Shown one piece after another: positions 1-64,000 of a stretch of 64,000 nucleotides of DNA. The notes beneath the pieces are model-generated. The model was not told the origin of the DNA. It saw only the letters and a program-made list of their open reading frames with translations, and made no database searches. The stretch comes from Escherichia coli (GTDB lineage Bacteria; Pseudomonadota; Gammaproteobacteria; Enterobacterales; Enterobacteriaceae). Numbering within the stretch: position 1 is the first letter of the stretch; the number at the start of each line of letters is the position of its first letter. The translations under genes and the position numbers were made by a program. The DNA is taken from NCBI RefSeq assembly GCF_013315695.1, contig NZ_CP054353.1. The stretch is one strand, 5' to 3'.

Positions 1-3000
1 CCCGCGCCAGATACACCAGCGTTACCGGTTGGTATTCATCAACGGCAACCGCCGCCACAAAGCGATCGTCACGGAACTCAATGTGCTTAATACTCGCCTG
101 CTGCATCTGGTTCAGTAAGTTCTGCACTTCGCCACCACTTTGCTCCAGGCTGGCGCTACCGTTCGCCAGATTCTGGTTTTCCAGTTCCAGACCCGCTGGC
201 AGCAGATCCACGACCAACGCATCCGGCACGCTGTTACTGGCTTTAACCTGCAACCACACCAGCACCAGATCGCCGCTACGTAACGAGTCCAGCGATTTGC
301 TCTTACCATCAGTACCAAGAATATGACGCTCGATTTGCAGCACATTGTTCGCCGGTAAAGGTGCGGATTGCGGATAACCGCTGGCATCCACACGCAGCCA
401 TAACGGCTGATCGCCACTGTTGCTCACCTGCAAGGTGGCAAGTTGATCGCTATTCAGATTGCTGTTTTGCGCTTTCTCGCCTGTCAGCGGCTCAGCTGAG
501 AAAGAGGTTTGCGCCTGCCATTTACCCGGTAAATCCTGAACCGTACGGGCAGCCAGGAACAACGCGTTACTTTCCTGCGTCGATAGCCAGCGTTCACCAA
601 ACGCCTGCTGCGAAAGCGTATTCAGCAAAGTGTTCTGCTCATCGGGTAGCAGTTTATTTTCTTCCAGCAAGGAGAGCATTAACGCGTTGTCGCGCAGTGG
701 GCTACCGTAATCACCCAGCCATTTCCGCTCATCATTACGCGGCGTTTTCAGCGCCAGCGCAATTGCTTCTTCACCACGCGTCGCATCACCCATGGTTTTC
801 AGCGCAACGCCAAGTTGCAGCAGCGGTAAACCAGAAGCGGCATCTGCACGATGCTCCCAGATTTCACGCAGCGCACCCAGTGGAGCTTTTTGCTGACGGG
901 CCAGCACCAGCGCAGCGTAAGACTGTACGGCGAATTTACTGGCTTTGAGATTATCCGCGTACGGGATCGACATCATGCCCGGATCTTGTAAATAGCGCAG
1001 CAGACGCTCATTTCCCCGGTTAATGGCGTCTGTCGGCACGCTGTAACCCTGCTCACCTGCGCGGACCAGGAAATCCATCACGTAAGCCGTCAGCCAGTAC
1101 TCTTCGTCACCGTTTTTATCCCACAGCGCAAAGCCGCCGTTATCACGTTGCATTTGCAGCAAACGGGAAATGCCGATATCGACCGATGCACGGCGTTTCT
1201 CATCACTGTCGCCTTTGATGCCCAACGCCTGCAGTTGGGCTGCGTTGGTATAAAGTGACGGGAACAGGCCGCTGGCGGTTTGCTCAAGACAGCCGTACGG
1301 ATACGCTTTTAACTCTTTGATATAACGTGCGATGTTCAGCGGTGGTTTGCCGCTCAACAACAATTGCCCTTCCAGCGTAACAGGCGAGAAGTTTTGCAAT
1401 CCATCCGCCGGAATCGCCCATGTCTCACCAGGCTGCAACGCCGTACCGTAATTGACCGTTTGTGCCGGGAACGCCGGACGGACGCCGATTTTCCACTGTT
1501 TATGCTGATCGGCAACGGTTTCCCCGGGTAACGCTAACCCGCTAATGGTGGCCTGAATTTCTCCATCGCCATAACCCGGCAATGCTCGCACCGGGATAAA
1601 CAGCGTAGTACGCACACCTGGCGCTAATTCAACGGCTGCGGGTGAATCGCTGACCAGTTCAAGCAAACCACTGGCGGTCAGGGCAACGTTCAGTTTTTGC
1701 GGTTTATCGGTAAGATTAGTGATATCCAGCGTCAGACGCGAGGTATCGCCACTCGCCATAAAGCGCGGCATGTTCAGTTCAGCAATCACCGGTGCGGCAA
1801 CTATCACTTTGCTTTCGTTGCTTCCGAAGTCATCTGCCGTCCAGGCTTGCGCCATGACGCGCAATTCACCGTTAAAATCGCCAATTGGCAGTGTAACCGA
1901 GCCTTCACCCTGTTCGTTGAGCGTTACCGGCAGCGCCTGCTGCGCGACAATATTGACGTGATTGACCGGCGGTTTACCACCACGTTTCAGCTCATCACCA
2001 TCACCACCAAAACGCAGAGCTGCCAGACGCCCCTGACCTTCAATGACCTGACCGTAAATATCGTAAATGTCTGCGCCATAGCGTTTCTGACCAAAGAACG
2101 CCTGCCACGGATCTGGCGTGACGTAATCAGTAATATTCAGCACACCGCTATCAACGGCAGACACCAGCACATTCACCTGTTTTGGCATCTCACCATTTTT
2201 AGTGCTGGCTTTAATTTTCACGGTTAATGGCTGATTGGGGCGCATTTTTGCTGGTGTTTCCAGCGCCAGATCGAGGCGACGGTTTTCATCACCAAGCGGC
2301 AGATGCAACACCCCAACTGCGCGTTTTGGCGTCGCAGAGCGAGATTTATCGCCAGGACGTACCACCAGCGTACTTAAATACAAATCATGACGATTCCAGG
2401 TTTTATCGACCGGAATCGTCAGATCCAGCCCTTGAGCCGGAACATCAATCTCTTGCCACCACAGCGGCCCTTCACTGGACTCGACCATCGCATAACCTTT
2501 ACCCGCCGTTGGCGCGGCAATATGCAACTTAATGGTATCGCCAAGGCGATAACTGGCTTTATCCAGTTTCAGCGTGACACGGTCGGGTCGCACGACACCG
2601 CTCCCGTCGCTGTTGTCCTGCCAGCTATAGCCAGCCCAGAAACGCACACTACTGACCGCTTCATTCGGCGCTTTGACTTCCAGACGATAAGCGCCCCACT
2701 CTACCGGGAAACTGACCTTACCGGTTTCGTCCGCTTTCAGATCCAGAGTTTGTTCATTTTCGATCAGATCTTTTTGATCAAACTGTGACTGCCAGCCTTC
2801 ATCTTCTGACCAGTTCCAGTAGTAATCGCGGCGTTCGCGAATCAAGCGCACCTGCAAGCCCGACACGGCTTTTTTTACGCCTTGCGCATCGCTATAAACG
2901 ATGTCAAAAGCGGCGTTACTGCCTTCATCAACAATGGGCTGTTTCACCGTGCTGTCAGTGCGATAATCGTAAACCGATTTCGAGGCGAACTGCGGACGGA

Positions 3001-4849
3001 TCCCCGGCAATGCATCGGCAGGCCAGATAGCCTGCTCAGCGCGGCGCGTCACCGGGCGACCGCCCGATTCCAGCAAACTACCCTGGAAAATAACCTGTAA
3101 TGGGGAATGCGTTTCCTTCCACTGGCTTTCTGTAGAAACTTCGCCACGCCCTTTATCATCCAGCGTCAACTGAACTTCATCCAGCGTGCGGGAAAGATTT
3201 TCGGCAGCTATCTCGCCGAATTCGAAACCAGGTAAGGCTGACACAGCTTCACGCAGTGGGCGCAGGAAAAGTTGCCCTTGCAAAGTATTACCATTAGCAG
3301 GCGCACCGTACAGGTAGTACCCCACCACGGAGAATTTCACTTCATCTTTCGGCGTTAGCGGGGTTTTCTCACCGGTCAGATTCAGCGCCATGCGCTCTGG
3401 CATAAAATCTTCGACGTGGAAATCCCACATCCGGTACTGGTTATCGCCCGTGTTAGCGCGAATATGCCACATACCGGTTGCCGCATTGCTATCGAGTGGC
3501 CAGGTAAAGTGGTAGAGGCCATTCTCCGGCTGACTAACGACGCTCCTGAGTACCTGCCCGTCGGGTTTAATCACGTCTAACTTGATGGGTTGATCGGGCA
3601 ATGCTTTACCATCTGCATCACGCAATAAACCATTGAGGATGACTGTTTCACCCGGGCGATAAAGATCGCGCGGGCCAAACATGAAAAACTGTTTGCTATA
3701 GCCTGGCGCGCCAGCAATGTTAAATTCTGCTAAGTCCAGCGCCGGAAGTTTTAAATCGAGTAGCGTTGTCTGACCGTCTTTACGCGCCAGCAGTAATGCC
3801 GCGTTTTTATCATTTTCCAGCTGCACATGCCCCTGAGCATCACTGGTTGCCTGAGTCAGAGTCTGCCCTTTCTCATTTAATAAAGAGACTTCTATTCCTT
3901 GCTGGGCCGCGCCGTTTTCCAGACTTTGGGTAAAGATATCCAGACGATTGTGATAACGGTGAGCTGAAACGCCGATATCACTTAACGTAAACAGCGTCGC
4001 GGGATTACTGTAATCGTAACGTCCAGCCTGATTCATCACAGCCAGATACACGCCTGCCTGCTGAAGCGGTTTGATATCGCCCAGCGGCAGCAATAATTTT
4101 TCACGGGTGTTACGCGCAGGATTGAGATCAAACCGTCCAGTGTAGACCAGATCCGCCATCTGCAGCAGTTTGTCTGACTGCCAGTTCGCCAGCGAATTGC
4201 GGTATTCCCATTGGCTAATGAAAGCGGGCAGTGATTCTGGTTTCACACGGAAGAAGTTAACATCGACATTGTTAACGTTGAGCGCCATTACCGGCAGCCC
4301 TTCAATAACTTTACCAGGTAACAACGAACCACGGCTGGCAAAACCGACGCTGGGTTGGATATCACGGGTAGTTATAGTTTTTTCGTAATCTTTACTGAAG
4401 GTTGCGTTGTTGAGTGCTTTGACCTCCTTGCCAATAGTGACGATCAAATCACGTTTCGGTTCGAGGTGGCGTAAACGCAACTCTTTAAGATTATCTGACA
4501 GCTCCCAGGCACCATCCACTTTGCCGCTTTTCTTATCGACGACATGGATAACGCGTGAGAAATCCTGATCCGGATCGAGAGGAATGGAGAACGTCAGCAC
4601 CAGCGTGGCTGCGCCATCAAGTTGAACTTCAGAGAGATCCAGCAATGTCAGCGCCTTACCGGCACTCTGTTGGGCCAGTTTTTGTCGCTCCGGCGCGGAA
4701 AGTTTTGCTGAACTCACGTTTTCTGAAGAGGCCGCTTTAGTAACTTCAGAAGGCGCATCTTTTTTCACCGCTGTTGGCGCGTTATCGTTGTTGTCGCACC
4801 CTGCCAGCGCCAGCATTAGCATGCAGGCGGCTACGCGTAACTTTTTCAT
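1..4849 (-). CDS. yfhM: Alpha-2-macroglobulin family lipoprotein; C-terminal end runs off the window start
   Basis: Minus-strand frame open from ATG at 4849 (AGGGA ribosome-binding site upstream) to the window edge. N-terminus reads MKKLRVAACMLMLALAGC with a lipobox. Position upstream of sseA matches K-12. Missing from the ORF track because no stop lies in the window. Confidence 0.85.
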   Translation of the reverse strand, partial: MKKLRVAACMLMLALAGCDNNDNAPTAVKKDAPSEVTKAASSENVSSAKLSAPERQKLAQQSAGKALTLLDLSEVQLDGAATLVLTFSIPLDPDQDFSRVIHVVDKKSGKVDGAWELSDNLKELRLRHLEPKRDLIVTIGKEVKALNNATFSKDYEKTITTRDIQPSVGFASRGSLLPGKVIEGLPVMALNVNNVDVNFFRVKPESLPAFISQWEYRNSLANWQSDKLLQMADLVYTGRFDLNPARNTREKLLLPLGDIKPLQQAGVYLAVMNQAGRYDYSNPATLFTLSDIGVSAHRYHNRLDIFTQSLENGAAQQGIEVSLLNEKGQTLTQATSDAQGHVQLENDKNAALLLARKDGQTTLLDLKLPALDLAEFNIAGAPGYSKQFFMFGPRDLYRPGETVILNGLLRDADGKALPDQPIKLDVIKPDGQVLRSVVSQPENGLYHFTWPLDSNAATGMWHIRANTGDNQYRMWDFHVEDFMPERMALNLTGEKTPLTPKDEVKFSVVGYYLYGAPANGNTLQGQLFLRPLREAVSALPGFEFGEIAAENLSRTLDEVQLTLDDKGRGEVSTESQWKETHSPLQVIFQGSLLESGGRPVTRRAEQAIWPADALPGIRPQFASKSVYDYRTDSTVKQPIVDEGSNAAFDIVYSDAQGVKKAVSGLQVRLIRERRDYYWNWSEDEGWQSQFDQKDLIENEQTLDLKADETGKVSFPVEWGAYRLEVKAPNEAVSSVRFWAGYSWQDNSDGSGVVRPDRVTLKLDKASYRLGDTIKLHIAAPTAGKGYAMVESSEGPLWWQEIDVPAQGLDLTIPVDKTWNRHDLYLSTLVVRPGDKSRSATPKRAVGVLHLPLGDENRRLDLALETPAKMRPNQPLTVKIKASTKNGEMPKQVNVLVSAVDSGVLNITDYVTPDPWQAFFGQKRYGADIYDIYGQVIEGQGRLAALRFGGDGDELKRGGKPPVNHVNIVAQQALPVTLNEQGEGSVTLPIGDFNGELRVMAQAWTADDFGSNESKVIVAAPVIAELNMPRFMASGDTSRLTLDITNLTDKPQKLNVALTASGLLELVSDSPAAVELAPGVRTTLFIPVRALPGYGDGEIQATISGLALPGETVADQHKQWKIGVRPAFPAQTVNYGTALQPGETWAIPADGLQNFSPVTLEGQLLLSGKPPLNIARYIKELKAYPYGCLEQTASGLFPSLYTNAAQLQALGIKGDSDEKRRASVDIGISRLLQMQRDNGGFALWDKNGDEEYWLTAYVMDFLVRAGEQGYSVPTDAINRGNERLLRYLQDPGMMSIPYADNLKASKFAVQSYAALVLARQQKAPLGALREIWEHRADAASGLPLLQLGVALKTMGDATRGEEAIALALKTPRNDERKWLGDYGSPLRDNALMLSLLEENKLLPDEQNTLLNTLSQQAFGERWLSTQESNALFLAARTVQDLPGKWQAQTSFSAEPLTGEKAQNSNLNSDQLATLQVSNSGDQPLWLRVDASGYPQSAPLPANNVLQIERHILGTDGKSKSLDSLRSGDLVLVWLQVKASNSVPDALVVDLLPAGLELENQNLANGSASLEQSGGEVQNLLNQMQQASIKHIEFRDDRFVAAVAVDEYQPVTLVYLAR

Positions 4850-5055
4850 TTTTCATCCCTGCCACAATGGCCCGTTAGCAACGTCGAATAATTATTATGC
4901 GTGAGAATTTACGTTATGTAATTCAGTATCACGCCCATACAATCCGAATTTTAGTGAGAATTGTGGCTCAGACAGCCAAATCAGCCTCTTTTGCTTGTCG
5001 CTTTTCACTAAACATCCGACAATTTAGCCTAACCCCGGCAAAAATGGAGATGCCT

Positions 5056-5901
5056 ATGTCCACGACATGGTTTGTAGGAGCCGACTGGCTCGCCGAACAT
5101 ATTGATGACCCGGAAATTCAGATTATCGATGCCCGCATGGCGTCGCCTGGACAGGAAGATCGTAACGTTGCTCAGGAGTATCTGAATGGACATATTCCCG
5201 GCGCAGTGTTTTTTGATATCGAAGCGCTTTCTGATCACACTTCCCCGCTTCCGCACATGCTGCCGCGCCCGGAAACGTTCGCCGTGGCGATGCGTGAATT
5301 AGGCGTTAACCAGGATAAGCACCTGATTATCTATGACGAAGGTAATCTTTTCTCAGCCCCACGAGCATGGTGGATGCTGCGCACCTTTGGTGTAGAGAAA
5401 GTGTCGATTCTGGGGGGTGGACTTGCAGGCTGGCAGCGCGATGATCTGCTGTTAGAAGAAGGTGCAGTAGAGCTGCCGGAAGGAGAGTTTAACGCCACGT
5501 TTAATCCTGAAGCCGTGGTGAAAGTCACCGATGTGTTATTGGCAAGCCATGAAAATACGGCGCAAATTATTGATGCCCGCCCGGCTGCACGTTTTAACGC
5601 AGAAGTTGATGAACCTCGCCCAGGTTTACGTCGCGGACATATTCCCGGTGCATTGAACGTTCCGTGGACGGAACTGGTGCGCGAAGGCGAACTAAAAACG
5701 ACCGATGAACTGGATGCGATATTTTTTGGTCGCGGCGTCAGCTATGACAAACCGATTATCGTCAGCTGCGGCTCTGGTGTAACGGCAGCCGTGGTTTTGT
5801 TGGCACTCGCGACACTTGATGTGCCAAACGTGAAACTGTACGACGGCGCATGGAGTGAATGGGGCGCACGAGCAGATTTACCGGTTGAGCCCGTAAAATA
5901 A
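5056..5901 (+). CDS. sseA: 3-mercaptopyruvate sulfurtransferase (rhodanese family), 281 aa
   Basis: Internal ATG at 5056 with GGAG 5 nt upstream; product starts MSTTWFVGADW. The track ORF 4897..5901 is a longer upstream extension. Confidence 0.93.
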   Translation: MSTTWFVGADWLAEHIDDPEIQIIDARMASPGQEDRNVAQEYLNGHIPGAVFFDIEALSDHTSPLPHMLPRPETFAVAMRELGVNQDKHLIIYDEGNLFSAPRAWWMLRTFGVEKVSILGGGLAGWQRDDLLLEEGAVELPEGEFNATFNPEAVVKVTDVLLASHENTAQIIDARPAARFNAEVDEPRPGLRRGHIPGALNVPWTELVREGELKTTDELDAIFFGRGVSYDKPIIVSCGSGVTAAVVLLALATLDVPNVKLYDGAWSEWGARADLPVEPVK

Positions 5902-5916
5902 GCTTTTTACAGGCAA

Positions 5917-5947
5917 TAAAAAACCGCCGAATTTGGCGGTTTTTTAT
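5917..5947 (+). terminator. Intrinsic terminator downstream of sseA
   Basis: GC hairpin CCGCC(gaattt)GGCGG followed by a run of six T. Confidence 0.7.
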
Positions 5948-6005
5948 TGCTGGTCTGGTTCGCGGCCTTTCCAGCAGGTTGTATTACTGCAAGTGTATCT
6001 CGTCT
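5917..6005. repeat. Intergenic repeat module, copy A (terminator hairpin + GGTTCGCGGCCTTTCCAGCAGGTT + GCAAGTGTATCTCGTC)
   Basis: Near-identical about 60-bp segment recurs at 6961-7025, and the 16-mer GCAAGTGTATCTCGTC recurs at 7206-7221. Confidence 0.75.
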
Positions 6006-6028
6006 ACTCAATACTCGCTTTATGCATC

Positions 6029-6037
6029 AACGATGTC
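6029..6037. repeat. IS1 copy 1 target-site duplication, left (AACGATGTC)
   Basis: Identical 9-mer directly flanks the other end of the element at 6806-6814. Confidence 0.9.
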
Positions 6038-6092
6038 GGTGATGCTGCCAACTTACTGATTTAGTGTATGATGGTGTTTTTGAGGTGCTCCA

Positions 6093-6368
6093 GTGGCTTC
6101 TGTTTCTATCAGCTGTCCCTCCTGTTCAGCTACTGACGGGGTGGTGCGTAACGGCAAAAGCACCGCCGGACATCAGCGCTATCTCTGCTCTCACTGCCGT
6201 AAAACATGGCAACTGCAGTTCACTTACACCGCTTCTCAACCCGGTACGCACCAGAAAATCATTGATATGGCCATGAATGGCGTTGGATGCCGGGCAACAG
6301 CCCGCATTATGGGCGTTGGCCTCAACACGATTTTACGTCACTTAAAAAACTCAGGCCGCAGTCGGTAA
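6093..6368 (+). CDS. insA: IS1 InsA (transposition inhibitor / N-terminal part of InsAB' transposase), 91 aa
   Basis: ORF translation [37 protein letters not shown]... matches IS1 InsA as I recall it. Confidence 0.95.
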
Positions 6369-6790
6369 CCTCGCGCATACAGCCGGGCAGTGACGTCATC
6401 GTCTGCGCGGAAATGGACGAACAGTGGGGCTATGTCGGGGCTAAATCGCGCCAGCGCTGGCTGTTTTACGCGTATGACAGGCTCCGGAAGACGGTTGTTG
6501 CGCACGTATTCGGTGAACGCACTATGGCGACGCTGGGGCGTCTTATGAGCCTGCTGTCACCCTTTGACGTGGTGATATGGATGACGGATGGCTGGCCGCT
6601 GTATGAATCCCGCCTGAAGGGAAAGCTGCACGTAATCAGCAAGCGATATACGCAGCGAATTGAGCGGCATAACCTGAATCTGAGGCAGCACCTGGCACGG
6701 CTGGGACGGAAGTCGCTGTCGTTCTCAAAATCGGTGGAGCTGCATGACAAAGTCATCGGGCATTATCTGAACATAAAACACTATCAATAA
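6287..6790 (+). CDS. insB: IS1 InsB reading frame (joined to InsA by -1 frameshift to make the transposase), 167 aa
   Basis: ORF translation [21 protein letters not shown]... matches IS1 InsB. A6C slippery motif at 6344-6350 lies in the insA/insB overlap. Confidence 0.93.
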
Positions 6791-6805
6791 GTTGGAGTCA
6801 TTACC

Positions 6806-6814
6806 AACGATGTC
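6806..6814. repeat. IS1 copy 1 target-site duplication, right (AACGATGTC)
   Basis: Matches 6029-6037 exactly. Confidence 0.9.
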
Positions 6815-6960
6815 AAGTAGATAAAAAAGGATAGATTTTGAATTCATTTGGCTTATCAGTCCGAATTCAGACAAATATAAACAAATCCCGCTTAATATTA
6901 AAATATACTAACTGGTAAAAGATATTACTTAAACGTGTAATTTCACTTTCTTTAAACAAC

Positions 6961-7030
6961 AAAAAACCGCCAAAATCAGGCGGTTATTTGTTGCTGGTTT
7001 GGTTCGCGGCCTTTCCAGCAGGTTCACTTG
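6961..7030. repeat. Intergenic repeat module, copy B (includes a terminator-like hairpin at 6961-6992)
   Basis: AAAAAACCGCCaaaatcaGGCGGTTATTTGTTGCTGGTTTGGTTCGCGGCCTTTCCAGCAGGTT is near-identical to 5917-5980. Confidence 0.75.
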
Positions 7031-7285
7031 TGTTGCATGAACAACGCAGGTGCCTCACAGCAAAAGAATACTCGCTGTTAAGAAATTTTGTGTCAAGTAA
7101 AAAACGAGTAATTATTTTTCGGTTAGCGTATTATTGACACCGACCCTTTCCGCCGTCTCGCAAACGGGCGCTGGCTTTAGGAAAGGATGTTCCTTGGCCG
7201 TAAATGCAAGTGTATCTCGTCGCTTGCTATCGCGGCAATATCGCCAGTGGTGCTGTCGTGATGCGGTCTTCGCATGGACCGCACA

Positions 7286-7411
7286 ATGAAGATACGGTGC
7301 TTTTGTATCGTACTTATTGTTTCTGGTGCGCTGTTAACCGAGGTAAATAATAACCGGAGTCTCTCCGGTAACAATTTATTGGTGGTTAACAACCTTCAGA
7401 ACAGCAGGTAA
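7286..7411 (+). CDS. Hydrophobic small ORF inside ryfA, 41 aa (45 aa from ATG at 7274): MKIRCFCIVLIVSGALLTEVNNNRSLSGNNLLVVNNLQNSR; candidate TimP-like small membrane toxin
   Basis: Open frame translated by hand. One predicted transmembrane helix. Lies within the terminated transcript. Weak ribosome-binding site. Below the 60-aa cutoff of the ORF track. Confidence 0.4.
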   Translation: MKIRCFCIVLIVSGALLTEVNNNRSLSGNNLLVVNNLQNSR

Positions 7412-7417
7412 GCCCGA

Positions 7418-7444
7418 ATGCCGCCCTTTGGGGCGGCATATTTT
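7418..7444 (+). terminator. Intrinsic terminator of the ryfA-like transcript
   Basis: ATGCCGCCC(tttg)GGGCGGCAT followed by ATTTT; overlaps the sseB stop codon on the other strand. Confidence 0.75.
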
Positions 7445-8219
7445 AGATTATCCGGTTCTGTTTAAAGTCACGCAAAAAACCACCCCAGCGACGTTCATAG
7501 AATGGCACAATATGTTCGGTAATAAAGTGGCTAATTCCTTTTTCCCCTTTTTTCACCTGACAAATATCGATGGGTTCATCGCCAGGTATTGTATCGGTCG
7601 CTACACTTCCCGCCGCCTGAATAATTTCTTCGATATCACCATCGGCTTCAATGCCAATAAGTAAATTAGGCTGTGCCTCTTCGTTCTCTTTAATTGAACA
7701 AATAAAAGCACGCTTCACCGGCTTAATAGTTTTAAATAAGGTGGTGAGTGAATCAATCATTTGTGCTGGTGGCTCTGCGACTTCCGATAATATCAGCGAT
7801 TCACCGCCCTCCAGTACTTCCTGGCTGCTCAGCGGATTTCCTTCTTCACCAATCAACAAACTGATTTCACGCGGCATAAATTCTTTACCGGTTGGCAGTT
7901 TGGCATTAAGGAAGAGCGTTTCGCCAAGGGTCATCTCAAACAATGTGCGAACGGGCATTACGACAAATGCCTGTTCGTCTTCAACCGCCTGTTGAAGTGC
8001 TTCTAACGAGGTGAAAAAAGGAATGACGCTGGTGCCGTCTTCTTTTTCCCAGTGCTGTAAATCAAGTGCGCTATCTTCAACCACAGCCTCGCCCTGCGCC
8101 GCCGTACCAGGCACCCAGACGGTGGATTCCAGTAGAGTACGGAAAAAGGCCGGGCGGTGCGCCGGTTCGGTTGCTGCTTTTTCCAGCAGGTCTTCAAGTT
8201 CGTTTTTTATTTCTGACAT
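7443..8219 (-). CDS. sseB: Enhanced serine sensitivity protein SseB, 258 aa
   Basis: Track ORF 7443..8228 begins at a GTG; ATG at 8219 gives MSEIKNELEDLL..., which is the N-terminus I recall. Confidence 0.85.
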   Translation of the reverse strand: MSEIKNELEDLLEKAATEPAHRPAFFRTLLESTVWVPGTAAQGEAVVEDSALDLQHWEKEDGTSVIPFFTSLEALQQAVEDEQAFVVMPVRTLFEMTLGETLFLNAKLPTGKEFMPREISLLIGEEGNPLSSQEVLEGGESLILSEVAEPPAQMIDSLTTLFKTIKPVKRAFICSIKENEEAQPNLLIGIEADGDIEEIIQAAGSVATDTIPGDEPIDICQVKKGEKGISHFITEHIVPFYERRWGGFLRDFKQNRII

Positions 8220-8255
8220 AAGAACCACAATTCATTCAACGTTCGGGGCACAAGT

Positions 8256-8326
8256 GCCTGATGCGCCACGCTTATCAGGCCTACAAGGGAGTCGCAATCT
8301 ATTGGATTTTCGCAATTTGTAGGCCA
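8256..8326. repeat. REP (repetitive extragenic palindrome) element
   Basis: GCCTGATGCGCCACGCTTATCAGGCCTACA followed by TGTAGGCC; typical E. coli REP sequence. Confidence 0.7.
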
Positions 8327-8336
8327 AATAAGACGT

Positions 8337-9620
8337 TTACGCCGTTAACAGATTAGCAATCGTGCGCACACCAAGTCCCGTAGCACCCGCAGACCACTGT
8401 TCAACCGGCGCTTTACGGTAAGTCGCCGAGCAGTCGATATGCAGCCAGCCTTGCTGATAGTTCTCAACAAAGTGCGACAGGAAGCCCGCCGCCGTGCTTG
8501 CACCTGCCGGATACGCCGCGCTTCCGGTATTGTTCAGTTCGGCAAAGTTAGACGGCAGCTGGCTGCGGTGGAACTCCGCCAGCGGCAGACGCCAGAACGG
8601 TTCATTCTCTTGTGAGGCACTCGCCAGCAAGCGAGCGGCAAGCGCATCGTCAAAACTGAACAGCGCGTGATAATCATTACCCAGCGCGGTTTTCGCCGCC
8701 CCGGTGAGGGTCGCCGCATCAATGATCAGTTCCGGTTTCTGCGCACTGGCATCAATCAGGCCATCGGCCAGCACCAGACGCCCTTCCGCATCGGTGTTCA
8801 TCACTTCAACTTTTTTACCGTTGCGATAGGTAATAATATCGCCCAGTTTGAACGCGTTGCCGCTGATCAGGTTATCCGCACAGCAGAGGAACAGCTTCAC
8901 GCGCTTGTTCAGTCCGCGCGTAATGGCAAACGCCAGCGCTCCGGTAACCGTTGCCGCGCCGCCCATGTCCGACTTCATCGAGTCCATAAATGCGGTCTGT
9001 TTGATGCTGTAGCCGCCGGAATCAAAGGTGATGCCTTTACCAACCAGGCACGCGTACACTGGCGCTTCTTTATCGCCAGTTGGGTTGTAATCCAGCGCCA
9101 GCAATACCGGGGAACGTTCTGAACCGCGCCCGACGGTGTGCAGCCCCATATAACCTTGATCACGCAGATCTTCACCTTTGGTGATCCGATAAGTCACACG
9201 ATCGCCTGCGACGTTGCTGATCAGATCAACAGCACGCTGTGCCAGTTGCGATGGCCCCAGCTCTTCCGCCGGTGCGTTAATGGTGTCACGCACCCAGTCG
9301 ATGATCATCAGGCGGTTATCCAGTTCCTGACGCTGGGCATCGTCCAGATCCGGCCACTCCACTTTACGTGTGCCTTTCGGAGCTTTGTAACCTTGCCAGA
9401 ATGCCCAGCAACGATCCGCATCCCAGCCTTCACCGCTTAGCTGAACATGTTTGATGCCCAGACCGTCAATCTTGCGCGCCGCACGCTGGATCAGCCCCAG
9501 ATCGTCCGCTCCGTTCAAGTGCAGGGTAATACCATCATTATTAATACTGTAAGTCGCTTTTTCTCCCCAGCGCGCATCGGCAGGTTGGGTCGAGAGGGTA
9601 ATCTTCATCGCTTCTGTCAT
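8337..9620 (-). CDS. pepB: Peptidase B (M17 leucyl aminopeptidase family), 427 aa
   Basis: Full-length ORF; NTDAEGR motif; synteny. Confidence 0.95.
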
Positions 9621-9678
9621 TTTAGTTATCCTTATTCGTTTAACAGCAAAACGGGCTACCCCCAGGCAGCCCGTTCAT

Positions 9679-9879
9679 TTACTCGGCCTCGTCAAGCCAG
9701 ACTAACAAAATCGCTTCGAGGATTTTCTCGTTGGATGCCTGCGGGTCGTCGTCGAAATCTTCCAGATCGCAAATCCACTGATGCATATCGGTGAATCGAA
9801 CCGTTTTCGGATCAAGATCGGGATACGCATCGTACAGTGCTTCGCCAATTTCGCGGCTATCGGTCCACTTAAGTCCCAT
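9679..9879 (-). CDS. iscX: Fe-S assembly accessory protein IscX, 66 aa
   Basis: [27 protein letters not shown]...; position after fdx. Confidence 0.93.
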
Positions 9880-9890
9880 ACTAACCTCTG

Positions 9891-10226
9891 TTAATGCTCA
9901 CGCGCATGGTTGATAGTGTAACGCGGGATTTCGACCACTAAATCTTCGTCGGTAACGCGCGCCTGGCAGCTTAAACGGCTTTCCGGCTCCAGTCCCCAGG
10001 CTTTGTCCAGCATGTCGTCTTCCTGCTCTGAGCTTTCCGGCAGCGAGTCAAAACCTTCGCGAACGATGCAGTGGCAGGTGGTGCAAGCACAGGATTTTTC
10101 ACAGGCGTGTTCAATCTCGATACCGTTACGCAGAGCTGCGTCGAGAATGGTTTCACCGCTATTAGCTTCCAGAACAGCGCCATCAGGACAGAGATCCTGA
10201 TGAGGCAAAATAACAATCTTTGGCAT
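9891..10226 (-). CDS. fdx: [2Fe-2S] ferredoxin of the isc operon, 111 aa
   Basis: Cysteine cluster [11 protein letters not shown]; synteny. Confidence 0.95.
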
Positions 10227-10227
10227 A

Positions 10228-12078
10228 TTAAACCTCGTCCACGGAATGGCCTTTCAGCGCACGACGAACCGACTGGTCCATGCGGCGAGCGGCGAAATCC
10301 TGGGTTTGTTTGTCTACGTTTTTAATCGCTTGTTCGATGGCGTCAACATCATCGCCCTGCGCCACTTCACTCAGGTGAGCGGCAGCATTGTCAATGACCT
10401 GACGCTCTGCGGCGCTTAACAGCGCGGCATCAGCAGCCAGCGCGCCGTGCAGACTTTCCAGCACACGCGCCGCTTCTACTTTTTGTTCTGCCAGCATACG
10501 GGCTTTTACGTCCTGCTCGGCATAGCTCATTGAGTCTTTAATCATCGAGGCGATTTCGCTGTCGGTCAGGCCGTAAGACGGTTTGACCTGGATAGACGCC
10601 TCAACGCCGGTGGATTTCTCCATCGCCGTCACGCTCAAAAGACCGTCGGCATCGACCTGGAACGTCACGCGAATATGCGCGCCGCCAGCCGGTAGCGCCG
10701 GAATACCTCGCAGCGCAAAACGCGCCAGCGAGCGGCAGTCCTGCACCAGTTCGCGCTCACCCTGCATTACATGGATAGACATCGCCGTCTGACCATCTTT
10801 AAAGGTGGTGAAATCCTGGGCGCGGGCCACCGGAATCGTGGTATTACGCGGGATCACTTTCTCCACCAGGCCGCCCATCGTTTCGAGGCCCAGCGACAGC
10901 GGGATCACATCCAGCAACAGCATTTCGCTGTCCGGCTTGTTACCCACCAGAATATCCGCCTGAATCGCCGCGCCAATAGCGACGACTTTATCCGGGTCGA
11001 TAGAAGTCAGCGGTGGACGACCGAAAAATTCGCCTACTCGTTCACGCACCAGCGGCACGCGAGTAGAACCGCCAACCATCACCACTTCCAGCACTTCATC
11101 AGCTTCTACGCCAGCGTCTTTCAGCGCACGACGACAAGCCAGTAAGGTTCGTTTTACCAGTGGCGCGATCAGTTCATTGAATTGTTCACGGCTGATTTCG
11201 CCCTGCCAGCCCGCAACGTTAACGGTCACGGAGTCCGCATCGCTCAGCGCGATTTTGGCCGCAATGGCAGCATCCAGCAGTTCACGCTGAACGCGGTTAT
11301 CGCTACGATCAGGAATGCCCGCCTGCTCGCGAATGTAATCCGCCAGCAGATGGTCGAAATCATCGCCGCCGAGCGCGGAATCACCGCCGGTTGCCAGCAC
11401 TTCAAACACGCCGCGACTTAAGCGCAGAATGGAAATATCAAACGTACCGCCGCCGAGGTCATAAACAGCGATCACGCCTTCCTGACCGGAATCCAGCCCG
11501 TAGGCAATAGCCGCAGCGGTCGGTTCGTTAAGTAAGCGCAGAACATGCAACCCCGCCAGACGCGCCGCGTCTTTGGTGCCCTGACGCTGGGCATCGTCAA
11601 AGTACGCCGGAACGGTGATAACGACACCATCCAGCTCGCCTGTCAGGGCTTCAGTTGCCCGCGCCGCCAGTGCTTTGAGGATGTCCGCAGAAACGCGCAC
11701 TGGGTTCAGCAGTCCCGCCGCCGTTTCAATCATCGGCAGGCCGTTTTCGCTGGCCTGGAATTGATAAGGCAGATGCGGATAGCGTTGCTGGATATCAGCC
11801 AGCGAGCGCCCCATCAGACGTTTAACAGAACTAATGGTGTTGGCGGTATCGAGCGCTGCATTAGTACGCGCGTCATAACCCACCGAATGCCCTTGCTGTT
11901 GATAGTGAACAACAGATGGCAGCAGGTGACGGCCTTCATGGTCGGCTAACGTTTCGGCCTGACCGCTGCGCACTGTCGCCACCAGCGAGTTGGTTGTGCC
12001 CAGGTCAATACCGGCCGCCAGACGACGCTGATGCGGCGCAGCACTCAAACCAGGTTCACTAATTTGTAATAAGGCCAT
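10228..12078 (-). CDS. hscA: Fe-S cluster chaperone HscA (Hsp70 family), 616 aa
   Basis: ATG at 12078 gives [10 protein letters not shown]...; IDLGTTNS motif. Track ORF extends 18 codons further upstream. Confidence 0.95.
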
Positions 12079-12094
12079 GTTTAGCTTCCAGAAA

Positions 12095-12610
12095 TTAAAA
12101 ATCGAGCAGTTTTTCTTCGAGTTGTTCGGCACTGCTCCGCAGTTTATCGAGAAAACGCAGCTTACGCACGGTATCCGCCGCCGCGTCCCACGTCTCGTTG
12201 TCTAACTGTTCAACCATCAACTGATGGCGGGTATCAAACATCTTTTTCACACGTTTGATAAAGCTTTCCAGCCGCGCTTCATCTTTCGCCTGTTCGATCT
12301 CGTCCAGCTCTTCGCGCAGCTCCAACTGTTCCATCAGGAACGCGGTGTCGCGCACAGTATGCTGCTCGCTGGCGAGATCAAAGCCGTGCAAAGAAAGCAA
12401 ATATTCCGCGCGCATTAACGGATGACGCAGCGTTTGCCAGGCCTGGTTAATGGTTGCAGATTGCTGTACGGCGGCGAGTTGTTCCGCCTGGCTTCCGCTG
12501 GCGAATTTATCAGGATGATACTGACGTTGTAGATCCTGAAAACGCAGGCTCAGTGCCTGGGTATCGAGTTGATAACGGGCAGGCAAGCCAAAGAGGGTGA
12601 AGTAATCCAT
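12095..12610 (-). CDS. hscB: Fe-S co-chaperone HscB (J-domain), 171 aa
   Basis: HPD motif; [16 protein letters not shown]... Confidence 0.95.
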
Positions 12611-12705
12611 AACATTCTCAGGGCTGCGATCCGCCGCGATAACGGCGAATCAGGTAAAACAAACCCCACGCGCAGGCGACCACGGTGGGGTTATCGGTAT
12701 GCGCA

Positions 12706-13029
12706 TCAAACGTGGAAGCTTTCGCCGCAACCACACTCATCTTTAACGTTCGGGTTGGTGAATTTAAACCCTTCGTTCAGGCCTTCTTTTACGAAGTCCA
12801 GCTGCGTACCGTCCAGAAATTGCAGGCTTTTGCCATCGACCACGACTTTCACGCCTTTGTCTTCAAACACGATGTCTTCCGGCGTCGGTTCGTCAACAAA
12901 TTCCAGTACATAAGCCATACCTGAACATCCGGAGGTTCTCACGCCCAGACGCAGGCCAAACCCTTTGCCGCGGTTAGCCAGAAAGGTATTTACTCGCGCT
13001 GCTGCACTGTCGCTCAGTGTAATCGACAT
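12706..13029 (-). CDS. iscA: Fe-S carrier IscA, 107 aa
   Basis: [13 protein letters not shown]... and C-terminal CGCGESF. Confidence 0.95.
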
Positions 13030-13045
13030 AACCAAACCTCAACTC

Positions 13046-13432
13046 TTATTTTGCTTCACGTTTGCTTTTATAGTCCGCAATGGCGGCTTTGATCGCGTCT
13101 TCTGCCAGAATAGAACAGTGAATTTTCACCGGCGGCAGTTCAAGTTCTTCAGCAATATCGGTGTTTTTGATCGCCTGCGCTTCGTCGAGAGACTTCCCTT
13201 TCACCCATTCGGTGACCAGGGAGCTGGAAGCGATAGCAGAACCGCAGCCGTAAGTTTTAAAACGCGCGTCTTCAATGATACCTTCATCGTTGACTTTAAT
13301 CTGCAACTTCATCACGTCGCCACAGGCCGGTGCACCCACCATGCCGCTGCCGACGTTCTCGTCGTTGTTGTCAAAGGAACCCACGTTACGCGGATTCTCG
13401 TAATGGTCGATAACTTTTTCGCTGTAAGCCAT
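13046..13432 (-). CDS. iscU: Fe-S scaffold IscU, 128 aa
   Basis: MAYSEKVIDHYENPRNVG... and conserved cysteines. Confidence 0.96.
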   Translation of the reverse strand: MAYSEKVIDHYENPRNVGSFDNNDENVGSGMVGAPACGDVMKLQIKVNDEGIIEDARFKTYGCGSAIASSSLVTEWVKGKSLDEAQAIKNTDIAEELELPPVKIHCSILAEDAIKAAIADYKSKREAK

Positions 13433-13459
13433 TATAAATTCTCCTGATTCCGATACCGA

Positions 13460-14674
13460 TTAATGATGAGCCCATTCGATGCTGTTCAGATCCACGCCCT
13501 GCTTGTACATTTCCCACAGCGGAGAAAGGTCACGCAGACGACCGATGGATTTACGAACTAACTCGATGGTGTAGTCGATCTCTTCTTCAGTAGTAAAACG
13601 ACCTAAAGAGAAACGGATAGAGCTATGTGCCAGCTCGTCGTTCAGCCCCAGCGCGCGCAGCACGTAGGACGGTTCGAGGCTTGCTGACGTACAGGCGGAA
13701 CCGGAAGAAACCGCGAGGTCTTTCAGCGCCATAATCAGCGACTCACCTTCAACGTAGTTGAAGCTGACGTTGAGAATGTTCGGCGCACCGTGTTCCAGGT
13801 CACCGTTCAGGTAAACTTCTTCGATATCTTTGATGCCGTTCCACAGACGGTTACGCAGGCCGCGCAGACGTTCCATCTCGGTCGCCATCTCTTCTTTTGC
13901 TATGCGATAGGCTTCGCCCATACCGACGATCTGGTGAACAGGCAGAGTACCGGAACGCATACCGCGCTCGTGACCGCCGCCGTGCATTTGCGCTTCGATA
14001 CGTACGCGCGGTTTACGACGCACATACAGCGCACCAATACCTTTCGGGCCATAGATTTTGTGACCGGAGAAAGACATCAGGTCAACTTTCAACTGGCTCA
14101 GGTCGATAGGCAGTTTGCCCACGCTCTGGGTTGCATCAACGTGATAGATAATGCCGCGAGCACGGCACATTTCGCCGATAGCCGCGATATCCTGCACCAC
14201 GCCGATTTCGTTATTTACGTGCATGATGGAAACAAGGATGGTGTCGTCACGCATCGCTGCTTCGAGTTCTTTCAGGTCGATAATACCGTTACGCTGCGGT
14301 GCCAGGTAAGTGACTTCAAAACCTTCGCGCTCCAGCTGACGGCAGGTATCCAGTACCGCTTTGTGTTCGGTTTTGCTGGTGATGATGTGCTTGCCTTTTT
14401 TCTGATAAAAGTTAGCAGCACCTTTGATCGCCAGGTTGTCAGATTCGGTAGCACCAGAGGTAAAGACGATTTCACGCGGATCAGCGCCAACCAGATCGGC
14501 AATCTGATTACGAGCGATATCTACCGCTTCTTCAGCCTGCCAGCCGAAACGGTGAGAACGGGAGGCCGGGTTACCAAAGGTTCCGTCCATCGTCATAAAC
14601 TGCATCATTTTCTCGGCAACACGCGGGTCCACCGGCGTGGTTGCGGAGTAGTCGAGATAAATCGGTAATTTCAT
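13460..14674 (-). CDS. iscS: Cysteine desulfurase IscS, 404 aa
   Basis: ATG at 14674 gives [14 protein letters not shown]...; PLP-lysine motif [10 protein letters not shown]. Confidence 0.96.
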
Positions 14675-14785
14675 TGCTCTATAAACTCCGTACATCACTC
14701 AATGCAAGGAACCAGGCTGCCGGCTGGATGTACGACCGTGTTTACGGAGTGTTTAGCACTCCGGCCTGATTCTGAATTCTTTTTA

Positions 14786-15274
14786 TTAAGCGCGTAACTT
14801 AACGTCGATCGCGTCTTGTGTGCGGGTGCGTGGCGCGTCGTGAGTATGCTGACGACCAGACACATCCAGCACTTCCTGGTTATTAACCAGTTCGCCTAAA
14901 GTAATGTTATTGAGAAAACCGGTAAGACGGTCGCTCAAATCACGCCACAGCGCGTGGGTCAGGCATTTATCGCCGCCCTGGCAGCCGCCTTTACCCTGAC
15001 AACGGGTGGCATCTACAGATTCGTCAACGGCGCTAATCACTTCGCCAACGGCGATGCTGCTGGCATCTTTGCCTAACAGATAACCACCGCCTGGTCCACG
15101 TACGCTGGAAACCAGACCATTTTTACGCAGACGGGAAAACAGTTGTTCCAGATAAGAAAGGGAAATTCCCTGACGTTCGGAAATATCAGCCAACGGTACC
15201 GGGCCCGCTTCAGAGTTGAGCGCAACGTCAAGCATTGCGGTCACGGCATAGCGCCCTTTAGATGTCAGTCTCAT
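14786..15274 (-). CDS. iscR: Fe-S responsive transcriptional regulator IscR (Rrf2 family), 162 aa
   Basis: [19 protein letters not shown]...; cysteine ligands near C-terminus. Confidence 0.96.
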
Positions 15275-15343
15275 GTCTTACTTCACCTCAAACTCGCCCC
15301 TGCCCGGGGTTTTTTATTGTAAAAGTGGGGGTATTGCATAGCA

Positions 15344-15408
15344 GGGTCAAGTCTGACATTCCCGAGTAAATTGGTCAACTATTTACTTGACTGATTTAGT
15401 CGGGTATT
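15344..15408 (-). promoter_or_regulatory. iscR promoter region with IscR autoregulatory operator sites
   Basis: Minus-strand sequence ATAGTTGACCAATTTACTCGGGAATGTCAGACTTGACCC matches the isc promoter/operator as I recall it; lies directly upstream of iscR. Confidence 0.6.
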
Positions 15409-15451
15409 TAACCTTCAGTGCCATTTTTTTATCGTGGCGTTTGTACCTGTT

Positions 15452-15536
15452 GTCGGATGCGGTGTGAACACCTTATCCGACCTGGGATTCCGTGCACTTA
15501 CAAGCCTGATAAGACGCGTTAAGCATCGCATCAGGC
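15452..15536. repeat. Two REP elements (BIME) between iscR and trmJ
   Basis: GTCGGATGCGGTGTGAACACCTTATCCGACC and GCCTGATAAGACGCGTTAAGCATCGCATCAGGC. Confidence 0.7.
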
Positions 15537-15544
15537 AACCACTG

Positions 15545-16285
15545 TTATTCGGCCTTATTACCTTTATTCTGCTGCTCTATAGAAGCCAGAATCCCGCGCA
15601 GGATATTCAATTCCTGGCTTTCCGGGCGTGCACGGGTAAACAGACGGCGCAATTTATTCATCACCTGCCCCGGATGGTTTTCACGGATAAAACCGGTTGC
15701 CAGCAGCGTTTGTTCGAGATGACCGTAAAAACGCTCCAGATCATCGACCAGCGGATACGGCGTCTCTTCATGCTCGACCTGCTCGCCATTTTCCTGAGTT
15801 GCCAGCCAGGCCATGCGCACTTCATAGGCAATAACCTGAACCGCCATCGCCAGGTTCAGCGAACTGTATTCCGGGTTAGCCGCAATCGCGACATGATAAT
15901 GGCATTTCTGCAGCTCTTCATTGGTCAAGCCGACGCGCTCGCGACCAAACACCAGCGCCACCGGGGTATTTGCCGCTTCAGCGACGCTTTTCAGACCGCA
16001 TTCGCGCGGGTCGAGCATCGGCCACGGCAGCGTGCGGGAGCGAGCGCTGGTGCCCACCACCAGGCTACAACCGGCTAACGCTTCGTCGAGCGTATCGACG
16101 ATGTGAGCATTACCAATCACATCGCTGGCCCCTGCTGCCAGGGCAATCGCCTGGGAGTCAGGTTTCACCAGTGGATTAACCAGCCACAGATTGGTTAATC
16201 CCATTGTTTTCATGGCACGGGCAACAGAACCCATATTGCCGGTGTGTGACGTCTCCACCAGCACAATTCGAATATTTTGCAGCAT
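15545..16285 (-). CDS. trmJ: tRNA (cytidine/uridine-2'-O)-methyltransferase TrmJ, 246 aa
   Basis: SpoU-type [22 protein letters not shown]...; synteny. Confidence 0.93.
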
Positions 16286-16403
16286 TGTCTTTCTTCATCT
16301 AAAGATTATTCACGCATCTTATCATAAAACGAAGACAGATGCCGATCTCGCTGCTATACTCTGCGCCGTTTTCCCGTTCTTTAACATCCAGTGAGAGAGA
16401 CCG

Positions 16404-17207
16404 ATGCATCCGATGCTGAACATCGCCGTGCGCGCAGCGCGCAAGGCGGGTAATTTAATTGCCAAAAACTATGAAACCCCGGACGCTGTAGAAGCGAGCC
16501 AGAAAGGCAGTAACGATTTCGTGACCAACGTAGATAAAGCTGCCGAAGCGGTGATTATCGACACGATTCGTAAATCTTACCCACAGCACACCATCATCAC
16601 CGAAGAAAGCGGTGAACTTGAAGGTACTGATCAGGATGTTCAATGGGTTATCGATCCACTGGATGGCACTACCAACTTTATCAAACGTCTGCCGCACTTC
16701 GCGGTATCTATCGCCGTTCGTATCAAAGGCCGCACTGAAGTTGCTGTGGTTTACGATCCTATGCGTAACGAACTGTTCACCGCCACTCGCGGTCAGGGCG
16801 CACAGCTGAACGGCTACCGTCTGCGCGGCAGCACCGCTCGCGATCTCGACGGTACTATTCTGGCGACCGGCTTCCCGTTCAAAGCAAAACAGTACGCCAC
16901 CACCTACATCAACATCGTCGGCAAACTGTTCAACGAATGTGCAGACTTCCGTCGTACCGGTTCTGCGGCGCTGGATCTGGCTTACGTTGCTGCGGGTCGC
17001 GTTGACGGTTTCTTTGAAATCGGTCTGCGCCCGTGGGATTTCGCGGCAGGCGAGCTGCTGGTTCGTGAAGCGGGCGGCATCGTCAGCGACTTCACCGGTG
17101 GTCATAACTACATGCTGACCGGTAACATCGTTGCTGGTAACCCGCGCGTTGTGAAAGCCATGCTGGCGAATATGCGTGACGAGTTAAGCGACGCCCTGAA
17201 GCGTTAA
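16404..17207 (+). CDS. suhB: Inositol monophosphatase family protein SuhB, 267 aa
   Basis: WVIDPLDGTTNF motif; full-length. Confidence 0.95.
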   Translation: MHPMLNIAVRAARKAGNLIAKNYETPDAVEASQKGSNDFVTNVDKAAEAVIIDTIRKSYPQHTIITEESGELEGTDQDVQWVIDPLDGTTNFIKRLPHFAVSIAVRIKGRTEVAVVYDPMRNELFTATRGQGAQLNGYRLRGSTARDLDGTILATGFPFKAKQYATTYINIVGKLFNECADFRRTGSAALDLAYVAAGRVDGFFEIGLRPWDFAAGELLVREAGGIVSDFTGGHNYMLTGNIVAGNPRVVKAMLANMRDELSDALKR

Positions 17208-17351
17208 TGACTCTGGCGGGTGATGTCACTCACCCGCCCTCGCCTTTCAGGCGCTATTCCGAAATACTTCCTCACCGCTTTACTTTCTTTCGTCACTCTC
17301 CCACCATCTTTCCCCGATTAATGGATGATAAAGAAGTCGCAAGGAAAGGTT

Positions 17352-18206
17352 ATGGCGCTGCCAGTGAACAAACGCGTTCTCAAAATTCTGTTTATTCTCT
17401 TTGTTGTTGCCTTCTGCATTTATTTAATACCGCGCATCGCCATCAATTTTTTCTATTACCCTGACGACAAAATCTACGGTCCCGAACCCTGGTCGGCGGA
17501 ATCCGTCGAATTTACGGCTAAGGACGGTACTCATCTGCAAGGCTGGTTTATCCCTTCTTCGACGGGCCCTGCTGATAACGCCATTGCTACCATTATTCAT
17601 GCTCACGGCAATGCCGGAAATATGTCCGCCCACTGGCCGCTGGTCAGTTGGTTACCCGAGCGTAATTTCAACGTTTTTATGTTTGATTATCGCGGGTTTG
17701 GTAAATCAAAAGGTACGCCGTCCCAGGCCGGATTGCTGGACGATACGCAAAGTGCCATCAATGTGGTGCGCCATCGCAGTGATGTAAACCCACAACGGCT
17801 GGTGCTGTTCGGGCAGAGTATTGGCGGGGCGAATATTCTGGATGTTATTGGTCAGGATGATCGTGAAGGCATACGTGCGGTGATCCTCGACTCCACATTT
17901 GCCTCTTATGCGACCATCGCCAACCAGATGATCCCCGGCAGTGGCTACTTACTTGATGAGAGTTACAGCGGCGAAAATTACATCGCCAGCGTCAGCCCGA
18001 TCCCGCTTTTACTCATTCACGGTAAAGCTGATCACGTTATCCCATGGCAGCACAGCGAAAAGTTGTATAGCCTGGCAAAAGAGCCAAAACGGTTGATCCT
18101 AATCCCGGATGGCGAACACATTGATGCTTTTTCTGATCGTCACGGCGATGTTTATCGCGAACAGATGGTGGATTTTATCCTTAGCGCGTTGAATCCGCAG
18201 AACTAA
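17352..18206 (+). CDS. yfhR: Alpha/beta-hydrolase family membrane-anchored protein YfhR, 284 aa
   Basis: ATG at 17352 preceded by AAGGAAAGG; GQSIGG nucleophile motif. Track ORF starts 9 codons earlier at 17325. Confidence 0.85.
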   Translation: MALPVNKRVLKILFILFVVAFCIYLIPRIAINFFYYPDDKIYGPEPWSAESVEFTAKDGTHLQGWFIPSSTGPADNAIATIIHAHGNAGNMSAHWPLVSWLPERNFNVFMFDYRGFGKSKGTPSQAGLLDDTQSAINVVRHRSDVNPQRLVLFGQSIGGANILDVIGQDDREGIRAVILDSTFASYATIANQMIPGSGYLLDESYSGENYIASVSPIPLLLIHGKADHVIPWQHSEKLYSLAKEPKRLILIPDGEHIDAFSDRHGDVYREQMVDFILSALNPQN

Positions 18207-18396
18207 CCAATGATCGCTAGCACGATAATCATTCACAAAACCACCTTAAGACATGCTAATCCACTGGTCAGAACAGTTTAAGATGAGAAAAATTCTGTGA
18301 CGCTTGCCAACATTTCTGATGATTAGCATTCCCTTCGCCATTTCCCTGAGCAAACTTTAGCTATTCTTATCAATTATGCTTATGGGAGATCTACAG

Positions 18397-19677
18397 ATGA
18401 TGCCTACGCTTGCTCCACCATCTGTCCTTTCGGCTCCCCAGCGCCGCTGCCAGATCTTGCTGACACTCTTTCAGCCGGGGTTGACCGCCACCACGGCAAC
18501 TTTCAGCGAGCTTAATGGTGTGGATGATGATATTGCCAGTCTTGATATCAGCGAAACAGGACGGGAGATCCTGCGCTATCATCAACTCACACTGACTACT
18601 GGTTATGACGGTAGCTACCGGGTTGAAGGTACAGTGCTTAACCAACGTTTGTGTTTATTTCACTGGCTACGACGTGGTTTCCGTCTGTGTCCGTCATTTA
18701 TTACCAGCCATTTCACCCCCGCCCTGAAGAGTGAACTGAAGCGGCGCGGAATTGCGCGTAACTTTTACGACGATACCAATCTACAAGCGTTAGTGAATCT
18801 CTGCTCCCGACGGCTGCAAAAACGCTTTGAAACACGCGATATTCATTTCCTGTGTCTGTATCTGCAATATTGTTTGCTGCAACATCACGCTGGAATTACG
18901 CCTCAGTTTAATCCGCTCCAACGTCGCTGGGCGGAATCCTGCCTTGAATTTCAGGTAGCGCAGGAAATTGGACGCCACTGGCAGCGTCGGGCACTCCAGC
19001 CTGTACCGCCTGATGAGCCACTGTTTATGGCTCTACTGTTTTCCATGTTGCGGGTTCCCGATCCACTGCGGGATGCGCATCAGCGGGACAGACAACTGCG
19101 TCAGTCTATCAAACGTCTGGTAAACCATTTTCGTGAGCTGGGAAATGTTCGTTTTTATGATGAACAGGGGTTATGCGATCAGCTTTATACCCACCTCGCC
19201 CAGGCGTTAAATCGCAGTTTGTTTGCCATCGGTATTGATAACACCCTGCCGGAAGAGTTCGCCCGCCTGTATCCACGCCTGGTGCGTACCACCCGCGCGG
19301 CGCTGGTCGGATTTGAAAGTGAATACGGCGTCCATCTTTCTGATGAGGAAAGCGGTCTGGTCGCGGTGATTTTTGGTGCCTGGCTAATGCAGGAAAACGA
19401 CCTGCATGAGAAACAGATTATTCTACTAACCGGGAATGACAGCGAGCGAGAAGCGCAGATTGAGCAGCAGCTACGCGAACTAACGTTACTGCCGCTCAAC
19501 ATTAAACATATGTCGGTAAAGGCATTTTTGCAGACAGGCGCTCCGCGCGGCGCGGCACTGATTATTGCGCCTTATACCATGCCGTTACCGCTCTTTTCAC
19601 CACCGCTGATCTATACGGACCTGACGTTGACAACACATCAACAGGAGCAGATCCGCAAAATGCTCGAATCAGCATGA
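18397..19677 (+). CDS. csiE: Stationary-phase inducible protein CsiE, 426 aa
   Basis: ATG at 18397 preceded by GGGAG; MMPTLAPPSVLS... Confidence 0.9.
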   Translation: MMPTLAPPSVLSAPQRRCQILLTLFQPGLTATTATFSELNGVDDDIASLDISETGREILRYHQLTLTTGYDGSYRVEGTVLNQRLCLFHWLRRGFRLCPSFITSHFTPALKSELKRRGIARNFYDDTNLQALVNLCSRRLQKRFETRDIHFLCLYLQYCLLQHHAGITPQFNPLQRRWAESCLEFQVAQEIGRHWQRRALQPVPPDEPLFMALLFSMLRVPDPLRDAHQRDRQLRQSIKRLVNHFRELGNVRFYDEQGLCDQLYTHLAQALNRSLFAIGIDNTLPEEFARLYPRLVRTTRAALVGFESEYGVHLSDEESGLVAVIFGAWLMQENDLHEKQIILLTGNDSEREAQIEQQLRELTLLPLNIKHMSVKAFLQTGAPRGAALIIAPYTMPLPLFSPPLIYTDLTLTTHQQEQIRKMLESA

Positions 19678-20808
19678 GGGAACAACTTTCGGGCGCAAAA
19701 ACATTGCCGGAAGCGCCACCAGCGCCATCACCCAGAACACGCCGTGGCCGAGATATTGATACAGGAAACCGGCGAAAACGGTCATGATGGCGATACTGCC
19801 GCCCATCGCGACGGCAGAGTAAACCGCCTGTAAACGGATGACTTCGCTACCCTGGCGAGCAGCAATGTAGCGCATAGCGGCCAGGTGGCAGACCGTGAAG
19901 GTGCCGCAATGCAGAATTTGCACCACTATCAACCACGGCAACGCCGTAGTTGCTCCCATAATGCCCCAGCGCACTACGCCGCAAATCGCCGAGATCAACA
20001 GCATATCGCGTGCACTACAACGGCGGAAAAGTTTATTACTCAGCGCAAAGATAATGACTTCCGCCACCACGCCCAGCGACCACAAATAGCCCACCGCCGA
20101 GGCCGAGTAGCCAGCAGCCTGCCAGTAAATGGCGCTAAAACCGTAATAGGCCGCATGCGCCCCCTGCAATAAACAAACGCAGGCCAGAAAGCGCCAGTTC
20201 TGGCGAACCAGCGCCAACCACGCAGACCAACCGGTGCTCTCCTGCTGGCGGCTTGCCCCTTGTGGCTGAATCGTCGGACGGATGAGAAAGCCGAGCAGCA
20301 TGGATGCCACGCCCAACGTCAACAGCGCGAGGATCACCCGATAATCAAACATACTGACCAGTTTGCCCGTCAGCGCCGAGCCAATGACAAACGCCACCGA
20401 GCCCCACAGTCTCACTTTGCCGTAATCAAGCGGGAACTGCTTTTGCCACGTATTCGCCAGTGCATCGGTCAACGGTACCAGCGGTGAGAAAAAGAGGTTA
20501 AAACCAATCATCACCAGCATCAGCCACGCTACGTGCGCCCCCGCCCAGAAGGCGACAGCAAAGAGAAGTGTCAGCAGTGCCAGCACGCGCAAGGCGGAAA
20601 TCAGGCGGGAAGGATCGCTGACGCGGGGCGCGATGAGCAAACTCCCGAGGAAACGGGCAACCAGACCCGCCCCCAATAACAGGCCGATGGTTTCTGGCGT
20701 TAAACCAATCCCTTTAAGCCAGACGCTCCAGAAAGGTAGAAAAATGCCGTAACTAAAAAAGTATGTGAAATAGCCGAGCGCCAACCAGCGCGTGGATTGC
20801 AAAACCAT
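19669..20808 (-). CDS. hcaT: MFS-family 3-phenylpropionate transporter HcaT, 379 aa
   Basis: Multi-pass hydrophobic ORF; synteny with hcaR. Confidence 0.92.
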   Translation of the reverse strand: MVLQSTRWLALGYFTYFFSYGIFLPFWSVWLKGIGLTPETIGLLLGAGLVARFLGSLLIAPRVSDPSRLISALRVLALLTLLFAVAFWAGAHVAWLMLVMIGFNLFFSPLVPLTDALANTWQKQFPLDYGKVRLWGSVAFVIGSALTGKLVSMFDYRVILALLTLGVASMLLGFLIRPTIQPQGASRQQESTGWSAWLALVRQNWRFLACVCLLQGAHAAYYGFSAIYWQAAGYSASAVGYLWSLGVVAEVIIFALSNKLFRRCSARDMLLISAICGVVRWGIMGATTALPWLIVVQILHCGTFTVCHLAAMRYIAARQGSEVIRLQAVYSAVAMGGSIAIMTVFAGFLYQYLGHGVFWVMALVALPAMFLRPKVVPSC

Positions 20809-20967
20809 GAGTCCCTCCCGTCAGGAGGCGTTAGTCTGGGGTTAATCGAATGTTGGTGCAAGTTGAAAAATAAGAATATTCGAGCCTGCTTCCTGATGTC
20901 TGTAACGCCAGTTCACAAGCACTAAAAAACTGCGAGCCGCGACGCATGTTGCAAAAATAATGCGTAA

Positions 20968-21858
20968 TTATGCCGTTACGCATGCCAAACGTTCCTGCAC
21001 AATGGCGATGAAATCGCGTAATGCCGGCTTCATCTCCCCTTTCTTCCACGCCATCAGTAAAGCAATGGCAGGCACATTTCCGGCAATGGGTCGAAATACC
21101 ACCTGGCCGGTATTAAAATTATTCATATAACCGGGTATCAAAGTGACGCCCAGCCCCATCCCCACCAGATTCATGGTCACCAGAATATTCGTTGCCACCT
21201 GGACGATATTTGGCTGGCTGTTTTCTTGCGCAAACCACGCTTTAACGATCGGCGCAAGCGAACCGGAATACGCTGGATCAGTACTGACGAAATTCACGCC
21301 ATCCAGTTGCGCGGCAGTGATCTCTTTTTCATGTGCTAAAGGGTGATCAACCGGTAACACCACCACTAATGGTTCGTCAAAAAGCTCCAGATAATCAATC
21401 TCCGGGCTATAAACGGGATGGCGCATTAAGCCGACGTCGAGTTCACCACGGCGAATTTTTTCTTCCTGTTCCGTGGTGATTAAACTCACCAGCTCAATTA
21501 AGGTGTCTGGCTGTCTGAGACGAAACATCGGTAATACTTTTGGCAGTAAATTCACTTCCGCCGATGGCACAAAGCCAATGGTTAATTGTCTGTCTTCCTG
21601 AACAATTTTCCGCGCCCGTAATTTGGCATTTTCCGCTTGTTCGAGGATTGCCAGCGCGTCCTGGAGAAAACATTCTCCCGCCGCCGTCAACGCGACTTTG
21701 CGCTTATCCCTCACCAGTAACGGAACACCGACACAGTTTTCAAGATCGCGGATCTGGCTGCTTAACGAAGGCTGTGAGGTATGCAGTTTTTCCGCCGCAC
21801 GGGTAAAGTTCAGTGCCTGCGCCACTGCGACGAAATAGCGTAAATGCCGTAGTTCCAT
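20968..21858 (-). CDS. hcaR: LysR-type regulator of the hca operon, 296 aa
   Basis: ATG at 21858 with AAGGGGAAGG upstream; MELRHLRYFVAVAQ... helix-turn-helix N-terminus. Divergent from hcaE. Confidence 0.93.
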   Translation of the reverse strand: MELRHLRYFVAVAQALNFTRAAEKLHTSQPSLSSQIRDLENCVGVPLLVRDKRKVALTAAGECFLQDALAILEQAENAKLRARKIVQEDRQLTIGFVPSAEVNLLPKVLPMFRLRQPDTLIELVSLITTEQEEKIRRGELDVGLMRHPVYSPEIDYLELFDEPLVVVLPVDHPLAHEKEITAAQLDGVNFVSTDPAYSGSLAPIVKAWFAQENSQPNIVQVATNILVTMNLVGMGLGVTLIPGYMNNFNTGQVVFRPIAGNVPAIALLMAWKKGEMKPALRDFIAIVQERLACVTA

Positions 21859-21957
21859 CACCTTCCCCTTGTTATCGAAAAAACGTCTCAGCTGGTAGAA
21901 ATTAACTATTTCACATATCAGCAACCAACCAGCAACATCCTTATGGCACAAAAATAG

Positions 21958-23869
<1,912 letters not shown>

Positions 23870-23870
<1 letters not shown>

Positions 23871-24190
23871 TGAATCGAATTTATGCGTGTCCCGTTGCGG
23901 ATGTGCCGGAGGGTGAGGCTCTCCGGATCGATACCTCGCCCGTCATCGCCCTGTTCAACGTAGGCGGCGAGTTTTATGCCATTAACGATCGTTGCAGCCA
24001 TGGTAATGCGTCGATGTCAGAAGGGTATCTGGAAGATGACGCCACGGTGGAGTGCCCGCTGCACGCCGCCAGTTTTTGCCTGAAAACGGGGAAAGCATTA
24101 TGCCTGCCCGCCACCGATCCGCTAACCACTTATCCAGTACACGTTGAAGGTGGTGACATCTTCATCGACTTACCGGAGGCGCAGCCATGA
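23870..24190 (+). CDS. hcaC: Rieske ferredoxin component, 106 aa
   Basis: CSHGN...CPLHAASF motif. Confidence 0.93.
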
Positions 24191-24999
24191 GCGATCTGCA
24201 TAACGAGTCCATCTTTATTACCGGCGGCGGTTCGGGATTAGGCCTGGCGCTGGTCGAGCGATTTATCGAAGAAGGCGCGCAGGTTGCCACGTTGGAACTG
24301 TCGGCGGCGAAAGTCGCCAGTCTGCGTCAGCGATTTGGTGAACATATTCTGGCGGTGGAAGGCAACGTGACCTGTTATACCGATTATCAACGCGCGATCG
24401 ATCAGATCCTGACTCGTTCCGGCAAACTGGATTGTTTTATCGGCAATGCGGGCATCTGGGATCACAATGCCTCACTGGTTAATACTCCCGCAGAGACGCT
24501 CGAAACCGGCTTCCACGAGCTGTTTAACGTCAACGTACTCGGTTACCTGCTGGGCGCAAAAGCCTGCGCTCCGGCGTTAATCGCCAGTGAAGGCAGCATG
24601 ATTTTCACACTGTCAAATGCCGCCTGGTATCCTGGCGGCGGTGGCCCGCTGTACACCGCCAGTAAACATGCCGCAACCGGACTTATTCGCCAACTGGCTT
24701 ATGAACTGGCACCGAAAGTGCGGGTGAATGGCGTCGGCCCGTGTGGTATGGCCAGCGACCTGCGCGGCCCACAGGCGCTCGGGCAAAGTGAAACCTCGAT
24801 AATGCAGTCTCTGACGCCGGAGAAAATTGCCGCCATATTACCGCTGCAATTTTTCCCGCAACCGGCGGATTTTACGGGTCCGTATGTGATGTTGGCATCG
24901 CGGCGCAATAATCGCGCATTAAGCGGTGTGATGATCAACGCTGATGCGGGTTTAGCGATTCGCGGCATTCGCCACGTAGCGGCTGGGCTGGATCTTTAA
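24187..24999 (+). CDS. hcaB: cis-dihydrodiol dehydrogenase (SDR family), 270 aa
   Basis: [13 protein letters not shown]-binding motif. Confidence 0.93.
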
Positions 25000-26211
<1,212 letters not shown>

Positions 26212-26286
26212 CCAGGATAATTAGCGAATATCTCAACTCCTGGGGCGTGGCGAGGTGCCAGAGTGTGTATTACGTTTAAATCACAT

Positions 26287-26295
26287 TATCTTGCA
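26287..26295. repeat. IS1 copy 2 target-site duplication (TATCTTGCA)
   Basis: Identical 9-mer at 27064-27072 directly flanking the other end. Confidence 0.9.
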
Positions 26296-26310
26296 GGTAA
26301 TGACTCCAAC

Positions 26311-26814
26311 TTATTGATAGTGTTTTATGTTCAGATAATGCCCGATGACTTTGTCATGCAGCTCCACCGATTTTGAGAACGACAGCGACTTCCGTCCCAG
26401 CCGTGCCAGGTGCTGCCTCAGATTCAGGTTATGCCGCTCAATTCGCTGCGTATATCGCTTGCTGATTACGTGCAGCTTTCCCTTCAGGCGGGATTCATAC
26501 AGCGGCCAGCCATCCGTCATCCATATCACCACGTCAAAGGGTGACAGCAGGCTCATAAGACGCCCCAGCGTCGCCATAGTGCGTTCACCGAATACGTGCG
26601 CAACAACCGTCTTCCGGAGCCTGTCATACGCGTAAAACAGCCAGCGCTGGCGCGATTTAGCCCCGACATAGCCCCACTGTTCGTCCATTTCCGCGCAGAC
26701 GATGACGTCACTGCCCGGCTGTATGCGCGAGGTTACCGACTGCGGCCTGAGTTTTTTAAGTGACGTAAAATCGTGTTGAGGCCAACGCCCATAATGCGGG
26801 CTGTTGCCCGGCAT
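26311..26814 (-). CDS. insB: IS1 InsB reading frame, 167 aa
   Basis: Identical protein to the 6287..6790 ORF. Confidence 0.93.
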
Positions 26815-27008
26815 CCAACGCCATTCATGGCCATATCAATGATTTTCTGGTGCGTACCGGGTTGAGAAGCGGTGTAAGTGAACTGCAGTTGCCATGTTTT
26901 ACGGCAGTGAGAGCAGAGATAGCGCTGATGTCCGGCGGTGCTTTTGCCGTTACGCACCACCCCGTCAGTAGCTGAACAGGAGGGACAGCTGATAGAAACA
27001 GAAGCCAC
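26733..27008 (-). CDS. insA: IS1 InsA, 91 aa
   Basis: Identical protein to the 6093..6368 ORF. Confidence 0.95.
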
Positions 27009-27063
27009 TGGAGCACCTCAAAAACACCATCATACACTAAATCAGTAAGTTGGCAGCATCACC

Positions 27064-27072
27064 TATCTTGCA
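27064..27072. repeat. IS1 copy 2 target-site duplication (TATCTTGCA)
   Basis: Matches 26287-26295. Confidence 0.9.
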
Positions 27073-27084
27073 AAGGGATTGGTT

Positions 27085-27507
27085 ATGAACACACTACGTT
27101 ATTTTGATTTTGGAGCTGCCCGCCCCGTTTTGTTATTAATTGCCCGTATCGCCGTGGTCTTAATTTTCATTATTTTTGGTTTTCCCAAAATGATGGGCTT
27201 TGACGGTACGGTCCAATATATGGCCTCGCTGGGCGCGCCGATGCCGATGCTGGCAGCTATTATTGCGGTAGTTATGGAAGTGCCCGCCGCGATATTAATC
27301 GTGCTTGGCTTTTTCACCCGTCCGCTGGCGGTGCTGTTTATTTTCTACACGCTGGGTACAGCGGTAATTGGTCACCATTACTGGGATATGACCGGCGATG
27401 CGGTTGGGCCAAATATGATTAATTTCTGGAAGAATGTCAGTATCGCTAGCGCATTCCTGCTGTTGGCAATTACCGGGCCGGGGGCGATTTCTCTCGATCG
27501 CCGTTAG
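27085..27507 (+). CDS. yphA: DoxX-family inner membrane protein YphA, 140 aa
   Basis: ATG at 27085 with AAGGGA 6 nt upstream; four predicted transmembrane helices. Confidence 0.88.
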
Positions 27508-27513
27508 GAAAGA

Positions 27514-27544
27514 TGCCGGATGTGGCGTGAACGCCTTATCCGGC
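27514..27544. repeat. REP element
   Basis: GCCGGATGTGGCGTGAACGCCTTATCCGGC. Confidence 0.7.
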
Positions 27545-27554
27545 ATTTTATAAA

Positions 27555-28427
27555 TTACAGCAACGCAACCCGCAACGACATCTCTGAAGTTGTTGATTCC
27601 CCTGGTGCAAGCGCAATGAGGTCACCACCTTCCGGACGATGATGGTCATCCGGCGCATGGCTCATCGGTTCCAGACAGAAGAAATCAAACGCATATCCTT
27701 TATCAAACGCCGGGTCGGAAACAAAGATGAAATAACACGGTGCAGGTGGCGTCGTTTCCATGATGATGGCATAACCCTCCTGCGGCTGCTCGATGCGGGC
27801 CTTACCATTCCATCCGGCAAAACCATTGTTTACCCACTGGCGCGGCAACGGCGTGAGCTGGTTAAAATCCAGTTCCTGCGGTAGCTGCTCGCAAAACTCA
27901 CCCGCCAGCCACTGCTCCCGCTCCAGCCAGTAACCGCTCGCCTGTGCCTGAATCCGCGTTTGCGGCGACAACGGAAAATAAGGATGCCAGCCGGTACCAA
28001 ATGGCAGCGTCTCTGCCCCTTGATTGGTGACAGCGAGCGTCACCGTCAGCGTATCCGCCGTTAAATGAAATGCCTGGCTTACCCGATAGTGATAAACACC
28101 GCTGAGATGTTCATACACCAGACACAAGCTATCATCGCTGCGCGAGACACATTGCCACTCGCCCAACCAGCCATCGCCGTGTAGATAATGCGCATCCCAC
28201 TCAACATTCGGTTGCAGTTGATACTCACGCCCCTGCCAGACAAAACGGTTGCCGCTCACCCGGTTTGCAAATGGTACCAGCGGAAAACAAGAGGCATCGG
28301 TTGCCACACCGCTTTTTTTACCAGGACGTAGCAGCGGCGTCGTATCGCGCCAGAAGCCTTCGATTACGCCGCCCTGATCAGAAACGTCCAGCTTTAGCGG
28401 CCCGTGAGATAAGGTATAGATGGTCAT
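27555..28427 (-). CDS. yphB: Aldose 1-epimerase (mutarotase) family protein YphB, 290 aa
   Basis: Full-length ORF; family assignment from memory; synteny. Confidence 0.85.
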   Translation of the reverse strand: MTIYTLSHGPLKLDVSDQGGVIEGFWRDTTPLLRPGKKSGVATDASCFPLVPFANRVSGNRFVWQGREYQLQPNVEWDAHYLHGDGWLGEWQCVSRSDDSLCLVYEHLSGVYHYRVSQAFHLTADTLTVTLAVTNQGAETLPFGTGWHPYFPLSPQTRIQAQASGYWLEREQWLAGEFCEQLPQELDFNQLTPLPRQWVNNGFAGWNGKARIEQPQEGYAIIMETTPPAPCYFIFVSDPAFDKGYAFDFFCLEPMSHAPDDHHRPEGGDLIALAPGESTTSEMSLRVALL

Positions 28428-28438
28428 CCGCAGACTCC

Positions 28439-29500
28439 TTAATCCGGGAAATTAATCACAACTTTCCCACATTTGCCGCTTGCCATCAGTGCATAAGCAT
28501 CTCCCGCCTGTTCCAGCGAGAAACGGTGGGTAATGGCGTTACGCGGCCACAGTTTCCAGTCCGTTAAATCGTGGGCGCATTTTTCCATATGGAACAGACT
28601 GGTCACCCAGGAGCCGATAATCCGCCGTTGATGGTGCATCAGGTCGGCGCTAACCTCGAACTCGACTTTTCCGGTTTCACCAATGTAAACCACGCGTCCC
28701 CAGTCAGCAGTGGATTGCAGTGCCAGCAAGCGACCTGCGGCATTACCGGAACAATCGAGCGCAACATCCGCGCCGCCGTGGGTGAGTTCGGCGATAATCT
28801 GCGACAGACCTTCGGTCGTTGCTAAATAGCCGTGATCCATCACCCCTAACTGTTTCGCCATCGCCAGACGTTCCGGCAGCATATCAACGCCGATGATCCG
28901 TTTTGCACCGCGACCTTTCGCCAGCATCATCGCCATCATGCCGACCGGCCCCAGACCGACCACCAGCACGTTATCACTGCCGGAAACTTCGCCGCGCAAA
29001 ATCCCTTCATACGCTGTACCAACGCCGCAACTGATAAACGCACCATCTTCATAGCTCAGCGCGTCCGGGAGCAGGATCAGATCTTTTTCTTCCGCCAGCA
29101 GGTATTCAGCATGGCCGCCGTCACGCTGCCAGCCGTAAGCCGCTTTTCCTTCGCCAGTACAAGAGATAGGAAAACCACGACGGCAGTTCGGGCAAAAACC
29201 ACAGCCAGAAATGTGATACACCAGCACACGGTCGCCCTCTTTAAAATGGTGGCAGCCTAGCCCCATCGCCACAATTTGCCCGCACGGTTCATGACCGTTG
29301 ATAAATCCCTGGTATAACGGTTTATCGGGTGCCGCCGCCGTAGCGCGGTGCTGGTGGTAGATATAGTGGACATCGCTTCCGCAAATTCCGGAGGATTTCA
29401 TTTTGATCAGTACCTGGTTAATACCCGGCGTCGGCACCGCAACTTCCCGCAGATCGACGGTCGAATTTCCTGGTAAATAAGCTGCCAGCATCGTTTTCAT
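28439..29500 (-). CDS. yphC: Zn-dependent alcohol/polyol dehydrogenase family protein YphC, 353 aa
   Basis: ATG at 29500 with GAGGG upstream; GICGSDVH, GHEPCG, CGFCPNCRRG and VVGLGPVG motifs. Confidence 0.9.
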   Translation of the reverse strand: MKTMLAAYLPGNSTVDLREVAVPTPGINQVLIKMKSSGICGSDVHYIYHQHRATAAAPDKPLYQGFINGHEPCGQIVAMGLGCHHFKEGDRVLVYHISGCGFCPNCRRGFPISCTGEGKAAYGWQRDGGHAEYLLAEEKDLILLPDALSYEDGAFISCGVGTAYEGILRGEVSGSDNVLVVGLGPVGMMAMMLAKGRGAKRIIGVDMLPERLAMAKQLGVMDHGYLATTEGLSQIIAELTHGGADVALDCSGNAAGRLLALQSTADWGRVVYIGETGKVEFEVSADLMHHQRRIIGSWVTSLFHMEKCAHDLTDWKLWPRNAITHRFSLEQAGDAYALMASGKCGKVVINFPD

Positions 29501-29565
29501 AAATCCCTCATTAACAATACGATTAATTTTCATCCCTGCCGCACCCGCGCCAGGGGCGTTTAGGT

Positions 29566-30564
29566 TTAGCGTTTCGCTTTACTGCTTCGCTGAGTCAGCA
29601 AGATATTCGCCAGCACCGCCACCACGATGATGACGCCGCGCACCACCTGCTGGAAAAAGGAGTTAATCCCTAGCAGCACCAGACCGTTACCGATTAGCGT
29701 AATCACCAGTACGCCAAGCAGCGTACCGAACAACGAGCCGCGACCGCCGGAAAGCGCCGTACCGCCGACCACGACCGCGGCGATGACGTCAAACTCCAGA
29801 CCGTTTGCGGCACCTGCGTTACCGGAACCGAGGCGCGCCGCCAACAAAATGCCGGTCACCGCCGCTAATAATCCCGAAAGGGTAAAAATAAGAATGCGTA
29901 CCCGACGAACGTTAATACCGCACAACTGCGCTGCAGTGGCATTACCGCCAACAGCAAAAACCGAGCGCCCGAAAGCGGTTTTGCGGCTAATGAACACAAA
30001 CAGCGCAAATAACACCATCATGATCAGCGCGGATACCGGCACACCGAGAAATTGTCCGCCCAGCCAGTCCAGCACTTCGTTTTCGTTAATTGGCACTGGC
30101 AAGGCGTTCGTCATAAACAGCCCCATTCCGCGCAGGGCGCTCCATAAACCCAGCGTGGCAACAAAACTTGGCACATTAAACACGCCGCGCAGCACCCCGG
30201 CGAGCGTTCCCATCAGCGCACCTAACAGCAACACCAGCAGACAAGCAATCGCCAGCGGAACTTCAAATTGCAGCAAAAACGCCAGGCACACTGAAACAAA
30301 AGCCACCATCGGCCCAACGCTGACATCAATTTCACCGGAGATAATAATCAGCGTCATCGCCCAGGCGGCGATCCCGATGGTGGCAGCATCGCGCAGCACG
30401 TTCATCTGGTTATTCAATGAGATAAAGCCAGGCGCGTTCAGGGAGAAGACCAGATAAAGAATGGCAATCACCACCAGCAAACCGATCTCATTAATATGGC
30501 GACTGACAAATTGTTTGAGCGAGACGCTCTTGCCCTGCGGCAATGGTAATGACGAAGCAGACAT
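29566..30564 (-). CDS. yphD: Sugar ABC transporter permease YphD, 332 aa
   Basis: Multi-pass hydrophobic ORF; synteny with yphE/yphF. Confidence 0.9.
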   Translation of the reverse strand: MSASSLPLPQGKSVSLKQFVSRHINEIGLLVVIAILYLVFSLNAPGFISLNNQMNVLRDAATIGIAAWAMTLIIISGEIDVSVGPMVAFVSVCLAFLLQFEVPLAIACLLVLLLGALMGTLAGVLRGVFNVPSFVATLGLWSALRGMGLFMTNALPVPINENEVLDWLGGQFLGVPVSALIMMVLFALFVFISRKTAFGRSVFAVGGNATAAQLCGINVRRVRILIFTLSGLLAAVTGILLAARLGSGNAGAANGLEFDVIAAVVVGGTALSGGRGSLFGTLLGVLVITLIGNGLVLLGINSFFQQVVRGVIIVVAVLANILLTQRSSKAKR

Positions 30565-30588
30565 CTTCAGGTTCCTCGGTAAAATTCA

Positions 30589-32100
30589 TCAGTGCACAGA
30601 CAGAATGGCGGACATCAGCTCATCCACATTGACCGGCGAGTGAAACTCCTGCGAGAACGTACCGTGCTGTAATAACAGGATGCGGTCACACACCAGCGGC
30701 AACTCCTCCACTTCACTGGAGATAAACACCACGCTTTTTCCTTCGGCAGCCAGCTCGCGGACAATACGGTAAATCTGCTGTTTGGCTTCGATATCGACGC
30801 CACGCGTTGGCTCGTCGAGCAACAAAATCTGGCTGGCGGCATAGACCCAACGACCGATCACCACTTTTTGCTGATTGCCGCCAGAAAGCGTGCCGATGGG
30901 CGTTTCGCTACTGGCGGCCTTGACCGTCATCCGCTGCATCACCTCTTCGGTCAGGCGGCGGATGGTGGACCATTGCAGCACACCGTTGGCGCTGATTTTT
31001 TGCCGATTGGTCAGCACTGTATTTTCGTCAACGCCCAGCCAGGGAATGATCCCCGCTTCTTTGCGGTTTTCTGGCGTATAGCCAATGCCGCGTTTCAGCA
31101 TGTCGTCGTAATCGGGGCGCGTGATTTTCTCGCCGTTGATAACAATTTCGCCCTGTTCATACGTCTCCAGCCCAACTATGGCTTTCAACAATTCACTGCG
31201 CCCTGCCCCCAGCAGGCCAGCAATGCCGAGCACTTCGCCGCGACGTAGCGTAAAGCTGATATCCTCCAGCTTGGGCTTATGGCGTAACGCACGGACTTCC
31301 AGCACGGCTTGATCCATAATTTCCTGAGGGGCAACCGGCGCAATATCAACGTGATCGCGCCCGAGCATTAGCGACACAATATGATGCGTAGAGGTGTTTT
31401 CGAGCATCACATCGCCCGCTACCTGACCATCGCGCATAACGGTGGCACAGGAGGCAATGCGGCGAATTTCTTCCATCCGGTGGCTGACATAAATCACCGC
31501 CACGCCCAGTGCCGACATCTTTTTCACCGCGCTGATCACCAGTTCAACTTCCGCACTGGCAAGCGAGCTGGTGGGTTCATCAAGAATGACCACGCGCGGC
31601 TCGCCCTTCATCACCCGCGCAATTTCCACCAGTTGCTTTTGCGCCGGGCTTAGCGTTGAAACAAGTTGTTCAGGGCTAACGTCAACGCCCAACGCCTGCA
31701 AGCAACGTTGGGCGTCCTGCGCCATTTGCAGGTAATCAATCATGCCGTTGCGGCGGGGCCACTGACCGAGGCAGAGGTTTTCCGCCACCGTCAGCCCTTC
31801 CACCAGACTTAACTCCTGATAAACCGCACGAACCCCCAGTTCAGCGGCACGGCGAGTCAGCGTAGCTTCGTCACCTTCCAGTCGCGTCTCGCCAATCCAG
31901 ATATCACCGCTATCCGGACGTTCACTGCCGGTAAGCATTCGAATGAGGGTCGATTTGCCCGCGCCGTTTTTGCCTAACAGCGCACGAACTTCGCCTTTAT
32001 TGAGCGTGAAGTTAACGTTATCCAACGCAACGACGCCGGGATAACGCTTATTTCCTGCCACCACTTTTGCTACCGGGACTGCTTCTGTTGCCGTGAACAT
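30589..32100 (-). CDS. yphE: Sugar ABC transporter ATP-binding protein YphE (two nucleotide-binding domains), 503 aa
   Basis: Two Walker A motifs (GKNGAGKST, GLLGAGRSEL) and two signature motifs (LSPAQKQ, LSGGNQQK). Confidence 0.92.
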   Translation of the reverse strand: MFTATEAVPVAKVVAGNKRYPGVVALDNVNFTLNKGEVRALLGKNGAGKSTLIRMLTGSERPDSGDIWIGETRLEGDEATLTRRAAELGVRAVYQELSLVEGLTVAENLCLGQWPRRNGMIDYLQMAQDAQRCLQALGVDVSPEQLVSTLSPAQKQLVEIARVMKGEPRVVILDEPTSSLASAEVELVISAVKKMSALGVAVIYVSHRMEEIRRIASCATVMRDGQVAGDVMLENTSTHHIVSLMLGRDHVDIAPVAPQEIMDQAVLEVRALRHKPKLEDISFTLRRGEVLGIAGLLGAGRSELLKAIVGLETYEQGEIVINGEKITRPDYDDMLKRGIGYTPENRKEAGIIPWLGVDENTVLTNRQKISANGVLQWSTIRRLTEEVMQRMTVKAASSETPIGTLSGGNQQKVVIGRWVYAASQILLLDEPTRGVDIEAKQQIYRIVRELAAEGKSVVFISSEVEELPLVCDRILLLQHGTFSQEFHSPVNVDELMSAILSVH

Positions 32101-32122
32101 AGGGACCTCTGCGAATCAGCGA

Positions 32123-33106
32123 TTAGGGCAGACCATCAACGTGCGTTGCCAGCCACTGTTTACCGTCTTCCGTTTTGGTATAGAGATCGATAGGCACCTG
32201 AATCACTTTTTCACCGTCGGCTTGTTTATTGATAACCTTCAAAGTTTGCGCGAAAACAGCATTGCCCATTTTCTTACCGGAAATATCCACCACCGCTTTC
32301 AACACCTGATTGTTTTCCAGCTCCTGAGCAATTTCAGTGGTCATATCCGAACCGAAAACAGCAATTTTTCCGGCCTGATTTTGATTACGTACCGCTTTTA
32401 CCGCGCCGAGTGTCGCTCCGCCCGATTCCCCCATAATGGCGTTGAGATCCGGCGTGGAGATAATCAGTTTTTCACCAACGGAAATCGCTTTATCTAAAAC
32501 AGTCCCTTCCTGATTAGCGACTATTTGCGCGCCGGGAACGCGGGATTTTAATACTTCTTCAAATCCTTTACGTCGCTGCACACAAACTTCAAAGGCTTCG
32601 CAATTGATGACGGCAATTTTCGGCTGGTCAATTTTGTTGGCAATAAAATAATCGGCGGCAGCATTACCCAGTTTTTTACCAAATTCCAGCGGATCGCCGA
32701 CCAGATACGCCGAGACATATTTATCGACGCCTTTTTGATTAATACAGGTGTTGTAGCAAATCACCGGAATACCCGCTTCACTGGCGCGACGAACGGTACG
32801 GCTACTGCCATTTTCAGACACTGCCGATAAAATAATGGCATCGACATTACGCGCCACGAGGGTATCAACAAAGGTACTTTCTTTCGAAATATCACCCTGG
32901 GCGTTAGTTTCAATTAACTGTACCTGTACTGAAGAATCTTTTGCCGCATCCTGAACGCCCTGACGCACGCCAGCGTAATATCCCTGGGTATCAAGGTATA
33001 TTGCGCCAATGGTCATTTCTTTATCCGCAGCCCTGGCAAATAGTGCGCTACCTAATAGCGTAGCCATTAATAATAGATTACGGGTTGTTCTCATTTTTTT
33101 AGGCAT
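32123..33106 (-). CDS. yphF: Periplasmic sugar-binding protein YphF, 327 aa
   Basis: Signal peptide MPKKMRTTRNLLLMATLLGSALFARA; periplasmic binding protein family by position and size. Confidence 0.9.
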   Translation of the reverse strand: MPKKMRTTRNLLLMATLLGSALFARAADKEMTIGAIYLDTQGYYAGVRQGVQDAAKDSSVQVQLIETNAQGDISKESTFVDTLVARNVDAIILSAVSENGSSRTVRRASEAGIPVICYNTCINQKGVDKYVSAYLVGDPLEFGKKLGNAAADYFIANKIDQPKIAVINCEAFEVCVQRRKGFEEVLKSRVPGAQIVANQEGTVLDKAISVGEKLIISTPDLNAIMGESGGATLGAVKAVRNQNQAGKIAVFGSDMTTEIAQELENNQVLKAVVDISGKKMGNAVFAQTLKVINKQADGEKVIQVPIDLYTKTEDGKQWLATHVDGLP

Positions 33107-33202
33107 AGTGCCTCCTGTAGGGTTTTTATTTACAACGGCTTATTTTAATTATTTGAGCGTGAGCGGCAGCGCGTGCCGCTCAAATATTACAGTTAATAAG
33201 GT

Positions 33203-36200
33203 TTAGTGAACGCGGTTAAAAATAAAAGGCATCACGGTGGTGAATAATGCTGCTTTCGGCCAGGCCGGATTAATCGCCGTCAATTCAGCGCGAGCAGATT
33301 CATAGTGCGCAACCTCCCCGAGTCCCGCGGACGCCAGCATCGCCACCATCAGGCATTTTTCTTTATGCTGCTGTTGTAAATCGCCATACAGCGACAACAG
33401 GTCAGGTTGTGAAACAGCAAAGAAATCCGCCTCAATACTGGTTTTCGCCATCTCTTGCGCCCACTGTTTCATTTCACTAAACAGTTGCTGTGCGGTTTGC
33501 TGTTCACCCAGCAGTCGCAGCGCCATTCCTTGCCAGAAGAGATAATCAACCGGCTGATCGTTGTAATAACTGTGAATGTTAATGGTGCGATCGCCAGTCG
33601 CCGCCAGACGTAAACAACGCATCGCTTCAGTTTCATCACCCTGCGCGTTGGCGCATATCGCCTGCCAGAACCAGATGTCGTTATCAGTTTGCCCCGGTAA
33701 ACGGCCTTCGCTTAAATTCTCCGGATAATGCAGCGCGGCATGAAGCAGTTCGCTGGCCTGCTGCGACTCTCTGGCATCAAGATGCTGCCAGGCGCGTAAT
33801 AACTGGTTGAGGATAAACTGACTGGTGATCTTCCCTTCCCCGCCTTCCCACGGGTGGAATTTGCGCGTGGCGAGAATGTCCGCCGCTTTGTCTGCCTGCC
33901 CCGTGAGATGCCACAAATTGAGCAGTTCTGCGGTCATGTCGTCGCGTTTCAGCGCAATTTCCAGATTATTTTCCAGACGCGCCAGTCGTTTCTCCGGTGT
34001 GGCTCCGCTTAACTTATCCAGCAAATCCCGTTCGAAAAGCAGACGTGCATCCTGCGGCGCAAGCTGATAAGCATTATCAAGATAACGCGCGGCCAGCTCA
34101 TAATCGTGCTGCTTATTCCACGCATGGATCGCTAACCCGCGCCAGCCGTCGGCAAACTCCGGCGACATCTCTACGCAACGTTGCCATAAGGCAATGGCTT
34201 TGCCGTAGCTACGCTTGTTGTAGTAGAAGCAGGCCAATAAATGACGGGCAAACCAGCACTCTTCAATACTCTCCAGCGCCGCCACTTCTTCCAGCGTATT
34301 CGGGAAACGGACAAACTGTGGGAAGACATCAATGGCTTTTGCGACCAGTTCGCCGCGTTTAGCTTTCGGCAATAAACTCGCCTGCAGATAAAGCGGCAGC
34401 GTGCGCTGGCAGTCCAGTGCGTTCAGCATCTCTGCCGCCAGGGCGGGCATGCCCCAGTTAATCAGTTGCCCGGCGGTCATCAGGGCGTTAACGTCTCGTC
34501 CCTGACACAGACCGCGCCACTGCGCGAGGGCTGATTCGCTACGACCATCGAACCAGTTCAGCCACCACAGAGTGGCGTTCAGCGGATAATCGCGCAGCAG
34601 TTTCTCGCGCTGCAAACGCGCGTTGTCCTGACGACCACTTAACACCAGCAGCAGATTATGCAGGCAAAGCACTTCCTGATTGGTTGGGCAGGCGCGAAGA
34701 CTTTGTTGGCAAAAATCCAGACCAGCGTCGAAGTGACCATTACGCGCCGCCAGTCGTGCCAGACCATAATAGCCACCGGCTTTGCTGTTGCCGCTCCAGA
34801 CCGCCCGCCAGAAATCCTCTTCGGCTTGTTGATATTGTCCCTGACGTTCGTAAGCACTGGCGCGAATCAAACTGGCCTGTCCGCACTGCGGATTTTTGTT
34901 CAGCGCATGTGCGCGTTTTAGCGCCTGAGTGGCATACGCCACCGCTTGCGGGAAATCGGCGCGGTTATATTCCAGCATCGCCAGCGCCAGGTTACAGCGA
35001 TAATCCAGCGGATCCAGCGCCACGCCGCGCAGGTAGTAATCGAACGGTGAACGGCTGGCGTGATGATATTGCTCCAGATGCTGACCGATAAACCAGGCTT
35101 CATCTGTACTGGTAATGTCTTGTGCTGACAGTGGCGCTTTGGCGACGTCCGGCAACGGCAACGCTTGCGGCTGATGTTCCTGATAACTCAGTATGATATT
35201 GCCGTCGGCATCGGAGAGCTCAATGGTTAGTCTGTCAGGATTGATACCGTGCAACACGCCCTGGATGGCGGTCGCTGGCATCAGTGCCACGGCATCATCA
35301 AGTAACGCGTTGCATTTGCCGATTTCGCGGATCGCCAGGCGGTATCCGTTCAACGGAGAGATGGCATACAGCCCCCACTCAATCCCCCGCTCGCTACGCT
35401 GGAGTTTTATCACCGCATCGCGGGAGGCATTTTGCACCATGCCCAGAGAATGGTAAGGCAGGAAATACTGCTCGAAACGCTTCTCTTCGTACGCATCAAG
35501 CCAGGTAAAATCAGGCTGGTTATCGGCAAAAATACCGGTCATCAGTTCGATATATGGGCCGTTATTGTCGGTCAGGCTCTTATCCCACGCCTGGCCGAAT
35601 TCACTGTGTCCCCAGCTCCACTGTTTTTTACCTGGCGCGATGTGGTGGTTGGCAACGTGTAGCAAACCGCCATCTTCATCGTGACACCATGCGCCAACAA
35701 AATCGTACTGCGATTTTTCGGCCATATACGAAGTCGGCACTGGCACATTTTTATAGCGAGAGATGTCCACTCCGGCGGAGTAGTCCACTTTGTAGTAAGT
35801 GCCGGTGGCGATGGGGAAAGCGGAGACGGCCCGTTTGCCGTGATCAAACACCGCCGTTACATCCGGCGGGAAGACGCTCTGATGCCCTTCACCCCCTTTC
35901 ACTGCCGGGTTGGCCCACCACAAGAAATGACGCGGCGTGGCGTTGCCGTTATAGACGCGGCTGGCGATTTCCAGCGCCGCCCGGTCAGGGCGCAGGGTGA
36001 AACCTGTCATCACCTGTAAACCATGCATCGGCTCCGTTTCGCCTACCCACACCGTCTGTGCGCCGTCTTCATGGGCTTCGAGGGTGAAATCAACGGGCAT
36101 AAAGGTGGTCGGGCGATGGTGTTGCGGCCAGTTAAACTCAATCCCGCCGGAGATCCACGGTCCCAGCAGCCCCACCAGCGCAGGTTTAATGACTTCATTG

Positions 36201-36484
36201 TGATAGACAAAATCGCGCTGTTTCACTTTATCCCATGCGCGATGCACCCGACCGCCCAGTTCCGGCAGGATCATCACTTTGATGTAGTCGTTTTCCAGCC
36301 ACACCGTCTGCCAGGATTTCAGGGTTTTCTGCTCGCTCAGCGTATCGGTCACGCCGTAGGGATAAACCGCGCCGGACGATCCCTGATAAACGCGATTTTC
36401 CAGGAACATGGGATGTATATCCTGCGGCCCGGTTTCATAGGTCGGGATCTCAACGCGCTCTTGCCACACTTTTACTGGAGTCAT
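33203..36484 (-). CDS. yphG: Large uncharacterised cytoplasmic protein YphG with C-terminal TPR-like repeats, 1093 aa
   Basis: ATG at 36484 with GAGGG upstream; product starts MTPVKVWQERVEIPTYETG. Repeated helical TPR-like segments in the C-terminal half. Track ORF extends 31 codons upstream. Confidence 0.88.
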   Translation of the reverse strand: MTPVKVWQERVEIPTYETGPQDIHPMFLENRVYQGSSGAVYPYGVTDTLSEQKTLKSWQTVWLENDYIKVMILPELGGRVHRAWDKVKQRDFVYHNEVIKPALVGLLGPWISGGIEFNWPQHHRPTTFMPVDFTLEAHEDGAQTVWVGETEPMHGLQVMTGFTLRPDRAALEIASRVYNGNATPRHFLWWANPAVKGGEGHQSVFPPDVTAVFDHGKRAVSAFPIATGTYYKVDYSAGVDISRYKNVPVPTSYMAEKSQYDFVGAWCHDEDGGLLHVANHHIAPGKKQWSWGHSEFGQAWDKSLTDNNGPYIELMTGIFADNQPDFTWLDAYEEKRFEQYFLPYHSLGMVQNASRDAVIKLQRSERGIEWGLYAISPLNGYRLAIREIGKCNALLDDAVALMPATAIQGVLHGINPDRLTIELSDADGNIILSYQEHQPQALPLPDVAKAPLSAQDITSTDEAWFIGQHLEQYHHASRSPFDYYLRGVALDPLDYRCNLALAMLEYNRADFPQAVAYATQALKRAHALNKNPQCGQASLIRASAYERQGQYQQAEEDFWRAVWSGNSKAGGYYGLARLAARNGHFDAGLDFCQQSLRACPTNQEVLCLHNLLLVLSGRQDNARLQREKLLRDYPLNATLWWLNWFDGRSESALAQWRGLCQGRDVNALMTAGQLINWGMPALAAEMLNALDCQRTLPLYLQASLLPKAKRGELVAKAIDVFPQFVRFPNTLEEVAALESIEECWFARHLLACFYYNKRSYGKAIALWQRCVEMSPEFADGWRGLAIHAWNKQHDYELAARYLDNAYQLAPQDARLLFERDLLDKLSGATPEKRLARLENNLEIALKRDDMTAELLNLWHLTGQADKAADILATRKFHPWEGGEGKITSQFILNQLLRAWQHLDARESQQASELLHAALHYPENLSEGRLPGQTDNDIWFWQAICANAQGDETEAMRCLRLAATGDRTINIHSYYNDQPVDYLFWQGMALRLLGEQQTAQQLFSEMKQWAQEMAKTSIEADFFAVSQPDLLSLYGDLQQQHKEKCLMVAMLASAGLGEVAHYESARAELTAINPAWPKAALFTTVMPFIFNRVH

Positions 36485-36601
36485 GGTGCCCTCAATATTA
36501 ACAAGACATACTGAATTAAAAGATTTGTGGCAGTGTATTGAACAATCTGGCAATGTTTTCGCGGAATAATCACGCAATTAACTAAACAAGGTTTAGTGAA
36601 G

Positions 36602-37795
36602 ATGAGAGCCTGCATTAATAATCAACAGATTCGCCACCATAACAAATGCGTGATTCTGGAACTGCTGTACCGGCAAAAGCGCGCCAATAAATCAACGCTG
36701 GCCCGGCTGGCGCAAATTTCGATTCCGGCGGTCAGTAATATTTTGCAGGAACTGGAAAGCGAAAAACGGGTGGTGAATATCGACGATGAAAGTCAGACGC
36801 GCGGACATAGTAGCGGTACATGGCTGATTGCGCCGGAAGGTGACTGGACGCTGTGTCTGAACGTGACGCCCACCAGCATTGAGTGTCAGGTCGCTAATGC
36901 CTGTTTAAGTCCGAAAGGCGAATTTGAGTATTTACAGATTGATGCACCGACGCCGCAGGCGCTGCTGTCCGAAATCGAAAAATGCTGGCATCGCCACCGT
37001 AAATTGTGGCCGGACCGTACCATCAACCTGGCGCTGGCAATCCACGGTCAGGTTGATCCGGTGACTGGCGTGTCGCAAACCATGCCGCAAGCGCCGTGGA
37101 CAACGCCGGTTGAGGTAAAGTATCTGCTGGAAGAGAAGCTCGGCATTCGGGTGATGGTCGATAATGACTGCGTGATGCTGGCGCTGGCGGAGAAATGGCA
37201 AAATAATTCGCAGGAACGGGATTTCTGCGTGATCAACGTTGATTACGGTATTGGCTCGTCGTTCGTGATTAACGAGCAAATTTATCGCGGCAGTTTGTAT
37301 GGTAGCGGACAGATTGGTCACACCATCGTTAATCCGGATGGTGTCGTCTGCGACTGCGGACGTTACGGCTGCCTGGAAACCGTCGCCTCGTTAAGCGCAT
37401 TAAAAAAACAGGCGCGGGTATGGCTAAAATCACAACCGGTTAATACTCAGCTTGATCCTGAAAAACTGACAACAGCGCAGTTAATCGCTGCCTGGCAGAG
37501 TGGAGAACCGTGGATCACCAGTTGGGTTGATCGCTCTGCCAACGCCATTGGTTTGAGTCTGTATAACTTCCTCAACATCCTCAATATTAATCAGATTTGG
37601 TTGTACGGTCGCAGTTGTGCCTTTGGTGAGAACTGGCTTAATACCATTATTCGCCAGACGGGATTTAACCCGTTCGACCGCGACGAAGGACCGAGCGTGA
37701 AAGCGACGCAAATTGGCTTTGGGCAATTAAGCCGCGCACAGCAGGTGCTGGGAATTGGCTATTTGTATGTTGAGGCGCAGTTACGGCAGATTTAA
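36602..37795 (+). CDS. yphH: ROK-family (NagC/XylR-like) transcriptional regulator YphH, 397 aa
   Basis: N-terminal helix-turn-helix; CDCGRYGCLE zinc motif typical of ROK proteins; divergent from yphG. Start at ATG 36602 (track ORF starts at GTG 36596). Confidence 0.88.
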   Translation: MRACINNQQIRHHNKCVILELLYRQKRANKSTLARLAQISIPAVSNILQELESEKRVVNIDDESQTRGHSSGTWLIAPEGDWTLCLNVTPTSIECQVANACLSPKGEFEYLQIDAPTPQALLSEIEKCWHRHRKLWPDRTINLALAIHGQVDPVTGVSQTMPQAPWTTPVEVKYLLEEKLGIRVMVDNDCVMLALAEKWQNNSQERDFCVINVDYGIGSSFVINEQIYRGSLYGSGQIGHTIVNPDGVVCDCGRYGCLETVASLSALKKQARVWLKSQPVNTQLDPEKLTTAQLIAAWQSGEPWITSWVDRSANAIGLSLYNFLNILNINQIWLYGRSCAFGENWLNTIIRQTGFNPFDRDEGPSVKATQIGFGQLSRAQQVLGIGYLYVEAQLRQI

Positions 37796-37972
37796 CTGAT
37801 ATAACAATGAGATGACTATTCTACAGAACTGCGATTGGTATATCCGCTGAAACATGATGCTGCAGATGTCACAAAGCAATTATCTGAAAAAATGAAGATT
37901 ATCAATTTTATCTTTAAAAAATCTTAGATGCCCGGTTATTATAAGTGATATTTTAAATACGGAATTATTGTT

Positions 37973-38170
37973 ATGGATAACCCTGGTCCTCTTGCTGCGC
38001 TTATGTTTGGCTTTGTTATGTTGGTGTTACTAATTTTCATGTTCGCCTTTTATTTCATTGGGCGCTCAATTAAAAATAAAATAATATCTACAATATTTAT
38101 TGTTCTCTCTACCATTTCATTAATATTGATAATTACATTTGCTTTTTTTATTATTCATATATTGCAATAA
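37973..38170 (+). CDS. Hypothetical small membrane protein, 65 aa, two predicted transmembrane helices
   Basis: ORF MDNPGPLAALMFGFVMLVLLIFMFAFYFIGRSIKNKIISTIFIVLSTISLILIITFAFFIIHILQ; AT-rich; followed by a hairpin terminator; weak ribosome-binding site. Confidence 0.35.
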   Translation: MDNPGPLAALMFGFVMLVLLIFMFAFYFIGRSIKNKIISTIFIVLSTISLILIITFAFFIIHILQ

Positions 38171-38187
38171 ACTTCACCTTTTTAGTC

Positions 38188-38216
38188 AAAAGGCTTCCCG
38201 AAGGAAGCCTTTTTTC
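38188..38216. terminator. Bidirectional intrinsic terminator between the small ORF and glyA
   Basis: AAGGCTTCC(cgaa)GGAAGCCTT flanked by A-run and T-run. Confidence 0.75.
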
Positions 38217-38235
38217 AACAGATTAACCGTTTCGC

Positions 38236-39489
38236 TTATGCGTAAACCGGATAACGTGCGCAGATGTCGAGAACTTTACCTTTGATGCGCTCGATAACAG
38301 CTTCATCATTGATGCTGTCCAGCACGTCACACATCCAGCCAGCCAGTTCTTTCGCTTCGGCTTCTTTAAAGCCACGACGGGTAATCGCCGGAGTACCTAC
38401 ACGAATACCGGAAGTCACAAATGGGCTCTTCGGATCGTTCGGTACGCTGTTTTTGTTGACAGTGATGTTAGCACGGCCCAGAGCGGCGTCTGCTTCTTTA
38501 CCGGTCAGGTTTTTATCAACCAGATCAACCAGGAACAGGTGGTTATCAGTACCGCCGGAAACCACTTTGTAGCCGCGTTCGAGGAACACTTCTACCATCG
38601 CTTTGGCGTTTTTCGCGACCTGCTGCTGGTAAGTTTTGAACTCAGGTTCCATCGCTTCTTTCAGAGCAACCGCTTTACCGGCGATTACGTGCATCAACGG
38701 ACCGCCCTGACCACCAGGGAAAACGGCAGAGTTCAGTTTTTTGTACAGCTCTTCGCTACCACCTTTCGCCAGGATCAGGCCGCCGCGCGGACCCGCCAGG
38801 GTTTTGTGAGTGGTGGTAGTAACAACGTGAGCATGAGGAACCGGGTTCGGGTAGACGCCAGCAGCAACCAGGCCCGCAACGTGCGCCATATCAACGAACA
38901 GGTAAGCACCGATGCTGTCAGCGATTTCACGCATTTTCGCCCAGTCCACCACGCCGGAATATGCAGAGAAGCCACCGATAATCATTTTCGGTTTGTGTTC
39001 TTTGGCTTGTTTTTCCAGATCGGCGTAGTCGATATGACCGGTAGCATCGATACCGTAAGGAACGATGTTGTACAGTTTACCGGAGAAGTTAACCGGAGAA
39101 CCGTGAGTCAGGTGACCGCCATGCGCCAGATTCATACCCAGAACGGTATCGCCTGGTTCCAGCAACGCAGTGTACACCGCAAAGTTAGCCTGGGAGCCGG
39201 AGTGCGGCTGGACGTTAGCGTAGTCAGCGCCGAACAGTTCTTTCGCACGATCGATCGCCAGTTGTTCAACGATATCAACATACTCGCAACCGCCGTAGTA
39301 GCGTTTGCCCGGATAACCTTCAGCATATTTGTTGGTCAGCTGAGAACCCTGAGCCTGCATTACGCGCGGGCTGGTGTAGTTTTCGGAGGCGATCAGTTCG
39401 ATGTGCTCTTCCTGACGTACTTTTTCCTGCTCCATAGCCTGCCACAGTTCGGCATCATAATCGGCAATGTTCATTTCACGCTTTAACAT
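38236..39489 (-). CDS. glyA: Serine hydroxymethyltransferase, 417 aa
   Basis: ATG at 39489 gives [16 protein letters not shown]...; PLP-lysine motif [14 protein letters not shown]. Confidence 0.96.
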
Positions 39490-39767
39490 CCGCATCTCCT
39501 GACTCAGCTAACAATAAAATTTTTGGCCTTTATAGGCGGTCCTGTTGGACAACGGCGAACAGTATAACCGAATCATTGTGCGATAACAGGTCTTGACAAA
39601 GGAATTTACGCAAACGATTACCTTCAGGCTACGCAAGGCTTTGGAGAATAAAGAGCTTGCAACCGGAAACGGATTTCTTTTCAGGTTTGTGATGCAAATT
39701 TTTCACTTCATCACATTCTTTCTGAAAAACACCAAAGAACCATTTACATTGCAGGGCTATTTTTTAT

Positions 39768-39800
39768 AAGATGCATTTTAGATACATCAATTAAGATGCA
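39768..39800 (+). promoter_or_regulatory. hmp promoter with NsrR-type operator
   Basis: AAGATGCATTTTAGATACATCAATTAAGATGCA directly upstream of the hmp start; resembles the NsrR inverted-repeat motif from memory. Confidence 0.55.
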
Positions 39801-39817
39801 AAAAAAAGGAAGACCAT

Positions 39818-41008
39818 ATGCTTGACGCTCAAACCATCGCTACAGTAAAAGCCACCATCCCTTTACTGGTGGAAACGGGACCAAAGTTAACCGCCCATTT
39901 CTACGACCGTATGTTTACTCATAACCCAGAACTCAAAGAAATTTTTAACATGAGTAACCAGCGCAATGGCGATCAACGTGAAGCCCTGTTTAACGCTATT
40001 GCCGCCTACGCCAGCAATATTGAAAACCTGCCTGCGCTGCTGCCAGCGGTAGAAAAAATCGCGCAGAAGCACACCAGTTTCCAGATCAAACCGGAACAGT
40101 ACAACATCGTCGGTGAACACCTGTTGGCAACGCTGGACGAAATGTTCAGCCCGGGGCAGGAAGTGCTGGACGCGTGGGGTAAAGCCTATGGCGTCCTGGC
40201 TAATGTATTTATCAATCGCGAGGCGGAAATCTATAACGAAAACGCCAGCAAAGCCGGTGGTTGGGAAGGTACTCGCGATTTCCGCATTGTGGCTAAAACA
40301 CCGCGCAGCGCGCTTATCACCAGCTTCGAACTGGAGCCGGTCGACGGTGGCGCAGTGGCAGAATACCGTCCGGGGCAATATCTCGGCGTCTGGCTGAAGC
40401 CGGAAGGTTTCCCGCATCAGGAAATTCGTCAGTACTCTTTGACTCGCAAACCGGATGGCAAAGGCTATCGTATTGCGGTGAAACGCGAAGATGGCGGGCA
40501 GGTATCCAACTGGCTGCACAATCACGCCAATGTTGGCGATGTCGTGAAACTGGTTGCTCCAGCAGGTGATTTCTTTATGGCTGTCGCAGATGACACACCA
40601 GTGACGTTAATCTCTGCCGGTGTCGGTCAAACGCCAATGCTGGCAATGCTCGACACGCTGGCAAAAGCTGGCCACACAGCACAAGTGAACTGGTTCCATG
40701 CGGCAGAAAATGGCGATGTTCACGCCTTTGCCGATGAAGTTAAGGAACTGGGGCAAGCACTGCCGCGCTTTACCGCGCACACCTGGTATCGTCAGCCAAG
40801 CGAAGCCGATCGCGCTAAAGGTCAGTTTGATAGCGAAGGTCTGATGGATTTGAGCAAACTGGAAGGTGCGTTCAGCGATCCGACAATGCAGTTCTATCTC
40901 TGCGGCCCGGTTGGCTTCATGCAGTTTGCCGCGAAACAGTTAGTGGATCTGGGCGTGAAGCAGGAAAACATTCATTACGAATGCTTTGGCCCGCATAAGG
41001 TGCTGTGA
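39818..41008 (+). CDS. hmp: Flavohemoprotein (NO dioxygenase), 396 aa
   Basis: N-terminal globin domain plus FAD/NAD reductase domain (RQYS motif). Confidence 0.96.
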
Positions 41009-41014
41009 TTTGAT

Positions 41015-41038
41015 GTTGCCGGATGGAAACATCCGGCA
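41015..41038. terminator. Bidirectional terminator between hmp and glnB
   Basis: TTGCCGGATG(gaaa)CATCCGGCAA hairpin. Confidence 0.7.
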
Positions 41039-41052
41039 ACCCTTGACGCGGT

Positions 41053-41427
<375 letters not shown>

Positions 41428-41451
41428 CTAAACGTAACACATAACGCCAAT

Positions 41452-42786
41452 TCATTCCTTGAAATCGTTTGCATCCAGCTCGTGTCGGGAAAGCAGTTTA
41501 TAAAATTCTGTCCGGTTGCGCCCCGCCATTCTCGCCGCGTGGGTGACGTTGCCTTTGGTAATTTGCAGCAGCTTACGCAAATAGTTGAGTTCAAACTGAT
41601 TACGTGCCTCAACAAAGGTTGGCAGCGCCGTATTTTCACCCTCCAGCGCCTGCTCCACCAGCGCATCACTAATCACCGGAGATGAGGTCAGCGCCACGCA
41701 CTGTTCAATCACGTTGACCAACTGGCGCACATTACCCGGCCAGCTAGCGGTCATCAGGCGTTTCATCGCATCGGTGGAGAACGCGCGGACAAACGGTTTA
41801 TGTCGCTCTGCCGCCTGGCGCAACAGGTGATTTGCCAGTAGCGGAATGTCTTCTGTGCGCTCCGCCAGTGCCGGAATTTTCAGGCTGACAACGTTGAGGC
41901 GGTAATAGAGATCTTCGCGGAATTCCCCGCGCGCCATCGCTTTTGGCAGGTCGCGGTGAGTGGCAGAAATAATCCGCACGTCGATATCAATATCGCGGTT
42001 ACTGCCCAGCGGGCGCACTTTACGCTCCTGCAACACGCGCAGCAGTTTGACCTGCAACGGTGCGGGCATATCGCCAATCTCATCGAGAAATAGCGTACCG
42101 CCTTCCGCCGCCTGGAATAAACCTTCGCGATTGCTGACAGCGCCAGTAAACGCGCCACGCGCATGACCAAACAGCTCCGACTCCAGCAATTGCTCGGGCA
42201 ATGCGCCACAGTTAATAGCAATAAATGGTTTGCTGTTGCGCGGGCTGGCGTTGTGGATAGCCTGGGCGAAAATCTCTTTCCCGGTGCCGCTCTGGCCGTT
42301 AATCAAAACGCTAACGTCTGATTGCGCCACCAGCCGCGCCTGTTCCAGCAAACGCAGCATCAGCGGGCTGCGGGTGACAATCGCCTCGCGCCAGCGTTCG
42401 TCGGTGGCTGGCGCGGATTGTTCCAGCGCATCGTCAATTGCCTGATATAGCGCGTCTTTATCGACAGGCTTGGTGAGGAAACTAAAAACGCCCTGCTGTG
42501 TTGCTGCAACGGCATCGGGAATAGAACCATGCGCGGTAAGAATAATTACCGGCATTCCAGGCTGCACTTTCTGGATTTCAGCAAATAGCTGCATACCATC
42601 CATTTCATCCATTCGCAGGTCGCTGATGACTAAATCTACTTTTTCGCGATTCAGTACCCGTAATCCTTCAGCGCCACTTTCCGCTGTGACCACGCTGTAG
42701 CCTTCGCTGGTCAGACGCAGGCCAAGCAGTTTCAGCAATCCCGGATCGTCATCGACCAATAATAAATGCGCAGGTTTATGGCTCAT
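41452..42786 (-). CDS. glrR: Sigma54-dependent response regulator GlrR (YfhA/QseF), 444 aa
   Basis: ATG at 42786 gives [18 protein letters not shown]...; AAA+ Walker A GQSGTGKE and ESELFGH motif; C-terminal helix-turn-helix. Confidence 0.93.
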
Positions 42787-43489
42787 CAGGAGTGACCTCA
42801 TCGGTGGATGGCGCGGGCTTTTCACTCTCGTGCGGCGTATCCGGCGAGAAATTTCCAGCCGGTTTGCGGGTCGAGAGCTGGCGTTCAATATCAGTCAGGT
42901 TTTCCAGCTTGCGGGTGGTGAGTTCCAGTTGCTGCTGTAGAACGTGATATTGCTGGCGCAAAGTATCCAGCTCGCTGTCGCTGGACTGCTGGAGTTTACT
43001 GTAGCGTTGGCGCTCTTCCGCCAGTTGCAGTTGCAGCGCCTGACCGTCGCGCCAAAGTTGATACAGAGGGCGAACCTGTGCCGGGATCTCGGTACTTAGC
43101 GCATCAATGCGCGCGACCAGCTGGCGGCACTCATACGGCGTAATTTTGGCGTCGGCGAGCAAAATCCCTTGTTTAAAGGTATTTTGCCAGCTGCCGTCGT
43201 CATATTGGCGGGCTTGCTGACGCGACTGCGCAGGCATTAAACGATCAGCACAATCCATCGCCCGCAGCCAGTAAAGCGGATTGGTTTCGGTTGATTTACC
43301 TTGCAGCGCCCAGATGTCGCTACATTCAGTAGAAAGATAGTCAGCCAGTTGATAAACCGGAATTTTTTCTTCTGCTGGCGTATCAATGGCTGGCTTATTG
43401 TGACTCTGCACGCAACCCAGCAATGCCAGACATGGCAGCCCTGCCAGCCACAGCCGTCGGGGCAATAATCGTTGAAAAATGTGTCGCAT
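42776..43489 (-). CDS. qseG: Outer-membrane lipoprotein QseG (YfhG), 237 aa
   Basis: MRHIFQRLLPRRLWLAGLPCLALLGC lipobox; 11-bp overlap with the glrR start. Confidence 0.9.
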   Translation of the reverse strand: MRHIFQRLLPRRLWLAGLPCLALLGCVQSHNKPAIDTPAEEKIPVYQLADYLSTECSDIWALQGKSTETNPLYWLRAMDCADRLMPAQSRQQARQYDDGSWQNTFKQGILLADAKITPYECRQLVARIDALSTEIPAQVRPLYQLWRDGQALQLQLAEERQRYSKLQQSSDSELDTLRQQYHVLQQQLELTTRKLENLTDIERQLSTRKPAGNFSPDTPHESEKPAPSTDEVTPDEP

Positions 43490-43653
43490 ATTCACCAGAC
43501 TTAATGCCTATCCCAGTGGGCGTAATTGTTGCAGGCAGTTTGGACATGGACAGCGCGGAGAAACCGGAGCGTACACGTCGTACGTGAGGATTTCGAGCAC
43601 TGCCCGGGGCCGAACTGGCAAATAAAATAGCCTGATGGGATAGGCTGTTAGCA

Positions 43654-45081
43654 TTATTTCGTGTTTTTCGACGACGGTAATTCAATGCGGAAACAAACAT
43701 CTTGCCCGCTCTCGTCGACCAGATACAGTTCCCCTTGCATACGGCGAATACAATCCCTGGCAATGCTTAATCCCAGACCGCTGCCCTTCACCGCCCCTTT
43801 TCGCTGGTGGCTTCCCTGAAAAAAGGGTTCGAAGATCATGGCGCGTTCCTCTTGCGGAATGGGCGTGCCTGTATTGATGACATCAATATAAACCCGCGCA
43901 CCATGTAAACTGCTGCGAAGGCAAATGTTACCGGATTCAGCCCCGTAGTGCACCGCATTGGAGTAAAGATTATCCAGTACGCTCATCAGCAGCATTGGCT
44001 CCGCCAGGCAAGCTGTTGCTTTGAGATCAACGTCGGTATGCATCATTTTAGCCCGTGCGGGCAGGCTATGAGCAGAAACCACAGTCTCCACCAGCGGTGC
44101 TAACTCAACATTCTCCAGTTCCACCGCACTGTCCGCCTGTTTACGGTTGTAATCAAGCAGTTGTTCGATCAGTTTTTGCAAATTGCGGCTGCTGCTATCA
44201 AGAATGCTCACCACCTCTTTTTGCTCTGGCGTAAGCGGCCCGACAACCTGGTCAGCCAGTAATTCAGTGCCCTCGCGCATACTCGCCAGTGGCGTTTTTA
44301 ATTCATGAGATAAATGTCTTAAAAATTGATGGCGTTGGGATTCCAGCCATGACAGGCGCTCACTTAACCAAAGAATACGTTGCCCAACCGAGCGTAACTC
44401 GCTCGGTCCACTGAACGAAACGCTATTGCCCAGAGAACGCCCTTCCCCCAGCCGGTTGATCATGCGCTCGATATTTTTCACCGGACCGATAATCATCCTC
44501 GTGAAAAGCAGTACCATCACCAGACTCACCAGAAATAGCACCAGCGATTGCCAACCAAAATATTGCCCACGTTCGGCGATTTCACGCTGAAGTTGCTGCC
44601 CACGAGAGAACACCACTGTGCGCGTGGCCTGCACCATTTCGGTATTGGCACTGGCAAAGGCTTCAAGACGTGCGGCGGCAGCAGCATCGGGACCGCTGTT
44701 GTTACACTGAAGTTGAGCCAGATTATTCAAATCCTGACGTAATGCCTGGTAGAGTTTATCGTCCGGCAGCACGCCTGCGTGGGCATCGAGCATTTCGCTG
44801 TAACGCTTGCGCTGGCTTTGATAAACCTTCGCAAGCGTAGGGTCGTCCAGCACGCAATACTGACGGTAGCTACGCTCCATCTCCAGCGCCGCGTTGGTCA
44901 TCGCTTCACTACGCCGGGCATCAATAAGCGTAGTGCGGTTAACCAGCGCCGCCTGATCGCTAAGCGCATTCAGGCTTTGCCAGGCTTGCCATGCCAGCAC
45001 CAACAGGGGTAGCAGAATCAGCAAAAATGCCAGCATTACCAGTTGTCGTAATGAGCGGGGAAAAACGGGCCAGCGTTTCAA
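43654..45081 (-). CDS. glrK: Sensor histidine kinase GlrK (YfhK/QseE), 475 aa, TTG start
   Basis: TTG at 45081 gives MKRWPVFPRSL...; H-box HELKTPL; two transmembrane segments. Confidence 0.9.
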   Translation of the reverse strand: MKRWPVFPRSLRQLVMLAFLLILLPLLVLAWQAWQSLNALSDQAALVNRTTLIDARRSEAMTNAALEMERSYRQYCVLDDPTLAKVYQSQRKRYSEMLDAHAGVLPDDKLYQALRQDLNNLAQLQCNNSGPDAAAAARLEAFASANTEMVQATRTVVFSRGQQLQREIAERGQYFGWQSLVLFLVSLVMVLLFTRMIIGPVKNIERMINRLGEGRSLGNSVSFSGPSELRSVGQRILWLSERLSWLESQRHQFLRHLSHELKTPLASMREGTELLADQVVGPLTPEQKEVVSILDSSSRNLQKLIEQLLDYNRKQADSAVELENVELAPLVETVVSAHSLPARAKMMHTDVDLKATACLAEPMLLMSVLDNLYSNAVHYGAESGNICLRSSLHGARVYIDVINTGTPIPQEERAMIFEPFFQGSHQRKGAVKGSGLGLSIARDCIRRMQGELYLVDESGQDVCFRIELPSSKNTK

Positions 45082-45137
45082 GGTGTTACTCTCGTCAGAC
45101 GCGAATAGCCTGATGCTAACCGAGGGGAAGTTCAGAT

Positions 45138-45323
45138 ACAACAAAGCCGGGAATTACCCGGCTTTGTTATGGAATAAGGCGGTGCCTAACTCGACGTTTC
45201 GCCCGAGGGTTGATATAGCTACGCTGATATCAGAAGTTGGACGGCAGGCACCTTGTTGTGCGTCATTCGAATTTTATGTAGCACGTCCCGAAGGGGCTGA
45301 CATAAGTCGGTGAATGAGCCACT
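45138..45323 (-). ncRNA. glmY: GlmY small RNA
   Basis: Minus-strand sequence AGTGGCTCATTCACCGACTTATGTCAGCC...AAAGCCGGGTAATTCCCGGCTTTGTTGT matches GlmY as I recall it; terminator hairpin at the 3' end; lies directly upstream of glrK. Confidence 0.85.
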
Positions 45324-45334
45324 GGTTACTATTA

Positions 45335-45350
45335 TGCAGTAACTGTGCCA
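45335..45350 (-). promoter_or_regulatory. Sigma54 (-24/-12) promoter of glmY
   Basis: Minus-strand TGGCAC-N5-CTGCA placed about 12 nt upstream of the glmY 5' end. Confidence 0.75.
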
Positions 45351-45439
45351 ATAAAGAAAATAGTTTGGTAACGTACTGATTATACGCTGCTTTGAGGGGT
45401 TTATGGCTTCTCCGCTATTTGAATGTAAATCAGCCACTG

Positions 45440-45553
45440 TGTCGCTAAAAAGAGACAACTTAAGATAATTTTATTAGATAATATTAAAATCAATGAGTTA
45501 AGTGTCGCCAGAAAGCGACATGGCAAACCACCCATTGTCGTGATTTACAGACA
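45440..45553. promoter_or_regulatory. Three TGTC-N10-GACA boxes (GlrR-type binding sites) upstream of glmY
   Basis: TGTCGCTAAAAAGAGACA (45440-45457), TGTCGCCAGAAAGCGACA (45503-45520), TGTCGTGATTTACAGACA (45536-45553). Confidence 0.8.
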
Positions 45554-45602
45554 CAAAAAAGCTCCCGGAGTTGGGAGCTTATGATAGTGGTTGGTGCTTA
45601 AT

Positions 45603-45633
45603 GCCGGATGCGGCGTGAATGCCTCATCCGGGC
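45603..45633. repeat. REP element downstream of purL
   Basis: GCCGGATGCGGCGTGAATGCCTCATCCGGGC. Confidence 0.7.
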
Positions 45634-45657
45634 TGCAAAACCAATGAGTTTGACGGC

Positions 45658-48600
45658 TTACCCCAACTGCTTACGTGCATTGCGGAAAATGCGCATCCAT
45701 GGGCCATCCTCGCCCCAGTTTTCCGGATGCCAGGAGTTGCTGACAGTACGGAAAACACGTTCCGGGTGCGGCATCATAATAGTGACTCGACCACTTTCAG
45801 TCGTGACCGCCGTAATACCATTCGGAGAACCGTTCGGGTTAGCCGGGTAGGTTTCAGTGACTTTGCCGAAGTTATCGACATAGCGCAGTGCCACCAGCCC
45901 TTTACTTTCCAGCGCCACCAGATGCGCCGCATCACGCACTTCCACGCGCCCTTCACCATGAGAGACAGCAATCGGCATTTGCGAGCCCACCATCCCCTGC
46001 AATAGCAGCGACGAGCTTTGGGTTACTTCAACCAGGCTGAAACGCGCTTCAAAGCGATCGGAGGTATTGCGCACAAAACGTGGCCACAACTCACTACCTG
46101 GGATCAGTTCGCGCAGATTAGACATCATCTGGCAACCGTTACATACCCCCAGCGCCAGCGTTTGCGGACGGTGGAAGAAGGTTGCAAACTCATCGCGTAC
46201 ACGGTCATTGAACAGGATAGACTTCGCCCAGCCTTCACCAGCACCCAGCACGTCACCGTAGGAGAATCCGCCGCACGCTACCAGAGCGTGGAAATCCTCC
46301 AGGCCCGTGCGTCCAGCCAGCAGGTCGCTCATATGCACATCGATTGCATCGAAGCCTGCACGGTGGAAAGCTGCCGCCATTTCAACATGCGAGTTCACCC
46401 CCTGCTCACGCAGCACGGCAACTTTCGGACGCGCACCAGTGGCAATATACGGTGCTGCCACATCTTCGTTGATATCGAACGACAGTTTCACATTCAGGCC
46501 CGGATCGGCGTCGTTTGATTTCGCCTGGTGCTCCTGGTCGGCACACTCCGGGTTGTCACGCAGGCGCTGCATCTGCCAGGTAGTTTCTGCCCACCAGACA
46601 CGCAACGTAGTGCGGCTTTCGCTGAATACAGTCTGCCCGTTGGCGGTAATCACAAAACGGTCACCGGAAACCGCCTGCCCTACATAATGGACGCAATCCG
46701 CAACCCCATGCAGTGCCAGTACGGACTCGACCGCTTCACGGTCAGCGGCACGAACCTGAATCACCGCACCCAGTTCTTCGTTAAACAACGCCGCCAGGCG
46801 ATCGTCACCCAGAGAGGCGATATCTGCGTCAATGCCACAATGACCAGCAAACGCCATTTCCGCCAGCGTTACCAGCAGGCCGCCATCAGAGCGGTCGTGA
46901 TACGCCAGCAGCTTACGCTGTGCTACCAGCGCCTGAACCGCGTCATAGAAACCTTTCAGTTGCGCGACATCGCGTACATCTGCCGGTTTGTCGCCAAGCT
47001 GACGATAAACCTGCGCCAGCGCCGTTGCACCCAACGCGTTATTGCCTTTGCCCAAATCAATCAGCAACAGTGCGTTATCTTCGGTAGAAAGCTGCGGCGT
47101 GATGGTGTGACGCACATCTTCCACACGGGCAAATGCGGAAATCACCAGCGACAGCGGCGACGTCATTTCGCGCTCTTCGTTACCTTCCTGCCAGCGGGTT
47201 TTCATCGACATAGAGTCTTTACCCACCGGGATCGTCAGGCCCAGCGCCGGACAAAGTTCTTCGCCCACAGCTTTAACGGCTTCATACAGGCCCGCATCTT
47301 CACCAGGGTGGCCTGCCGCCGCCATCCAGTTGGCGGAAAGTTTAATGCGTTTGATATCGCCAATCTGTGTTGCGGCAATATTGGTTAACGCTTCACCGAC
47401 CGCCAGACGGGCAGAGGCGGCGAAATCCAGCAGCGCAACCGGCGCACGCTCGCCAATCGCCATCGCTTCGCCGTAGTAGCTATCGAGGCTGGCGGTAGTG
47501 ACCGCGCAGTTAGCGACCGGCACCTGCCACGGACCCACCATCTGATCGCGCGCTACCATGCCGGTTACGCTGCGATCGCCGATGGTCACCAGAAAGGTTT
47601 TCTCCGCCACAGTCGGCAGATGTAACACACGTTTCACCGCGTCAGCGATGGTGATCCCTTCACGGGCCAGCGCGTCGCCTTTCGCTTTCAGCGTTTGTAC
47701 ATCGCGAGTCATCTTCGGCGTTTTGCCGAGTAGCACGTCCAGCGGCAGATCGATGGGTTGATTATCAAAATGACGATCGTGCAGAGAAAGATGTAATTCT
47801 TCGGTGGCCTCGCCAATCACCGCGTAGGGTGCTCGTTCACGCTTACACAGTTCGTCAAACAGCGGTAACTGATCGGCAGCAACCGCCAGCACGTAGCGTT
47901 CCTGGGATTCGTTACACCAGATCTCCAGCGGGCTCATGCCCGGTTCGTCGCTCAGGATATCGCGCAGTTCAAATTTACCGCCGCGCCCGCCGTCGCTCAC
48001 CAGTTCCGGCATGGCGTTAGAAAGACCGCCTGCGCCAACGTCGTGGATAAACAGGATTGGGTTGGCATCACCAAGCTGCCAGCAACGGTCGATCACTTCC
48101 TGGCAGCGACGCTCCATCTCCGGGTTGTCGCGCTGTACGGAAGCAAAGTCGAGGTCCGCATCAGACTGACCAGATGCCATAGAAGACGCCGCGCCGCCGC
48201 CAAGACCGATGTTCATTGCCGGGCCGCCGAGAACGACCAGCTTCGCACCAACGTTGATCTCGCCTTTTTGTACGTGATCGGCGCGAATGTTGCCGATCCC
48301 ACCCGCCAGCATGATCGGTTTGTGATAACCGCGCAGCTCTTCGCCATTGTGGCTGTTCACTTTTTCTTCATAGGTACGGAAGTAGCCGTTCAGTGCCGGA
48401 CGACCAAATTCGTTGTTAAATGCCGCGCCGCCCAGCGGACCTTCTGTCATGATGTCCAGCGCGGTGACAATGCGCTCAGGCTTACCGAAATCTTCTTCCC
48501 ACGGTTGTTCAAAGCCAGGAATACGCAGGTTGGATACGGAGAAACCGACCAGGCCAGCTTTCGGCTTCGCGCCGCGGCCGGTGGCACCTTCATCGCGGAT

Positions 48601-49545
48601 TTCACCGCCGGAACCGGTCGCCGCGCCCGGCCACGGAGAAATCGCCGTCGGGTGGTTGTGGGTTTCAACTTTCATCAGAATATGCGCCGGTTCCTGATGG
48701 AAATCGTAGCGGCCCGTTTCGTGGTCGGCAAAGTAGCGACCCACTTCAGAACCTTCCATTACGGCGGCGTTATCTTTATAAGCAGAGAGAACGTGGTCTG
48801 GCGTGGTTTCGAAGGTGTTTTTGATCATCTTGAACAGCGATTTCGGCTGCTGTTCACCGTCGATAATCCAGTCGGCGTTAAAAATTTTGTGACGGCAGTG
48901 CTCGGAGTTCGCCTGCGCGAACATATACAGCTCGATGTCGTTCGGGTTACGACCAAGCTTTGTGAACGCATCCTGCAGATAGTCAATCTCATCTTCCGCC
49001 AGCGCCAGACCAAGACGCAGGTTAGCGTCGATTAGCGCCTGACGGCCCTGCCCCAGCAAATCAATGCTGGTGACCGGGGTTGGCTGATGATGAGCAAACA
49101 ACTGCTCTGCATCATCTAAAGCAAAAAAGACCGTTTCCATCATGCGGTCGTGCAGTTCAGCGGTCACCTGCTGCCATTGTTCATTGGTCAGCGTACCGGC
49201 TTCTATATAGTAAGCCACGCCGCGCTCAAGGCGGTTAACCTGTTGCAGCCCGCAGTTATGGGCAATATCGGTCGCTTTCGAAGACCAGGGAGAGATGGTG
49301 CCAGGACGCGGGGTCACCAGCAGGAGTTTGCCTTGCGGGGCGTGGCTGGCGAGTGCCGGGCCATATTTCAGCAGGCGTTCAAGTTGTGCGTGCTCATCAT
49401 CGTTTAACGGCGCATTGAGGTCAGCAAAATGGACATACTCGGCGTAAATAGTGTGAACCGGGAGCCTGGCAGCCTGAAAACGTGCCAGCAGTTTGTTGAT
49501 TCGGAATGCCGACAATGCAGGCGAACCACGCAGAATTTCCATCAT
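45658..49545 (-). CDS. purL: Phosphoribosylformylglycinamidine synthase, 1295 aa
   Basis: Full-length [23 protein letters not shown]... Confidence 0.97.
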
Positions 49546-49619
49546 AAGTCTCTCGTCTTCTAAGCTTTCGGTGTACCCAAGGGGGGGAAACGGGCGTCAT
49601 TATAAAGAATCTGATGCGC

Positions 49620-49635
49620 TGACGAAACCGTTTGC
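49620..49635. promoter_or_regulatory. PurR box in the purL leader
   Basis: Palindrome ACGAAACCGTTTGCGT (minus strand ACGCAAACGGTTTCGT) matches the PurR operator consensus. Confidence 0.65.
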
Positions 49636-49802
49636 GTGGAAATAAAATCACCATCGTGAATTAGCAACGCGTGCCGCCAATGGCTGTAATAAGTTGCCAA
49701 CTGGCGCAGGTTTACGCAAAATGCCGCTCATTTATGAGTAAACCTTTCACTATTATTACGTTTTTTCAAGCTGGGACGCGCACGACACAGAGAATTAACT
49801 AA

Positions 49803-51904
<2,102 letters not shown>

Positions 51905-51916
51905 CTATGCTTTACT

Positions 51917-52552
51917 CTATTCCAGTTGCTGGAGTTCACCGCGCGGGGTTACTCGCCAACGATGCTGACAGAAATAAAGCAGCGGGTTGTCCTGATTACT
52001 GTCGCTATAGCCACTGTACAGCCGCAGCGGCGTGCCGATTTTGCGCTCCAGTTGCGCGACCTTCTCATGCCCGAGGCAACGCATCGTCAATACCCAACCA
52101 CCATAGCCACGCTGAATCTGACTGGCGATAAGATTAACCCGCGGCAGCCAGGGCGTATCGAAATAAACCGCTTCAACCAGCGGCTGCGGAGAGCCGGTAA
52201 TCAACCAGATATCAGCATCGGAACTTAACAGGTAGGTGGTTAATCGCTCCTGAACCAGCGGAAAGGCGGTAACATTGTCACGAAACCAGCGTACGAAATC
52301 GGCCTGCAACGCCTGCAAACGCGCTTCATTGTGACCAAAAGTGCATCCCCACAGAAGCAGACTCATCGGCCAGCGTGCCGCACGGCCTTTTATCAATAAC
52401 GCAATGGCTATGATCGGCAACAACGGCAGGACAAGCAACGCATTCAGCGGTTGGCGACGCAGTAAATAACGCAAAAAACTGCCGAACATATCCTGCTGAT
52501 GCAATGTTCCATCTAAGTCAAAAAACACCACACGACGCTCGTGAGTTGCCAA
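51917..52552 (-). CDS. pgpC: Phosphatidylglycerophosphatase C (HAD family), 211 aa
   Basis: DLDGTL motif near the N-terminus; N-terminal region followed by transmembrane segment. Confidence 0.9.
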   Translation of the reverse strand: MATHERRVVFFDLDGTLHQQDMFGSFLRYLLRRQPLNALLVLPLLPIIAIALLIKGRAARWPMSLLLWGCTFGHNEARLQALQADFVRWFRDNVTAFPLVQERLTTYLLSSDADIWLITGSPQPLVEAVYFDTPWLPRVNLIASQIQRGYGGWVLTMRCLGHEKVAQLERKIGTPLRLYSGYSDSNQDNPLLYFCQHRWRVTPRGELQQLE

Positions 52553-52760
52553 ACCATACTCCTCTGGACTGAAACATCCTGATTAATTTTCGCTACTACA
52601 TAGCCTAACAGATAGATCATCACTTTTCCGGCAACAATCGACCGCATCATGGCTAACTGGAATTTTTAATTCATGGCAATTAGCGGCAATGGAATATAAA
52701 ATTCACTCGCGTGTGTCTCATATTGCCTGTTGTCGCCATTATTTCATCGCGAGGAAAGAT

Positions 52761-53609
52761 ATGAACGGCTTACTTCGTATCCGTCAACGTTACCAGGGGC
52801 TTGCCCAGAGTGATAAAAAACTGGCGGATTATCTGCTGCTACAACCTGATACGGCGCGCCATTTAAGCTCTCAGCAACTGGCCAACGAAGCCGGAGTCAG
52901 TCAGTCCAGCGTCGTGAAGTTCGCGCAAAAACTCGGCTATAAAGGTTTTCCGGCGCTTAAGTTGGCGTTGAGTGAAGCGCTGGCAAGCCAGCCGGAATCT
53001 CCCTCCGTGCCCATTCATAACCAAATCCGCGGTGATGATCCGTTACGGCTGGTCGGCGAAAAACTGATTAAAGAAAATACTGCCGCTATGTATGCAACGT
53101 TAAACGTTAATAGTGAAGAGAAACTGCATGAATGCGTAACAATGTTGCGCTCTGCGCGGCGGATAATTCTGACCGGTATTGGCGCTTCGGGTCTGGTGGC
53201 GCAAAACTTTGCCTGGAAGCTGATGAAGATTGGCTTCAATGCTGCCGCAGTGCGCGATATGCATGCGCTACTCGCTACAGTACAGGCGTCGTCCCCTGAC
53301 GATCTGTTATTAGCCATTTCCTACACCGGTGTACGGCGCGAGTTAAACCTGGCGGCAGATGAGATGCTGCGAGTGGGCGGAAAAGTGCTGGCGATTACCG
53401 GCTTTACTCCCAATGCCCTGCAACAGCGTGCTTCTCATTGCCTGTATACCATTGCCGAAGAACAAGCGACAAACAGTGCTTCAATCTCTGCTTGTCACGC
53501 GCAGGGAATGTTAACGGATTTGCTGTTCATTGCGCTGATTCAGCAGGATCTGGAACTGGCACCAGAACGTATTCGTCATAGCGAAGCGCTGGTGAAAAAA
53601 CTGGTCTGA
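52761..53609 (+). CDS. yfhH: RpiR-family transcriptional regulator YfhH, 282 aa
   Basis: ATG at 52761 with GAGGAAAG upstream; helix-turn-helix and SIS domain layout. Confidence 0.88.
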   Translation: MNGLLRIRQRYQGLAQSDKKLADYLLLQPDTARHLSSQQLANEAGVSQSSVVKFAQKLGYKGFPALKLALSEALASQPESPSVPIHNQIRGDDPLRLVGEKLIKENTAAMYATLNVNSEEKLHECVTMLRSARRIILTGIGASGLVAQNFAWKLMKIGFNAAAVRDMHALLATVQASSPDDLLLAISYTGVRRELNLAADEMLRVGGKVLAITGFTPNALQQRASHCLYTIAEEQATNSASISACHAQGMLTDLLFIALIQQDLELAPERIRHSEALVKKLV

Positions 53610-53628
53610 GTAAAGAATGCGCGTATAA

Positions 53629-53925
<297 letters not shown>

Positions 53926-54118
53926 TATTCTGCTCTGGAAGTAGAGTGTTAATTATCTTATAGAGAAACCTTAACGCTATTATATTTATTTGATTGATGA
54001 AATTAGCATAATCATTCACTAAGTAAATTTATATAGTATCTGCCCAGACACTTATTTATAGTTATTAAAGGCGCGTCCGATTGGTTCACCGAACGCACCT
54101 TAAGTACGTTTCCTTGTG

Positions 54119-54199
54119 TTATAAGAACAGAAGGATCAGCTGTAAAACAGCAATGATGATTTTGATAACCCGTTTAATCAGGTATCGGCAATCAGTCAT
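54119..54199 (-). CDS. shoB: Type I toxin ShoB, 26 aa (MTDCRYLIKRVIKIIIAVLQLILLFL)
   Basis: Hand translation of the minus strand from ATG 54199 to TAA at 54119-54121. Confidence 0.85.
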   Translation of the reverse strand: MTDCRYLIKRVIKIIIAVLQLILLFL

Positions 54200-54520
54200 T
54201 CGTTTTTCCTTAAACAAGGAATGCAGCCGTTCAGATTAGCCCTTAATCACCCCAAAACTGAACGTGCGAGTTATTGGAATCGAGTGCTGCACTCCACACC
54301 AGAGCTTTGACGACACCACTCGTTTCAATGGGGGAATTCAGTGGCATGGTGTAAAGCACAGCAATATTGCCAATAACGAAACCGATTTTAATGTACTTAT
54401 CAAAAAGCGGTCACGTTAATCTTTTCATCAATGTCGATTTCTTCGTAAAGGCTCGCGTTTTTTATGTCAGAGATTGCAAGTTGCTTGTACAGGATAACGA
54501 AATTGATCCATAATCATTTC

Positions 54521-54595
54521 TGTTGGAATCGTGTGCTGCACAAAATTAAAGTTGTAAAGTGAACCCCCCCGTTCCTTACCAGTTCGGGGGTTTTA
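54521..54595 (+). ncRNA. ohsC: OhsC antitoxin small RNA (boundaries approximate)
   Basis: Promoter TTGTAC-N18-CATAAT; the 19-nt element TTGGAATCGTGTGCTGCAC at 54523-54541 is a direct repeat of 54274-54292 in the shoB leader, giving antisense pairing; intrinsic terminator at 54564-54594. Confidence 0.7.
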
Positions 54596-54619
54596 CTTTA
54601 TAAAGAGAACGGTATTTTT

Positions 54620-55000
54620 TTAACTTTCAATAATTACCGTGGCACAAGCATAGTGGCGTTCATCTGCCAGCGTTACATGCATATTTACAACGCCGAGCTT
54701 TTCCGCCAGTTTTAATGCCTCACCCCATAGCCGTAGCCGTGGTTTGCCGAGCTCATCATTGAATACTTCAAACTGATTAAACGCCAAACCATTGCGGATC
54801 CCGGTGCCAAACGCTTTTGCCGCCGCTTCTTTCACAGCAAAACGCTTTGCCAGAAAACGCACCGGCTGGTGGTGCGTTTTCCAAATTTCCCATTCGTTAT
54901 CGCTTAATACGCGGCGTGCCAGGCGCTCACCGGATCGGGCGATCACCGATTCAATGCGAGCGATCTCCACAATATCCGTACCTAAACCTAATATTGCCAT
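54620..55000 (-). CDS. acpS: Holo-ACP synthase, 126 aa
   Basis: [17 protein letters not shown]... Confidence 0.95.
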
Positions 55001-55731
55001 TAGCCACGCGCTTCCAGCATCAAACGCTTCATTTCTGCCACCGCATCTTTCAGTCCAGTCATCACTGCACGACCAATAATGGCATGACCGATATTCAGTT
55101 CATGCATCTCAGGGATGGCGGCAATGGCTTTCACGTTGTGATAGGTCAGACCGTGACCAGCGTTAACTTTCAGACCGAGACTAGCGGCAAAGGTCGCGGC
55201 TTTGGCGATACGCGCCAGCTCTTGCGCCTGTTCGGCGTCAGTTTTGGCATCAGCATAGCAACCGGTGTGGATCTCGATAAACGGTGCGCCAACCTCTGCC
55301 GCAGCTTTGATCTGCTCTTCATCGGCGTCGATAAACAGAGAAACCTGGATCCCGGCCTCCGCCAGACGTTTGCAGGCATCGCGCATTTTTTCACGCTGTC
55401 CAGCGACGTCCAGGCCGCCTTCGGTTGTTACTTCCTGACGCTTTTCCGGTACCAGACAGCAAAAATGTGGCTTCGTCTCAACGGCGATCGCCAGCATCTC
55501 TTCGGTCACCGCCATCTCCAGATTCATGCGGGTATCCAGCGTCTGACGCAGGATGCGCACATCGCGGTCGGTAATGTGGCGGCGATCTTCACGTAAATGC
55601 ACGGTAATGCCGTCTGCTCCCGCCTGCTCGGCAATAAACGCCGCCTGCACCGGATCCGGGTAAGCAGTACCGCGTGCGTTACGCAGCGTTGCAATATGGT
55701 CAATGTTGACGCCTAACAGTAATTCAGCCAT
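55000..55731 (-). CDS. pdxJ: Pyridoxine 5'-phosphate synthase, 243 aa
   Basis: ATG at 55731 gives [21 protein letters not shown]... Confidence 0.95.
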
Positions 55732-55742
55732 GACAATCCTCA

Positions 55743-56471
55743 TCATTCATAATGTGTTTTCACCGTTCGCTTAGGCATAAACTGCCGGAACAGTTCCCTG
55801 CTCTTTAATGGTTTACCGCCAAGATACGGCTTAAGCGCCATGCGGGTAAAGCGTTTCGCGGCGCGCAGTGTGTCTGCGTCAGGAAATTCCCGCACGTTTA
55901 ACGCTTTTAACTGCCTTCCGGTGAATGTTTTATTGTCGATAACGACGCTTGCGATAAACCCTTTTTCTTCGCGATAACGATACGTCATGGTGTCATCTAC
56001 CGGCTCGCCGCTACCCGCACAATGAGTAAAATTGACGCCATAGCCCAGATGCCCGAGCAGTGCCAGTTCAAAGCGGCGCAGCGCGGGTTCTGGCGTACCA
56101 GTGGCACCTGCAAGTGACTGAATGCAGTGCAAGTAATCGAAAAAGAGTTCAGAGAAGCGCGTCTCGTATTCCAGTACGCGGGAGAGAAGTTCGTTGATGT
56201 ACAGACCGCTGTAAAGCGTGATACCGCTTAATGGCAGCGCCAGCGAGACAGCTTCAGCACTGCGCAGCGTTTTGACTTCGCCACGCCCGCCAAAACGTAG
56301 CAAGAGAGGGGTGAAAGGCTGTAATGCACCTTTCAGAGTAGAGCGTTTAGAGCGTGCGCCTTTGGCAACCAGACGCACGCGACCCGATTCCTCCGTGAAG
56401 ACGTCCAGCATCAGGCTGGTTTCGCTCCACGGGCGACTATGCAGGACAAATGCGCGCTGCCAGCCTTCCAT
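55743..56471 (-). CDS. recO: DNA repair protein RecO, 242 aa
   Basis: Full-length ORF; synteny in the rnc-era-recO operon. Confidence 0.95.
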
Positions 56472-56482
56472 CGGAGTTACTC

Positions 56483-58095
<1,613 letters not shown>

Positions 58096-58293
58096 TCAGC
58101 ACACGAAACAGACCTGATATACATGGCTCTGCTAACTGCTTCGCTGCAGTTTCAGTTTACCGGTATATGGGGACCAACGCTGTTTCGTGTGCCGTGGCAA
58201 CCTGGAGGTGCCAACCTTAAACTTCGGGGGAATATTCTATACACAACGACGGGGGATGTCGTTAGCCACGGGAGATTTATCTCATAAATAATT

Positions 58294-58322
58294 CACGTTG
58301 TCGCCATAACGGCGACAACGTG
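58294..58322 (-). terminator. Hairpin downstream of lepB / within the rnc leader
   Basis: CACGTTGTCGCC(ataa)GGCGACAACGTG perfect inverted repeat. Confidence 0.5.
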
Positions 58323-58337
58323 AACGAAGATGGGCTA

Positions 58338-59312
58338 TTAATGGATGCCGCCAATGCGGCTTAAGCGCACACCTGTCGGCCATTCGCCTTCTTGCTTATC
58401 GAAGCTCATCCAGATAGCCGTTGCCCGACCGACCAGATTCGCTTCCGGCACTAAGCCCCAGTAACGGCTGTCCGCGCTGTTGTCGCGGTTGTCACCCATC
58501 ATGAAGTATTGTCCCGGCGGAACAATCCAGGTTGCCAGTTGTTGCCCTGGCTGCTGGTAATACATCCCCACCTGGTCCTGCGCAATCGGCACTGTCAGAA
58601 TACGATGCGTCACATCACCCAGTGTCTCTTTACGCTCGGAAAGACGAATTCCATTTTCTTTGGTTTCGTTTTTCGGCACTTCAAAGAATCCGCTGGTCGC
58701 TTCCCCACCATTACGGCGTGAGAAGGTCTGAACGAAATCGCTCGGTTCCACGTTGGAGTAGGTGACCGGCAGCGCGTTTTCACATGCCTGGCCGGAACTG
58801 CATCCCGGTTGAATCGTCAGCTCTTTCGAGACCGGATCATAAGTGACTTTATCGCCCGGTAAACCCACCGCGCGCTTGATGTAATCAAGCTTTGGATCTT
58901 CCGGATATTTAAAGACCACGATATCGCCGCGTTTCGGATGACCGGTTTCGATCAGCGTTTTCTGGTAGATAGGATCTTTAATGCCATAAGCAAACTTCTC
59001 TACCAGAATAAAATCACCGATTAACAGAGTCGGCATCATCGAACCTGACGGGATCTGGAACGGTTCATAAATAAACGAACGCACAATCAATACGATAGCC
59101 AGTACCGGAAAAACAGAAGCACCGGTTTCCAGCCAGCCAGGCTTCGGCGCAACCTTTTTCAGTGTTGCTTTATCCAGTGAATCCCCGGCAGCAGCTTGCG
59201 CCGCTGCCTGACGTTCCCGTCGTTTAGGTGCGAAAAAGAATTTATCCACGCACCATAAAATGCCCGTCACCAGTGTGGCAATCACCAGAATCAGGGCAAA
59301 CATATTCGCCAT
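58338..59312 (-). CDS. lepB: Signal peptidase I, 324 aa
   Basis: Catalytic serine box SGSMMPTL; two N-terminal transmembrane segments. Confidence 0.96.
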   Translation of the reverse strand: MANMFALILVIATLVTGILWCVDKFFFAPKRRERQAAAQAAAGDSLDKATLKKVAPKPGWLETGASVFPVLAIVLIVRSFIYEPFQIPSGSMMPTLLIGDFILVEKFAYGIKDPIYQKTLIETGHPKRGDIVVFKYPEDPKLDYIKRAVGLPGDKVTYDPVSKELTIQPGCSSGQACENALPVTYSNVEPSDFVQTFSRRNGGEATSGFFEVPKNETKENGIRLSERKETLGDVTHRILTVPIAQDQVGMYYQQPGQQLATWIVPPGQYFMMGDNRDNSADSRYWGLVPEANLVGRATAIWMSFDKQEGEWPTGVRLSRIGGIH

Positions 59313-59327
59313 GCCAACTCCTAAGGG

Positions 59328-61127
<1,800 letters not shown>

Positions 61128-61324
61128 AAAGTATGATTATTGTGCCTTAATGCCCGGTTAACCAGGCTTTTAGAAGTCGCTGTTCTGAGCTTAACGTCTG
61201 TATTAATAGAAACGCCGCATTCTACACTACAACATTGAGGCGAGGAAATGTTCATACCGTATGGATTGTGGTATCTGGAAACGTCCTCGCATTTGTTATG
61301 CAAAATGCAACAAAGCCAGTGAAA

Positions 61325-61804
61325 TCACTGGCTCGCGTCTTCCGAAGATGTTTCAAATCGCACAAGGCCAGGCGGCAAGGCCACGCTTAAGATGATCGGT
61401 TGCCATTCTGCCCGGGCAGCAAACTTACGCGAGTAGCCACGTGCAATCAGGAATCCACCAACGCCACCGAGAATCGCACCGCATAATGCTGCAATATCTG
61501 AAGCAAAGAGTAGCTGAAATAGTGAAGCGATGAGGAATAGTCCCACCAACGGCGACATATAAACCAGTAATGCGGAGCTAAGCAGGCTGCCTTCGGCGAT
61601 TCCTAATTCTACTTTTTGCCCCGGCACTAACGGTTCATCACAGGGTACGACAATGGTATGCGTAGTTTGCGGGCCAAGTTTATTCAACACGCGGCTACCG
61701 CAACCGGCGCGTGAAGCGCAGCTGCTGCATGAGGCTTTAACATCACAACTAACCAGCGCCTGCCCGTTTTCCCAGGAGACGACGGTAGCCCACTCTTTGA
61801 TCAT
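61325..61804 (-). CDS. rseC: SoxR-reducing system / sigma-E regulatory protein RseC, 159 aa
   Basis: Synteny downstream of rseB; 4-bp overlap. Confidence 0.92.
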   Translation of the reverse strand: MIKEWATVVSWENGQALVSCDVKASCSSCASRAGCGSRVLNKLGPQTTHTIVVPCDEPLVPGQKVELGIAEGSLLSSALLVYMSPLVGLFLIASLFQLLFASDIAALCGAILGGVGGFLIARGYSRKFAARAEWQPIILSVALPPGLVRFETSSEDASQ

Positions 61805-62757
61805 TGCGCTGCCCCGAACTTAATATTCTCGGCAATGCGTTTCGCCGTTTGCGGCGGCAGTTCACCGACAATGGTGATTTCGGCGTTATCACGTACGCTT
61901 GTACTGACGGTTCTGCGTCCGGTGCGCAACATCTGATCGGTGCTCGATGGCGTAGCGCGGTTAACGTTTACCGAAAAGCTGAATAATCCGTCGGAATAGA
62001 GACGTGATTCGATAGGCATGTTGTCCATCGTCGGTAGCGGACGTCGACTACTGGAAACTTCGCTAAAACCCTGTGGCAACCAGGTTGGCGTCCAGCTGAA
62101 TTTAGCTTTTTCACCTACAGGAACAGAAAGCAACGGCGGCAAATTTGCCTTCGCCAGCGTCTGCATACTGCTGCTGATATCCTGATTGACATTAAAAGCA
62201 ATCACGCGAAATTGTTCCAGCGTTTCACCATCGCGATCAAGGAGATCAACCCTCATCGGTAATTTCGATTCGGTGTCCATCCACACGATGTAGCTGTAGC
62301 GTGTACCATCTCGGGCAACCACGCGAATAACTTCGCAAAGACGATCAGCAATACGCGTGCGCCCGACGGAGATAAAGTCGTAGTAAGGAGAAAGGCGTTT
62401 GAAATCGGTATAGATGAGCGATGGCAGAGAATCAACAATGTAATCGCCATTAAGCGTGAACGGTTCAAGTCCCGGTTCAAAATAGCTGATCTCATTGCCG
62501 CGCTGTACCACTTCCCGGCGCGGGCCATCCATTTGCAACAATTGTGCAAGAGGACGGTTATCGAGGCGTGCATGTCGATAACGCAGAGACTCAACACCCT
62601 GTTTATTGATGCTGATGAATGACAGCTCGTAATTCAGTGACTGACTGGCCAGGTTCATCTGCTGTAATAACGCCCCGGACGCGGGAGTGGCCGAGGCGTT
62701 AGCAGAGAATAACAGGCTACCTGTCACTAATGACATGGCAAACCAAAGTTGCTTCAT
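61801..62757 (-). CDS. rseB: Sigma-E regulatory periplasmic protein RseB, 318 aa
   Basis: Signal peptide MKQLWFAMSLVTGSLLFSANASA. Confidence 0.95.
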   Translation of the reverse strand: MKQLWFAMSLVTGSLLFSANASATPASGALLQQMNLASQSLNYELSFISINKQGVESLRYRHARLDNRPLAQLLQMDGPRREVVQRGNEISYFEPGLEPFTLNGDYIVDSLPSLIYTDFKRLSPYYDFISVGRTRIADRLCEVIRVVARDGTRYSYIVWMDTESKLPMRVDLLDRDGETLEQFRVIAFNVNQDISSSMQTLAKANLPPLLSVPVGEKAKFSWTPTWLPQGFSEVSSSRRPLPTMDNMPIESRLYSDGLFSFSVNVNRATPSSTDQMLRTGRRTVSTSVRDNAEITIVGELPPQTAKRIAENIKFGAAQ

Positions 62758-63407
62758 TACTGCGATTGCGTTCCTAAAGTTTGAATTCCTGGCACCTGTA
62801 CAGCGGCTTGCTGAGTTTGCGCCTGCTCAAACTGAAGCTGTTCAGAGTGGAGTCGGCGTTGCAGTTCGTAATCCTGCAACATTGCATTAATGCGACGACG
62901 CTGCTCCTGTACCTGCTGCTGTTGACCATTGTTTGCGGTCGCTTCAGAAGGTACTCCCAGGCTTACCGGGCTGGCTTTACCCATCATCGGCAGTGTATTA
63001 AATACCGGCGTTTCGGGCTGCTGGGACGTTTCAGATTGTCCATTATAGTGCTGGACGCCAACGATAACTGCAAGCGATACGCATGCGGCTACGCCCATTT
63101 GGGTAAGCTGTGCCGCCCACGGACGTACTTTCTGCCAGAATGGCATTTTCTGCCATTGATGCGGCGCAGGCTGGGCTTCCGGGATCAATGTCGCCGGTTG
63201 ACGTACTGGCTCTTCTTCAATGGCGGCCATCACGCGTGAAGAGATATCGAAATGGAGCACCTCGGGAGTATCACCCCGCATTGAGTCACGGATTAAGTGA
63301 TAGTTTTCCCAGGTTTTCTGCATTTCTGGGTTATGAGCCAGTTCGTTAAGCAGCTCACTATCCAGCGTTTCGCCATCCATTAAAGCGGAAAGTTGTTCTT
63401 TCTGCAT
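62757..63407 (-). CDS. rseA: Anti-sigma-E factor RseA, 216 aa
   Basis: ATG at 63407 gives MQKEQLSALMDGETLD...; single transmembrane segment. Confidence 0.95.
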   Translation of the reverse strand: MQKEQLSALMDGETLDSELLNELAHNPEMQKTWENYHLIRDSMRGDTPEVLHFDISSRVMAAIEEEPVRQPATLIPEAQPAPHQWQKMPFWQKVRPWAAQLTQMGVAACVSLAVIVGVQHYNGQSETSQQPETPVFNTLPMMGKASPVSLGVPSEATANNGQQQQVQEQRRRINAMLQDYELQRRLHSEQLQFEQAQTQQAAVQVPGIQTLGTQSQ

Positions 63408-63439
63408 GCCTAATACCCTTATCCAGTATCCCGCTATCG

Positions 63440-64000
63440 TCAACGCCTGATAAGCGGTTGAACTTTGTTATCAATAGCTTCCCTCGCTCGGAAGATACGT
63501 GAACGCACCGTACCTACCGGACAATCCATGATAGCGGCTATCTCTTCATAGCTCAGGCCATCCAGCTCCCGCAAGGTTATTGCCATGCGTAAATCTTCCG
63601 GGAGGGACTCAATAGTTCGGAAAACTATCTGTCTCAGTTCTTCTGACAACATTAAGTTCTCAGGGTTCGAAATTTCTTTCAACGCGCCGCCACTTTCGAA
63701 GTTTTCAGCTTCAATGGCATCCACATCACTGGAAGGTGGACGACGCCCCTGAGCAACCAGGTAATTTTTCGCTGTATTTACAGCAATCCGATACAGCCAT
63801 GTATAAAAAGCGCTATCTCCCCGGAACGAATCCAGCGCACGATAGGCTTTAATAAAAGCTTCTTGTACCACATCGGGAACATCACCCGACGGCACATAGC
63901 GGGAAACCAGACTCGCCACTTTATGCTGATAGCGCACTACCAGTAAGTTAAAGGCTTTCTGATCTCCCTTCTGGACCCGTTCAACCAGGACCTGGTCCGT
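63440..64000 (-). CDS. rpoE: RNA polymerase sigma-E factor; N-terminal few codons lie beyond the window end
   Basis: Frame open to the window edge; sigma-70 region 2 and region 4 motifs (…YRIAVNTAKNY…, …LSYEEIAAIMDCPVGTVRSRI…). Confidence 0.93.
   Translation of the reverse strand, partial: TDQVLVERVQKGDQKAFNLLVVRYQHKVASLVSRYVPSGDVPDVVQEAFIKAYRALDSFRGDSAFYTWLYRIAVNTAKNYLVAQGRRPPSSDVDAIEAENFESGGALKEISNPENLMLSEELRQIVFRTIESLPEDLRMAITLRELDGLSYEEIAAIMDCPVGTVRSRIFRAREAIDNKVQPLIRR

Follow-up and report, generated by a model that had tools for sequence, protein, structure and literature searches.

The intergenic region between sseA and sseB in the window (the whole 64-kb stretch of Escherichia coli DNA analysed) is a strain-level variant of the well-studied timP/timR (ryfA/ryfB) type I toxin-antitoxin system. 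It contains a single toxin gene, timP, and two paralogous timR genes on the minus strand. Judged from their predicted seeds, the copy next to sseA (copy A) is the cognate antitoxin of this strain's timP, while the copy next to ryfA (copy B) is of a different specificity class and in effect orphaned. An IS1 element has inserted into the promoter of copy A, which probably reduces TimR levels and partly derepresses TimP; we hold this reading of the locus with good confidence.

The initial annotation had described a module of ∼60 bp occurring twice and a repeated 16-mer. Both proved to be real. The module is a 63-nt direct repeat (5918–5980 versus 6962–7024; 84% identity) and the 16-mer is in fact an exact 17-mer, TGCAAGTGTATCTCGTC, present at 5988–6004 and 7205–7221. 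A 24-nt core within the module, GGTTCGCGGCCTTTCCAGCAGGTT, is identical at 5957–5980 and 7001–7024. Searching the window returned two matches for the core (≤3 mismatches) and two for the 17-mer (≤2 mismatches), and the repeats were absent from 100 shuffled versions of the window. The duplicated unit is longer than originally described, as it also takes in a minus-strand −10/−35 promoter, seen on the plus strand as AATACTC at 6010 and 7067 and as TGTCAAG at 6811 and 7091. The proposal of a partial tandem duplication of the ryfA 5′ region was thus right as to the tandem duplication but not as to the identity of the unit, which is minus-strand timR and not the ryfA leader. The suggested likeness to sibling small-RNA copies held: each module makes up the body and terminator of one of two paralogous, minus-strand antitoxin sRNA genes of the timR/ryfB type, so that sibling sRNA genes are duplicated in tandem.

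A reading of the repeats as generic REP-like or terminator sequences devoid of sRNA function is extremely improbable, even though each module includes a strong bidirectional terminator hairpin. The module is confined to one locus (both copies in the window lie between sseA and sseB, and an 804-nt intergenic query matched a median of one place per E. coli genome, with a maximum of three, chromosomal in every case), and it is invariant beside ryfA in several genera. In addition, REP-like terminators had been envisaged as lying far from any transcription start, but each copy is served by a conserved TTGACA-N17-GAGTAT promoter and bears a covarying seed, and the module matches both the validated Salmonella TimR and the annotated K-12 timR. 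The REP-like reading was rejected on these grounds.

The assignment of the two copies to timR rests on comparison with known genes. Salmonella TimR (97 nt), the sequence of which was rebuilt from the in vitro transcription oligonucleotides EHO-1419 and EHO-1420 (PMC7667032, Table S2), is 81% identical to copy A and 85% identical to copy B. In strain K-12, timR (b4811) is annotated on the minus strand directly after sseA, which corresponds to the position of copy A; the comparison of intergenic regions called for by the initial annotation showed the two-copy layout in K-12 too, so this feature is not peculiar to the source strain. Neither timR gene is annotated in the present genome, and the proximal copy is unannotated in K-12 as well. 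Both copies lie upstream of ryfA/timP, are divergent from it and do not overlap it. Copy A (5918–6004, its ends set by analogy with b4811) follows the sseA coding sequence (5056–5901, plus strand; an ORF specifying 3-mercaptopyruvate sulfurtransferase, annotated in the identical record NZ_OZ547117.1), while copy B, itself intact, spans 6961–7061. Both are equipped with a promoter and a rho-independent terminator of their own, and the predicted RNAs are 87 nt (copy A) and 101 nt (copy B) long. Copy B occupies the canonical, ancestral position beside ryfA, with its core at about −139 relative to the ryfA +1 (the range in other genera being −120 to −141); copy A lies one unit farther upstream, as is the annotated K-12 timR. 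The terminator hairpin of copy A (AAAAAACCGCCGAATTTGGCGGTTTTTT, 5918–5947), an inverted repeat that makes up the terminator helix of the TimR consensus structure, is bidirectional, serving sseA on the plus strand and timR copy A on the minus strand.

When 13 TimR homologues from six genera were aligned, the core GCUGGAAAGGCCGC..ACC.GACCAGC was invariant in all of them; in copy A it corresponds to the exact 24-mer repeat at 5957–5980 (minus strand) and to stem-loop SL2 of the sRNA. The homologues have in common a covarying stem-loop SL1 and the terminator, the helix of which shows compensatory changes. Copy A, of seed class c, lacks the 5′ arm of SL1 that is present in every other TimR of the alignment, and may therefore have been a weaker sRNA already before IS1 arrived. 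The class b seed is matched, within ±1 nt of its predicted 5′ end, by the cloning primer used for Shigella dysenteriae RyfB1, CACTGTGGGGTGCCTG. Rfam contains no TimR family; copy A was covered only by weak, terminator-driven matches to AgrB, the rimP leader and RNAI, which were disregarded. TimR has been detected in CFT073 and APEC, and both expression of the RNA and repression of TimP translation have been shown for Salmonella TimR and Shigella RyfB1. The ‘RyfB’ of K-12 overexpression screens, which we take to be the shoB toxin RNA and thus different from Shigella RyfB/TimR, was left out of the evidence.

The ryfA RNA, the mRNA of the TimP toxin, extends from 7140 to 7444 on the plus strand and matches Rfam RF00126 over its full length (model positions 1–296; 313.3 bits against a gathering score of 80; E = 1.9e-87). 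The timP ORF (7286–7411, plus strand) is intact and specifies a small toxic protein of the inner membrane (41 aa; WP_004974226.1 in the identical record NZ_OZ547117.1); an identical TimP protein is also found in IS1-free strains. The E. coli literature is divided on the production of TimP protein from E. coli ryfA. The downstream flank is the sseB coding sequence (7443–8228, minus strand), an ORF annotated in the same record. The A/T-rich spacer between the two timR units holds an IS128-like segment (Rfam RF00125; 6825–7003, plus strand; 166.4 bits against a gathering score of 80), the 3′ end of which is the copy B terminator. Near its 5′ end, 33 model positions are replaced by 3 nt. In K-12, the 5′ part of IS128 is a duplicate of the ryfA promoter and start, which has no counterpart in the window; with this part gone, an IS128 transcript appears doubtful here.

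The second copy of the repeated element had been placed just before the ryfA-like transcript, and both copies had been regarded as transcription-start contexts. It lies instead inside ryfA, at +66 to +82, where it forms the 5′ arm and loop of the mRNA stem-loop SL2, in the so-called ‘variable region’, and constitutes the predicted class c TimR-binding site of the timP 5′UTR (7205–7221). TimR copy A is predicted to begin with the first 17-mer (first 17 nt, 5′-GACGAGAUACACUUGCA; 5988–6004, minus strand), which would therefore serve as its antitoxin seed against the timP mRNA. Since this seed is perfectly complementary to ryfA, the plus strand shows the 17-mer as a direct repeat. Copy A and ryfA would form 17 contiguous Watson–Crick pairs from the predicted +1, with a duplex energy of −31.3 kcal/mol. 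Copy B, with the class a′ seed 5′-GCUGUGAGGCACCUGCG, has no such complementarity to this ryfA (longest Watson–Crick run of 5; −16.1 kcal/mol), while its seed would pair with a class a ryfA at −35.0 kcal/mol. These values were computed for the seed against SL2; full-length RNAduplex predictions for TimR and ryfA were dropped as they gave unrealistic whole-molecule duplexes. Class by class, cognate pairs ranged from −31 to −37 kcal/mol and non-cognate pairs from −7 to −24 kcal/mol.

Four seed/target classes were found to covary. Of 20 sampled E. coli loci, 19 held a timR partner for their own ryfA, the sole exception being a locus that carries a fusion deletion (L007). Seed and target also covaried in Citrobacter, Superficieibacter, Yersinia, Erwinia and Rahnella. 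Matches on genome contigs to the ryfA hairpin pattern GCGGTCNNNGCANNGACCGCAC numbered at least 120, most of them due to chance in GC-rich genomes, and 13 enterobacterial loci were used; Salmonella was not among the matches listed. Of the 394 genomes with a class c timR, ∼355 have it as an orphan, and ∼39% of genomes carry a second timR of a non-cognate class. One speculative extension, to which we give little credence, is that E. coli has at least four mutually discriminating TimR/timP classes, that orphan timR genes act as pre-emptive or ‘anti-addiction’ antitoxins against incoming timP alleles, or have targets of their own, and that the IS1-bearing strains are naturally derepressed for TimP. 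If this were true, native-level TimP physiology could be read directly in the IS1-bearing isolates, their only cognate antitoxin being knocked down.

The IS1 element (IS1A family) is 768 bp long (6038–6805), has terminal inverted repeats, carries insA/insB on the plus strand with the programmed frameshift, and is flanked by a 9-bp target-site duplication, AACGATGTC, at 6029–6037 and 6806–6814. Its IRL abuts the promoter of timR copy A, 33 bp from the end of the 17-mer (∼30 bp in the initial annotation). The idea that IS1 had cut off a paralogous or antisense regulator of ryfA was correct in that an antisense-type regulator adjoins the element, but the predicted transcript of copy A is left uncut; it is the −35 hexamer of its promoter that is affected. 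The insertion changes this hexamer from TTGACA to CCGACA (6034–6039, minus strand), both C residues being terminal bases of IS1, and retains the 17-nt spacing to the −10 hexamer GAGTAT (6011–6016, minus strand). The original −35 (TTGACA, 6811–6816) and the A/T-rich upstream part of the promoter (6811–6835, minus strand) have been shifted 777 bp away and now face into IS1. The copy B promoter is intact (7068–7096, minus strand; −10 GAGTAT at 7068–7073, 17-nt spacer, −35 TTGACA at 7091–7096). As CCGACA fits the −35 consensus at four of six positions, residual transcription of copy A is possible.

In calling the promoter we relied on conservation and on the 5′ ends published for K-12 and Shigella: TTGACA-N17-GAGTAT is found in all sampled E. 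coli timR copies, over the four specificity classes, and in other genera, and GAGTAT lies 7 nt upstream of the annotated 5′ end of K-12 timR. A generic sigma-70 scan requiring at least four of six matches in the −10 hexamer flagged no timR promoter, since GAGTAT fits the −10 consensus at three of six positions. Strain MS 21-1 has the exact empty site, its 1,323 nt showing no differences to the window once IS1 and one copy of the duplication are subtracted. Among 5,426 complete E. coli genomes, the IS1 junction was present in two, those of the clinical isolates AF3 and MSB1_4I, and the exact empty site in one, which indicates that the insertion is rare and recent. The sseA–sseB region has been struck repeatedly by insertion sequences, and timR by deletions as well.

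In the mechanism we favour, TimR would act in trans, its 5′ end pairing with SL2 of the timP 5′UTR, a site that the seed of the 5918–6004 gene would fit and that of the orphan 6961–7061 gene, of another class, would not. Transposition of IS1 into the copy A promoter, with its 9-bp duplication and the conversion of TTGACA to CCGACA, would strongly reduce transcription of the cognate TimR and, in turn, partly derepress TimP translation. Lower TimR and partial derepression of TimP are thus the likely outcome, which would be tolerated because TimP at its native level is not lethal. A neutral insertion, in which weak dependence on the −35 and upstream DNA, or read-out from IS1, keeps TimR copy A near normal, seems unlikely. 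It would agree with the preservation of four of the six −35 positions, the spacing and the −10, and with the lack of compensatory change over the 1,323-nt region relative to the empty-site strain, which fits a recent or a harmless event. However, TT is among the three best-conserved positions of the sigma-70 −35, so the change to CC removes two of them, in a promoter with a weak −10. TTGACA has moreover been kept in all E. coli timR promoters sampled although their spacers diverge, which argues that the −35 matters. A hybrid outward promoter using TTGGCA at the IS1 end (6046–6051, minus strand) was rejected, as its 29 nt to the −10 is too long a spacing.

A slightly less probable alternative is that copy A was already a decaying or orphan gene, timP being controlled by a structural switch in its mRNA, by copy B or by both, and IS1 being one more lesion in junk DNA. 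The missing SL1 arm of class c TimR, the large share of carrier genomes in which class c timR is an orphan (∼355/394), the repeated strikes by insertion sequences and the good tolerance of timR deletion (PMC7667032, PMC13188913) would all fit. Against this, copy A alone matches ryfA (17 of 17 pairs versus a longest run of 5 for copy B), a perfect seed match together with a consensus −35 in the empty-site allele would be unexpected for a decayed gene, and Shigella RyfB1 does not regulate the non-cognate RyfA2 (PMC5333039). Since deletion of timR produced little phenotype in Salmonella growth (PMC7667032) and in APEC (PMC13188913), the effect of the insertion may, even under the favoured mechanism, be small.

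An apparent oddity of the sequence thereby receives a correct annotation, with seed and target defined. Two clinical isolates whose cognate antitoxin gene bears a natural promoter lesion, together with an isogenic-looking empty-site strain, offer a natural test of the importance of TimR in E. coli, a question left open by recent APEC and UPEC papers. Class covariation, the frequency of orphans, and the strikes on timR by insertion sequences and deletions may explain conflicting ryfA/timR phenotypes between strains.

The locus resembles Salmonella timP-timR (Andresen et al. 2020, PMC7667032; PMC11228461; PMC13000454) in having a toxin mRNA and an antitoxin sRNA that are divergent and do not overlap, a seed of 17–18 nt at the TimR 5′ end directed against SL2 of the timP 5′UTR (predicted here), a common sRNA core and terminator (81–85% identity), and a timP ORF starting at about +147. 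In Salmonella, 18 nt of the TimR 5′ region are complementary to the timP 5′UTR, which compensatory mutations confirmed, and TimR blocks translation in vitro (PMC7667032); its binding to SL2 destabilises a pseudoknot on which translation depends (PMC11228461, PMC13000454). Unlike Salmonella, the window has two timR genes with different seeds, and its cognate timR is not adjacent to ryfA but ∼1.2 kb upstream (∼0.4 kb without IS1), with a truncated SL1 and an IS1-disrupted −35. The tandem sibling units at the same locus recall ryfA1/ryfB1 and ryfA2/ryfB2 of S. dysenteriae (Fris et al. 2017, PMC5333039), in which specificity likewise comes from the ryfA ‘variable region’ and the complementary RyfB 5′ end. 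RyfB1 is of class b and RyfB2 of the K-12-like class a; the classes in the window (c, and the orphan a′) differ from those described for S. dysenteriae. Shigella and E. coli XJ34 (L011) have two complete toxin/antitoxin pairs, whereas the window has two antitoxin genes and one toxin gene. With K-12 it shares the order of a distal timR by sseA, an IS128 spacer, a proximal timR-like copy and ryfA, the distal copy being cognate in both. The classes differ (distal a, proximal d and ryfA a in K-12; distal c, proximal a′ and ryfA c in the window), and K-12 has no IS1 at this site and keeps the duplicated ryfA promoter before IS128 that the window lacks. Tandem paralogous sRNA antitoxins also occur in the Sib/Ibs and Zor/Orz systems, in which cognate and non-cognate toxin mRNAs are told apart by short variable pairing regions. 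Zor/Orz has been given as a similar arrangement (PMC7667032). There is no relationship in sequence, and Sib RNAs are fully overlapping cis-antisense RNAs, unlike TimR, which is trans-encoded and divergent from its target.

The repeat finder returned a 63-nt direct repeat, 84% identical, at 5918-5980 and 6962-7024 of the window, together with an exact 17-mer (TGCAAGTGTATCTCGTC) at 5988-6004 and 7205-7221. The 64-kb window contains exactly two occurrences each of this 17-mer and of a 24-nt core (GGTTCGCGGCCTTTCCAGCAGGTT), and neither sequence was present in any of 100 dinucleotide-preserving shuffles, confirming the repeated module and repeated short word of the initial annotation. The second 17-mer, however, had been placed just before the ryfA transcript; it actually lies inside the ryfA RNA, at +66 to +82, since the full Rfam RF00126 (ryfA) model matches at 7140-7444 (313 bits).

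In K-12 MG1655, which has the same two-module layout as the window, the annotation places timR (b4811, 'putative small regulatory RNA TimR') on the minus strand, beginning 16 nt past the sseA stop codon, i.e. at the position of the distal module (copy A). In the minus-strand reading, both modules correspond to the 3′ two-thirds of a ~90-105-nt sRNA, with a conserved stem-loop (GCUGG...CCAGC) and with a rho-independent terminator. Oligos EHO-1419 and EHO-1420, published in PMC7667032 (Table S2), served to reconstruct the in-vitro version of Salmonella TimR (97 nt); copy A is 81% identical to it, and the proximal module beside ryfA (copy B) 85%. Thirteen TimR homologs from Escherichia, Citrobacter, Superficieibacter, Yersinia, Erwinia and Rahnella align well and share a layout in which the 5′ seed varies, the core is invariant, and both a small stem-loop (SL1) and the terminator helix show compensatory changes. 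The annotation, the identity and the alignment therefore establish that the repeated module is the body of the antitoxin sRNA TimR, known in Shigella as RyfB1/RyfB2 (PMC5333039). The suggestion of sibling sRNA copies at ryfA was right, but the duplicated unit is timR rather than a ryfA 'terminator plus leader', and a REP-like element was rejected on the same grounds.

The promoter TTGACA-N17-GAGTAT is found in every sampled E. coli timR copy. The annotated 5′ end of K-12 timR lies 7 nt downstream of the -10, and both the end set by the Shigella RyfB1 cloning primer (CACTGTGGGGTGCCTG) and that of the Salmonella in-vitro transcript fall at most 1 nt from the position given by this rule. The same rule predicts that copy A starts at 6004, and the reverse complement of its predicted first 17 nt (5′-GACGAGAUACACUUGCA) is found at ryfA 7205-7221; the 17-mer is seen as a plus-strand direct repeat because the minus-strand seed complements its ryfA target, which takes in the loop of stem-loop SL2 and its 5′ arm. 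In Salmonella, 18 nt of continuous complementarity link the 5′ region of TimR with the timP 5′UTR, the pairing was confirmed by compensatory mutations, and TimR blocks translation in vitro (PMC7667032); TimR, which binds at SL2, destabilises a pseudoknot required for translation initiation (PMC11228461, PMC13000454).

Seed and target covary in four classes among 20 sampled E. coli loci. Cognate pairing involves 16 pairs including one G-U in class a (e.g. K-12), 15 Watson-Crick pairs in class b (O157:H7; Shigella RyfB1/RyfA1), and 17 Watson-Crick pairs in both class c (the window) and class d (many single-unit strains). Of the 20 loci, 19 carry a timR that matches their own ryfA variable region; the exception has a fusion deletion (E. 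coli 06-00048, L007). Seed-SL2 duplex energies were -31 to -37 kcal/mol for cognate and -7 to -24 kcal/mol for non-cognate pairs. Against the window ryfA, copy A (class c) is cognate (-31.3 kcal/mol), while copy B (class a′) is non-cognate (-16.1 kcal/mol, longest Watson-Crick run 5). Copy B nevertheless occupies the ancestral place beside ryfA, its core ~139 nt upstream of ryfA +1, the TimR core of other genera lying at -120 to -141. K-12 likewise combines a cognate distal timR with a proximal orphan (no matching ryfA in the locus), but these belong to classes a and d, respectively.

IS1 (6038-6805) lies between the two direct copies of a 9-bp target duplication (AACGATGTC; 6029-6037 and 6806-6814), whose minus-strand reading (GACATCGTT) overlaps with the -35 hexamer upstream of timR copy A. 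The empty-site allele is present in strain MS 21-1, which matches the window without any difference across 1,323 nt when IS1 and one copy of the duplication are left out, and whose copy A promoter reads TTGACA-N17-GAGTAT. In the window the -35 is CCGACA, two T residues being swapped for the terminal CC of IS1, and the original TTGACA with its A/T-rich upstream DNA now lies at 6811-6835, pointing into IS1. No usable hybrid promoter was found at the IS1 end, since 29 nt separate its outward TTGGCA from the -10. The rest of the locus, timP ORF included, is unchanged. The initial annotation proposed that IS1 might have severed an antisense or paralogous transcript; an antitoxin gene is indeed affected, but via its -35. 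Judging from the sequence, the predicted lesion is damage to the promoter of the sole cognate antitoxin, the transcript itself being uncut. Less TimR would then be made and TimP would be derepressed. Loss of timR in Salmonella raises TimP strongly, yet is tolerated; in avian pathogenic E. coli (APEC) its effects are mild (PMC13188913). Among 5,426 complete E. coli genomes, only two have this junction: AF3, isolated from a blood culture, and MSB1_4I, both from human hosts. The locus provides a natural experiment on what TimR does in E. coli. The other IS1 copy of the window (26296-27063, minus strand; 9-bp target duplication TATCTTGCA at 26287-26295 and 27064-27072) is intergenic, just upstream of an ORF starting MNTLRYFDF.

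The same ~0.5-kb region has been struck independently by insertion sequences in other strains. ISEcB1 (IS3 family) lies in the loop of the distal timR/sseA terminator hairpin in T7Express/BL21-type L004 (480-520) and in L007 (40-70, 1480-1510), in opposite orientations and therefore as two independent insertions at one site; in BL21-type strains the terminator that it splits belongs to the cognate TimR copy, and the match begins at this site in ~8 of 40 evenly sampled genomes. In strain 1190 (L138, 230-350), otherwise arranged as the window without IS1, an IS200/IS605-family element (IS200) replaces the class c timR terminator hairpin, and in TUM9812 (L017, 1703-2470) a different IS1 insertion (target duplication CCGAATTCA) lies within the IS128 spacer. 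A deletion joining the TimR body to downstream ryfA exactly at the ~17-nt seed/target direct repeat, with both promoters gone, looks like a recurrent route to joint loss of toxin and antitoxin expression, because it is present in three unrelated genomes: 06-00048 (L007, 1528-1660), C. amalonaticus (L094, 8069-8340) and Y. similis (L085, 4554-4837).

The intergenic region was matched in 5,425 of the 5,426 genomes, and at ≥80% coverage of the two-unit query, taken as the two-unit layout, in 2,092 (39%); most of the others carry a single timR-ryfA unit. The class c timR is usually an orphan, since with its promoter it occurs in 394 complete genomes and the rare class c ryfA target in 39. In E. 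coli 042, the distal timR is class c and the proximal timR and ryfA are both class d.

The initial observation is thus confirmed and its interpretation partly right: the region houses a known type I toxin-antitoxin system, timPR (ryfA/ryfB), whose antitoxin gene is present as sibling copies. Distinctive in this case are the combination of timR classes c and a′ and the lesion that IS1 leaves in the promoter of the cognate copy. In K-12 (L001), the Rfam IS128 model (416-624) starts within a duplicated 91-nt stretch that covers the promoter and first ~17 nt of ryfA and is missing from the window. The K-12 'IS128 RNA' looks, from sequence, like a chimeric transcript running from this duplicated promoter to the terminator of the other timR gene, a class d copy on the minus strand (~583-678) without RefSeq annotation. 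Among the matches listed, full-length ryfA (180-271 bits) extends well outside Escherichia, Shigella and Salmonella, to Yersinia (L020, L022, L033, L085), Rahnella (L045, L083), Erwinia (L063) and Superficieibacter (L021), most with an adjacent divergent timR, a wider range than stated in the 2017 Shigella paper (PMC5333039) but in agreement with later timP papers. E. coli XJ34 (L011, 600-1800) carries two complete timR-ryfA/timP tandem pairs, class b then class a, with a fragment of sseB between them, which appears to be the ryfA1/ryfA2 arrangement of S. dysenteriae.

Follow-up and report, generated by a model that had tools for sequence, protein, structure and literature searches.

Two copies of the insertion sequence IS1 lie in a 64,000-nucleotide stretch of an Escherichia coli genome (contig NZ_CP054353.1 of assembly GCF_013315695.1; this whole stretch is called the window here), and they raise the question of whether elements that look intact are also able to move. 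A sequence-only reading had answered that they should be, on the grounds that both copies keep the A6C programmed frameshift motif, intact insA and insB frames and intact terminal inverted repeats. That conclusion appears sound at the level of sequence, and it is very likely that both copies are complete, autonomous and transposition-competent IS1 elements of the IS1A type, each of which arrived by its own simple transposition event. The reasoning behind it was insufficient, however, because the nearly immobile IS1B, IS1C and IS1D elements of E. coli K-12 have an intact A6C, intact ORFs and intact inverted repeats as well; these features are thus necessary but not sufficient. The competence conclusion holds because of the insertion polymorphism of the element and its near-identity to elements that are active.

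Structure of the two IS1 copies

Both elements in the window belong to the IS1 family, IS1A type, and every feature that defines this type at the sequence level is present in each of them (Table 1). They are inverted relative to one another and 19,490 bp apart, and no third IS1, whole or partial, was found within the window. The interval that these identical inverted copies bracket holds timP, sseB, pepB, the isc-hsc-fdx operon, trmJ, suhB, csiE and the hca operon. Their terminal repeats (GGTGATGCTGCCAACTTACTGAT at IRL and GGTAATGACTCCAACTTATTGAT at IRR) have 0 mismatches at both ends of copy 1 and of copy 2 and are identical to those of K-12 IS1A-E and of IS1R from R100, so the earlier statement that the inverted repeats are intact was correct. 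A promoter-like sequence, CTGCCA-16-TATGAT at positions 6045-6072, overlaps the IRL of copy 1, and the same site is found within the IRL of copy 2; a weak promoter that overlaps IRL has been reported for IS1 (PMC12428005).

The insA and insB frames of copy 1 overlap by 82 nt and the A6C run at 6344-6350 is inside this overlap, as the sequence-only reading had described. It had deduced the presence of the run in copy 2 from identical translations; the run is now read there directly in a nucleotide sequence that is 100% identical to copy 1. Its further claim that both ORFs are full length in both copies also proved right (insA 91 aa, insB 167 aa).

Table 1. Positions in the window of the two IS1 copies, their parts, and further Rfam matches above gathering score
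Feature	Position	Strand	Remark
IS1 copy 1, complete 768-bp element, IS1A type	6038..6805	+	767/768 identical to K-12 IS1A/IS1E
Copy 1 left target-site duplication AACGATGTC, 9 bp	6029..6037	.	9-mer single-copy at MS 21-1 empty site
Copy 1 right target-site duplication AACGATGTC, 9 bp	6806..6814	.	perfect match to left duplication
Copy 1 IRL GGTGATGCTGCCAACTTACTGAT	6038..6060	+	0 mismatches; also recovered as inverted-repeat pair by repeat finder
Copy 1 IRR, inward reading GGTAATGACTCCAACTTATTGAT	6783..6805	-	0 mismatches; repeat-finder pair with IRL
insA of copy 1, 91 aa, GTG start	6093..6368	+	InsA sequence equals K-12 InsA; Pfam PF03811 and PF12759
insB ORF of copy 1, 167 aa from first ATG, -1 frame relative to insA	6287..6790	+	expressed solely within InsAB'
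A6C slippery heptamer AAAAAAC of copy 1	6344..6350	+	offset 307-313 in the 768-bp element
insAB' transframe gene of copy 1, predicted 232-aa product by -1 shift within 6344-6350	6093..6790	+	Zn-ribbon, HTH and DDE domains
IS1 copy 2, complete 768-bp element	26296..27063	-	100% nucleotide identity to copy 1 across all 768 nt
Copy 2 target-site duplication TATCTTGCA (+ strand), IRR side, 9 bp	26287..26295	.	9-mer single-copy in relatives' empty site
Copy 2 target-site duplication TATCTTGCA (+ strand), IRL side	27064..27072	.	12 nt upstream of yphA ATG at 27085
insA of copy 2	26733..27008	-	same length as copy 1 insA
insB ORF of copy 2	26311..26814	-	same length as copy 1 insB
A6C frameshift heptamer of copy 2	26751..26757	-	read directly in nucleotides
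insAB' transframe gene of copy 2	26311..27008	-	100% identity to copy 1
Rfam: iscRS stability element	14676-14785	-	expected for E. coli region
Rfam: GlmY	45176-45323	-	expected for E. coli region
Rfam: ohsC antitoxin sRNA	54522-54599	+	expected for E. coli region
Rfam: rncO	58011-58225	-	expected for E. coli region
Rfam: AsrC antisense RNA	61009-61840	+	expected for E. coli region

The frameshift site and the predicted InsAB' protein

The window contains 25 occurrences of the heptamer AAAAAAC, where about 15 would be expected, so its presence alone is uninformative and it is its position in the insA/insB overlap that matters. In the insA frame it is read UUA AAA AAC, that is, as A-AAA-AAC, a slippery heptamer of the X-XXY-YYZ form, and its offset of 307 in the element is common to all eight reference IS1 copies that were compared, including IS1F with its 72 differences. 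Programmed -1 ribosomal frameshifting takes place at the A6C of IS1 (PMC12428005, PMC12903888); insB has no independent translation and is expressed solely within the InsAB' fusion (PMC12428005). About 1.6-2% of transcripts yield InsAB', the value of ~1.6% being that of IS1E, and when the frameshift is forced transposition rises about 1000-fold (PMC12428005; PMC12903888).

Reading insA of the window element through UUA AAA, then one base back and onward, predicts an InsAB' protein of 232 aa; this model assumes the sequence ...LKKLRPQ, and the residue at the shift site would be K86 with P-site slippage or N86 with tandem slippage. The predicted protein contains the Pfam domains Zn_ribbon_InsA (residues 1-36), HTH_Tnp_IS1 (residues 43-86) and DDE_Tnp_IS1 (PF03400, residues 102-232, the full model); PF03811, PF12759 and PF03400 all score above cut-off and are essentially full length, and the NCBIfam equivalog transpos_IS1 (NF033558) matches with 245 bits against a cut-off of 100. 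At the same coordinates, E. coli MSB1_4I is annotated with an "IS1-like element IS1A family transposase" with "programmed frameshift" (WP_103215986.1). A pseudoknot has been mentioned for the IS1 frameshift region (PMC12428005). Folding of the RNA downstream of A6C (6338-6440) gave -27.5 kcal/mol, no more stable than shuffled sequences (z = +0.71), by a method that does not cover pseudoknots, and a simple hairpin is unsupported by this value; an Rfam search found no family inside IS1.

The mechanism described for IS1 in the literature is the following. The weak promoter over IRL transcribes insA and insB', and ordinary translation gives InsA (Zn-ribbon plus HTH), which binds the inverted repeats, represses the promoter and competes with the transposase. 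In a small fraction of the transcripts (~1.6-2%) the ribosome slips by -1 on A-AAA-AAC and so bypasses the insA stop codon 18 nt downstream; the resulting InsAB' DDE transposase acts mainly in cis on both inverted repeats and inserts a copy of the element elsewhere, leaving a target duplication of 8-9 bp. IS1 insertion is known to duplicate 8-9 bp of its target (PMC12428005; PMC12903888), and the IS1 transposase is mainly cis-acting, with action in trans possible when its level is high (PMC12903888).

Relation to other IS1 elements and evidence for mobility

The window element was aligned position by position with IS1A-F of K-12 MG1655, with IS1R of R100 (next to catA1; NC_002134 21225-21992), on which the classical work on transposition and frameshifting was done, and with one IS1 of REL606 (NC_012967 23291-24058; one of the 28 REL606 copies). 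The sequence-only reading had proposed a nucleotide alignment to a reference IS1 as a check on competence, and a point mutation in the inverted repeats or the frameshift window as the result that would count against it; no such mutation is present. Over the 35 nt at either end, the window element does not differ from IS1A-E, IS1R or the REL606 copy, and all its differences from these elements fall outside the inverted repeats and the frameshift window. IS1A and IS1E, which are the 'consensus' IS1 of Smith et al. 2025 (PMC12428005) and are identical at 767 of 768 nt, agree with the window element in IRL, IRR, the promoter region, insA, A6C and everything after position 444, and they have the same 232-aa InsAB' architecture; the one difference is G444 in the window element versus T444, which gives R130 instead of S130 in InsAB'. 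The REL606 copy, also identical at 767 of 768 nt, encodes an identical InsAB' (WP_103215986.1), and its only difference, T262 versus A262 in the window, is synonymous. R100 IS1R is 762/768 identical and has the same length, identical inverted repeats and the same A6C offset; it differs at positions 262, 298, 301, 304, 393 and 396, three of which precede the slippery run by 3-9 nt, and the sole residue change is F81 in its InsA and InsAB' versus L81 in those of the window element.

The remaining K-12 elements are somewhat more distant. IS1B/IS1C and IS1D are each 760/768 identical to the window element and share its inverted repeats, A6C and ORF lengths. IS1B/IS1C differ at positions 127, 262, 298, 301, 304, 393, 396 and 704 (L81F and L217Q relative to the window element), and IS1D at positions 50, 127, 298, 301, 304, 393, 396 and 631 (L81F and H193Y). 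IS1B and IS1C (2164-2931 and 13635-14402 of locus L008) and IS1D (2779-3546 of locus L009) have an IS1R-like L81F background, on which L217Q (IS1B/C) or H193Y (IS1D) is their only InsAB' difference from the active types. IS1D H193Y is two residues after E191 in the motif RIERH; IS1B/C/D also have C127T, and IS1D has G50T in the leader. The window element has neither the private changes of IS1B/C (L217Q, which is T704A, and C127T) nor those of IS1D (H193Y, which is C631T, G50T and C127T), and L217Q, H193Y, C127T and G50T are the obvious candidates for changes that inactivate K-12 IS1B/C and IS1D. IS1F has 72 nt differences spread throughout, its predicted -1 product stops at 162 aa, and its insB7 is annotated as a pseudogene. 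R130 is present in the window element, IS1R, IS1B/C/D, IS1F and the REL606 copy, and S130 only in K-12 IS1A/E among the variants compared. Since R130 is found in every other variant, S130 looks like a derived state specific to K-12 IS1A/E.

Comparison with other genomes shows that the element has moved. A perfect 9-bp duplication borders each copy, AACGATGTC in the case of copy 1 and TATCTTGCA (+ strand) in that of copy 2, and E. coli MS 21-1 has neither insertion and carries the 9-mer in question just once at each of the two empty sites. With E. coli MSB1_4I, which came from a human rectal swab in Australia, the window shares 26,294 of 26,295 aligned bases as far as the copy-2 junction; in that genome copy 1 is present with the same junctions and the hcaD-yphA site is empty, and isolate AF3 has the same pattern. 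Among the complete E. coli genomes in the collection none has both insertions and none has the exact copy-2 insertion. Copy 2 is absent from MSB1_4I at a divergence of about 1 substitution per 26 kb and is therefore a very recent gain, and this type of IS1 is active in the clone. In short, the IS1 sequence type has transposed very recently in the clone of the window; what the polymorphism shows is movement of the sequence type, and the donor may have been a copy other than copy 1. The target duplications, the empty sites, the copy-2 polymorphism and the identity of InsAB' to that of REL606 thereby add to the earlier case for competence. REL606 carries IS1 in 28 copies, and a study of clones evolved from it counted 63 new insertions of the element (PMC7881107).

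The exact 768-nt sequence is also widespread. Of 60 rows drawn at even intervals from the ranked list of 9,597 matching records, 4 were 100% identical to it, and numerous E. coli genomes carry it, at a variety of sites, as do plasmids of several genera. MSB1_4I and AF3 each have at least 40 IS1-matching places, compared to 19 in MS 21-1 and a species median of 11, which suggests an expansion. There is an outside chance that the R130 form of InsAB' is more active than the S130 form of K-12, or that a host restraint has been lost, and that an IS1 burst is under way in a human-associated lineage like that of MSB1_4I. Against the competence of the two copies it can be held that repression in trans may be strong when some 40 or more IS1 copies make InsA.

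CE12-1, GN25 and CUPF12, whose hits at first pointed to an insertion at the copy-2 site, were rejected as such, as they have independent neighbouring IS1 insertions with other duplications. That of CE12-1 has the duplication CCAATCCCT, which directly adjoins the copy-2 target (L012-L014, hcaD-yphA-yphB), that of GN25 is inside yphA, and that of CUPF12 is in the yphA/yphB spacer. In TUM9812 an IS1 with an 8-bp duplication, CGAATTCA, lies about 45 bp from the copy-1 site (L015, sseA-timP). The hcaD-yphA-yphB and sseA-timP spacers therefore seem to be recurrent IS1 targets in unrelated E. coli lineages.

The alternative that deserves most attention is that both copies are intact but crippled in the manner of K-12 IS1B/C/D, making a weak transposase and having been moved only in trans by other IS1 elements; we consider this improbable. 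In strain BW25113, IS1A and IS1E account for >99.9% of IS1 transposition (PMC12428005), and IS1B, C, D and F move essentially only when transposase is supplied in excess (PMC12428005; PMC12903888). IS1B/C/D are thus almost immobile in spite of their intact A6C, ORFs and inverted repeats (PMC12428005), and they share G444/R130, formally a non-consensus position, with the window element, whereas the proven IS1A/E do not have it; mobilisation in trans is possible at high transposase levels (PMC12903888), and the donor of copy 2 need not have been copy 1. Residue R130, however, is also that of R100 IS1R and of the REL606 protein; the private changes of IS1B/C and IS1D are missing from the window element, and G444/R130 is all that it has in common with them. 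Moreover, its exact 768-nt sequence occupies many sites in many genomes, and a new insertion has appeared within a divergence time of 1 SNP per 26 kb. Because the IS1 transposase is mainly cis-acting (PMC12903888), such a fresh copy most likely came from a donor with a working enzyme of the same sequence.

It is still less probable that copy 2 is an artefact of assembly, in which a collapsed pile of reads from repeated IS1 copies was placed between hcaD and yphA. Repeats commonly cause misassembly, the closest genomes contain IS1 at some 40 or more places, and no genome of the collection has the exact copy-2 insertion. The junctions of copy 2 are nevertheless exact, and they enclose a 768-bp element with a perfect 9-bp duplication that is single-copy in three relatives; these exact junctions and this duplication indicate transposition and not a misjoin, and the flanks of copy 2 stay collinear with MSB1_4I. 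Finally, although identical inverted IS1 copies that bracket 19.5 kb have the geometry of IS1-based compound transposons, there is next to no chance that the pair bounds a composite transposon with which this DNA arrived as one unit, and we reject it: the copies have separate duplications (AACGATGTC and TATCTTGCA) and outer flanks that do not match each other, the interior genes from timP to hca listed above are core E. coli genes in their usual place, and the order and position of these genes do not change in MSB1_4I, where copy 2 is missing, or in MS 21-1, where both copies are missing and the sites are empty.

We return, then, to two very probably competent elements that arrived separately, and infer that each of them frameshifts and transposes at the normal (low) rate in its present context. 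Flanking transcription has been reported to modulate IS1 activity, and the two contexts differ, copy 1 being downstream of the sseA terminator in the same orientation and copy 2 convergent with hcaD.

Genomic surroundings and consequences

Copy 1 is inserted in the spacer between sseA and timP/ryfA, 19 nt upstream of an Rfam match to the IS128 sRNA (6825-7003); ryfA follows at 7140-7444 and the timP toxin ORF occupies 7286-7411. Two stretches of 63 nt, at 5918-5980 and 6962-7024, are repeats of one another with 84% identity and include a terminator hairpin. Copy 2 lies between hcaD and yphA, a gene of the DoxX family, and ends 21 nt upstream of the yphA start codon with its IRL facing that gene. 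Its insertion has probably cut yphA off from its promoter, or else has put the gene under any transcription that leaves the IS1 end outward. As identical sequences in inverted orientation, the two copies are a ready substrate for inversion of the 19.5 kb isc/hsc/hca region by homologous recombination; no net inversion has occurred, since each copy has a matching duplication on its two sides.

IS1 has been a characterised element since 1989, together with its A6C frameshift and InsAB', and the IS1 copies of the window are already known, textbook biology with nothing new in them. They are of little import beyond annotation. The comparison carries a general lesson for calls made from sequence only, in that K-12 IS1B/C/D show that intact motifs do not prove activity. 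For the strain itself, copy 2 is a clone-specific marker that separates the genome of the window from MSB1_4I, and the expression of yphA is probably disturbed by it; the live IS1 copies of the strain can cause further insertions, deletions and polar effects.

Follow-up and report, generated by a model that had tools for sequence, protein, structure and literature searches.

A 41-codon ORF in the ryfA RNA of Escherichia coli is very probably timP, with a distal TimR gene as its predicted antitoxin

A small ORF inside the ryfA RNA of Escherichia coli is very probably timP, the toxin gene of a timPR type I toxin–antitoxin locus between sseA and sseB. It lies in a 64,000-nucleotide stretch of E. 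coli DNA from contig NZ_CP054353.1, referred to here as the window, for which a preliminary description made from the letters alone had proposed a candidate small membrane toxin. The gene is already known and annotated, and finding the ORF adds nothing new in itself: timP and TimR were reported in 2020 (PMC7667032) and their control mechanism in 2024 (PMC11228461). The sole point that goes beyond this literature is that timP of the window is mismatched with the TimR gene next to it and that an IS1 element sits on the promoter of the other TimR gene, TimR-1. We regard this as a modest, testable lead.

The ORF listing of the window holds a 45-aa ATG ORF at 7274..7411 on the plus strand (MDRTMKIRCFCIVLIVSGALLTEVNNNRSLSGNNLLVVNNLQNSR), in the frame and at the coordinates first proposed, and an in-frame internal ATG at 7286 gives a 41-aa form. 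The full Rfam ryfA model (RF00126, positions 1–296) was matched at 7140..7444 (+), scoring 313 bits (gathering score 80), and the match ends in an intrinsic terminator; the ORF does, then, lie wholly within a terminated ryfA-like RNA, as had been claimed. Its stop codon is 6 nt ahead of the terminator stem, and ATG 7286 falls at about position 147 of the model. A -10-like TATTAT was read upstream at 7129–7134, and we infer a transcription start at ~7141–7142; because the Salmonella timP ORF begins at +145 (PMC7667032), +1 of the window mRNA would fall at ~7142. The NCBIfam profile NF040796, "toxic_TimP", scored 84.2 bits with the 41-aa peptide (cutoff 45), aligning residues 1–39 to profile positions 1–39 of 40. 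In a 100% identical E. coli locus, NZ_OZ547117.1, the RefSeq timP CDS WP_004974226.1 corresponds to 7286..7411 of the window, and the annotated gene order (yfhM, sseA, IS1, timP, sseB, pepB) places timPR between sseA and sseB. Megablast with the region 6791–7460 matched 5425 of 5426 complete E. coli genomes, the timP CDS being present in all matches listed, and at least 1000 contigs carry the exact 41-aa protein under the name TimP; three residues set it apart from the K-12-type protein. Alignment with S. enterica TimP, a check suggested at the outset, gave 51% identity (E = 1e-12). The profile match, the identity with Salmonella TimP and the RefSeq timP gene together support the proposal that ryfA encodes a small membrane toxin of the TimP kind.

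Table 1. Features of the timPR locus, in positions of the window
Feature	Position	Strand	Details
TimR-1 (distal)	5917..6039	-	adjoins sseA; terminator common to sseA
IS1	6038..6805	+	9-bp target duplication AACGATGTC at 6029-6037 and 6806-6814
TimR-2 (RyfB-like, proximal)	6958..7096	-	~104 nt, predicted TSS ~7061
timP mRNA (formerly sRNA RyfA)	7140..7444	+	~304 nt, RF00126
SL1	7146..7185	+	lower stem 7146-7151/7180-7185, upper stem 7153-7156/7164-7167
Pseudoknot arm 1 CGCTGGC	7169-7175	+	within SL1
SL2	7203..7226	+	stem 7207-7213/7220-7226; predicted TimR target site
SL3	7229..7262	+	holds pseudoknot arm 2 GCCAGTG, 7243-7249
SL4	7263..7282	+	GCGGTCT/GGACCGC, 7 pairs
Upstream in-frame ATG and three codons (MDRT)	7274..7285	+	45-aa option, probably not the start
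timP CDS	7286..7411	+	41 aa, MKIRCFCIVLIVSGALLTEVNNNRSLSGNNLLVVNNLQNSR, stop TAA (7409-7411)
timP intrinsic terminator	7418..7445	+	9-bp stem (7418-7439), 7 GC pairs, then T run

Related loci were collected by a DNA-pattern scan of one genome per species, which gave 32 loci from Escherichia, Salmonella, Citrobacter, Kluyvera, Pseudocitrobacter, Superficieibacter, Yersinia, Rahnella, Rouxiella, Erwinia and Pantoea. The timP 5'UTR of Salmonella folds into four stem-loops, of which SL4 hides the SD; translation depends on a pseudoknot formed by SL3 and the upper part of SL1, and TimR binds SL2 of the pseudoknotted conformer, disrupting the pseudoknot (PMC11228461). The window has the same SL1–SL4 layout, with the SD in SL4 and a 7-bp SL1–SL3 pseudoknot. 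These elements were placed on it via the Rfam structure line, and their pairing was tested on a 26-species alignment. The lower and upper stems of SL1 are paired in 96% and 100% of cells, respectively, with compensatory changes. Over SL1–SL4 as a whole, 95.9% of cells are paired and 9 pairs have changed on both sides, the invariance of SL4 in this species set being partly imposed by the search pattern. All cells of the 7 pseudoknot pairs found in the window are paired (100%) across the 26 species, compensatory changes occur at 4 of the 7, the covariation score is 0.495 compared to 0.251 for shuffled data, and slid controls of the pairing all collapse. The SD is a weak GGA (7276–7278), sequestered in the 3' arm of SL4. 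The ribosome-binding site had been called weak, and as a motif it is; it is not a defect, since an SD sequestered in SL4 belongs to a pseudoknot-dependent design (PMC11228461).

Because SL1–SL4 and the pseudoknot are conserved, the timP mRNA of the window would seem to have everything that the Salmonella mRNA needs for regulated translation. By this mechanism, translation of TimP would normally be very low, with the weak GGA locked in SL4, and initiation would need a minority fold of the mRNA in which 7169–7175 of SL1 and the SL3 loop (7243–7249) form the pseudoknot. The 5' end of a divergent sRNA of ~90–100 nt, TimR/RyfB, would pair with SL2 (7203–7224), breaking the pseudoknot and blocking initiation.

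Whether E. coli makes the peptide had been called uncertain, and the caution was justified. Translation and toxicity of TimP have been shown for Salmonella (PMC7667032); neither is demonstrated for the E. coli or Shigella copy in three studies (PMC8205139, PMC13188913, PMC5333039). Our search of the literature on E. coli ribosome profiling returned no paper tying ryfA to a peptide detected in E. coli. The authors of the APEC study consider that a toxic peptide in E. coli is still to be demonstrated, and they saw a minimal effect of timR deletion (PMC13188913). When Salmonella timP is natively derepressed by deleting timR, it can be translated, but Cpx is induced only mildly (PMC7667032). By analogy, translation, membrane targeting, toxicity and the mechanism of repression in E. 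coli would be those of the Salmonella system.

A possible, if rather doubtful, alternative is that E. coli RyfA is mainly a regulatory RNA whose ORF has little or no part to play under natural conditions. The RNA would affect stress resistance, fimbriae and virulence, partly by titration of TimR, and could be a dual-function RNA or carry a toxin that is becoming vestigial; either is compatible with the gene being timP. In UPEC CFT073, where the ORF was noted, ryfA alleles with the ORF destroyed still complement all phenotypes of the ryfA deletion (PMC8205139). In APEC, the phenotypes of a ryfA deletion vanish in a ryfA timR double mutant, suggesting RNA–RNA interplay (PMC13188913), and a translational fusion in S. 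dysenteriae yielded no product, RyfA being treated as non-coding in that study (PMC5333039). Selection on the peptide within Escherichia points the same way: mean dN/dS of timP is ~0.78, with ~0.5 for codons 1–19 and values above 1 for codons 20–41, on few substitutions and with synonymous sites constrained by RNA structure as well, so protein-level constraint on TimP looks weak within the genus and the C-terminal half unconstrained. The polar tail of Escherichia TimP evolves almost freely, and the N-terminal hydrophobic part is kept. However, the frame, its start and a stop just ahead of the terminator are kept across the bacterial order, with indels in-frame only; the SL4 trap and the pseudoknot are conserved with compensatory changes, which would be hard to explain in an RNA that is not translated; and translation and toxicity are established for the Salmonella orthologue (PMC7667032).

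Given that the gene is timP, its product is most probably the 41-aa form. That it is instead a 45-aa form read from ATG 7274 (MDRTMKIR...), as assumed for CFT073 (PMC8205139) and allowed for in the preliminary description, is very unlikely. This ATG is in frame and is found in Escherichia, Citrobacter and most Yersinia sequences, and a few database entries carry the 45-aa version. However, its equivalent is AAG in Salmonella, Rahnella, Erwinia, Rouxiella and Y. similis, no SD precedes it, and it is placed inside SL4 (loop and 3' arm), overlapping the SD of 7286. Both the NF040796 profile and RefSeq begin at 7286 and omit MDRT, and in Salmonella mutation of the downstream ATG abolishes protein and toxicity (PMC7667032). 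We rejected the 45-aa start on the grounds of conservation and profile, and favor ATG 7286, one of the two starts that had been considered, because 7274 is unconserved and lies inside SL4 on the SD and because the Salmonella protein depends on the downstream ATG.

So short an ORF is not significant alone, and the case for timP being coding therefore rests on homology and conservation. Every complete copy from the scan encodes a peptide of 38–42 aa from the equivalent ATG, with a consensus of MK(I)RYxCIVLxVSGALL and, after it, a polar tail that varies among the Enterobacterales species. A frameshift or stop in closely related strains had been named beforehand as what would speak against the gene; at the level of species, the timP frame is open in all 30 distinct coding sequences from Enterobacterales. 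The other two sense frames are open in 0 and 4 of the 30, and the antisense frames in 13, 11 and 2. Length differences among the 30 sequences are multiples of 3 only, and in the cross-species alignment the third codon position is the most variable. A candidate on the other strand, a 71-aa ORF at 7177..7392 (-), was set aside, since antisense frames over the CDS are open in 2–13 of the 30 species. That the ORF is a chance opening in a structured non-coding RNA, for which one could cite the 31 ORFs of at least 20 aa that overlap 6500..8300, as frames of similar size arise by chance, and the two antisense frames open in 11–13 of the 30 sequences, is exceedingly improbable, being effectively refuted by these cross-species data with their conserved start, stop and MK(I)RYxCIVLxVSGAL motif, by the match to a curated family and by experimental proof in Salmonella (PMC7667032).

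The architecture of one hydrophobic helix and a polar tail, first described by eye, is borne out by hydropathy: residues 5–17 (CFCIVLIVSGALL) have a mean Kyte–Doolittle value of +2.86, compared to -0.83 for the tail (residues 19–41). K2 and R4 precede this hydrophobic segment, giving a Sec-type signal-like N-terminus, which is the best-conserved part of TimP over the 30 species. The Lys/Arg N-terminus and the stretch of ~13 hydrophobic residues would form an uncleaved Sec-type signal-anchor, with a polar tail rich in Asn and Ser. By homology with Salmonella TimP, overproduced TimP would insert in the inner membrane and make it leaky. The locus shares with TimP/TimR of Salmonella enterica serovar Typhimurium the Rfam family, a site adjoining sseB and an ATG at ~+145 (PMC7667032, PMC11228461), as well as the N-terminal signal-like segment MKIRCFC.VL.VSG. 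In contrast to the 38-aa Salmonella protein, TimP of the window has 41 aa, a divergent C-terminal tail and no Ala at the predicted cleavage-site position. The loci differ too: two TimR genes accompany a single timP in E. coli, where an AT-rich 'IS128' filler takes the place of a lost first timP copy; the cognate TimR of the window would be the distal one, with IS1 in its promoter; and no STM2534-like gene was seen.

TisB/IstR-1, ShoB/OhsC and ZorO/OrzO are chromosomal type I pairs with a divergent, trans-acting antisense RNA. Their toxins are small hydrophobic inner-membrane proteins, the antitoxin sRNA gene adjoins the toxin gene rather than lying opposite it, pairing spans ~18–20 nt of the 5'UTR, well ahead of the RBS, and the toxin mRNAs are folded against co-transcriptional translation. 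timPR shares these traits with all three and has no sequence similarity to them. The toxin mRNAs of these three pairs depend on 5' processing and on a ribosome standby site. The timP mRNA is reported to need no processing and to use a pseudoknot-containing conformer instead (PMC11228461). The window itself also holds a match to OhsC, a type I antitoxin RNA, at 54522–54599 (+, Rfam 88 bits). OhsC is the partner of the small toxin ShoB. Further Rfam matches in the window are AsrC (61009–61840), the rnc leader rncO (58011–58225), GlmY (45176–45323) and the iscRS element (14676–14785); like OhsC, all are expected for this region of E. coli.

Genes of the TimR type are present upstream of timP on the minus strand, in line with the antisense sRNA repressor that the preliminary description cited for Salmonella; their function is assigned by homology to that system. 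They were delimited by alignment of four TimR genes, and pairing was assessed by ungapped local scans together with seed-level duplex energies, a whole-strand global fold having given one meaningless full-length duplex. As in Salmonella, TimR is divergent from timP without overlapping it and its 5' end is predicted to pair with SL2, so that the seed shows as a plus-strand direct repeat of SL2. The best pairing of the 5'UTR with the upstream antisense strand falls at -83..-64 from the ATG in ~24 of 30 species; these duplexes are 16–25 nt long and nearly perfect, and their sequence varies between species. The predicted timP–TimR pairing thus has strong covariation support. At a permissive E-value, Rfam assigned the TimR regions to no family and gave weak terminator-like matches only.

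The TimR-2 gene looks fully functional from its signals, with a -35 TTGACA (7096–7091), a 17-nt spacer, a -10 GAGTAT (7073–7068) and a terminator hairpin at 6985–6965. Its pairing with SL2 of the window covers 16 of 20 positions, with 4 mismatches, at -17.0 to -19.6 kcal/mol, against a shuffled-seed background of -14.3 ± 3.1 kcal/mol. This is about background, and we rejected the adjacent TimR-2 as the antitoxin of the window timP. In this respect the window departs from the pairing with the neighboring TimR that most species show. The 5' end of TimR-1 (GACGAGAUACACUUGCA), by contrast, is complementary to timP SL2: a 17-nt perfect repeat links 5988–6004 in TimR-1 to 7205–7221 in SL2, and the duplex energy is -34.5 to -34.8 kcal/mol. 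TimR-1 has a -10 GAGTAT at 6016–6011. A divergent sRNA gene with a terminator and a matching 5' end is thus found in TimR-1, whereas the adjacent TimR-2 fails to match, and by sequence TimR-1 is the predicted cognate antitoxin. An exact-seed search for direct repeats confined to 6800–7450 did not return the TimR-1 partner, which is sited upstream of IS1.

The distal arrangement is not confined to the window. Typing of TimR and SL2 covered 8 Escherichia loci. In the loci with one TimR (O104:H4, O157, SCPM and E1V33), timP pairs with the adjacent TimR at -36 to -44 kcal/mol. A two-copy locus in EC200461 (L038, 700–1900) reads TimR, timP, sseB fragment, TimR, timP, sseB, and the strongest pairing of each timP is with the TimR beside it (-44.5 and -40.9 kcal/mol, compared to -23 and -34 kcal/mol for the cross pairs); because an sseB fragment lies between the copies, the duplicated unit included the start of sseB. 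The K-12-like locus (L002) has two TimR genes (1327–1400 and 1653–1720) and a first ryfA copy truncated after ~25 nt. There the distal TimR-1 pairs with SL2 at -39.4 kcal/mol (20 of 20 pairs including G-U) and the adjacent TimR-2 at -33.7 kcal/mol (18 of 20 pairs). Judged by these pairings, E. coli carries discrete TimR/SL2 specificity classes. The SL2 class of the window is rare, with 38 of 5426 genomes at ≥99% identity, and at least three classes are commoner among these genomes.

A similar organization is known from Shigella dysenteriae, where RyfA1/RyfA2 and RyfB1/RyfB2 occupy the same locus as divergent transcripts of ~100 nt and a short, variable region of the SL2 loop decides which RyfA a given RyfB pairs with (PMC5333039). 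The SL2 and seed classes seen here behave as that variable region does. S. dysenteriae keeps two full ryfA copies, unlike the window with its one ryfA and two ryfB/timR genes.

Several traces of rearrangement were observed in and around these loci. In the window, the Rfam candidate sRNA 'IS128' (6825–7003, +, 166 bits) fills the place of the first ryfA/timP copy, and ends, on its 3' side, in the bidirectional TimR-2 terminator; a weak partial 'IS128' match at 5876–5954 (+) is the equivalent TimR-1/sseA terminator. K-12 (L002, 1440–1490) keeps, ahead of this filler, the promoter and first ~25 nt of the lost ryfA copy, which the window does not have. Outside E. coli, S. enterica subsp. arizonae (L015, 1380–1540) has a deletion of ~160 nt relative to subsp. 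diarizonae, with end-points in two direct repeats, the TimR-seed antisense and timP SL2. The deletion took away both promoters, those of TimR and timP, together with SL1. It looks like a recombinational co-inactivation of toxin and antitoxin. In the multi-species alignment, the same fusion of TimR body to SL2 is seen in C. amalonaticus (L017), Y. similis (L012) and Y. aleksiciae (L034), which brings the total to 4 of 30 species representatives, all with a single ryfA copy at the locus.

The IS1 element next to TimR-1, annotated by RefSeq with an IS1A-family transposase, splits the TimR-1 -35 box and turns TTGACA into CCGACA (6039–6034). Strain 1190 carries the same timPR allele without IS1 and has the TimR-1 -35 TTGACA intact. 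The IS1 junction was found in at least 2 of the 5426 complete E. coli genomes; NZ_OZ547117.1 and NZ_LR898874.1 bear the element. Strain 1190 has an insertion of its own, an IS200/IS605-family element at the TimR-1/sseA terminator (L035, ~1196–1905), whose terminal hairpin replaces the TimR-1 terminator; the sseA–timP spacer seems to be a hot spot for IS elements.

Tentatively, we suggest that the lineage of the window might be a natural antitoxin hypomorph, in which the -35 of the cognate TimR-1 has been hit by IS1 and the intact TimR-2 belongs to another specificity class. The idea comes from TimR-1 having lost the TT of its -35 beside an imperfect -10 GAGTAT and from TimR-2 pairing at background. 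Reduced transcription of TimR-1 would be expected from general knowledge of sigma-70 promoters. If that reduction were large, the native timP mRNA would be translated constitutively.

As a positive control the result is useful: a reading made without tools picked out a real gene, under 50 codons long, in an RNA that had for years been classed as non-coding. For the biology of E. coli, the architecture of the locus bears on whether TimP is ever translated and on its role at native levels. Where a locus combines two TimR genes with a single timP, the cognate sRNA can come from the distal gene, and a deletion of the timR beside timP, such as those published for E. coli, may therefore leave the relevant antitoxin in place. 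If the hypomorph idea is true, the IS1-bearing strain and the IS1-free strain 1190 would form an isogenic-like pair in which the native function of E. coli TimP could be addressed.

Follow-up and report, generated by a model that had tools for sequence, protein, structure and literature searches.

PiscR, the isc promoter of Escherichia coli K-12, reportedly carries the type-1 IscR sites A and B, in work attributed to Schwartz 2001, Giel 2006 and 2013, and the Kiley laboratory. Type-1 sites are bound only by cluster-bearing IscR, which represses transcription, and isc is derepressed once the cluster is lost or oxidized (PMC12594620; PMC8561392; PMC4169559). Their consensus, 5′-ATASYYGACTRWWWYAGTCRRSTAT-3′, is given in PMC6599224 with Giel et al. 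2006 and 2013 as its source, and the same paper describes the site A/B/C nomenclature and the overlap with the −35 and −10 elements. In the isc promoter of Pseudomonas aeruginosa, sites are located at −42 to −18 and −67 to −43, with site B between −35 and −10 (PMC6599224).

The corresponding promoter was analyzed in the window, the whole stretch of 64,000 nucleotides of E. coli DNA under study. Interval 15344–15408 is, at a probability of about 0.95, the canonical sigma-70 promoter of the iscRSUA-hscBA-fdx-iscX operon with two abutting 25-bp type-1 IscR sites. By its sequence, the feature appears to be one already known, the standard K-12 isc autoregulatory promoter, and no result contradicted its reading as the canonical iscR promoter-operator. 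K-12 MG1655 and the E. coli genome MSB1_4I match the window at 100% over the ~190 bp that precede the iscR ATG, which bears out the earlier note's statement that the promoter and operator are intact. Besides this stretch, the window has the regulator protein, operon, and iscRS element in common with K-12 PiscR, and the two diverge only in the far-upstream spacer, which holds one REP/BIME unit in the window and three in K-12. The window genome also has IS1 copies 8.5 and 10.9 kb from the operator.

A motif scan, proposed in the earlier note, was run with the published type-1 consensus on both strands of the whole 64-kb window, allowing up to 3 mismatches. Exactly two matches to ATASYYGACTRWWWYAGTCRRSTAT were found in the window, at 15383–15407 (1 mismatch) and 15358–15382 (3 mismatches). 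They adjoin at 15382/15383 in tandem, and this is the only locus of the window with matches. Site A is ATACCCGACTAAATCAGTCAAGTAA (15383–15407, minus strand), which abuts site B at offset −25. Site B, or iscRB, is ATAGTTGACCAATTTACTCGGGAAT (15358–15382, minus strand). None was expected by chance, and 100 dinucleotide-preserving shuffles yielded 0 matches at up to 3 mismatches. In a mismatch census of every 25-mer of the window, the next-best had 6 mismatches and is a terminator-like hairpin at 6963–6987. The earlier note quoted the 39-mer ATAGTTGACCAATTTACTCGGGAATGTCAGACTTGACCC, read directly from the minus strand (15382 to 15344). It begins 108 nt 5′ of iscR and comprises only site B and the −10 region, whereas the full operator consists of two abutting 25-bp sites; the interval also covers the upstream neighbor (minus strand, 15407 to 15383). 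The minus-strand context of the operator in the window is ...AAATACCCGACTAAATCAGTCAAGTAAATAGTTGACCAATTTACTCGGGAATGTCAGACTTGACCCTGC.... The tandem sites lie directly 5′ of iscR and overlap the core promoter, with the start of site B 108 nt from the ATG. A literature search by sequence returned no match to the exact site sequences.

A 30-mer iscRB oligonucleotide, AAATAGTTGACCATTTTACTCGGGAATGTC, comes from the Kiley laboratory and was designed for [2Fe-2S]-IscR binding assays (PMC12594620). It matches the window at 29 of 30 positions, and the operator thereby agrees with experimentally characterized K-12 sequence both here and across MG1655 (100%). The single mismatch, AATTT in the window versus ATTTT in PMC12594620, falls in the central W positions, where natural genomes at the cross-species loci have AATTT or AAATT. 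The published oligonucleotide (PMC12594620, section 4.6) reads ...GACCATTTTACT..., versus ...GACCAATTTACT... in the K-12 genome and the window. Either the paper contains a misprint, or the oligonucleotide was deliberately made with a single-base change in the central W tract.

A −35-like hexamer, TTGACC (15373–15378, minus strand), was read from the sequence inside site B, 17 nt from the −10-like hexamer CAGACT (15350–15355, minus strand). Its assignment as the putative −35 element follows from this spacing and from the layout described for P. aeruginosa (PMC6599224). The candidate −10 hexamer matches TATAAT at 3 of 6 positions, and site B ends within 2 nt of it. Each CAGACT position is at least 80% identical among 36 unique Enterobacterales upstream sequences, and the hexamer and its neighbors are nearly invariant there, though outside the search pattern. 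A generic promoter scan of 15200–15600 called no promoter; this miss is attributed to the weak −10, which falls below the threshold, and is not evidence against a promoter. We take transcription to start at approximately 15342 (minus strand), presuming the K-12 start to lie ~68 nt 5′ of the ATG. A start near 15342 places site B at −40 to −16 and site A at −65 to −41. The footprints of Giel et al. 2006 are said to cover −65 to −41 and −40 to −16, matching sites A and B given this start. The iscR 5′ leader (15275–15341, minus strand) is identical to K-12 and contains a short G+C hairpin (15296–15310) and a GAGG ribosome-binding site.

The iscR coding sequence is a 162-codon ORF (14786–15274, minus strand). 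Its product is 100% identical to K-12 IscR (162/162 amino acids) and matches solved structures 4hf1 and 4chu. Alignment to K-12 IscR places all the cluster ligands, Cys92, Cys98, Cys104, and His107, in this cognate regulator encoded downstream of the operator. The iscR-iscS spacer holds the iscRS stability element (14676–14785, minus strand; Rfam RF01517, full length 1–110, 131 bits versus a gathering score of 40), which is RyhB-responsive and intact. The genes iscS-iscU-iscA-hscB-hscA-fdx-iscX follow in the operon under the iscR promoter (9679–14674, minus strand; coordinates transferred from the MSB1_4I annotation). Upstream of the operator is trmJ, a 246-codon ORF ending at 15545; the iscR and trmJ ORFs were identified by comparison with annotated E. 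coli genomes. The isc system is conditionally dispensable in E. coli, where SUF backs it up and only joint loss of both systems is lethal. To call isc an essential locus, as the earlier note did, is too strong, since loss of isc genes is known to be tolerated.

The trmJ-iscR spacer is 270 bp in the window versus 451 bp in K-12. A REP pair, or BIME-like unit, lies between trmJ and the operator (15452–15536, minus strand) as one unit, where K-12 has three in tandem. One unit is also present in MSB1_4I. A 361-bp query across this spacer was at least 80% covered in only 3,989/5,425 genomes, which indicates that REP-unit copy number differs widely among strains. Just 5′ of site A, a GCACnGAA motif (15408–15425, minus strand GGCACTGAAGGTTAA) is kept across Enterobacteriaceae genera, while the surrounding spacer is not. 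This motif may be what is left of a third IscR half-site, or another factor may bind there.

Conservation within E. coli was assessed with an 81-bp query over both sites (15335–15415). The query was found in 5,424 of 5,426 complete E. coli genomes, once in each, always on the chromosome and never on a plasmid. At least 5,347 of the 5,424 carry the core at ≥99% identity, a threshold that only a perfect match can pass at 81 nt. For the cross-species scan, one genome per species was searched with the pattern ATAGTTGACCWAWTTACTCGG. This yielded 48 loci, in Escherichia albertii, Salmonella, Klebsiella, Raoultella, Enterobacter, Buttiauxella, Pantoea, Pseudomonas, and others, 44 of which have an ORF starting MRLT[ST]KGRYAVT 63–108 nt past the match. 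The best second type-1-like site falls precisely at −25 in all Enterobacterales and Pseudomonas loci examined. Among 36 unique Enterobacterales sequences, site A is 73% conserved, the −15 to +1 stretch 76%, and the flanks 41–46%; site B conservation is circular in this set, as site B is the search pattern.

The P. aeruginosa promoter (PMC6599224) likewise has two abutting 25-bp type-1 sites with site A directly 5′ of site B, and its site B, ATAGTTGACCTAATTACTCGGATAA, is nearly the same sequence as that of E. coli. Its site A is more degenerate, and no site C was detected in P. aeruginosa. The leader from site B to the ATG is 65–69 nt in two Pseudomonadaceae loci versus 108 nt in the window. 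Loci of the Erwiniaceae (13 from Pantoea and Mixta) have three perfect-tandem 25-bp type-1-like sites 5′ of iscR, not two, for example ATAGTTGAGTAAATTACCAGGTTAA, ATACCTGACTAATTTACCAGGTTAA, and ATAGTTGACCAAATTACTCGGGAAT. In E. coli, the third position retains just a degenerate remnant (...GGTTAA). Matches to the site-B pattern were also obtained in a metagenome-assembled genome (MAG) labeled Chloroherpeton thalassium and in two Thiobacillus MAGs, all non-gammaproteobacterial bins. No MRLT- or MKLT-type ORF start was found within 400 nt downstream of the pattern in these three loci. They may stem from mis-binning, from use of another start codon, or from a target gene other than iscR.

As the earlier note described, the operator 5′ of iscR (sites 15358–15407) lies within a block bracketed by IS1. 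The left copy (6038–6805, plus strand) has the 9-bp target duplication AACGATGTC at 6029–6037 and 6806–6814. The right copy is inverted (26296–27063, minus strand) and has the 9-bp duplication TATCTTGCA at 26287–26295 and 27064–27072. Both copies end in GGTGATGCTGCCAACTTA and GGTAATGACTCCAACTTA; the arms are 768 nt each, 100% reverse-complementary, and separated by 19,490 nt. The MSB1_4I annotation lists its identical copy of the left IS1 as a transposase of the IS1A family with a programmed frameshift. Length, terminal inverted repeats, the insA/insB frameshift transposase, and the 9-bp duplications together identify the elements as IS1. The window differs from MSB1_4I by six substitutions and one indel in 63 kb, and over 1–26295 by a single base at position 405. 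MSB1_4I contains the left IS1 and lacks the right one. No complete E. coli genome matches the right IS1 junction at 100%, which marks the right IS1 as a recent, private insertion. The two IS1 copies are independent simple insertions that, at 8.5 and 10.9 kb, do not touch the operator.

The right IS1 lies ~20 nt 5′ of the yphA start codon and probably separates yphA from its own promoter. In the unrelated E. coli isolate CE12-1 (flanks ~96% identical), a different IS1 variant with its own duplication, AGGGATTGG, is inserted in the same orientation only 10 bp away. With two insertions so close together, the hcaD-yphA spacer seems to be a local hot spot for IS1. The left IS1 stops 20 bp short of an Rfam "IS128 RNA" match (6825–7003, plus strand) and ~335 bp upstream of ryfA/timP (7140–7444), in a spacer that diverges from K-12 around the timR end. 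Other regional RNA elements, GlmY (45176–45323), OhsC next to shoB (54522–54599), the rnc leader rncO (58011–58225), and AsrC, antisense of rseC (61009–61840), are all present at full length with nothing unusual.

Replication direction, a second check proposed in the earlier note, was read from K-12 and MSB1_4I coordinates and from GC skew. K-12 iscR is at 2,661,643–2,662,131 on the complement strand, and an oriC search placed the origin at ~3.9257 Mb on a K-12-type map. This puts the locus 1.26 Mb from the origin in the counter-clockwise direction, where forks run toward lower coordinates and complement-strand genes are co-directional. MSB1_4I leads to the same conclusion, with dnaA first on the plus strand and isc, on that strand too, 1.41 Mb into its 5.28 Mb; its replichore was assigned from this dnaA-first layout. 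Plus-strand GC skew in the window takes negative values in 14 of the 16 4-kb bins, within the block and beyond it, a pattern that fits a leading minus strand; skew reflects long-term history and would miss a large rearrangement of the region as a whole that happened very recently. As it stands, the isc operon is transcribed in the direction in which the fork moves.

It is very improbable that the segment between the IS1 copies is already inverted, or inverted in part of the population, with isc head-on to replication. Inverted 768-bp repeats at 100% identity are good RecA substrates, and IS-mediated inversions are known to be common in IS-rich E. coli and Shigella. An inversion would have swapped the inner halves of the target duplications, but both duplications are intact, from which it follows that no inversion has occurred since insertion; this reading is based on the consensus sequence, and minority subpopulations lie outside its reach. 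The order sseA-IS1-sseB...hcaD-IS1-yphA is also that of K-12, and GC skew has the same sign inside the block and outside. A synthetic 1,200-nt query for the predicted junction was built by joining the outer flank on the sseA side to the inner flank on the hcaD side, the latter in reverse complement. Both halves were found in one place in 0/5,425 genomes, none of which thus has an sseA/IS1/inverted-hcaD junction. The IS1 pair has not rearranged the isc locus, and inversion is purely hypothetical.

Less probable again is that the IS1 pair and the intervening 19.5 kb make up a composite transposon that brought the isc block here or can move it. As in Tn9 and Tn1681 and in IS-mediated inversions, two identical 768-bp IS1 copies, inverted in the window, flank a chromosomal segment, and IS1 pairs of either orientation are known to mobilize the DNA between them. 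Unlike Tn9/Tn1681, each copy here has its own 9-bp duplication and the outer flanks differ (AACGATGTC versus TATCTTGCA), so the unit was not inserted as a whole; the two are independent insertions with no sign of unit transposition or inversion. The near-identical MSB1_4I has the left IS1 only. Gene order in the window, yfhM-sseA-IS1-timP/sseB-pepB-isc-trmJ-suhB-yfhR-csiE-hca-IS1-yphA..., is collinear with K-12 2.647–2.685 Mb. Within E. coli, the iscR region was confined to chromosomes. The few hits labeled "plasmid" come from records of megabase scale or classed as non-mobilizable, and such records with iscRS are probably mislabeled chromosomes or chromids. Neither one shared target duplication nor a non-native location was found, and a composite-transposon origin was rejected on the separate duplications, the native K-12 context, and the plasmid search. 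That the consensus matches arose by chance or are relics, and play no part in regulation in this strain, is a negligible prospect, given the empty shuffles, the 6 mismatches of the next-best site in 64 kb, identity in ~98.6% of E. coli genomes, an architecture kept across genera, and a sequence that is the one studied experimentally in K-12.

For the canonical iscR promoter-operator, a standard negative feedback loop is most likely how the promoter would work. Binding, repression, and the transcription start in the window are carried over, as predictions, from published work on the identical K-12 sequence. With ample Fe-S cluster supply, IscR would carry a [2Fe-2S] cluster, the only form expected to bind type-1 sites. 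Holo-IscR on sites A and B, over the −35 region, would then block RNA polymerase and repress the operon that encodes it. If demand for clusters outran their supply, or if the cluster were oxidized, apo- or oxidized IscR would leave the sites and the operon would be derepressed, closing the loop.

The operator result is a clean negative of little consequence: the locus is unchanged from K-12 and nearly invariant in E. coli. The sole strain-specific element is the recent second IS1 insertion, which created an inverted-repeat pair and a possible substrate for a small inversion. Homologous recombination between the copies would invert the segment and not delete it, since they are inverted to each other. 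The earlier note held that such an inversion would move isc and reverse its orientation; the reversal stands, as isc would turn head-on, while the move would be only ~2.4 kb and the junction is absent from all 5,425 genomes. The promoter would shift from 15342 to ~17759 with all cis elements travelling with the operon, and suhB, yfhR, csiE, and hcaEFCBD would become co-directional. The private right IS1 may have made the 19.5-kb segment, containing the whole isc operon, trmJ, suhB, and the hca cluster, a RecA-invertible cassette, and cultures might hold a subpopulation with head-on isc and an intact promoter and operator, an idea we regard as unlikely. If true, such a subpopulation would show in a natural setting how orientation affects a highly expressed housekeeping operon.

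Follow-up and report, generated by a model that had tools for sequence, protein, structure and literature searches.

IS1 upstream of yphA: a recent insertion that probably lowers expression of an RpoS-dependent Escherichia coli gene

In the Escherichia coli isolate studied here, an IS1 element stands between hcaD, the last gene of the hca operon, and yphA, a gene encoding a DoxX-family protein. This arrangement raises the question of where yphA transcription would now come from, given that the DNA in which a native promoter would be expected lies on the far side of the element. A sequence-only reading of the same DNA had proposed that the native promoter was displaced and that yphA would depend on read-through from IS1 or on a hybrid promoter formed at the IS1 end. 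The window, to which all coordinates refer unless K-12 is named, is the whole stretch of DNA that was analysed, 64,000 nucleotides in length.

Structure and recency of the insertion

The region from hcaD to yphA contains the following features:

25009-26211, plus strand: hcaD, last gene of the hca operon (open reading frame; annotation in identical sister genomes)
26287-26295 and 27064-27072: left and right copies of the target-site duplication TATCTTGCA, an exact 9-bp direct repeat
26296-27063, minus strand: complete IS1, 768 bp (terminal inverted repeats; identity to the copy at 6038-6805)
26296-26318 and 27041-27063: the two IS1 ends, IRR and IRL respectively (inverted repeats)
26311-26814, minus strand: insB' frame, 167 aa (open reading frame; NCBIfam transpos_IS1, 145.6 bits)
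26733-27008, minus strand: insA, 91 aa, repressor and N-terminal part of the transposase (open reading frame; NCBIfam IS1 and zinc-binding domain matches)
27029-27056, minus strand, read from 27056 to 27029 and so away from yphA: IS1 transposase promoter (PIS1/P-IRL), CTGCCA-16-TATGAT (promoter scan; PWM 8.25 bits)
27073-27078, plus strand: Shine-Dalgarno-like AAGGGA of yphA (read from sequence)
27085-27507, plus strand: yphA coding sequence, intact, 140 aa, DoxX-family inner-membrane protein (open reading frame; RefSeq annotation of identical sister loci)

The hcaD stop codon is separated from IS1 by 84 nt. On the other side, the IS1 end at 27063 and the yphA ATG at 27085 are where the sequence-only reading had placed them, with the duplicated 9-mer and AAGGGA alone between them; the gap of 21 nt (27064-27084) is completed by a 6-nt spacer.

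The element is assigned to the IS1 family by its length and inverted repeats, by insA and insB' with an A6C motif, and by a 9-bp duplication together with an empty site in other genomes. Its terminal inverted repeats are imperfect (26295-26318 and 27041-27064), the 24-nt arms being 79% complementary. The two halves of its transposase score 91.3 and 145.6 bits against NCBIfam transpos_IS1, and the A6C frameshift motif AAAAAAC is found at 26757-26751 on the minus strand, inside the insA/insB' overlap. Copies of the IS1A/IS1B type in RefSeq genomes differ from this one by 1-6 mismatches, and the probability that a 9-mer such as TATCTTGCA would match by chance at two fixed positions is about 4e-6. 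Furthermore, the published location of PIS1, which overlaps IRL, agrees with the site at 27029-27056, and the published anatomy of IS1 fits as well (PMC12428005).

The state of the locus before insertion is preserved in close relatives. Positions 1-25000 of the window are 100% identical to E. coli AF3, from a blood culture in the UK, and to MSB1_4I, from a rectal swab in Australia, and in both of these genomes yphA comes directly after hcaD. When IS1 and one copy of the repeat are taken out, the remaining 2,642-bp stretch from hcaD to yphB is an exact substring of AF3 and MSB1_4I; MS 21-1 also has the exact empty site, with 100% identity over 575 bp. Because the reconstruction without IS1 matches these genomes exactly, the insertion is a clean transposition event and an assembly artefact is dismissed. 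When 5,426 complete E. coli genomes were searched for the IS1-yphA junction itself, no other genome had it, and the exact 36-nt junction pattern was absent from the metagenome contigs scanned. Since the sister genomes keep the empty site and the junction occurs nowhere else in the genomes and metagenomes searched, the insertion is, on these comparisons, precise, very recent and isolate-specific.

A second IS1 is present at 6038-6805, 100% identical to the yphA-side copy and in the opposite orientation, with its own duplication AACGATGTC at 6029-6037 and 6806-6814. Given the complete identity of positions 1-25000, this copy is common to AF3 and MSB1_4I. The two inverted identical copies (window 6038-27063) bracket about 19.5 kb holding the isc operon, suhB, csiE, hcaT and the hca operon; if the copies recombined with each other the segment would be inverted, and alternatively the pair could act as a composite element. 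No rearrangement has yet taken place between them, because each keeps its own matching target duplication. The IRR end of the 6038-6805 copy lies about 20 bp upstream of an Rfam match to the IS128 sRNA (6825-7003), near ryfA (7140-7444), and may also have displaced the promoter of this sRNA. Elsewhere in the window, Rfam matches at gathering level correspond to AsrC (61009-61840), rncO (58011-58225), ohsC (54522-54599), GlmY (45176-45323) and the iscRS element (14676-14785), a K-12-like content that is expected for this region.

The displaced promoter block of yphA

The sequence-only reading had allowed for the case that yphA is normally fed by read-through from hcaD only, and this case is contradicted by natural variation at the locus. 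Indeed, hcaR-hcaEFCBD is wholly missing in about 1,060 of the 5,395 complete E. coli genomes compared, while yphA is kept in them beside the oppositely oriented hcaT. In these genomes a 369-bp spacer separates hcaT from yphA, and homology to hca-positive strains begins only about 83 bp before the ATG. As some 1,060 genomes retain yphA without hcaD, its transcription cannot normally come from hcaD read-through; and since yphA is kept there with just that upstream DNA, the gene has a promoter of its own in these genomes.

A phylogenetic footprint of this upstream DNA was made with the regions preceding yphA orthologues in 52 distinct Enterobacteriaceae genomes, in which the upstream neighbours are many and different. 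It shows a single conserved block, TGGC-N12-TTGTGTATTA-NN-TTTAA, with the core TGTGTATTA (optionally preceded by T). The G of GTATTA within the block is situated 40-43 nt before the ATG across the 52 species, regardless of the neighbouring gene. Between the block and the ribosome-binding site the 52 upstream regions display no conservation, and a purine-rich stretch at the Shine-Dalgarno position recurs in the orthologue alignments. In the window the block and its parts are:

26247-26279, plus strand: displaced yphA promoter block (phylogenetic footprint of 52 distinct upstream regions; start predicted)
26247-26253, plus strand: -35-like GTGGCG/TGGCGA
26264-26272, plus strand: invariant TGTGTATTA
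26271-26276, plus strand: candidate -10, TACGTT
26277-26279, plus strand: TAA

The candidate -10 follows the pattern TA(c/g/a)(g/c/t)(T/g)T, of which the first two letters and the last are invariant, and the TAA after it is conserved too; the -35-like TGGCGA or GTGGCG lies 17-18 nt upstream of TACGTT. Position -13 of the same block is T, not C, and TATTAC is possible as an alternative reading of the -10. The reading that best fits the conservation is TACGTT as the -10 followed by TAA, as in sigma-S promoters. It places the predicted yphA start at about 26283-26285, which is about 12 nt short of the point of insertion and would be 23-25 nt from the ATG in the uninterrupted locus. The native block scores 3.96 bits with a rough sigma-70 matrix, and so weak a score is as expected for an RpoS-dependent promoter.

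In order to place published K-12 regions on this locus, we used an offset between U00096.2 and U00096.3 which we take to be about 1,976 bp, and this value is consistent with the neighbouring sigma-70 region, which then falls on the hcaR/hcaE promoters. Placed in this way, the ChIP-chip regions SigS_588 (2671214-2671601, U00096.2 coordinates) and RNAP_1250 cover the hcaD-yphA intergenic region of K-12, with no sigma-70 region there (PMC3923258 supplement). Moreover, yphA is among the top 100 RpoS-dependent genes of EDL933 in stationary phase, with a WT/rpoS ratio of 135 (PMC2907692), and in Sakai its induction accompanies the entry into stationary phase (PMC2241611). A start site for yphA was looked for in the supplements of Peano 2015, Cho 2014, Kim 2012 and the EDL933 Cappable-seq paper, none of which lists one. 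The K-12 gene, b2543, is 495 nt long in the older annotation used by Kim et al. 2012 and 423 nt in the current one; the Klebsiella orthologue is likewise 423 nt, and the 495-nt version would begin inside the conserved promoter region.

The displacement of the native promoter that the sequence-only reading had proposed thus agrees with the position of the block and with the published sigma-S and RNA polymerase regions, which cover the intergenic DNA. The whole conserved block lies to the left of IS1 under either reading of the -10, and the predicted promoter would now be 777 bp further from yphA than in the native arrangement. Judged from the predicted start, IS1 probably sits in the 5'UTR of yphA.

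Several other readings of the conserved DNA were considered. The block has no Rfam match and the orthologue alignment has no consensus RNA structure, hence it acts at the DNA level. Pairing of TGGC with the region of the start codon was dropped, as positions -2 and -3 show no covariation. The interpretation of TGGC as part of a sigma-54 promoter failed on the distance from GG to GC, which is wrong, and on the second element, which is unconserved. CRP and LexA sites, considered for TGTGTATTA...TCACA, were likewise rejected because the half-site spacing is 12 instead of 6 and there is no ACAG. In the case of CATTAT (26284-26289), its use as the native -10 was rejected given that its position is unconserved outside Escherichia. 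The conservation of TGTGTATTA exceeds what a plain -10/-35 promoter needs, and in Escherichia and Klebsiella the motif and TAAATCACA together make up a partial dyad. From this pattern the block may perhaps also be an operator for a regulator; as a promoter/operator block of yphA across Enterobacteriaceae it is apparently undescribed so far.

Routes of transcription to yphA

We regard it as probable that IS1 in the AT-rich leader causes a regulatory knock-down of the RpoS-dependent yphA through IS1 polarity. By this account a single recent transposition would have brought IS1 into the leader about 12 nt past the predicted start and 21 nt before the ATG, and the intact sigma-S-dependent block would fire into the IRR end of the element, antisense to insB' and insA. 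RNA begun at the displaced promoter or in the hca operon would reach yphA only after 768 nt of untranslated IS1 sequence, and Rho-dependent termination within IS1 would cut it short. At its yphA-side end the element offers a -35-like hexamer with no usable -10, the transposase promoter pointing the opposite way. Indeed, the read-through from the IS1 transposase transcript that had been suggested earlier is impossible, since insA, insB' and their promoter (27056 to 27029) are all on the minus strand and are read toward hcaD.

Polarity in either orientation, brought about by Rho-dependent termination, is a classical property of IS1, and the gal and lac leader mutations are classical polar IS1 insertions between a promoter and its structural genes. 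The yphA insertion is like them in that IS1 separates a promoter from the coding sequence served by it, with Rho-dependent termination expected in the untranslated IS1 RNA; it is unlike them in that its polarity is presumed from that class, the comparison being drawn from general background. From 26320 to 26680 the plus strand of IS1 is rich in C and poor in G, a composition that could be called rut-like, although this is suggestive only. From the structure of the locus together with the literature, loss or strong reduction of stationary-phase yphA expression is likely. The sequence-only reading had stated in general terms that IS1 insertions can activate or silence adjacent genes; silencing is the part that is relevant here, and the net effect is probably silencing.

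The closest documented parallel is osmB in ST131 E. coli, where IS1 lies upstream of this RpoS-dependent gene, no hybrid promoter is formed and the transcript is about 4-fold lower (PMC8764528). At osmB as at yphA, the element immediately precedes a gene under RpoS control, and the IS1 -35 finds no -10 at the proper spacing. The gene and the lineage are different, however, and the osmB transcript was measured, whereas the yphA insertion is known from sequence and is probably located past the predicted start. At the yphA locus, stationary-phase transcription running antisense to the transposase genes might also dampen the activity of this IS1 copy; the suggestion is made by analogy with Machida et al. 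1983.

The alternatives to the polar knock-down turn in part on two plus-strand features at the yphA-side end of IS1:

27009-27038, plus strand: weak candidate outward promoter inside IS1, TGGAGC-18-TACACT (rough sigma-70 PWM 5.3 bits, 99.9th percentile of the window)
27050-27055, plus strand: outward -35-like hexamer TTGGCA in IRL, 8 bp from the IS1 tip (read from sequence)

Expression of yphA from signals carried by IS1 itself, either those at 27009-27038 or an inward promoter reported at the IRR end, is unlikely; it would be low and constitutive, not induced by RpoS and possibly repressed by InsA. Promoter activity has reportedly been found at both IS1 ends by Machida et al. 1984, and the ribosome-binding site and start codon of yphA are intact. 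The score of the 27009-27038 candidate is above the 3.96 bits given to the native block by the same sigma-70 matrix, and further weak plus-strand candidates close to IRR (26300-26339) reach 4.8-4.9 bits with the rough PWM, but none of these candidates attains the threshold of 9 of 12 used in the consensus promoter scan. TGGAGC-18-TACACT overlaps the transposase promoter of the other strand and reads through IRL, and from this position it could be an outward IS1 promoter under the control of InsA. Its TACACT, however, overlaps the IRL/PIS1 region to which InsA binds and which is repressed when a cell has many IS1 copies (PMC12428005), and the sister genomes hold at least about 39 places that match IS1. 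A transcript begun at the IRR end would still have to cross the polar body of IS1.

Efficient read-through across IS1 from the displaced promoter and the hca operon, which would leave the regulation of yphA essentially unchanged and make the insertion neutral, is in our judgement quite improbable. It is true that the plus strand of IS1 has no convincing intrinsic terminator, with one weak 5-bp stem at 26923-26937, that no terminator-like fold was found between hcaD and yphA (z = -0.44), and that one IS1 insertion is known to have left the downstream ugd unchanged (PMC8764528). Set against these points are the 768 nt of untranslated RNA, C-rich and G-poor on the plus strand, that would have to be crossed, the convergence of such transcription with PIS1, and the polarity of IS1 in both orientations that belongs to the classical literature.

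As to the hybrid promoter, IS1 fusion promoters of this kind reportedly go back to Prentki et al. 1986. Those of afaA in ST131, acrEF and blaTEM-6 share their outward -35-like hexamer, at 8 bp from the tip of IS1, with yphA, where a hybrid of the IS1 -35 with a -10 in the flank would activate the gene as it does for afaA, blaTEM and acrEF. The outward -35 in IS1 ends works only with a -10 at the right distance (PMC8764528, PMC9330008), and the yphA flank is without one 16-18 nt past TTGGCA, so that the locus is not a member of this class. The hexamers 16, 17 and 18 nt past TTGGCA (AAAGGG, AAGGGA and AGGGAT) have -10 scores of -5.1 to -3.5 bits, the candidate hybrid promoters at the junction reach 1.1-1.6 bits over the whole PWM, and the consensus scan of the plus strand of the junction gave no match. 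A hybrid promoter at the IS1 end, although proposed by the sequence-only reading, has not formed and its activation of yphA is highly improbable, as these hexamers overlap the yphA ribosome-binding site and a start there would fall at or after the ATG, without a ribosome-binding site.

Other IS1 insertions at yphA and their meaning

At least 7 separate IS1 events were found in the 0.5-kb yphA locus among complete E. coli genomes. Three boundaries fall within 10 bp of each other in the leader, namely those of the window isolate, EC24 and CE12-1. In CE12-1, IS1 has the same orientation and its boundary is 10 bp downstream of the window's, with the duplication AGGGATTGG and 11 nt left before the ATG. 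EC24 also has IS1 in the same orientation, with a boundary 6 bp downstream of the window's, and the far side of the element adjoins an aadA resistance region, not yphA. In E308-type strains, GN25 and AR_0081, IS1 is found in the yphA coding sequence at CACGCTGGG, after nt 273. The IS1 variants at this site are set apart by 6 to 52 of 768 nt, with flanks that are different as well, hence these are independent strikes on one 9-bp target. ECCWS199-type strains have IS1 at yphA with an adjacent deletion. In B27 the element occupies the CACGCTGGG coding site the other way round, and a deletion extends as far as yphG.

These alleles share their target gene with the insertion in the window but differ from it in their duplications and positions, lying mostly in the coding sequence at CACGCTGGG, and its junction is shared by none of CE12-1, EC24, the E308-type strains, GN25, AR_0081, the ECCWS199-type strains and B27. 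An orientation bias of IS1 at yphA was also considered; it stands at 6:1 after the reverse-orientation search that found B27 and is not significant. The leader at 26264-26295 is about 72% A+T by manual count. According to a passage in a review that cites the IS1 specificity study of Zerbib et al. 1985, some elements prefer A/T-rich targets (PMC9330008), and insertion into this A+T-rich leader fits the preference as it is worded in that passage. It seems rather unlikely that yphA is more than a chance victim of IS1, whether by repeated selection for its loss in IS1-rich gut and poultry lineages or as a structural hot spot made up of the 33-bp block and the coding-sequence site. Such a hot spot could arise through a bound regulator or a nucleoid protein.

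The yphA insertion is a further instance of a well-understood kind of mutation and a routine IS polymorphism. Its general value is small, given that the uncoupling of a gene from its promoter by IS1 has been textbook knowledge since the 1970s and that yphA is without known function. The points worth pursuing are only the near-isogenic sisters, the recurrent targeting of yphA by IS1 and the conserved upstream block. The isolate and AF3 or MSB1_4I make a natural near-isogenic pair, identical over 2.6 kb around the site except for IS1, and this pair is usable for the study of IS1 polarity on an RpoS promoter and of the phenotype of a DoxX-family protein. For the Enterobacteriaceae more widely, the conserved block upstream of yphA may prove more useful than the insertion itself.

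Follow-up and report, generated by a model that had tools for sequence, protein, structure and literature searches.

Several described classes of small bacterial membrane protein come into question when a short hydrophobic open reading frame (ORF) is met in an intergenic spacer. Immunity proteins to membrane-targeting toxins are ∼50 to 100 amino acids long, fold as hairpin or multi-helix proteins in the inner membrane, are encoded by accessory genes of low GC content, are often orphans, and often lie in effector-immunity islets. The type I toxins Hok, Ldr, TisB, Ibs, ShoB, DinQ, and ZorO are small, hydrophobic, intergenic, and strain variable, with a single transmembrane (TM) helix and usually ≤60 amino acids, and come with a co-conserved antisense RNA and structured untranslated regions (UTRs). 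Proteins like AcrZ, MgtS, KdpF, and CydX modulate larger membrane proteins; their genes usually belong to the core genome and usually lie together with the gene of the partner or close to it. Class II holins combine two TM helices with a charged C-terminal tail and are encoded beside an endolysin in a lysis cassette, and the "moron" inserts of prophages are lone AT-rich foreign genes between host genes, with their own promoter-like site and a downstream terminator. Here, we compare with these systems an ORF found in Escherichia coli.

The ORF lies on the plus strand at positions 37973 to 38170 of the window (the whole stretch of E. coli DNA that was analyzed, 64,000 nucleotides [nt]), starts with ATG, and encodes 65 amino acids; position, length, and translation, as quoted in a preliminary description of this DNA, were all identical when the sequence was read again. 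It is located between yphH (positions 36602 to 37795, plus strand), which encodes a ROK family protein, and the convergent gene glyA (positions 38236 to 39489, minus strand), which encodes serine hydroxymethyltransferase, both as annotated in RefSeq for strain AF3, which has the identical sequence. The gene is single copy in the window. The AT-richness and atypical codon usage that had been pointed out for it were confirmed: the ORF has a GC content of 28.3% and the surrounding insert (see below) one of 29%, in comparison to 51 to 53% in yphH and glyA; 6 of the 14 isoleucine codons are ATA, a codon that occurs neither in glyA nor in yphH, and CTG accounts for none of the 9 leucine codons. The coding strand is 46% T, and at second codon positions the share of T rises to 61%. 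The ORF had also been described as unlisted, which holds for the RefSeq (PGAP) annotation of strains AF3 and MSB1_4I and does not hold for GenBank, where the protein is found as a "hypothetical protein." The exact protein is encoded on 889 draft-assembly contigs (for example, GenBank EEW8204776.1), invariably arranged as yphH-ORF-glyA.

Alignment with a typical strain and the GC profile, which shows a sharp trough of 26 to 33% between about positions 37800 and 38200, delimited an AT-rich insert of ∼378 bp (26 to 33% GC) at positions 37806 to 38183, with approximate borders. At least three alleles of the yphH-glyA spacer occur in E. coli, of 63, 197, and 440 nt, the last being that of the window. 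In a survey of 60 genomes, drawn at even spacing from 5,425 matching E. coli genomes, 37 had the 63-nt spacer and 21 had the 197-nt spacer, including K-12 MG1655 and BL21. The insert is positioned in a spacer of the 63-nt type, between the yphH stop codon and the terminator hairpin, and displaces only a junction there. The extra DNA in the K-12 spacer consists of REP/BIME sequence and lies between the hairpin and glyA, and no DNA related to the insert was found in the 197-nt spacer of K-12 MG1655, so that the locus is absent from K-12. The K-12-type REP/BIME sequence yielded subthreshold Rfam matches to naRNA4 and ES036 (L014:740-870; L013:760-858), and in some RefSeq records, PGAP has placed a partial "hypothetical protein" pseudogene on it.

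A sensitive blastn search found the insert in 5 of 5,426 complete E. coli genomes, always at the same site; thus, >99.9% of these genomes, K-12 among them, are without it. It is intact in AF3 (100% identical to the window) and in MSB1_4I. The low-GC trough, the codon usage, and the occurrence in 5 of 5,426 genomes at a single site mark the insert as foreign, and we conclude that it is a horizontally acquired, lineage-specific islet. The preliminary description had proposed a gene overlooked in K-12; this framing has to be dropped, since the K-12 gene list is empty here because K-12 has no such DNA. Conservation of the frame in Escherichia and Shigella, the check suggested there, does not apply as it was phrased, these relatives being without the region. 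At the ends of the insert, we detected neither terminal repeats, direct or inverted, nor a signature of an integron attC-like site or of target duplication, and blastn against plasmids returned just one match, a 34-nt chance match to Borreliella. The upstream 177 bp of the insert contain broken frames only, the longest of 38 amino acids, which is too short for a protein search.

Judged on this single sequence, the ORF rises only marginally above chance, and the caution of the preliminary description, which had left open whether it is a gene, was justified. ATG-initiated ORFs of at least 65 codons were found in 225 of 5,000 (4.5%) dinucleotide-preserving shuffles of the insert, and in 8% of the shuffles if any start codon was allowed. 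The GRAVY value of the translation is 1.72, against a mean of 1.0 for the shuffles (P of about 0.01), with T-rich DNA inherently yielding hydrophobic peptides.

Comparison of v1, as we term the protein encoded in the window, with 5.8 billion proteins returned near-identical E. coli copies only. A first relative, v2, was found by tblastn on plasmid records, as an ORF without annotation in an E. coli replicon of 542 kb; its translation is MSNPGPLAALVYGFILIVLLSVSLILYSIGRTIKNEIGKGIAYALTGILLILSLLVGAFILTLLT. The two proteins are 48% identical across all 65 residues, without gaps and with start and stop codons in register. The v2 protein corresponds to WP_001531630.1 (UniProt A0A1U9U2G3), a 65-amino-acid "hypothetical protein" of E. 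coli O25b:H4-ST131 and relatives, and is present at ≥99% identity in 511 of the 5,426 complete genomes (in comparison to 5 for v1), ST131 strains included. It shares with v1 the length, the NPGPLAAL start, the IGRxIKN loop, and the two-helix plan and differs from it in its locus, a higher GC content (35%), and a better Shine-Dalgarno sequence. Its gene lies in an island beside ychF that contains, in this order, genes for DUF2339 and DUF3999 proteins, v2 itself, an IS91 remnant abutting v2, and an integrase gene. About 180 nt upstream from v2, an unannotated ORF of 59 amino acids was seen (L010:3642-3821, plus strand), whose translation has two hydrophobic segments and a loop of the sequence KNGRH; it overlaps an opposite-strand RefSeq "hypothetical protein" of 45 amino acids (WP_001296004.1; L010:3705-3842, minus strand) and has no detectable similarity to the family of v1 and v2.

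A third variant, v3 (P0024), came from a profile search and is encoded in a Salmonella islet; it is 46% identical to v1, and its gene has ∼83% DNA identity to that of v2. All three proteins are exactly 65 amino acids long and align without gaps, with starts and stops in register. The alignment score lies at z = 20 relative to 5,000 composition-matched shuffles and still at z = 11 if the N-terminal motif is left out. Two motifs were found in the family, an N-terminal M[D/S]NPGPLAAL and a Y-x-IGR[S/T][I/V]KN loop between two hydrophobic helices, and the invariant residues include M1, N3, G5 to L10, G13, F14, L19, L20, Y27, I29 to R31, N35, L45, L50 to L52, I60, and L64. Nei-Gojobori dN/dS ratios were 0.36 (v1/v2), 0.37 (v1/v3), and 0.50 (v2/v3), with Fisher P values of 0.001, 0.003, and 0.054, respectively, estimates that come from three sequence types only and few substitutions. 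Between v1 and either v2 or v3, dS is about 1.5, and neither an indel nor a stop codon has arisen; differences among the variants are most frequent at the third codon position, followed by the first and then the second. The conserved N-terminal motif is encoded by synonymous codons in the different variants (for example, CCT/CCA, GGT/GGC, and CTT/TTA), and the constraint therefore acts on the protein. DNA similarity among the three loci extends from 6 to 8 nt upstream from the ATG to the stop codon, the flanks are unalignable, and no neighboring gene is common to all three. From the gapless homologues of the same length and the purifying selection, the 65-codon ORF is very probably a genuine protein-coding gene, which bears out the possibility of a real small membrane protein that had been raised for it. 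On the sequences compared, v1 belongs to a very small orphan family of three sequence types. Both v1 and the ST131 homologue were already known to databases as hypothetical proteins, and v1 is a divergent member of its family and one of the lineage-specific small hydrophobic ORFans.

Searches with all three variants against Pfam, NCBIfam, PHROGs, and PADLOC returned noise only (E values above 0.04, under the curated cutoffs). A sequence profile search of PDB gave a single match (E = 0.039), to a synthetic TM construct, and Foldseek found nothing in PDB below E = 1, with generic hairpins only. No relatives were detected in 50,697 phage records, IMG/VR, or PHROGs or in 100,044 species-representative genomes, and we found no paper mentioning v1 or its family. 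A profile search of 1.84 billion cluster representatives returned the family itself and one further sequence, a surface-type repeat protein of 1,662 amino acids (P0031), which we rejected as a homologue since its score adds up over a 16-fold repeat of "SANPTPLTATISGFVL." A JGI record names v2 a Tic20-like protein; this assignment was likewise rejected, as none of the three variants matched the model at E values of up to 10. Membership in the class II holins or other phage lysis proteins was rejected as well, because the proteins end in 1 to 3 uncharged C-terminal residues and have no phage context or match; v1 thus has neither the charged tail nor the endolysin context of these holins. Like the prophage morons, v1 is a lone AT-rich foreign gene that is flanked by host genes, has its own promoter-like site, and is followed by a terminator; it differs from them in having no phage context or match and in that the terminator comes from the host spacer and not from the insert.

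The two transmembrane helices noted for this ORF at the outset are supported by two kinds of prediction. Hydropathy places hydrophobic segments at about residues 7 to 29 and 40 to 64, and AlphaFold2, run on the small alignment, predicts helices at residues 5 to 32 and 36 to 64 that are packed as a hairpin (mean pLDDT of 89.4). Except for D2 and H62, all charged residues of v1 are found in the loop between the helices (R31, K34, and K36), which has a net charge of +2 to +4. On these models, v1 is likely to be a hairpin protein of the inner membrane. Positively charged loops are cytoplasmic according to the positive-inside rule, by which the IGR[S/T][I/V]KN loop is predicted to face the cytoplasm and the M[D/S]NPGPLAAL N terminus and the C terminus, both very short, are predicted to face the periplasm.

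The signals for expression around the ORF are weak. A putative Shine-Dalgarno-like GGA (positions 37961 to 37963, plus strand) was read 9 nt upstream from the ATG; in v2 and v3, the GGA is 5 nt upstream, and the signal of v1 is the weakest of the three. A sigma-70 promoter-like sequence, TTTAAA-18-TATTAT (positions 37913 to 37942, plus strand), matches the consensus at 9 of 12 positions, and 3 such matches were observed against 2.4 expected from shuffles, that is, no excess. The best match of the region, TTGATA-17-TATTAT (10 of 12; positions 38126 to 38154, plus strand), is located within the 3′ end of the ORF and faces the terminator; it could yield an RNA of ∼50 nt but, in DNA this rich in AT, probably arose by chance. 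An ATATTT(T) sequence occurs 24 to 28 nt upstream from the ATG in each of the three variants (positions 37945 to 37972; L010:3972-4000; L012:143-174), and the upstream regions of v1 and v2 both contain ATAAG-N1-2-ATATTTT-N-AA. As far as the sequences go, the shared ATATTT(T), a motif too short for statistics, may be a common −10-like element with a very short leader.

Downstream, a bidirectional intrinsic terminator hairpin shared with glyA spans positions 38188 to 38213. It consists of core-genome sequence that is also found in strains free of the insert, with two arms of 11 nt each (positions 38188 to 38198 and 38203 to 38213) that are 100% complementary, a 4-nt loop, A4 on the 5′ side and T6 on the 3′ side, and a ΔG of −15.7 kcal/mol (z = −3.96). 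A simple pattern-based terminator scanner missed this hairpin, which had been recognized in the preliminary description and was borne out here, the ORF stop codon lying 17 nt upstream from the 11-bp stem. An Rfam scan of positions 37600 to 38400 returned subthreshold terminator-like matches only, and the predicted RNA folding of the insert is no better than that of shuffles (z = −0.44). Read-through from yphH into the ORF is plausible because there is no terminator between the two. Transcripts of the ORF would originate either at yphH, by read-through, or at a weak promoter belonging to the ORF itself and would end at the terminator shared with glyA. DNA of such low GC content is typically bound by H-NS in E. 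coli. Given the weak Shine-Dalgarno sequence, the six ATA codons, the lack of CTG codons, and a GC content of 28%, of the kind silenced by H-NS, expression of v1 in E. coli is probably low at best.

Among the five complete genomes with the insert, three carry IS1 on the start codon of the ORF or have lost the start codon next to IS1. In AF14 and OZ546911, the duplicated 9-bp IS1 target TTGTTATGG (positions 37968 to 37976) lies on the start codon, and in MS 21-1, an IS1-linked deletion has removed positions 37973 to 37979, the first 7 nt of the ORF, together with the 3′ end of yphH (IS1 junctions at L002:3052-4000 for AF14 and L003:3230-4000 for MS 21-1; window site, positions 37968 to 37979). 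The presence of IS1 at the start in three of five complete genomes implies that the gene is dispensable. These events may reflect an AT-rich target preference of IS1 or an effect on the ORF, which could be either activated or inactivated. The start site of the ORF is also where about 35 draft contigs, roughly 42 kb in length, come to an end. Copies within the lineage are mostly identical and clonal, so that nothing shows ongoing selection within it. Two genomes, GCA_902849715.1 (L008:2965-3100) and GCA_902849735.1 (L009:3037-3150), have 6 to 7 substitutions each, nearly all in the insert; in the latter, there are two substitutions just past the insert at the contig end and a premature stop at codon 50. 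No substitutions were seen in the compared part of yphH in either genome or in glyA of the former, and the divergent copies are probably low-coverage assembly errors in AT-rich DNA.

The genomic context of v3 bears on the possible function of the family. In a sister Salmonella contig, thiM is followed by genes for Hcp (PF05638), for an effector with a Tlde1 domain (PF10908; 49.7 bits against a cutoff of 30.1), and for a 190-amino-acid protein with a signal peptide and then by rcnB and the genes of a fimbrial operon. Tlde1 and Tldi1 have been described as effector and immunity protein of a T6SS, the latter with a sec signal (PMC9638812). In the sister strain, the 190-amino-acid gene follows Tlde1, in the place of an immunity gene, and Hcp, Tlde1, and this presumed immunity gene form an orphan module between thiM and rcnB. 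In v3 strains, the Hcp-Tlde1 segment of roughly 2.5 kb is replaced by one of ∼780 bp (L015:7140-8573 against L012:1-761 plus L019:1-52), which contains v3 and a broken second small hydrophobic TM ORF (L012:555-749, in pieces 555-668 and 687-749). Homology resumes 8 nt upstream from the 190-amino-acid gene, which is kept in v3 strains with the v3 segment directly upstream. An effector gene upstream from v3 was considered and rejected: the two contigs of the v3 strain have a 24-nt overlap and lead straight into the thiM flank, which leaves no place for such a gene. Hence, v3 is a stand-alone gene next to a presumed orphan immunity gene, which is a lead towards an orphan immunity role and not a demonstration of one. 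Location in an effector-immunity islet applies to v3 and not to v1 or v2, so that the link to the T6SS exists in one of three contexts, and no toxin gene adjoins v1, v2, or v3 at any of the three loci.

In being products of small, low-GC, accessory genes for predicted membrane hairpins, with v3 in an effector-immunity islet, the three variants resemble the immunity proteins of class II microcins and of pore-forming CDI (CdiI); they differ from these in having neither sequence or profile similarity to them nor an adjoining cognate toxin. Sequence, profile, and structure searches revealed no similarity of the variants to any immunity, toxin, or defense family. Our leading guess for the function of v1, tentative and weakly held, is that of a stand-alone protective protein of the inner membrane, similar to an orphan immunity protein, that might counter a membrane-targeting toxin of competitors. 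Since nothing but the ORF is conserved between the loci and no partner gene travels along with it, the protein may act alone in the membrane, a step to which we attach low confidence. The explanation that we prefer overall, at a probability of about 50%, is that an AT-rich islet of ∼378 bp entered one E. coli lineage by horizontal transfer, downstream from the yphH stop codon and ahead of the terminator shared with glyA, bringing a real gene for a predicted membrane hairpin that could be transcribed by read-through or from its own promoter and act alone, possibly in an immunity-like role.

The alternative that survives best, doubtful as we consider it, accepts the family as real and regards the v1 copy as inert, carried along as what is left, silenced or in decay, of a larger foreign island and having no function in this lineage today. 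Composition and codon usage (28% GC and 6 ATA codons) are the most extreme of the three variants, the Shine-Dalgarno sequence is the weakest, the start is hit by IS1 or deleted in three of the five complete genomes and possibly in the roughly 35 draft contigs, the upstream 177 bp contain broken frames only, and the lineage is clonal, with no sign of ongoing selection, all of which would suit such a remnant. However, the ORF is intact on 889 contigs, and full length and both motifs have been retained across a dS of about 1.5 from v2 and v3.

Two further alternatives, both improbable in our view, also take the gene to be real and assign it other roles. In the first, the locus would be a type I toxin-antitoxin-like module of a membrane-depolarizing toxin and an antisense RNA, and the islet would serve as a selfish cassette for addiction or persistence. 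The small, very hydrophobic protein, the intergenic, strain-variable, AT-rich locus beside a terminator, and the gene standing alone with no protein partner recall the toxins named above, and the IS1 hits on the start in part of the lineage could reflect counterselection. Against this stand the two TM helices and 65 amino acids instead of one helix with a polar tail, and the conservation of nothing outside the ORF and 6 to 8 nt upstream from it, be it UTR structure, antisense gene, or promoter, although an antisense RNA contained entirely in the ORF would be compatible with this pattern; moreover, there is no Rfam match, no recurrent antisense promoter, and a single copy in the window, and the N-terminal motif is kept as amino acids and not as nucleotides. 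We regard this role as less likely than the immunity-like one. In the second, v1 would bind to a larger membrane protein and modulate it as a small accessory or regulatory subunit, by analogy to AcrZ, MgtS, KdpF, and CydX. Its size and the near absence of extramembrane mass fit this class, and conserved positions with small or aromatic residues (G13, F14, Y27, and L50-I51-L52) could form a helix-packing face, but the loci of v1 to v3 have no common neighbor that could serve as the encoded partner, and the gene is accessory and foreign instead of belonging to the core genome. The last alternative, a chance ORF in an AT-rich spacer, would agree with the 4.5 to 8% of insert shuffles that give equal length, the "TM-like" peptides of T-rich DNA, the weak Shine-Dalgarno sequence, and the missing PGAP call but is effectively refuted by homologues under coding constraint, which are gapless, of the same length, and at two unrelated loci of 35 to 40% GC (z = 20; dN/dS of <1), with homology that stops exactly at the ORF borders.

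Taken together, an ORF that is marginal by sequence statistics alone (P of about 0.05) very probably turns out to be a real gene, one that recurs in hundreds of clinical E. coli assemblies and is passed over by the current annotation pipeline. The K-12 gene list misses nothing between yphH and glyA, which corrects the premise of the preliminary description. The ORF is now tied to a protein found in about 9% of complete E. coli genomes (ST131 type) and to a Salmonella T6SS effector-immunity islet, and an uncharacterized family of small membrane proteins thereby has three natural variants. As a wider proposal, speculative and on balance unlikely, the 65-amino-acid hairpins could form a novel class of protective membrane proteins that work alone, pass between Escherichia and Salmonella as single genes with homology confined to the ORF, and confer orphan immunity to a membrane-targeting T6SS, CDI, or bacteriocin toxin, with one member fixed in pandemic ST131. 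If the immunity reading is not true, v1 would be another lineage-specific small ORFan; if it is, the family would represent a minimal, single-gene defense against membrane-active toxins.

Follow-up and report, generated by a model that had tools for sequence, protein, structure and literature searches.

The glmY locus in a 64-kb stretch of Escherichia coli: a sigma-54 promoter overlapping with a sigma-70 promoter, and GlrR and IHF sites upstream

The window analysed here is a 64,000-nucleotide (64-kb) stretch of the Escherichia coli chromosome. On its minus strand, purL, glmY, glrK, qseG, glrR and glnB follow each other in exactly the order found in K-12. Positions are collected in Table 1. 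The 561 bases around glmY match several complete genomes at 100%, for instance that of strain MS 21-1, and the glmY region is present in all complete E. coli genomes but one (5425 of 5426). The RefSeq/PGAP record NZ_CP146670.1 is 100% identical to the window over the glmY stretch and leaves glmY unannotated between purL and qseE (5004-5579); the gene is annotated as b4441 in K-12 MG1655.

Table 1. Features of the glmY locus, from purL to glnB (window positions; distances in the last column are relative to the glmY start, +1)
Feature	Position	Strand	Remarks
purL CDS	45658-49545	-	NCBIfam 2270 bits
REP-like palindrome GCCCGGATGAGGCATTCACGCCGCATCCGGC			between purL stop codon and purL terminator
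purL intrinsic terminator	45559..45580	-	stem-loop AAGCTCCCAACTCCGGGAGCTT and T-run; terminator scan
purL-glmY intergenic region			334 bp
ABS1 TGTCTGTAAATCACGACA	45536-45553	-	-230 to -213; exact TGTC-N10-GACA, identical to K-12
ABS2 TGTCGCTTTCTGGCGACA	45503-45520	-	-197 to -180; exact TGTC-N10-GACA, identical to K-12
IHF site 1 (distal) AATCAATGAGTTA	45488..45500	+	exact WATCAANNNNTTR match, -177 to -165, between ABS2 and ABS3
ABS3 TGTCTCTTTTTAGCGACA	45440-45457	-	-134 to -117; exact TGTC-N10-GACA, identical to K-12
Candidate IHF site 2 (proximal) AATCAGTACGTTA	45369..45381	-	exact WATCARNNNNTTR match, -58 to -46, ABS3-promoter interval
Sigma-54 promoter TTGGCACAGTTACTGCA	45335-45351	-	GG at -26/-25, GC at -14/-13; +1 = 45323
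Sigma-70 -10 CATAAT	45331-45336	-	-13 to -8; identical to K-12
glmY primary transcript	45140..45323	-	184 nt; gap-free alignment to K-12 b4441
Processed GlmY form	45176-45323	-	148 nt, the span of the Rfam match
glmY terminator hairpin	45140-45168	-
Putative glrK-qseG-glrR sigma-70 promoter	45106..45141	-	TTGTAT (45136-45141), N17, TAGCAT (45113-45118)
glrK/qseE, sensor histidine kinase	43654..45081	-	475 aa, TTG start; HAMP, HisKA and HATPase_c domains
qseG (yfhG), outer-membrane lipoprotein	42776..43489	-	NCBIfam QseG equivalog 353 bits (cut-off 234); Pfam YfhG
glrR/qseF, sigma-54-dependent response regulator	41452..42786	-	444 aa; NCBIfam GlrR equivalog 983 bits (cut-off 763)
glnB	41053-41391	-

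A sequence-only reading of this stretch had placed the small RNA GlmY on the minus strand, and the covariance-model search confirmed it. Rfam RF00128 (GlmY) covers 45176-45323 on the minus strand over the full model (1-163), with 145.2 bits for a gathering score of 33 (E=3.7e-33). This is the sole match to clan CL00011 in the 64-kb window, where no glmZ was found. Gap-free alignment to K-12 b4441 showed 182 of the 184 bases to be equal. The two substitutions, +54 A>U (window 45270) and +117 A>C (window 45207), both fall at positions left unpaired by the Rfam consensus structure as well as by the MFE fold. The latter (-64.2 kcal/mol, z = -5.1) consists of two 5′ stem-loop domains and the terminator hairpin. 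Published lengths are 184 nt for the primary RNA and 148 nt for its active, processed form (PMC4152352). The location of glmY directly upstream of glrK-qseG-glrR is also the conserved synteny.

Just upstream of +1, the -24/-12 element of glmY carries the GG and GC dinucleotides ten bases apart. The underlying motif, TGGCAC-N5-CTGCA (TGGCACAGTTACTGCA) at 45335-45350, has one mismatch to TGGCAC-N5-TTGCA and extends from -27 to -12. Taken alone such a motif is not above chance, as 2 matches with at most one mismatch were found in the 64-kb window, against 2.1 expected. The other TGGCAC-like match (62534-62549, TTGCAC...) is devoid of the GG and lies inside rseB, and was rejected. What makes the glmY motif meaningful is where it lies, and that it equals a sigma-54 site known from published ChIP-seq: the 17-mer TTGGCACAGTTACTGCA is the K-12 site OS24, assigned to glmY, whose ChIP score of 200 is among the highest in the part of the published table that was covered (PMC4591121). 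The element had been predicted to stand at the expected distance from the start, and with -27 to -12 counted from 45323, it does. The K-12 glmY sigma-54 promoter is rpoN-dependent (PMC3045617).

The -12 element shares bases with a second promoter element, CATAAT, which the same K-12 study characterises as the -10 of a sigma-70 promoter having its start nucleotide in common with the sigma-54 promoter (PMC3045617). No convincing -35 sequence goes with the -10 of glmY, the best candidate showing 3 of 6 bases at a spacer of 18. A generic scan for sigma-70 promoters and terminators found the purL terminator only. The sigma-70 promoter and the terminator of glmY, and the promoter of glrK, all escaped it, so that on these three the scan is no evidence either way. 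The overlapping sigma-70 promoter and the IHF sites were absent from the sequence-only reading.

Further upstream, the T-run of the purL terminator leads straight into the box ABS1, the first of three exact TGTC-N10-GACA sequences, all inside 114 bp. These are the only 3 exact matches in 64 kb, where 0.58 were expected, and 1 of 100 shuffles reached 3. Matches with one mismatch are not enriched in the 64-kb window (16 found, 21.5 expected), which leaves no further credible GlrR sites there. Three evenly spaced boxes had been announced; the boxes are exact, but their spacing is not even, centre-to-centre distances being 33 bp and 63 bp, or about three and six helical turns. Comparison with published work on GlrR sites shows agreement in layout: in K-12, GlrR binds, at over 100 bp upstream of glmY, to three TGTCN10GACA motifs, ABS1 being dispensable and less conserved and ABS3 essential (PMC3045617). 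Binding having been published for the identical K-12 sequence, the prediction that the three boxes are GlrR/QseF upstream activating sequences is supported.

In the K-12 study, two IHF-like regions are reported to flank ABS3, and mutation of IHF site 1 abolishes sigma-54 activity (PMC3045617). Expression of glmY was ∼4 to 5 fold lower in ihf mutants or with a mutated IHF site 1; this is the level of a glrR mutant, and it was abolished when the -10 was mutated as well (PMC3045617). Judging from the wording “distal site” and “flanking ABS3”, the consensus match at 45488..45500 probably corresponds to the published IHF site 1, and the one at 45369..45381 may represent the second IHF-like region.

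Next to glmY lie the genes of its presumed regulators. RefSeq labels a stretch identical to the first of them QseE/GlrK. The second, qseG, encodes a protein required for QseE/QseF activity (PMC6075780), and overlaps glrR by 11 nt. The GlrR product contains Response_reg, Sigma54_activat and AAA_lid_14 domains, with D56 as phospho-acceptor and a GAFTGA motif at residues 211-216. These features and the equivalog score bear out the expected response regulator with a sigma54-activator AAA+ domain. Pfam reported no C-terminal HTH in GlrR at E≤0.001, so that the HTH assignment rests on the end-to-end coverage of the equivalog (model 1-445). That glrR is encoded two genes downstream on the same strand is correct if glrK and qseG are counted as the genes lying between glmY and glrR.

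In front of glrK, the sequence TTGTAT-N17-TAGCAT is probably the own sigma-70 promoter of glrK-qseG-glrR, with a start near 45106. It agrees with the consensus at 8 of 12 bases, too few to pass the threshold of the scan, and its -35 and the tail of the glmY terminator overlap. In K-12 the three genes have their own sigma-70 start, 25 bp upstream of qseE, and are not autoregulated (PMC6075780). The description of the locus as a compact, self-contained regulatory module therefore stands as far as the gene neighbourhood is concerned, and no further, because the regulators are transcribed independently in K-12, without autoregulation, and the rpoN and IHF genes are located elsewhere.

We considered whether glmY, glrK, qseG and glrR could instead form one operon, read from the glmY promoter, with GlrR activating its own synthesis in a positive feedback. 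The four genes share a strand and lie at short distances (58 nt from the glmY 3′ end to the glrK start), the glmY terminator, whose T-run is interrupted (TTTGTTGT), went unnoticed in the terminator scan, and co-transcription from the glmY promoter has been reported for Proteus mirabilis (PMC8745638). In K-12, however, a qseE'-lacZ fusion had the same activity with or without the whole glmY locus and was unaffected by deletion of qseF or qseG, and RT-PCR found readthrough from glmY to be virtually absent (PMC6075780). The other K-12 study likewise has the regulators “transcribed independently” (PMC3045617). As the window equals K-12 from glmY +118 through the glrK start codon, a single operon is highly improbable here, and autoregulation by readthrough in E. 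coli was rejected on this published evidence and sequence identity.

The likeness to K-12 extends to the whole locus. Base-identical are the boxes, both IHF-consensus sites, the sigma-54 17-mer, CATAAT, +1, the glmY terminator and the glmY-glrK spacer, the identity being unbroken over the interval just mentioned. Gene order, motifs and the RNA length of 184 nt are all shared with the K-12 glmY (b4441) region, and the differences amount to strain-level polymorphism only. Seven substitutions are found in the intergenic region, between -198 and -64, all of them outside the motifs. Compared to MG1655, the REP-like palindrome (GCCCGGATGAGGCATTCACGCCGCATCCGGC) contains 18 extra bp, at 45607-45624 of the window.

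The K-12 glmY promoter region was reportedly the subject of a primary footprinting paper by Reichenbach, Gopel and Gorke in 2009 (Mol Microbiol 74:1054). The study of Gopel et al. 2011 (NAR 39:1294; PMC3045617) describes the same K-12 promoter region. The locus is thus already fully known, having been worked out by experiment in E. coli K-12, and since every functional element found here is identical to K-12, it is not important as a discovery. It can serve as a positive control, being a case where a small RNA gene and its enhancer architecture are recognisable from raw sequence. In the present analysis, the RNA and protein identities, the motif positions and their excess over chance, the identity to K-12 and the cross-genus layout were established; binding, the dependence on sigma-54 and IHF, phosphorylation and the decoy mechanism are taken from papers dealing with the K-12 sequence, which is identical.

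To compare layouts across genera, species-representative genomes were scanned with the pattern TGGCAC-N6-TGC-N12-20-GCTCATTC, which yielded at least 120 stretches. Among the matches listed, 42 stretches had a full upstream sequence and a GlrK homologue just downstream, and were treated as glmY loci because of this homologue. They represent, among the matches listed, about 25 genera, from Escherichia to Proteus, Dickeya and Xenorhabdus, and including Yersinia and Shimwellia. For these same listed loci, three boxes (≤1 mismatch) were present in 34 of 42, the ABS1-ABS2 distance was 32 or 33 bp in all 37 scorable loci, and ABS2-ABS3 was 63 bp in 37 of 39. An IHF-like site (≤1 mismatch) lay 20 nt after the ABS2 start in 37 of 39 of the listed loci, and another (≤1 mismatch) stood 28-33 nt upstream of TGGCAC in 30 of 42, compared to 1 of 42 at the control offsets of 60-65. 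The unequal 33/63 spacing, recurring across the 42 loci, has thus been conserved and is no peculiarity of this strain. A further 48 stretches among the matches listed served as control class. Three of them had the three-box pattern: those of Providencia and [Erwinia], which Rfam identifies as glmY, and one from Enterobacter with short downstream DNA. The other 45 control matches, among those listed, had none or one near-box. This provides a rule for GlrR-controlled promoters, namely boxes spaced by 32/33 and 63 bp, with an IHF site 20 nt after the ABS2 start.

We also considered a second alternative, in which the sigma-54 element and the boxes would be relics, glmY being in practice transcribed from the sigma-70 promoter only, as is E. 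coli glmZ. Loss of this kind has a precedent, as the glmZ genes of E. coli and Klebsiella have lost their sigma-54/GlrR elements (PMC3045617), and CATAAT is a good -10. But the three boxes are perfect, as is the sigma-54 core, and none of them differs from K-12, sigma-54 occupies the K-12 site in vivo with a ChIP score of 200 (PMC4591121, table part covered), and K-12 glmY expression drops ∼4 to 5 fold without IHF or IHF site 1 (PMC3045617). With a layout conserved, in addition, across about 25 genera among the matches listed, we give relics even less credit than the single operon. Lastly, the palindromes might be products of chance or sites of another regulator, or the stretch might encode a small protein, as 1 of 100 shuffles gave three box matches somewhere in 64 kb and the mechanical list holds ORFs of 79 aa (45219-45458, minus strand) and 76 aa (45083-45313, plus strand); this is the least credible reading and can be practically dismissed, since a chance origin of the boxes is excluded by three exact matches within 114 bp whose spacing varies by no more than 1 bp over 42 loci of different genera (among the matches listed), the 79-aa ORF spans the promoter and enters the RNA, the 76-aa ORF runs antisense to an RNA that is structured and matches its covariance model over the full length, and neither is annotated in K-12 or in the window-identical record. 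Both ORFs overlapping glmY were rejected as coding.

The same 42 glmY loci, among the matches listed, show ABS3-to-TGGCAC distances that cluster near 92.5, 106, 113, 124, 132 and 145 bp. Helical phasing of this distance gave small p-values if the loci are taken as independent, but they are phylogenetically related; a Rayleigh test on the six distance clusters gave p ∼0.06-0.09. It is possible, though we hold it to be rather doubtful, that ABS1-ABS2-IHF1-ABS3 form a rigid cassette, fixed internally within 1 bp, whose distance to the promoter is stepped by about one helical turn; the phasing itself is suggestive only. If true, this would imply that the GlrR-IHF-sigma-54 loop is under a face-of-the-helix constraint; a known system would thereby be refined in a small way. 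The idea was not found stated in the accessible literature text, and published supplementary alignments may already show it.

Altogether, this stretch is almost certainly the E. coli glmY locus, in which a sigma-54 and a sigma-70 promoter overlap, the former being under the control of GlrR and IHF, and no observation speaks against this. Following the K-12 work, glmY transcription would start at 45323 from two promoters with a common start site. The sigma-70 promoter, weak and constitutive, would provide basal transcription, and the sigma-54 holoenzyme would stay in the closed complex pending its remodelling by GlrR/QseF, an enhancer-binding protein. GlrK/QseE, stimulated by the lipoprotein QseG, is expected to phosphorylate GlrR on D56; phosphorylated GlrR would then bind the boxes at -230 to -117 and activate the sigma-54 holoenzyme, IHF bending the DNA between boxes and promoter so that GlrR may reach sigma-54. 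The regulator genes, directly downstream of glmY, would be transcribed from their own weak sigma-70 promoter. As to the RNA, processed GlmY is known to sequester RapZ, whereby GlmZ is spared from RNase E, and GlmZ activates glmS translation (PMC4152352, PMC7073468). GlmY from this locus would likewise be trimmed to 148 nt and act as a decoy for RapZ, the adaptor of RNase E. Sequestration of RapZ would protect the homologue GlmZ, which would base-pair with the glmS mRNA and lead to more glucosamine-6-phosphate synthase.

The other known target of GlrR is the QseF/GlrR-dependent sigma-54 promoter of rpoE (PMC6075780). It was sought in the window and lies just outside, as the stretch 61325-63443 is taken up by rseC, rseB and rseA, and rpoE is cut off by the window end. 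The window holds 7 exact matches to the IHF consensus (WATCAANNNNTTR), a number not attained in any shuffle, for an expectation of 2.15; one sequence, present inside both copies of IS1, accounts for two of these matches (6782-6794 and 26307-26319). These two 768-bp copies (6038-6805 and 26296-27063) are 100% identical and inverted, bracketing 19,490 bp, and carry ORFs (91 aa and 167 aa) with matches to the IS1 transposase model. Rfam matches above the gathering score were also obtained for the IS128 RNA (6825-7003), which begins 20 bp past the IS1 copy end at 6805, for ryfA (7140-7444), the iscRS stability element (14676-14785), the ohsC antitoxin RNA (54522-54599), the rncO leader (58011-58225), and AsrC, antisense to rseC (61009-61840).

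Besides glmY of K-12, a known counterpart is the glmZ promoter. The gene encodes a homologous small RNA (RF00083), which belongs with GlmY to clan CL00011 and is found at a different locus. Among the matches listed in our scan, 22 stretches formed a class with a 41-nt match, and the 6 checked with Rfam were all glmZ. These six loci (RF00083) are the second match in their respective genomes, in Enterobacter, Serratia, Proteus and Tatumella; five of them possess a sigma-54 element and GlrR-like boxes at 32-33/63 bp (64 bp in Proteus). Each of the six lies within about 1-3 kb of a tRNA gene cluster. As the promoter study has it, the glmZ promoters of Yersinia, Salmonella, Enterobacter, Serratia and Proteus depend on sigma-54 and GlrR, while in E. 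coli and Klebsiella glmZ has lost the sigma-54/GlrR elements and has sigma-70 promoters instead (PMC3045617). The sigma-54-dependent glmZ promoters resemble glmY in having TGGCAC-N6-TGC and two or three TGTC-N10-GACA-like boxes, mostly spaced by 32-33/63 bp. They differ from it in the distance from TGGCAC to GCTCATTC, which is 41 nt at glmZ and 39 nt at glmY.

A wider comparison is offered by promoters of the NtrC type such as glnAp2, where a bEBP made of REC, AAA+ and DNA-binding domains binds dyads that lie over 100 bp upstream and works on a -24/-12 promoter by looping of the DNA. Like these, glmY combines a response-regulator bEBP, distant dyad sites and a -24/-12 promoter. Unlike them, its product is a non-coding RNA, its sites follow the consensus TGTC-N10-GACA and not that of NtrC, and its sigma-54 promoter is exactly overlapped by a sigma-70 promoter with the same start, as described for K-12.
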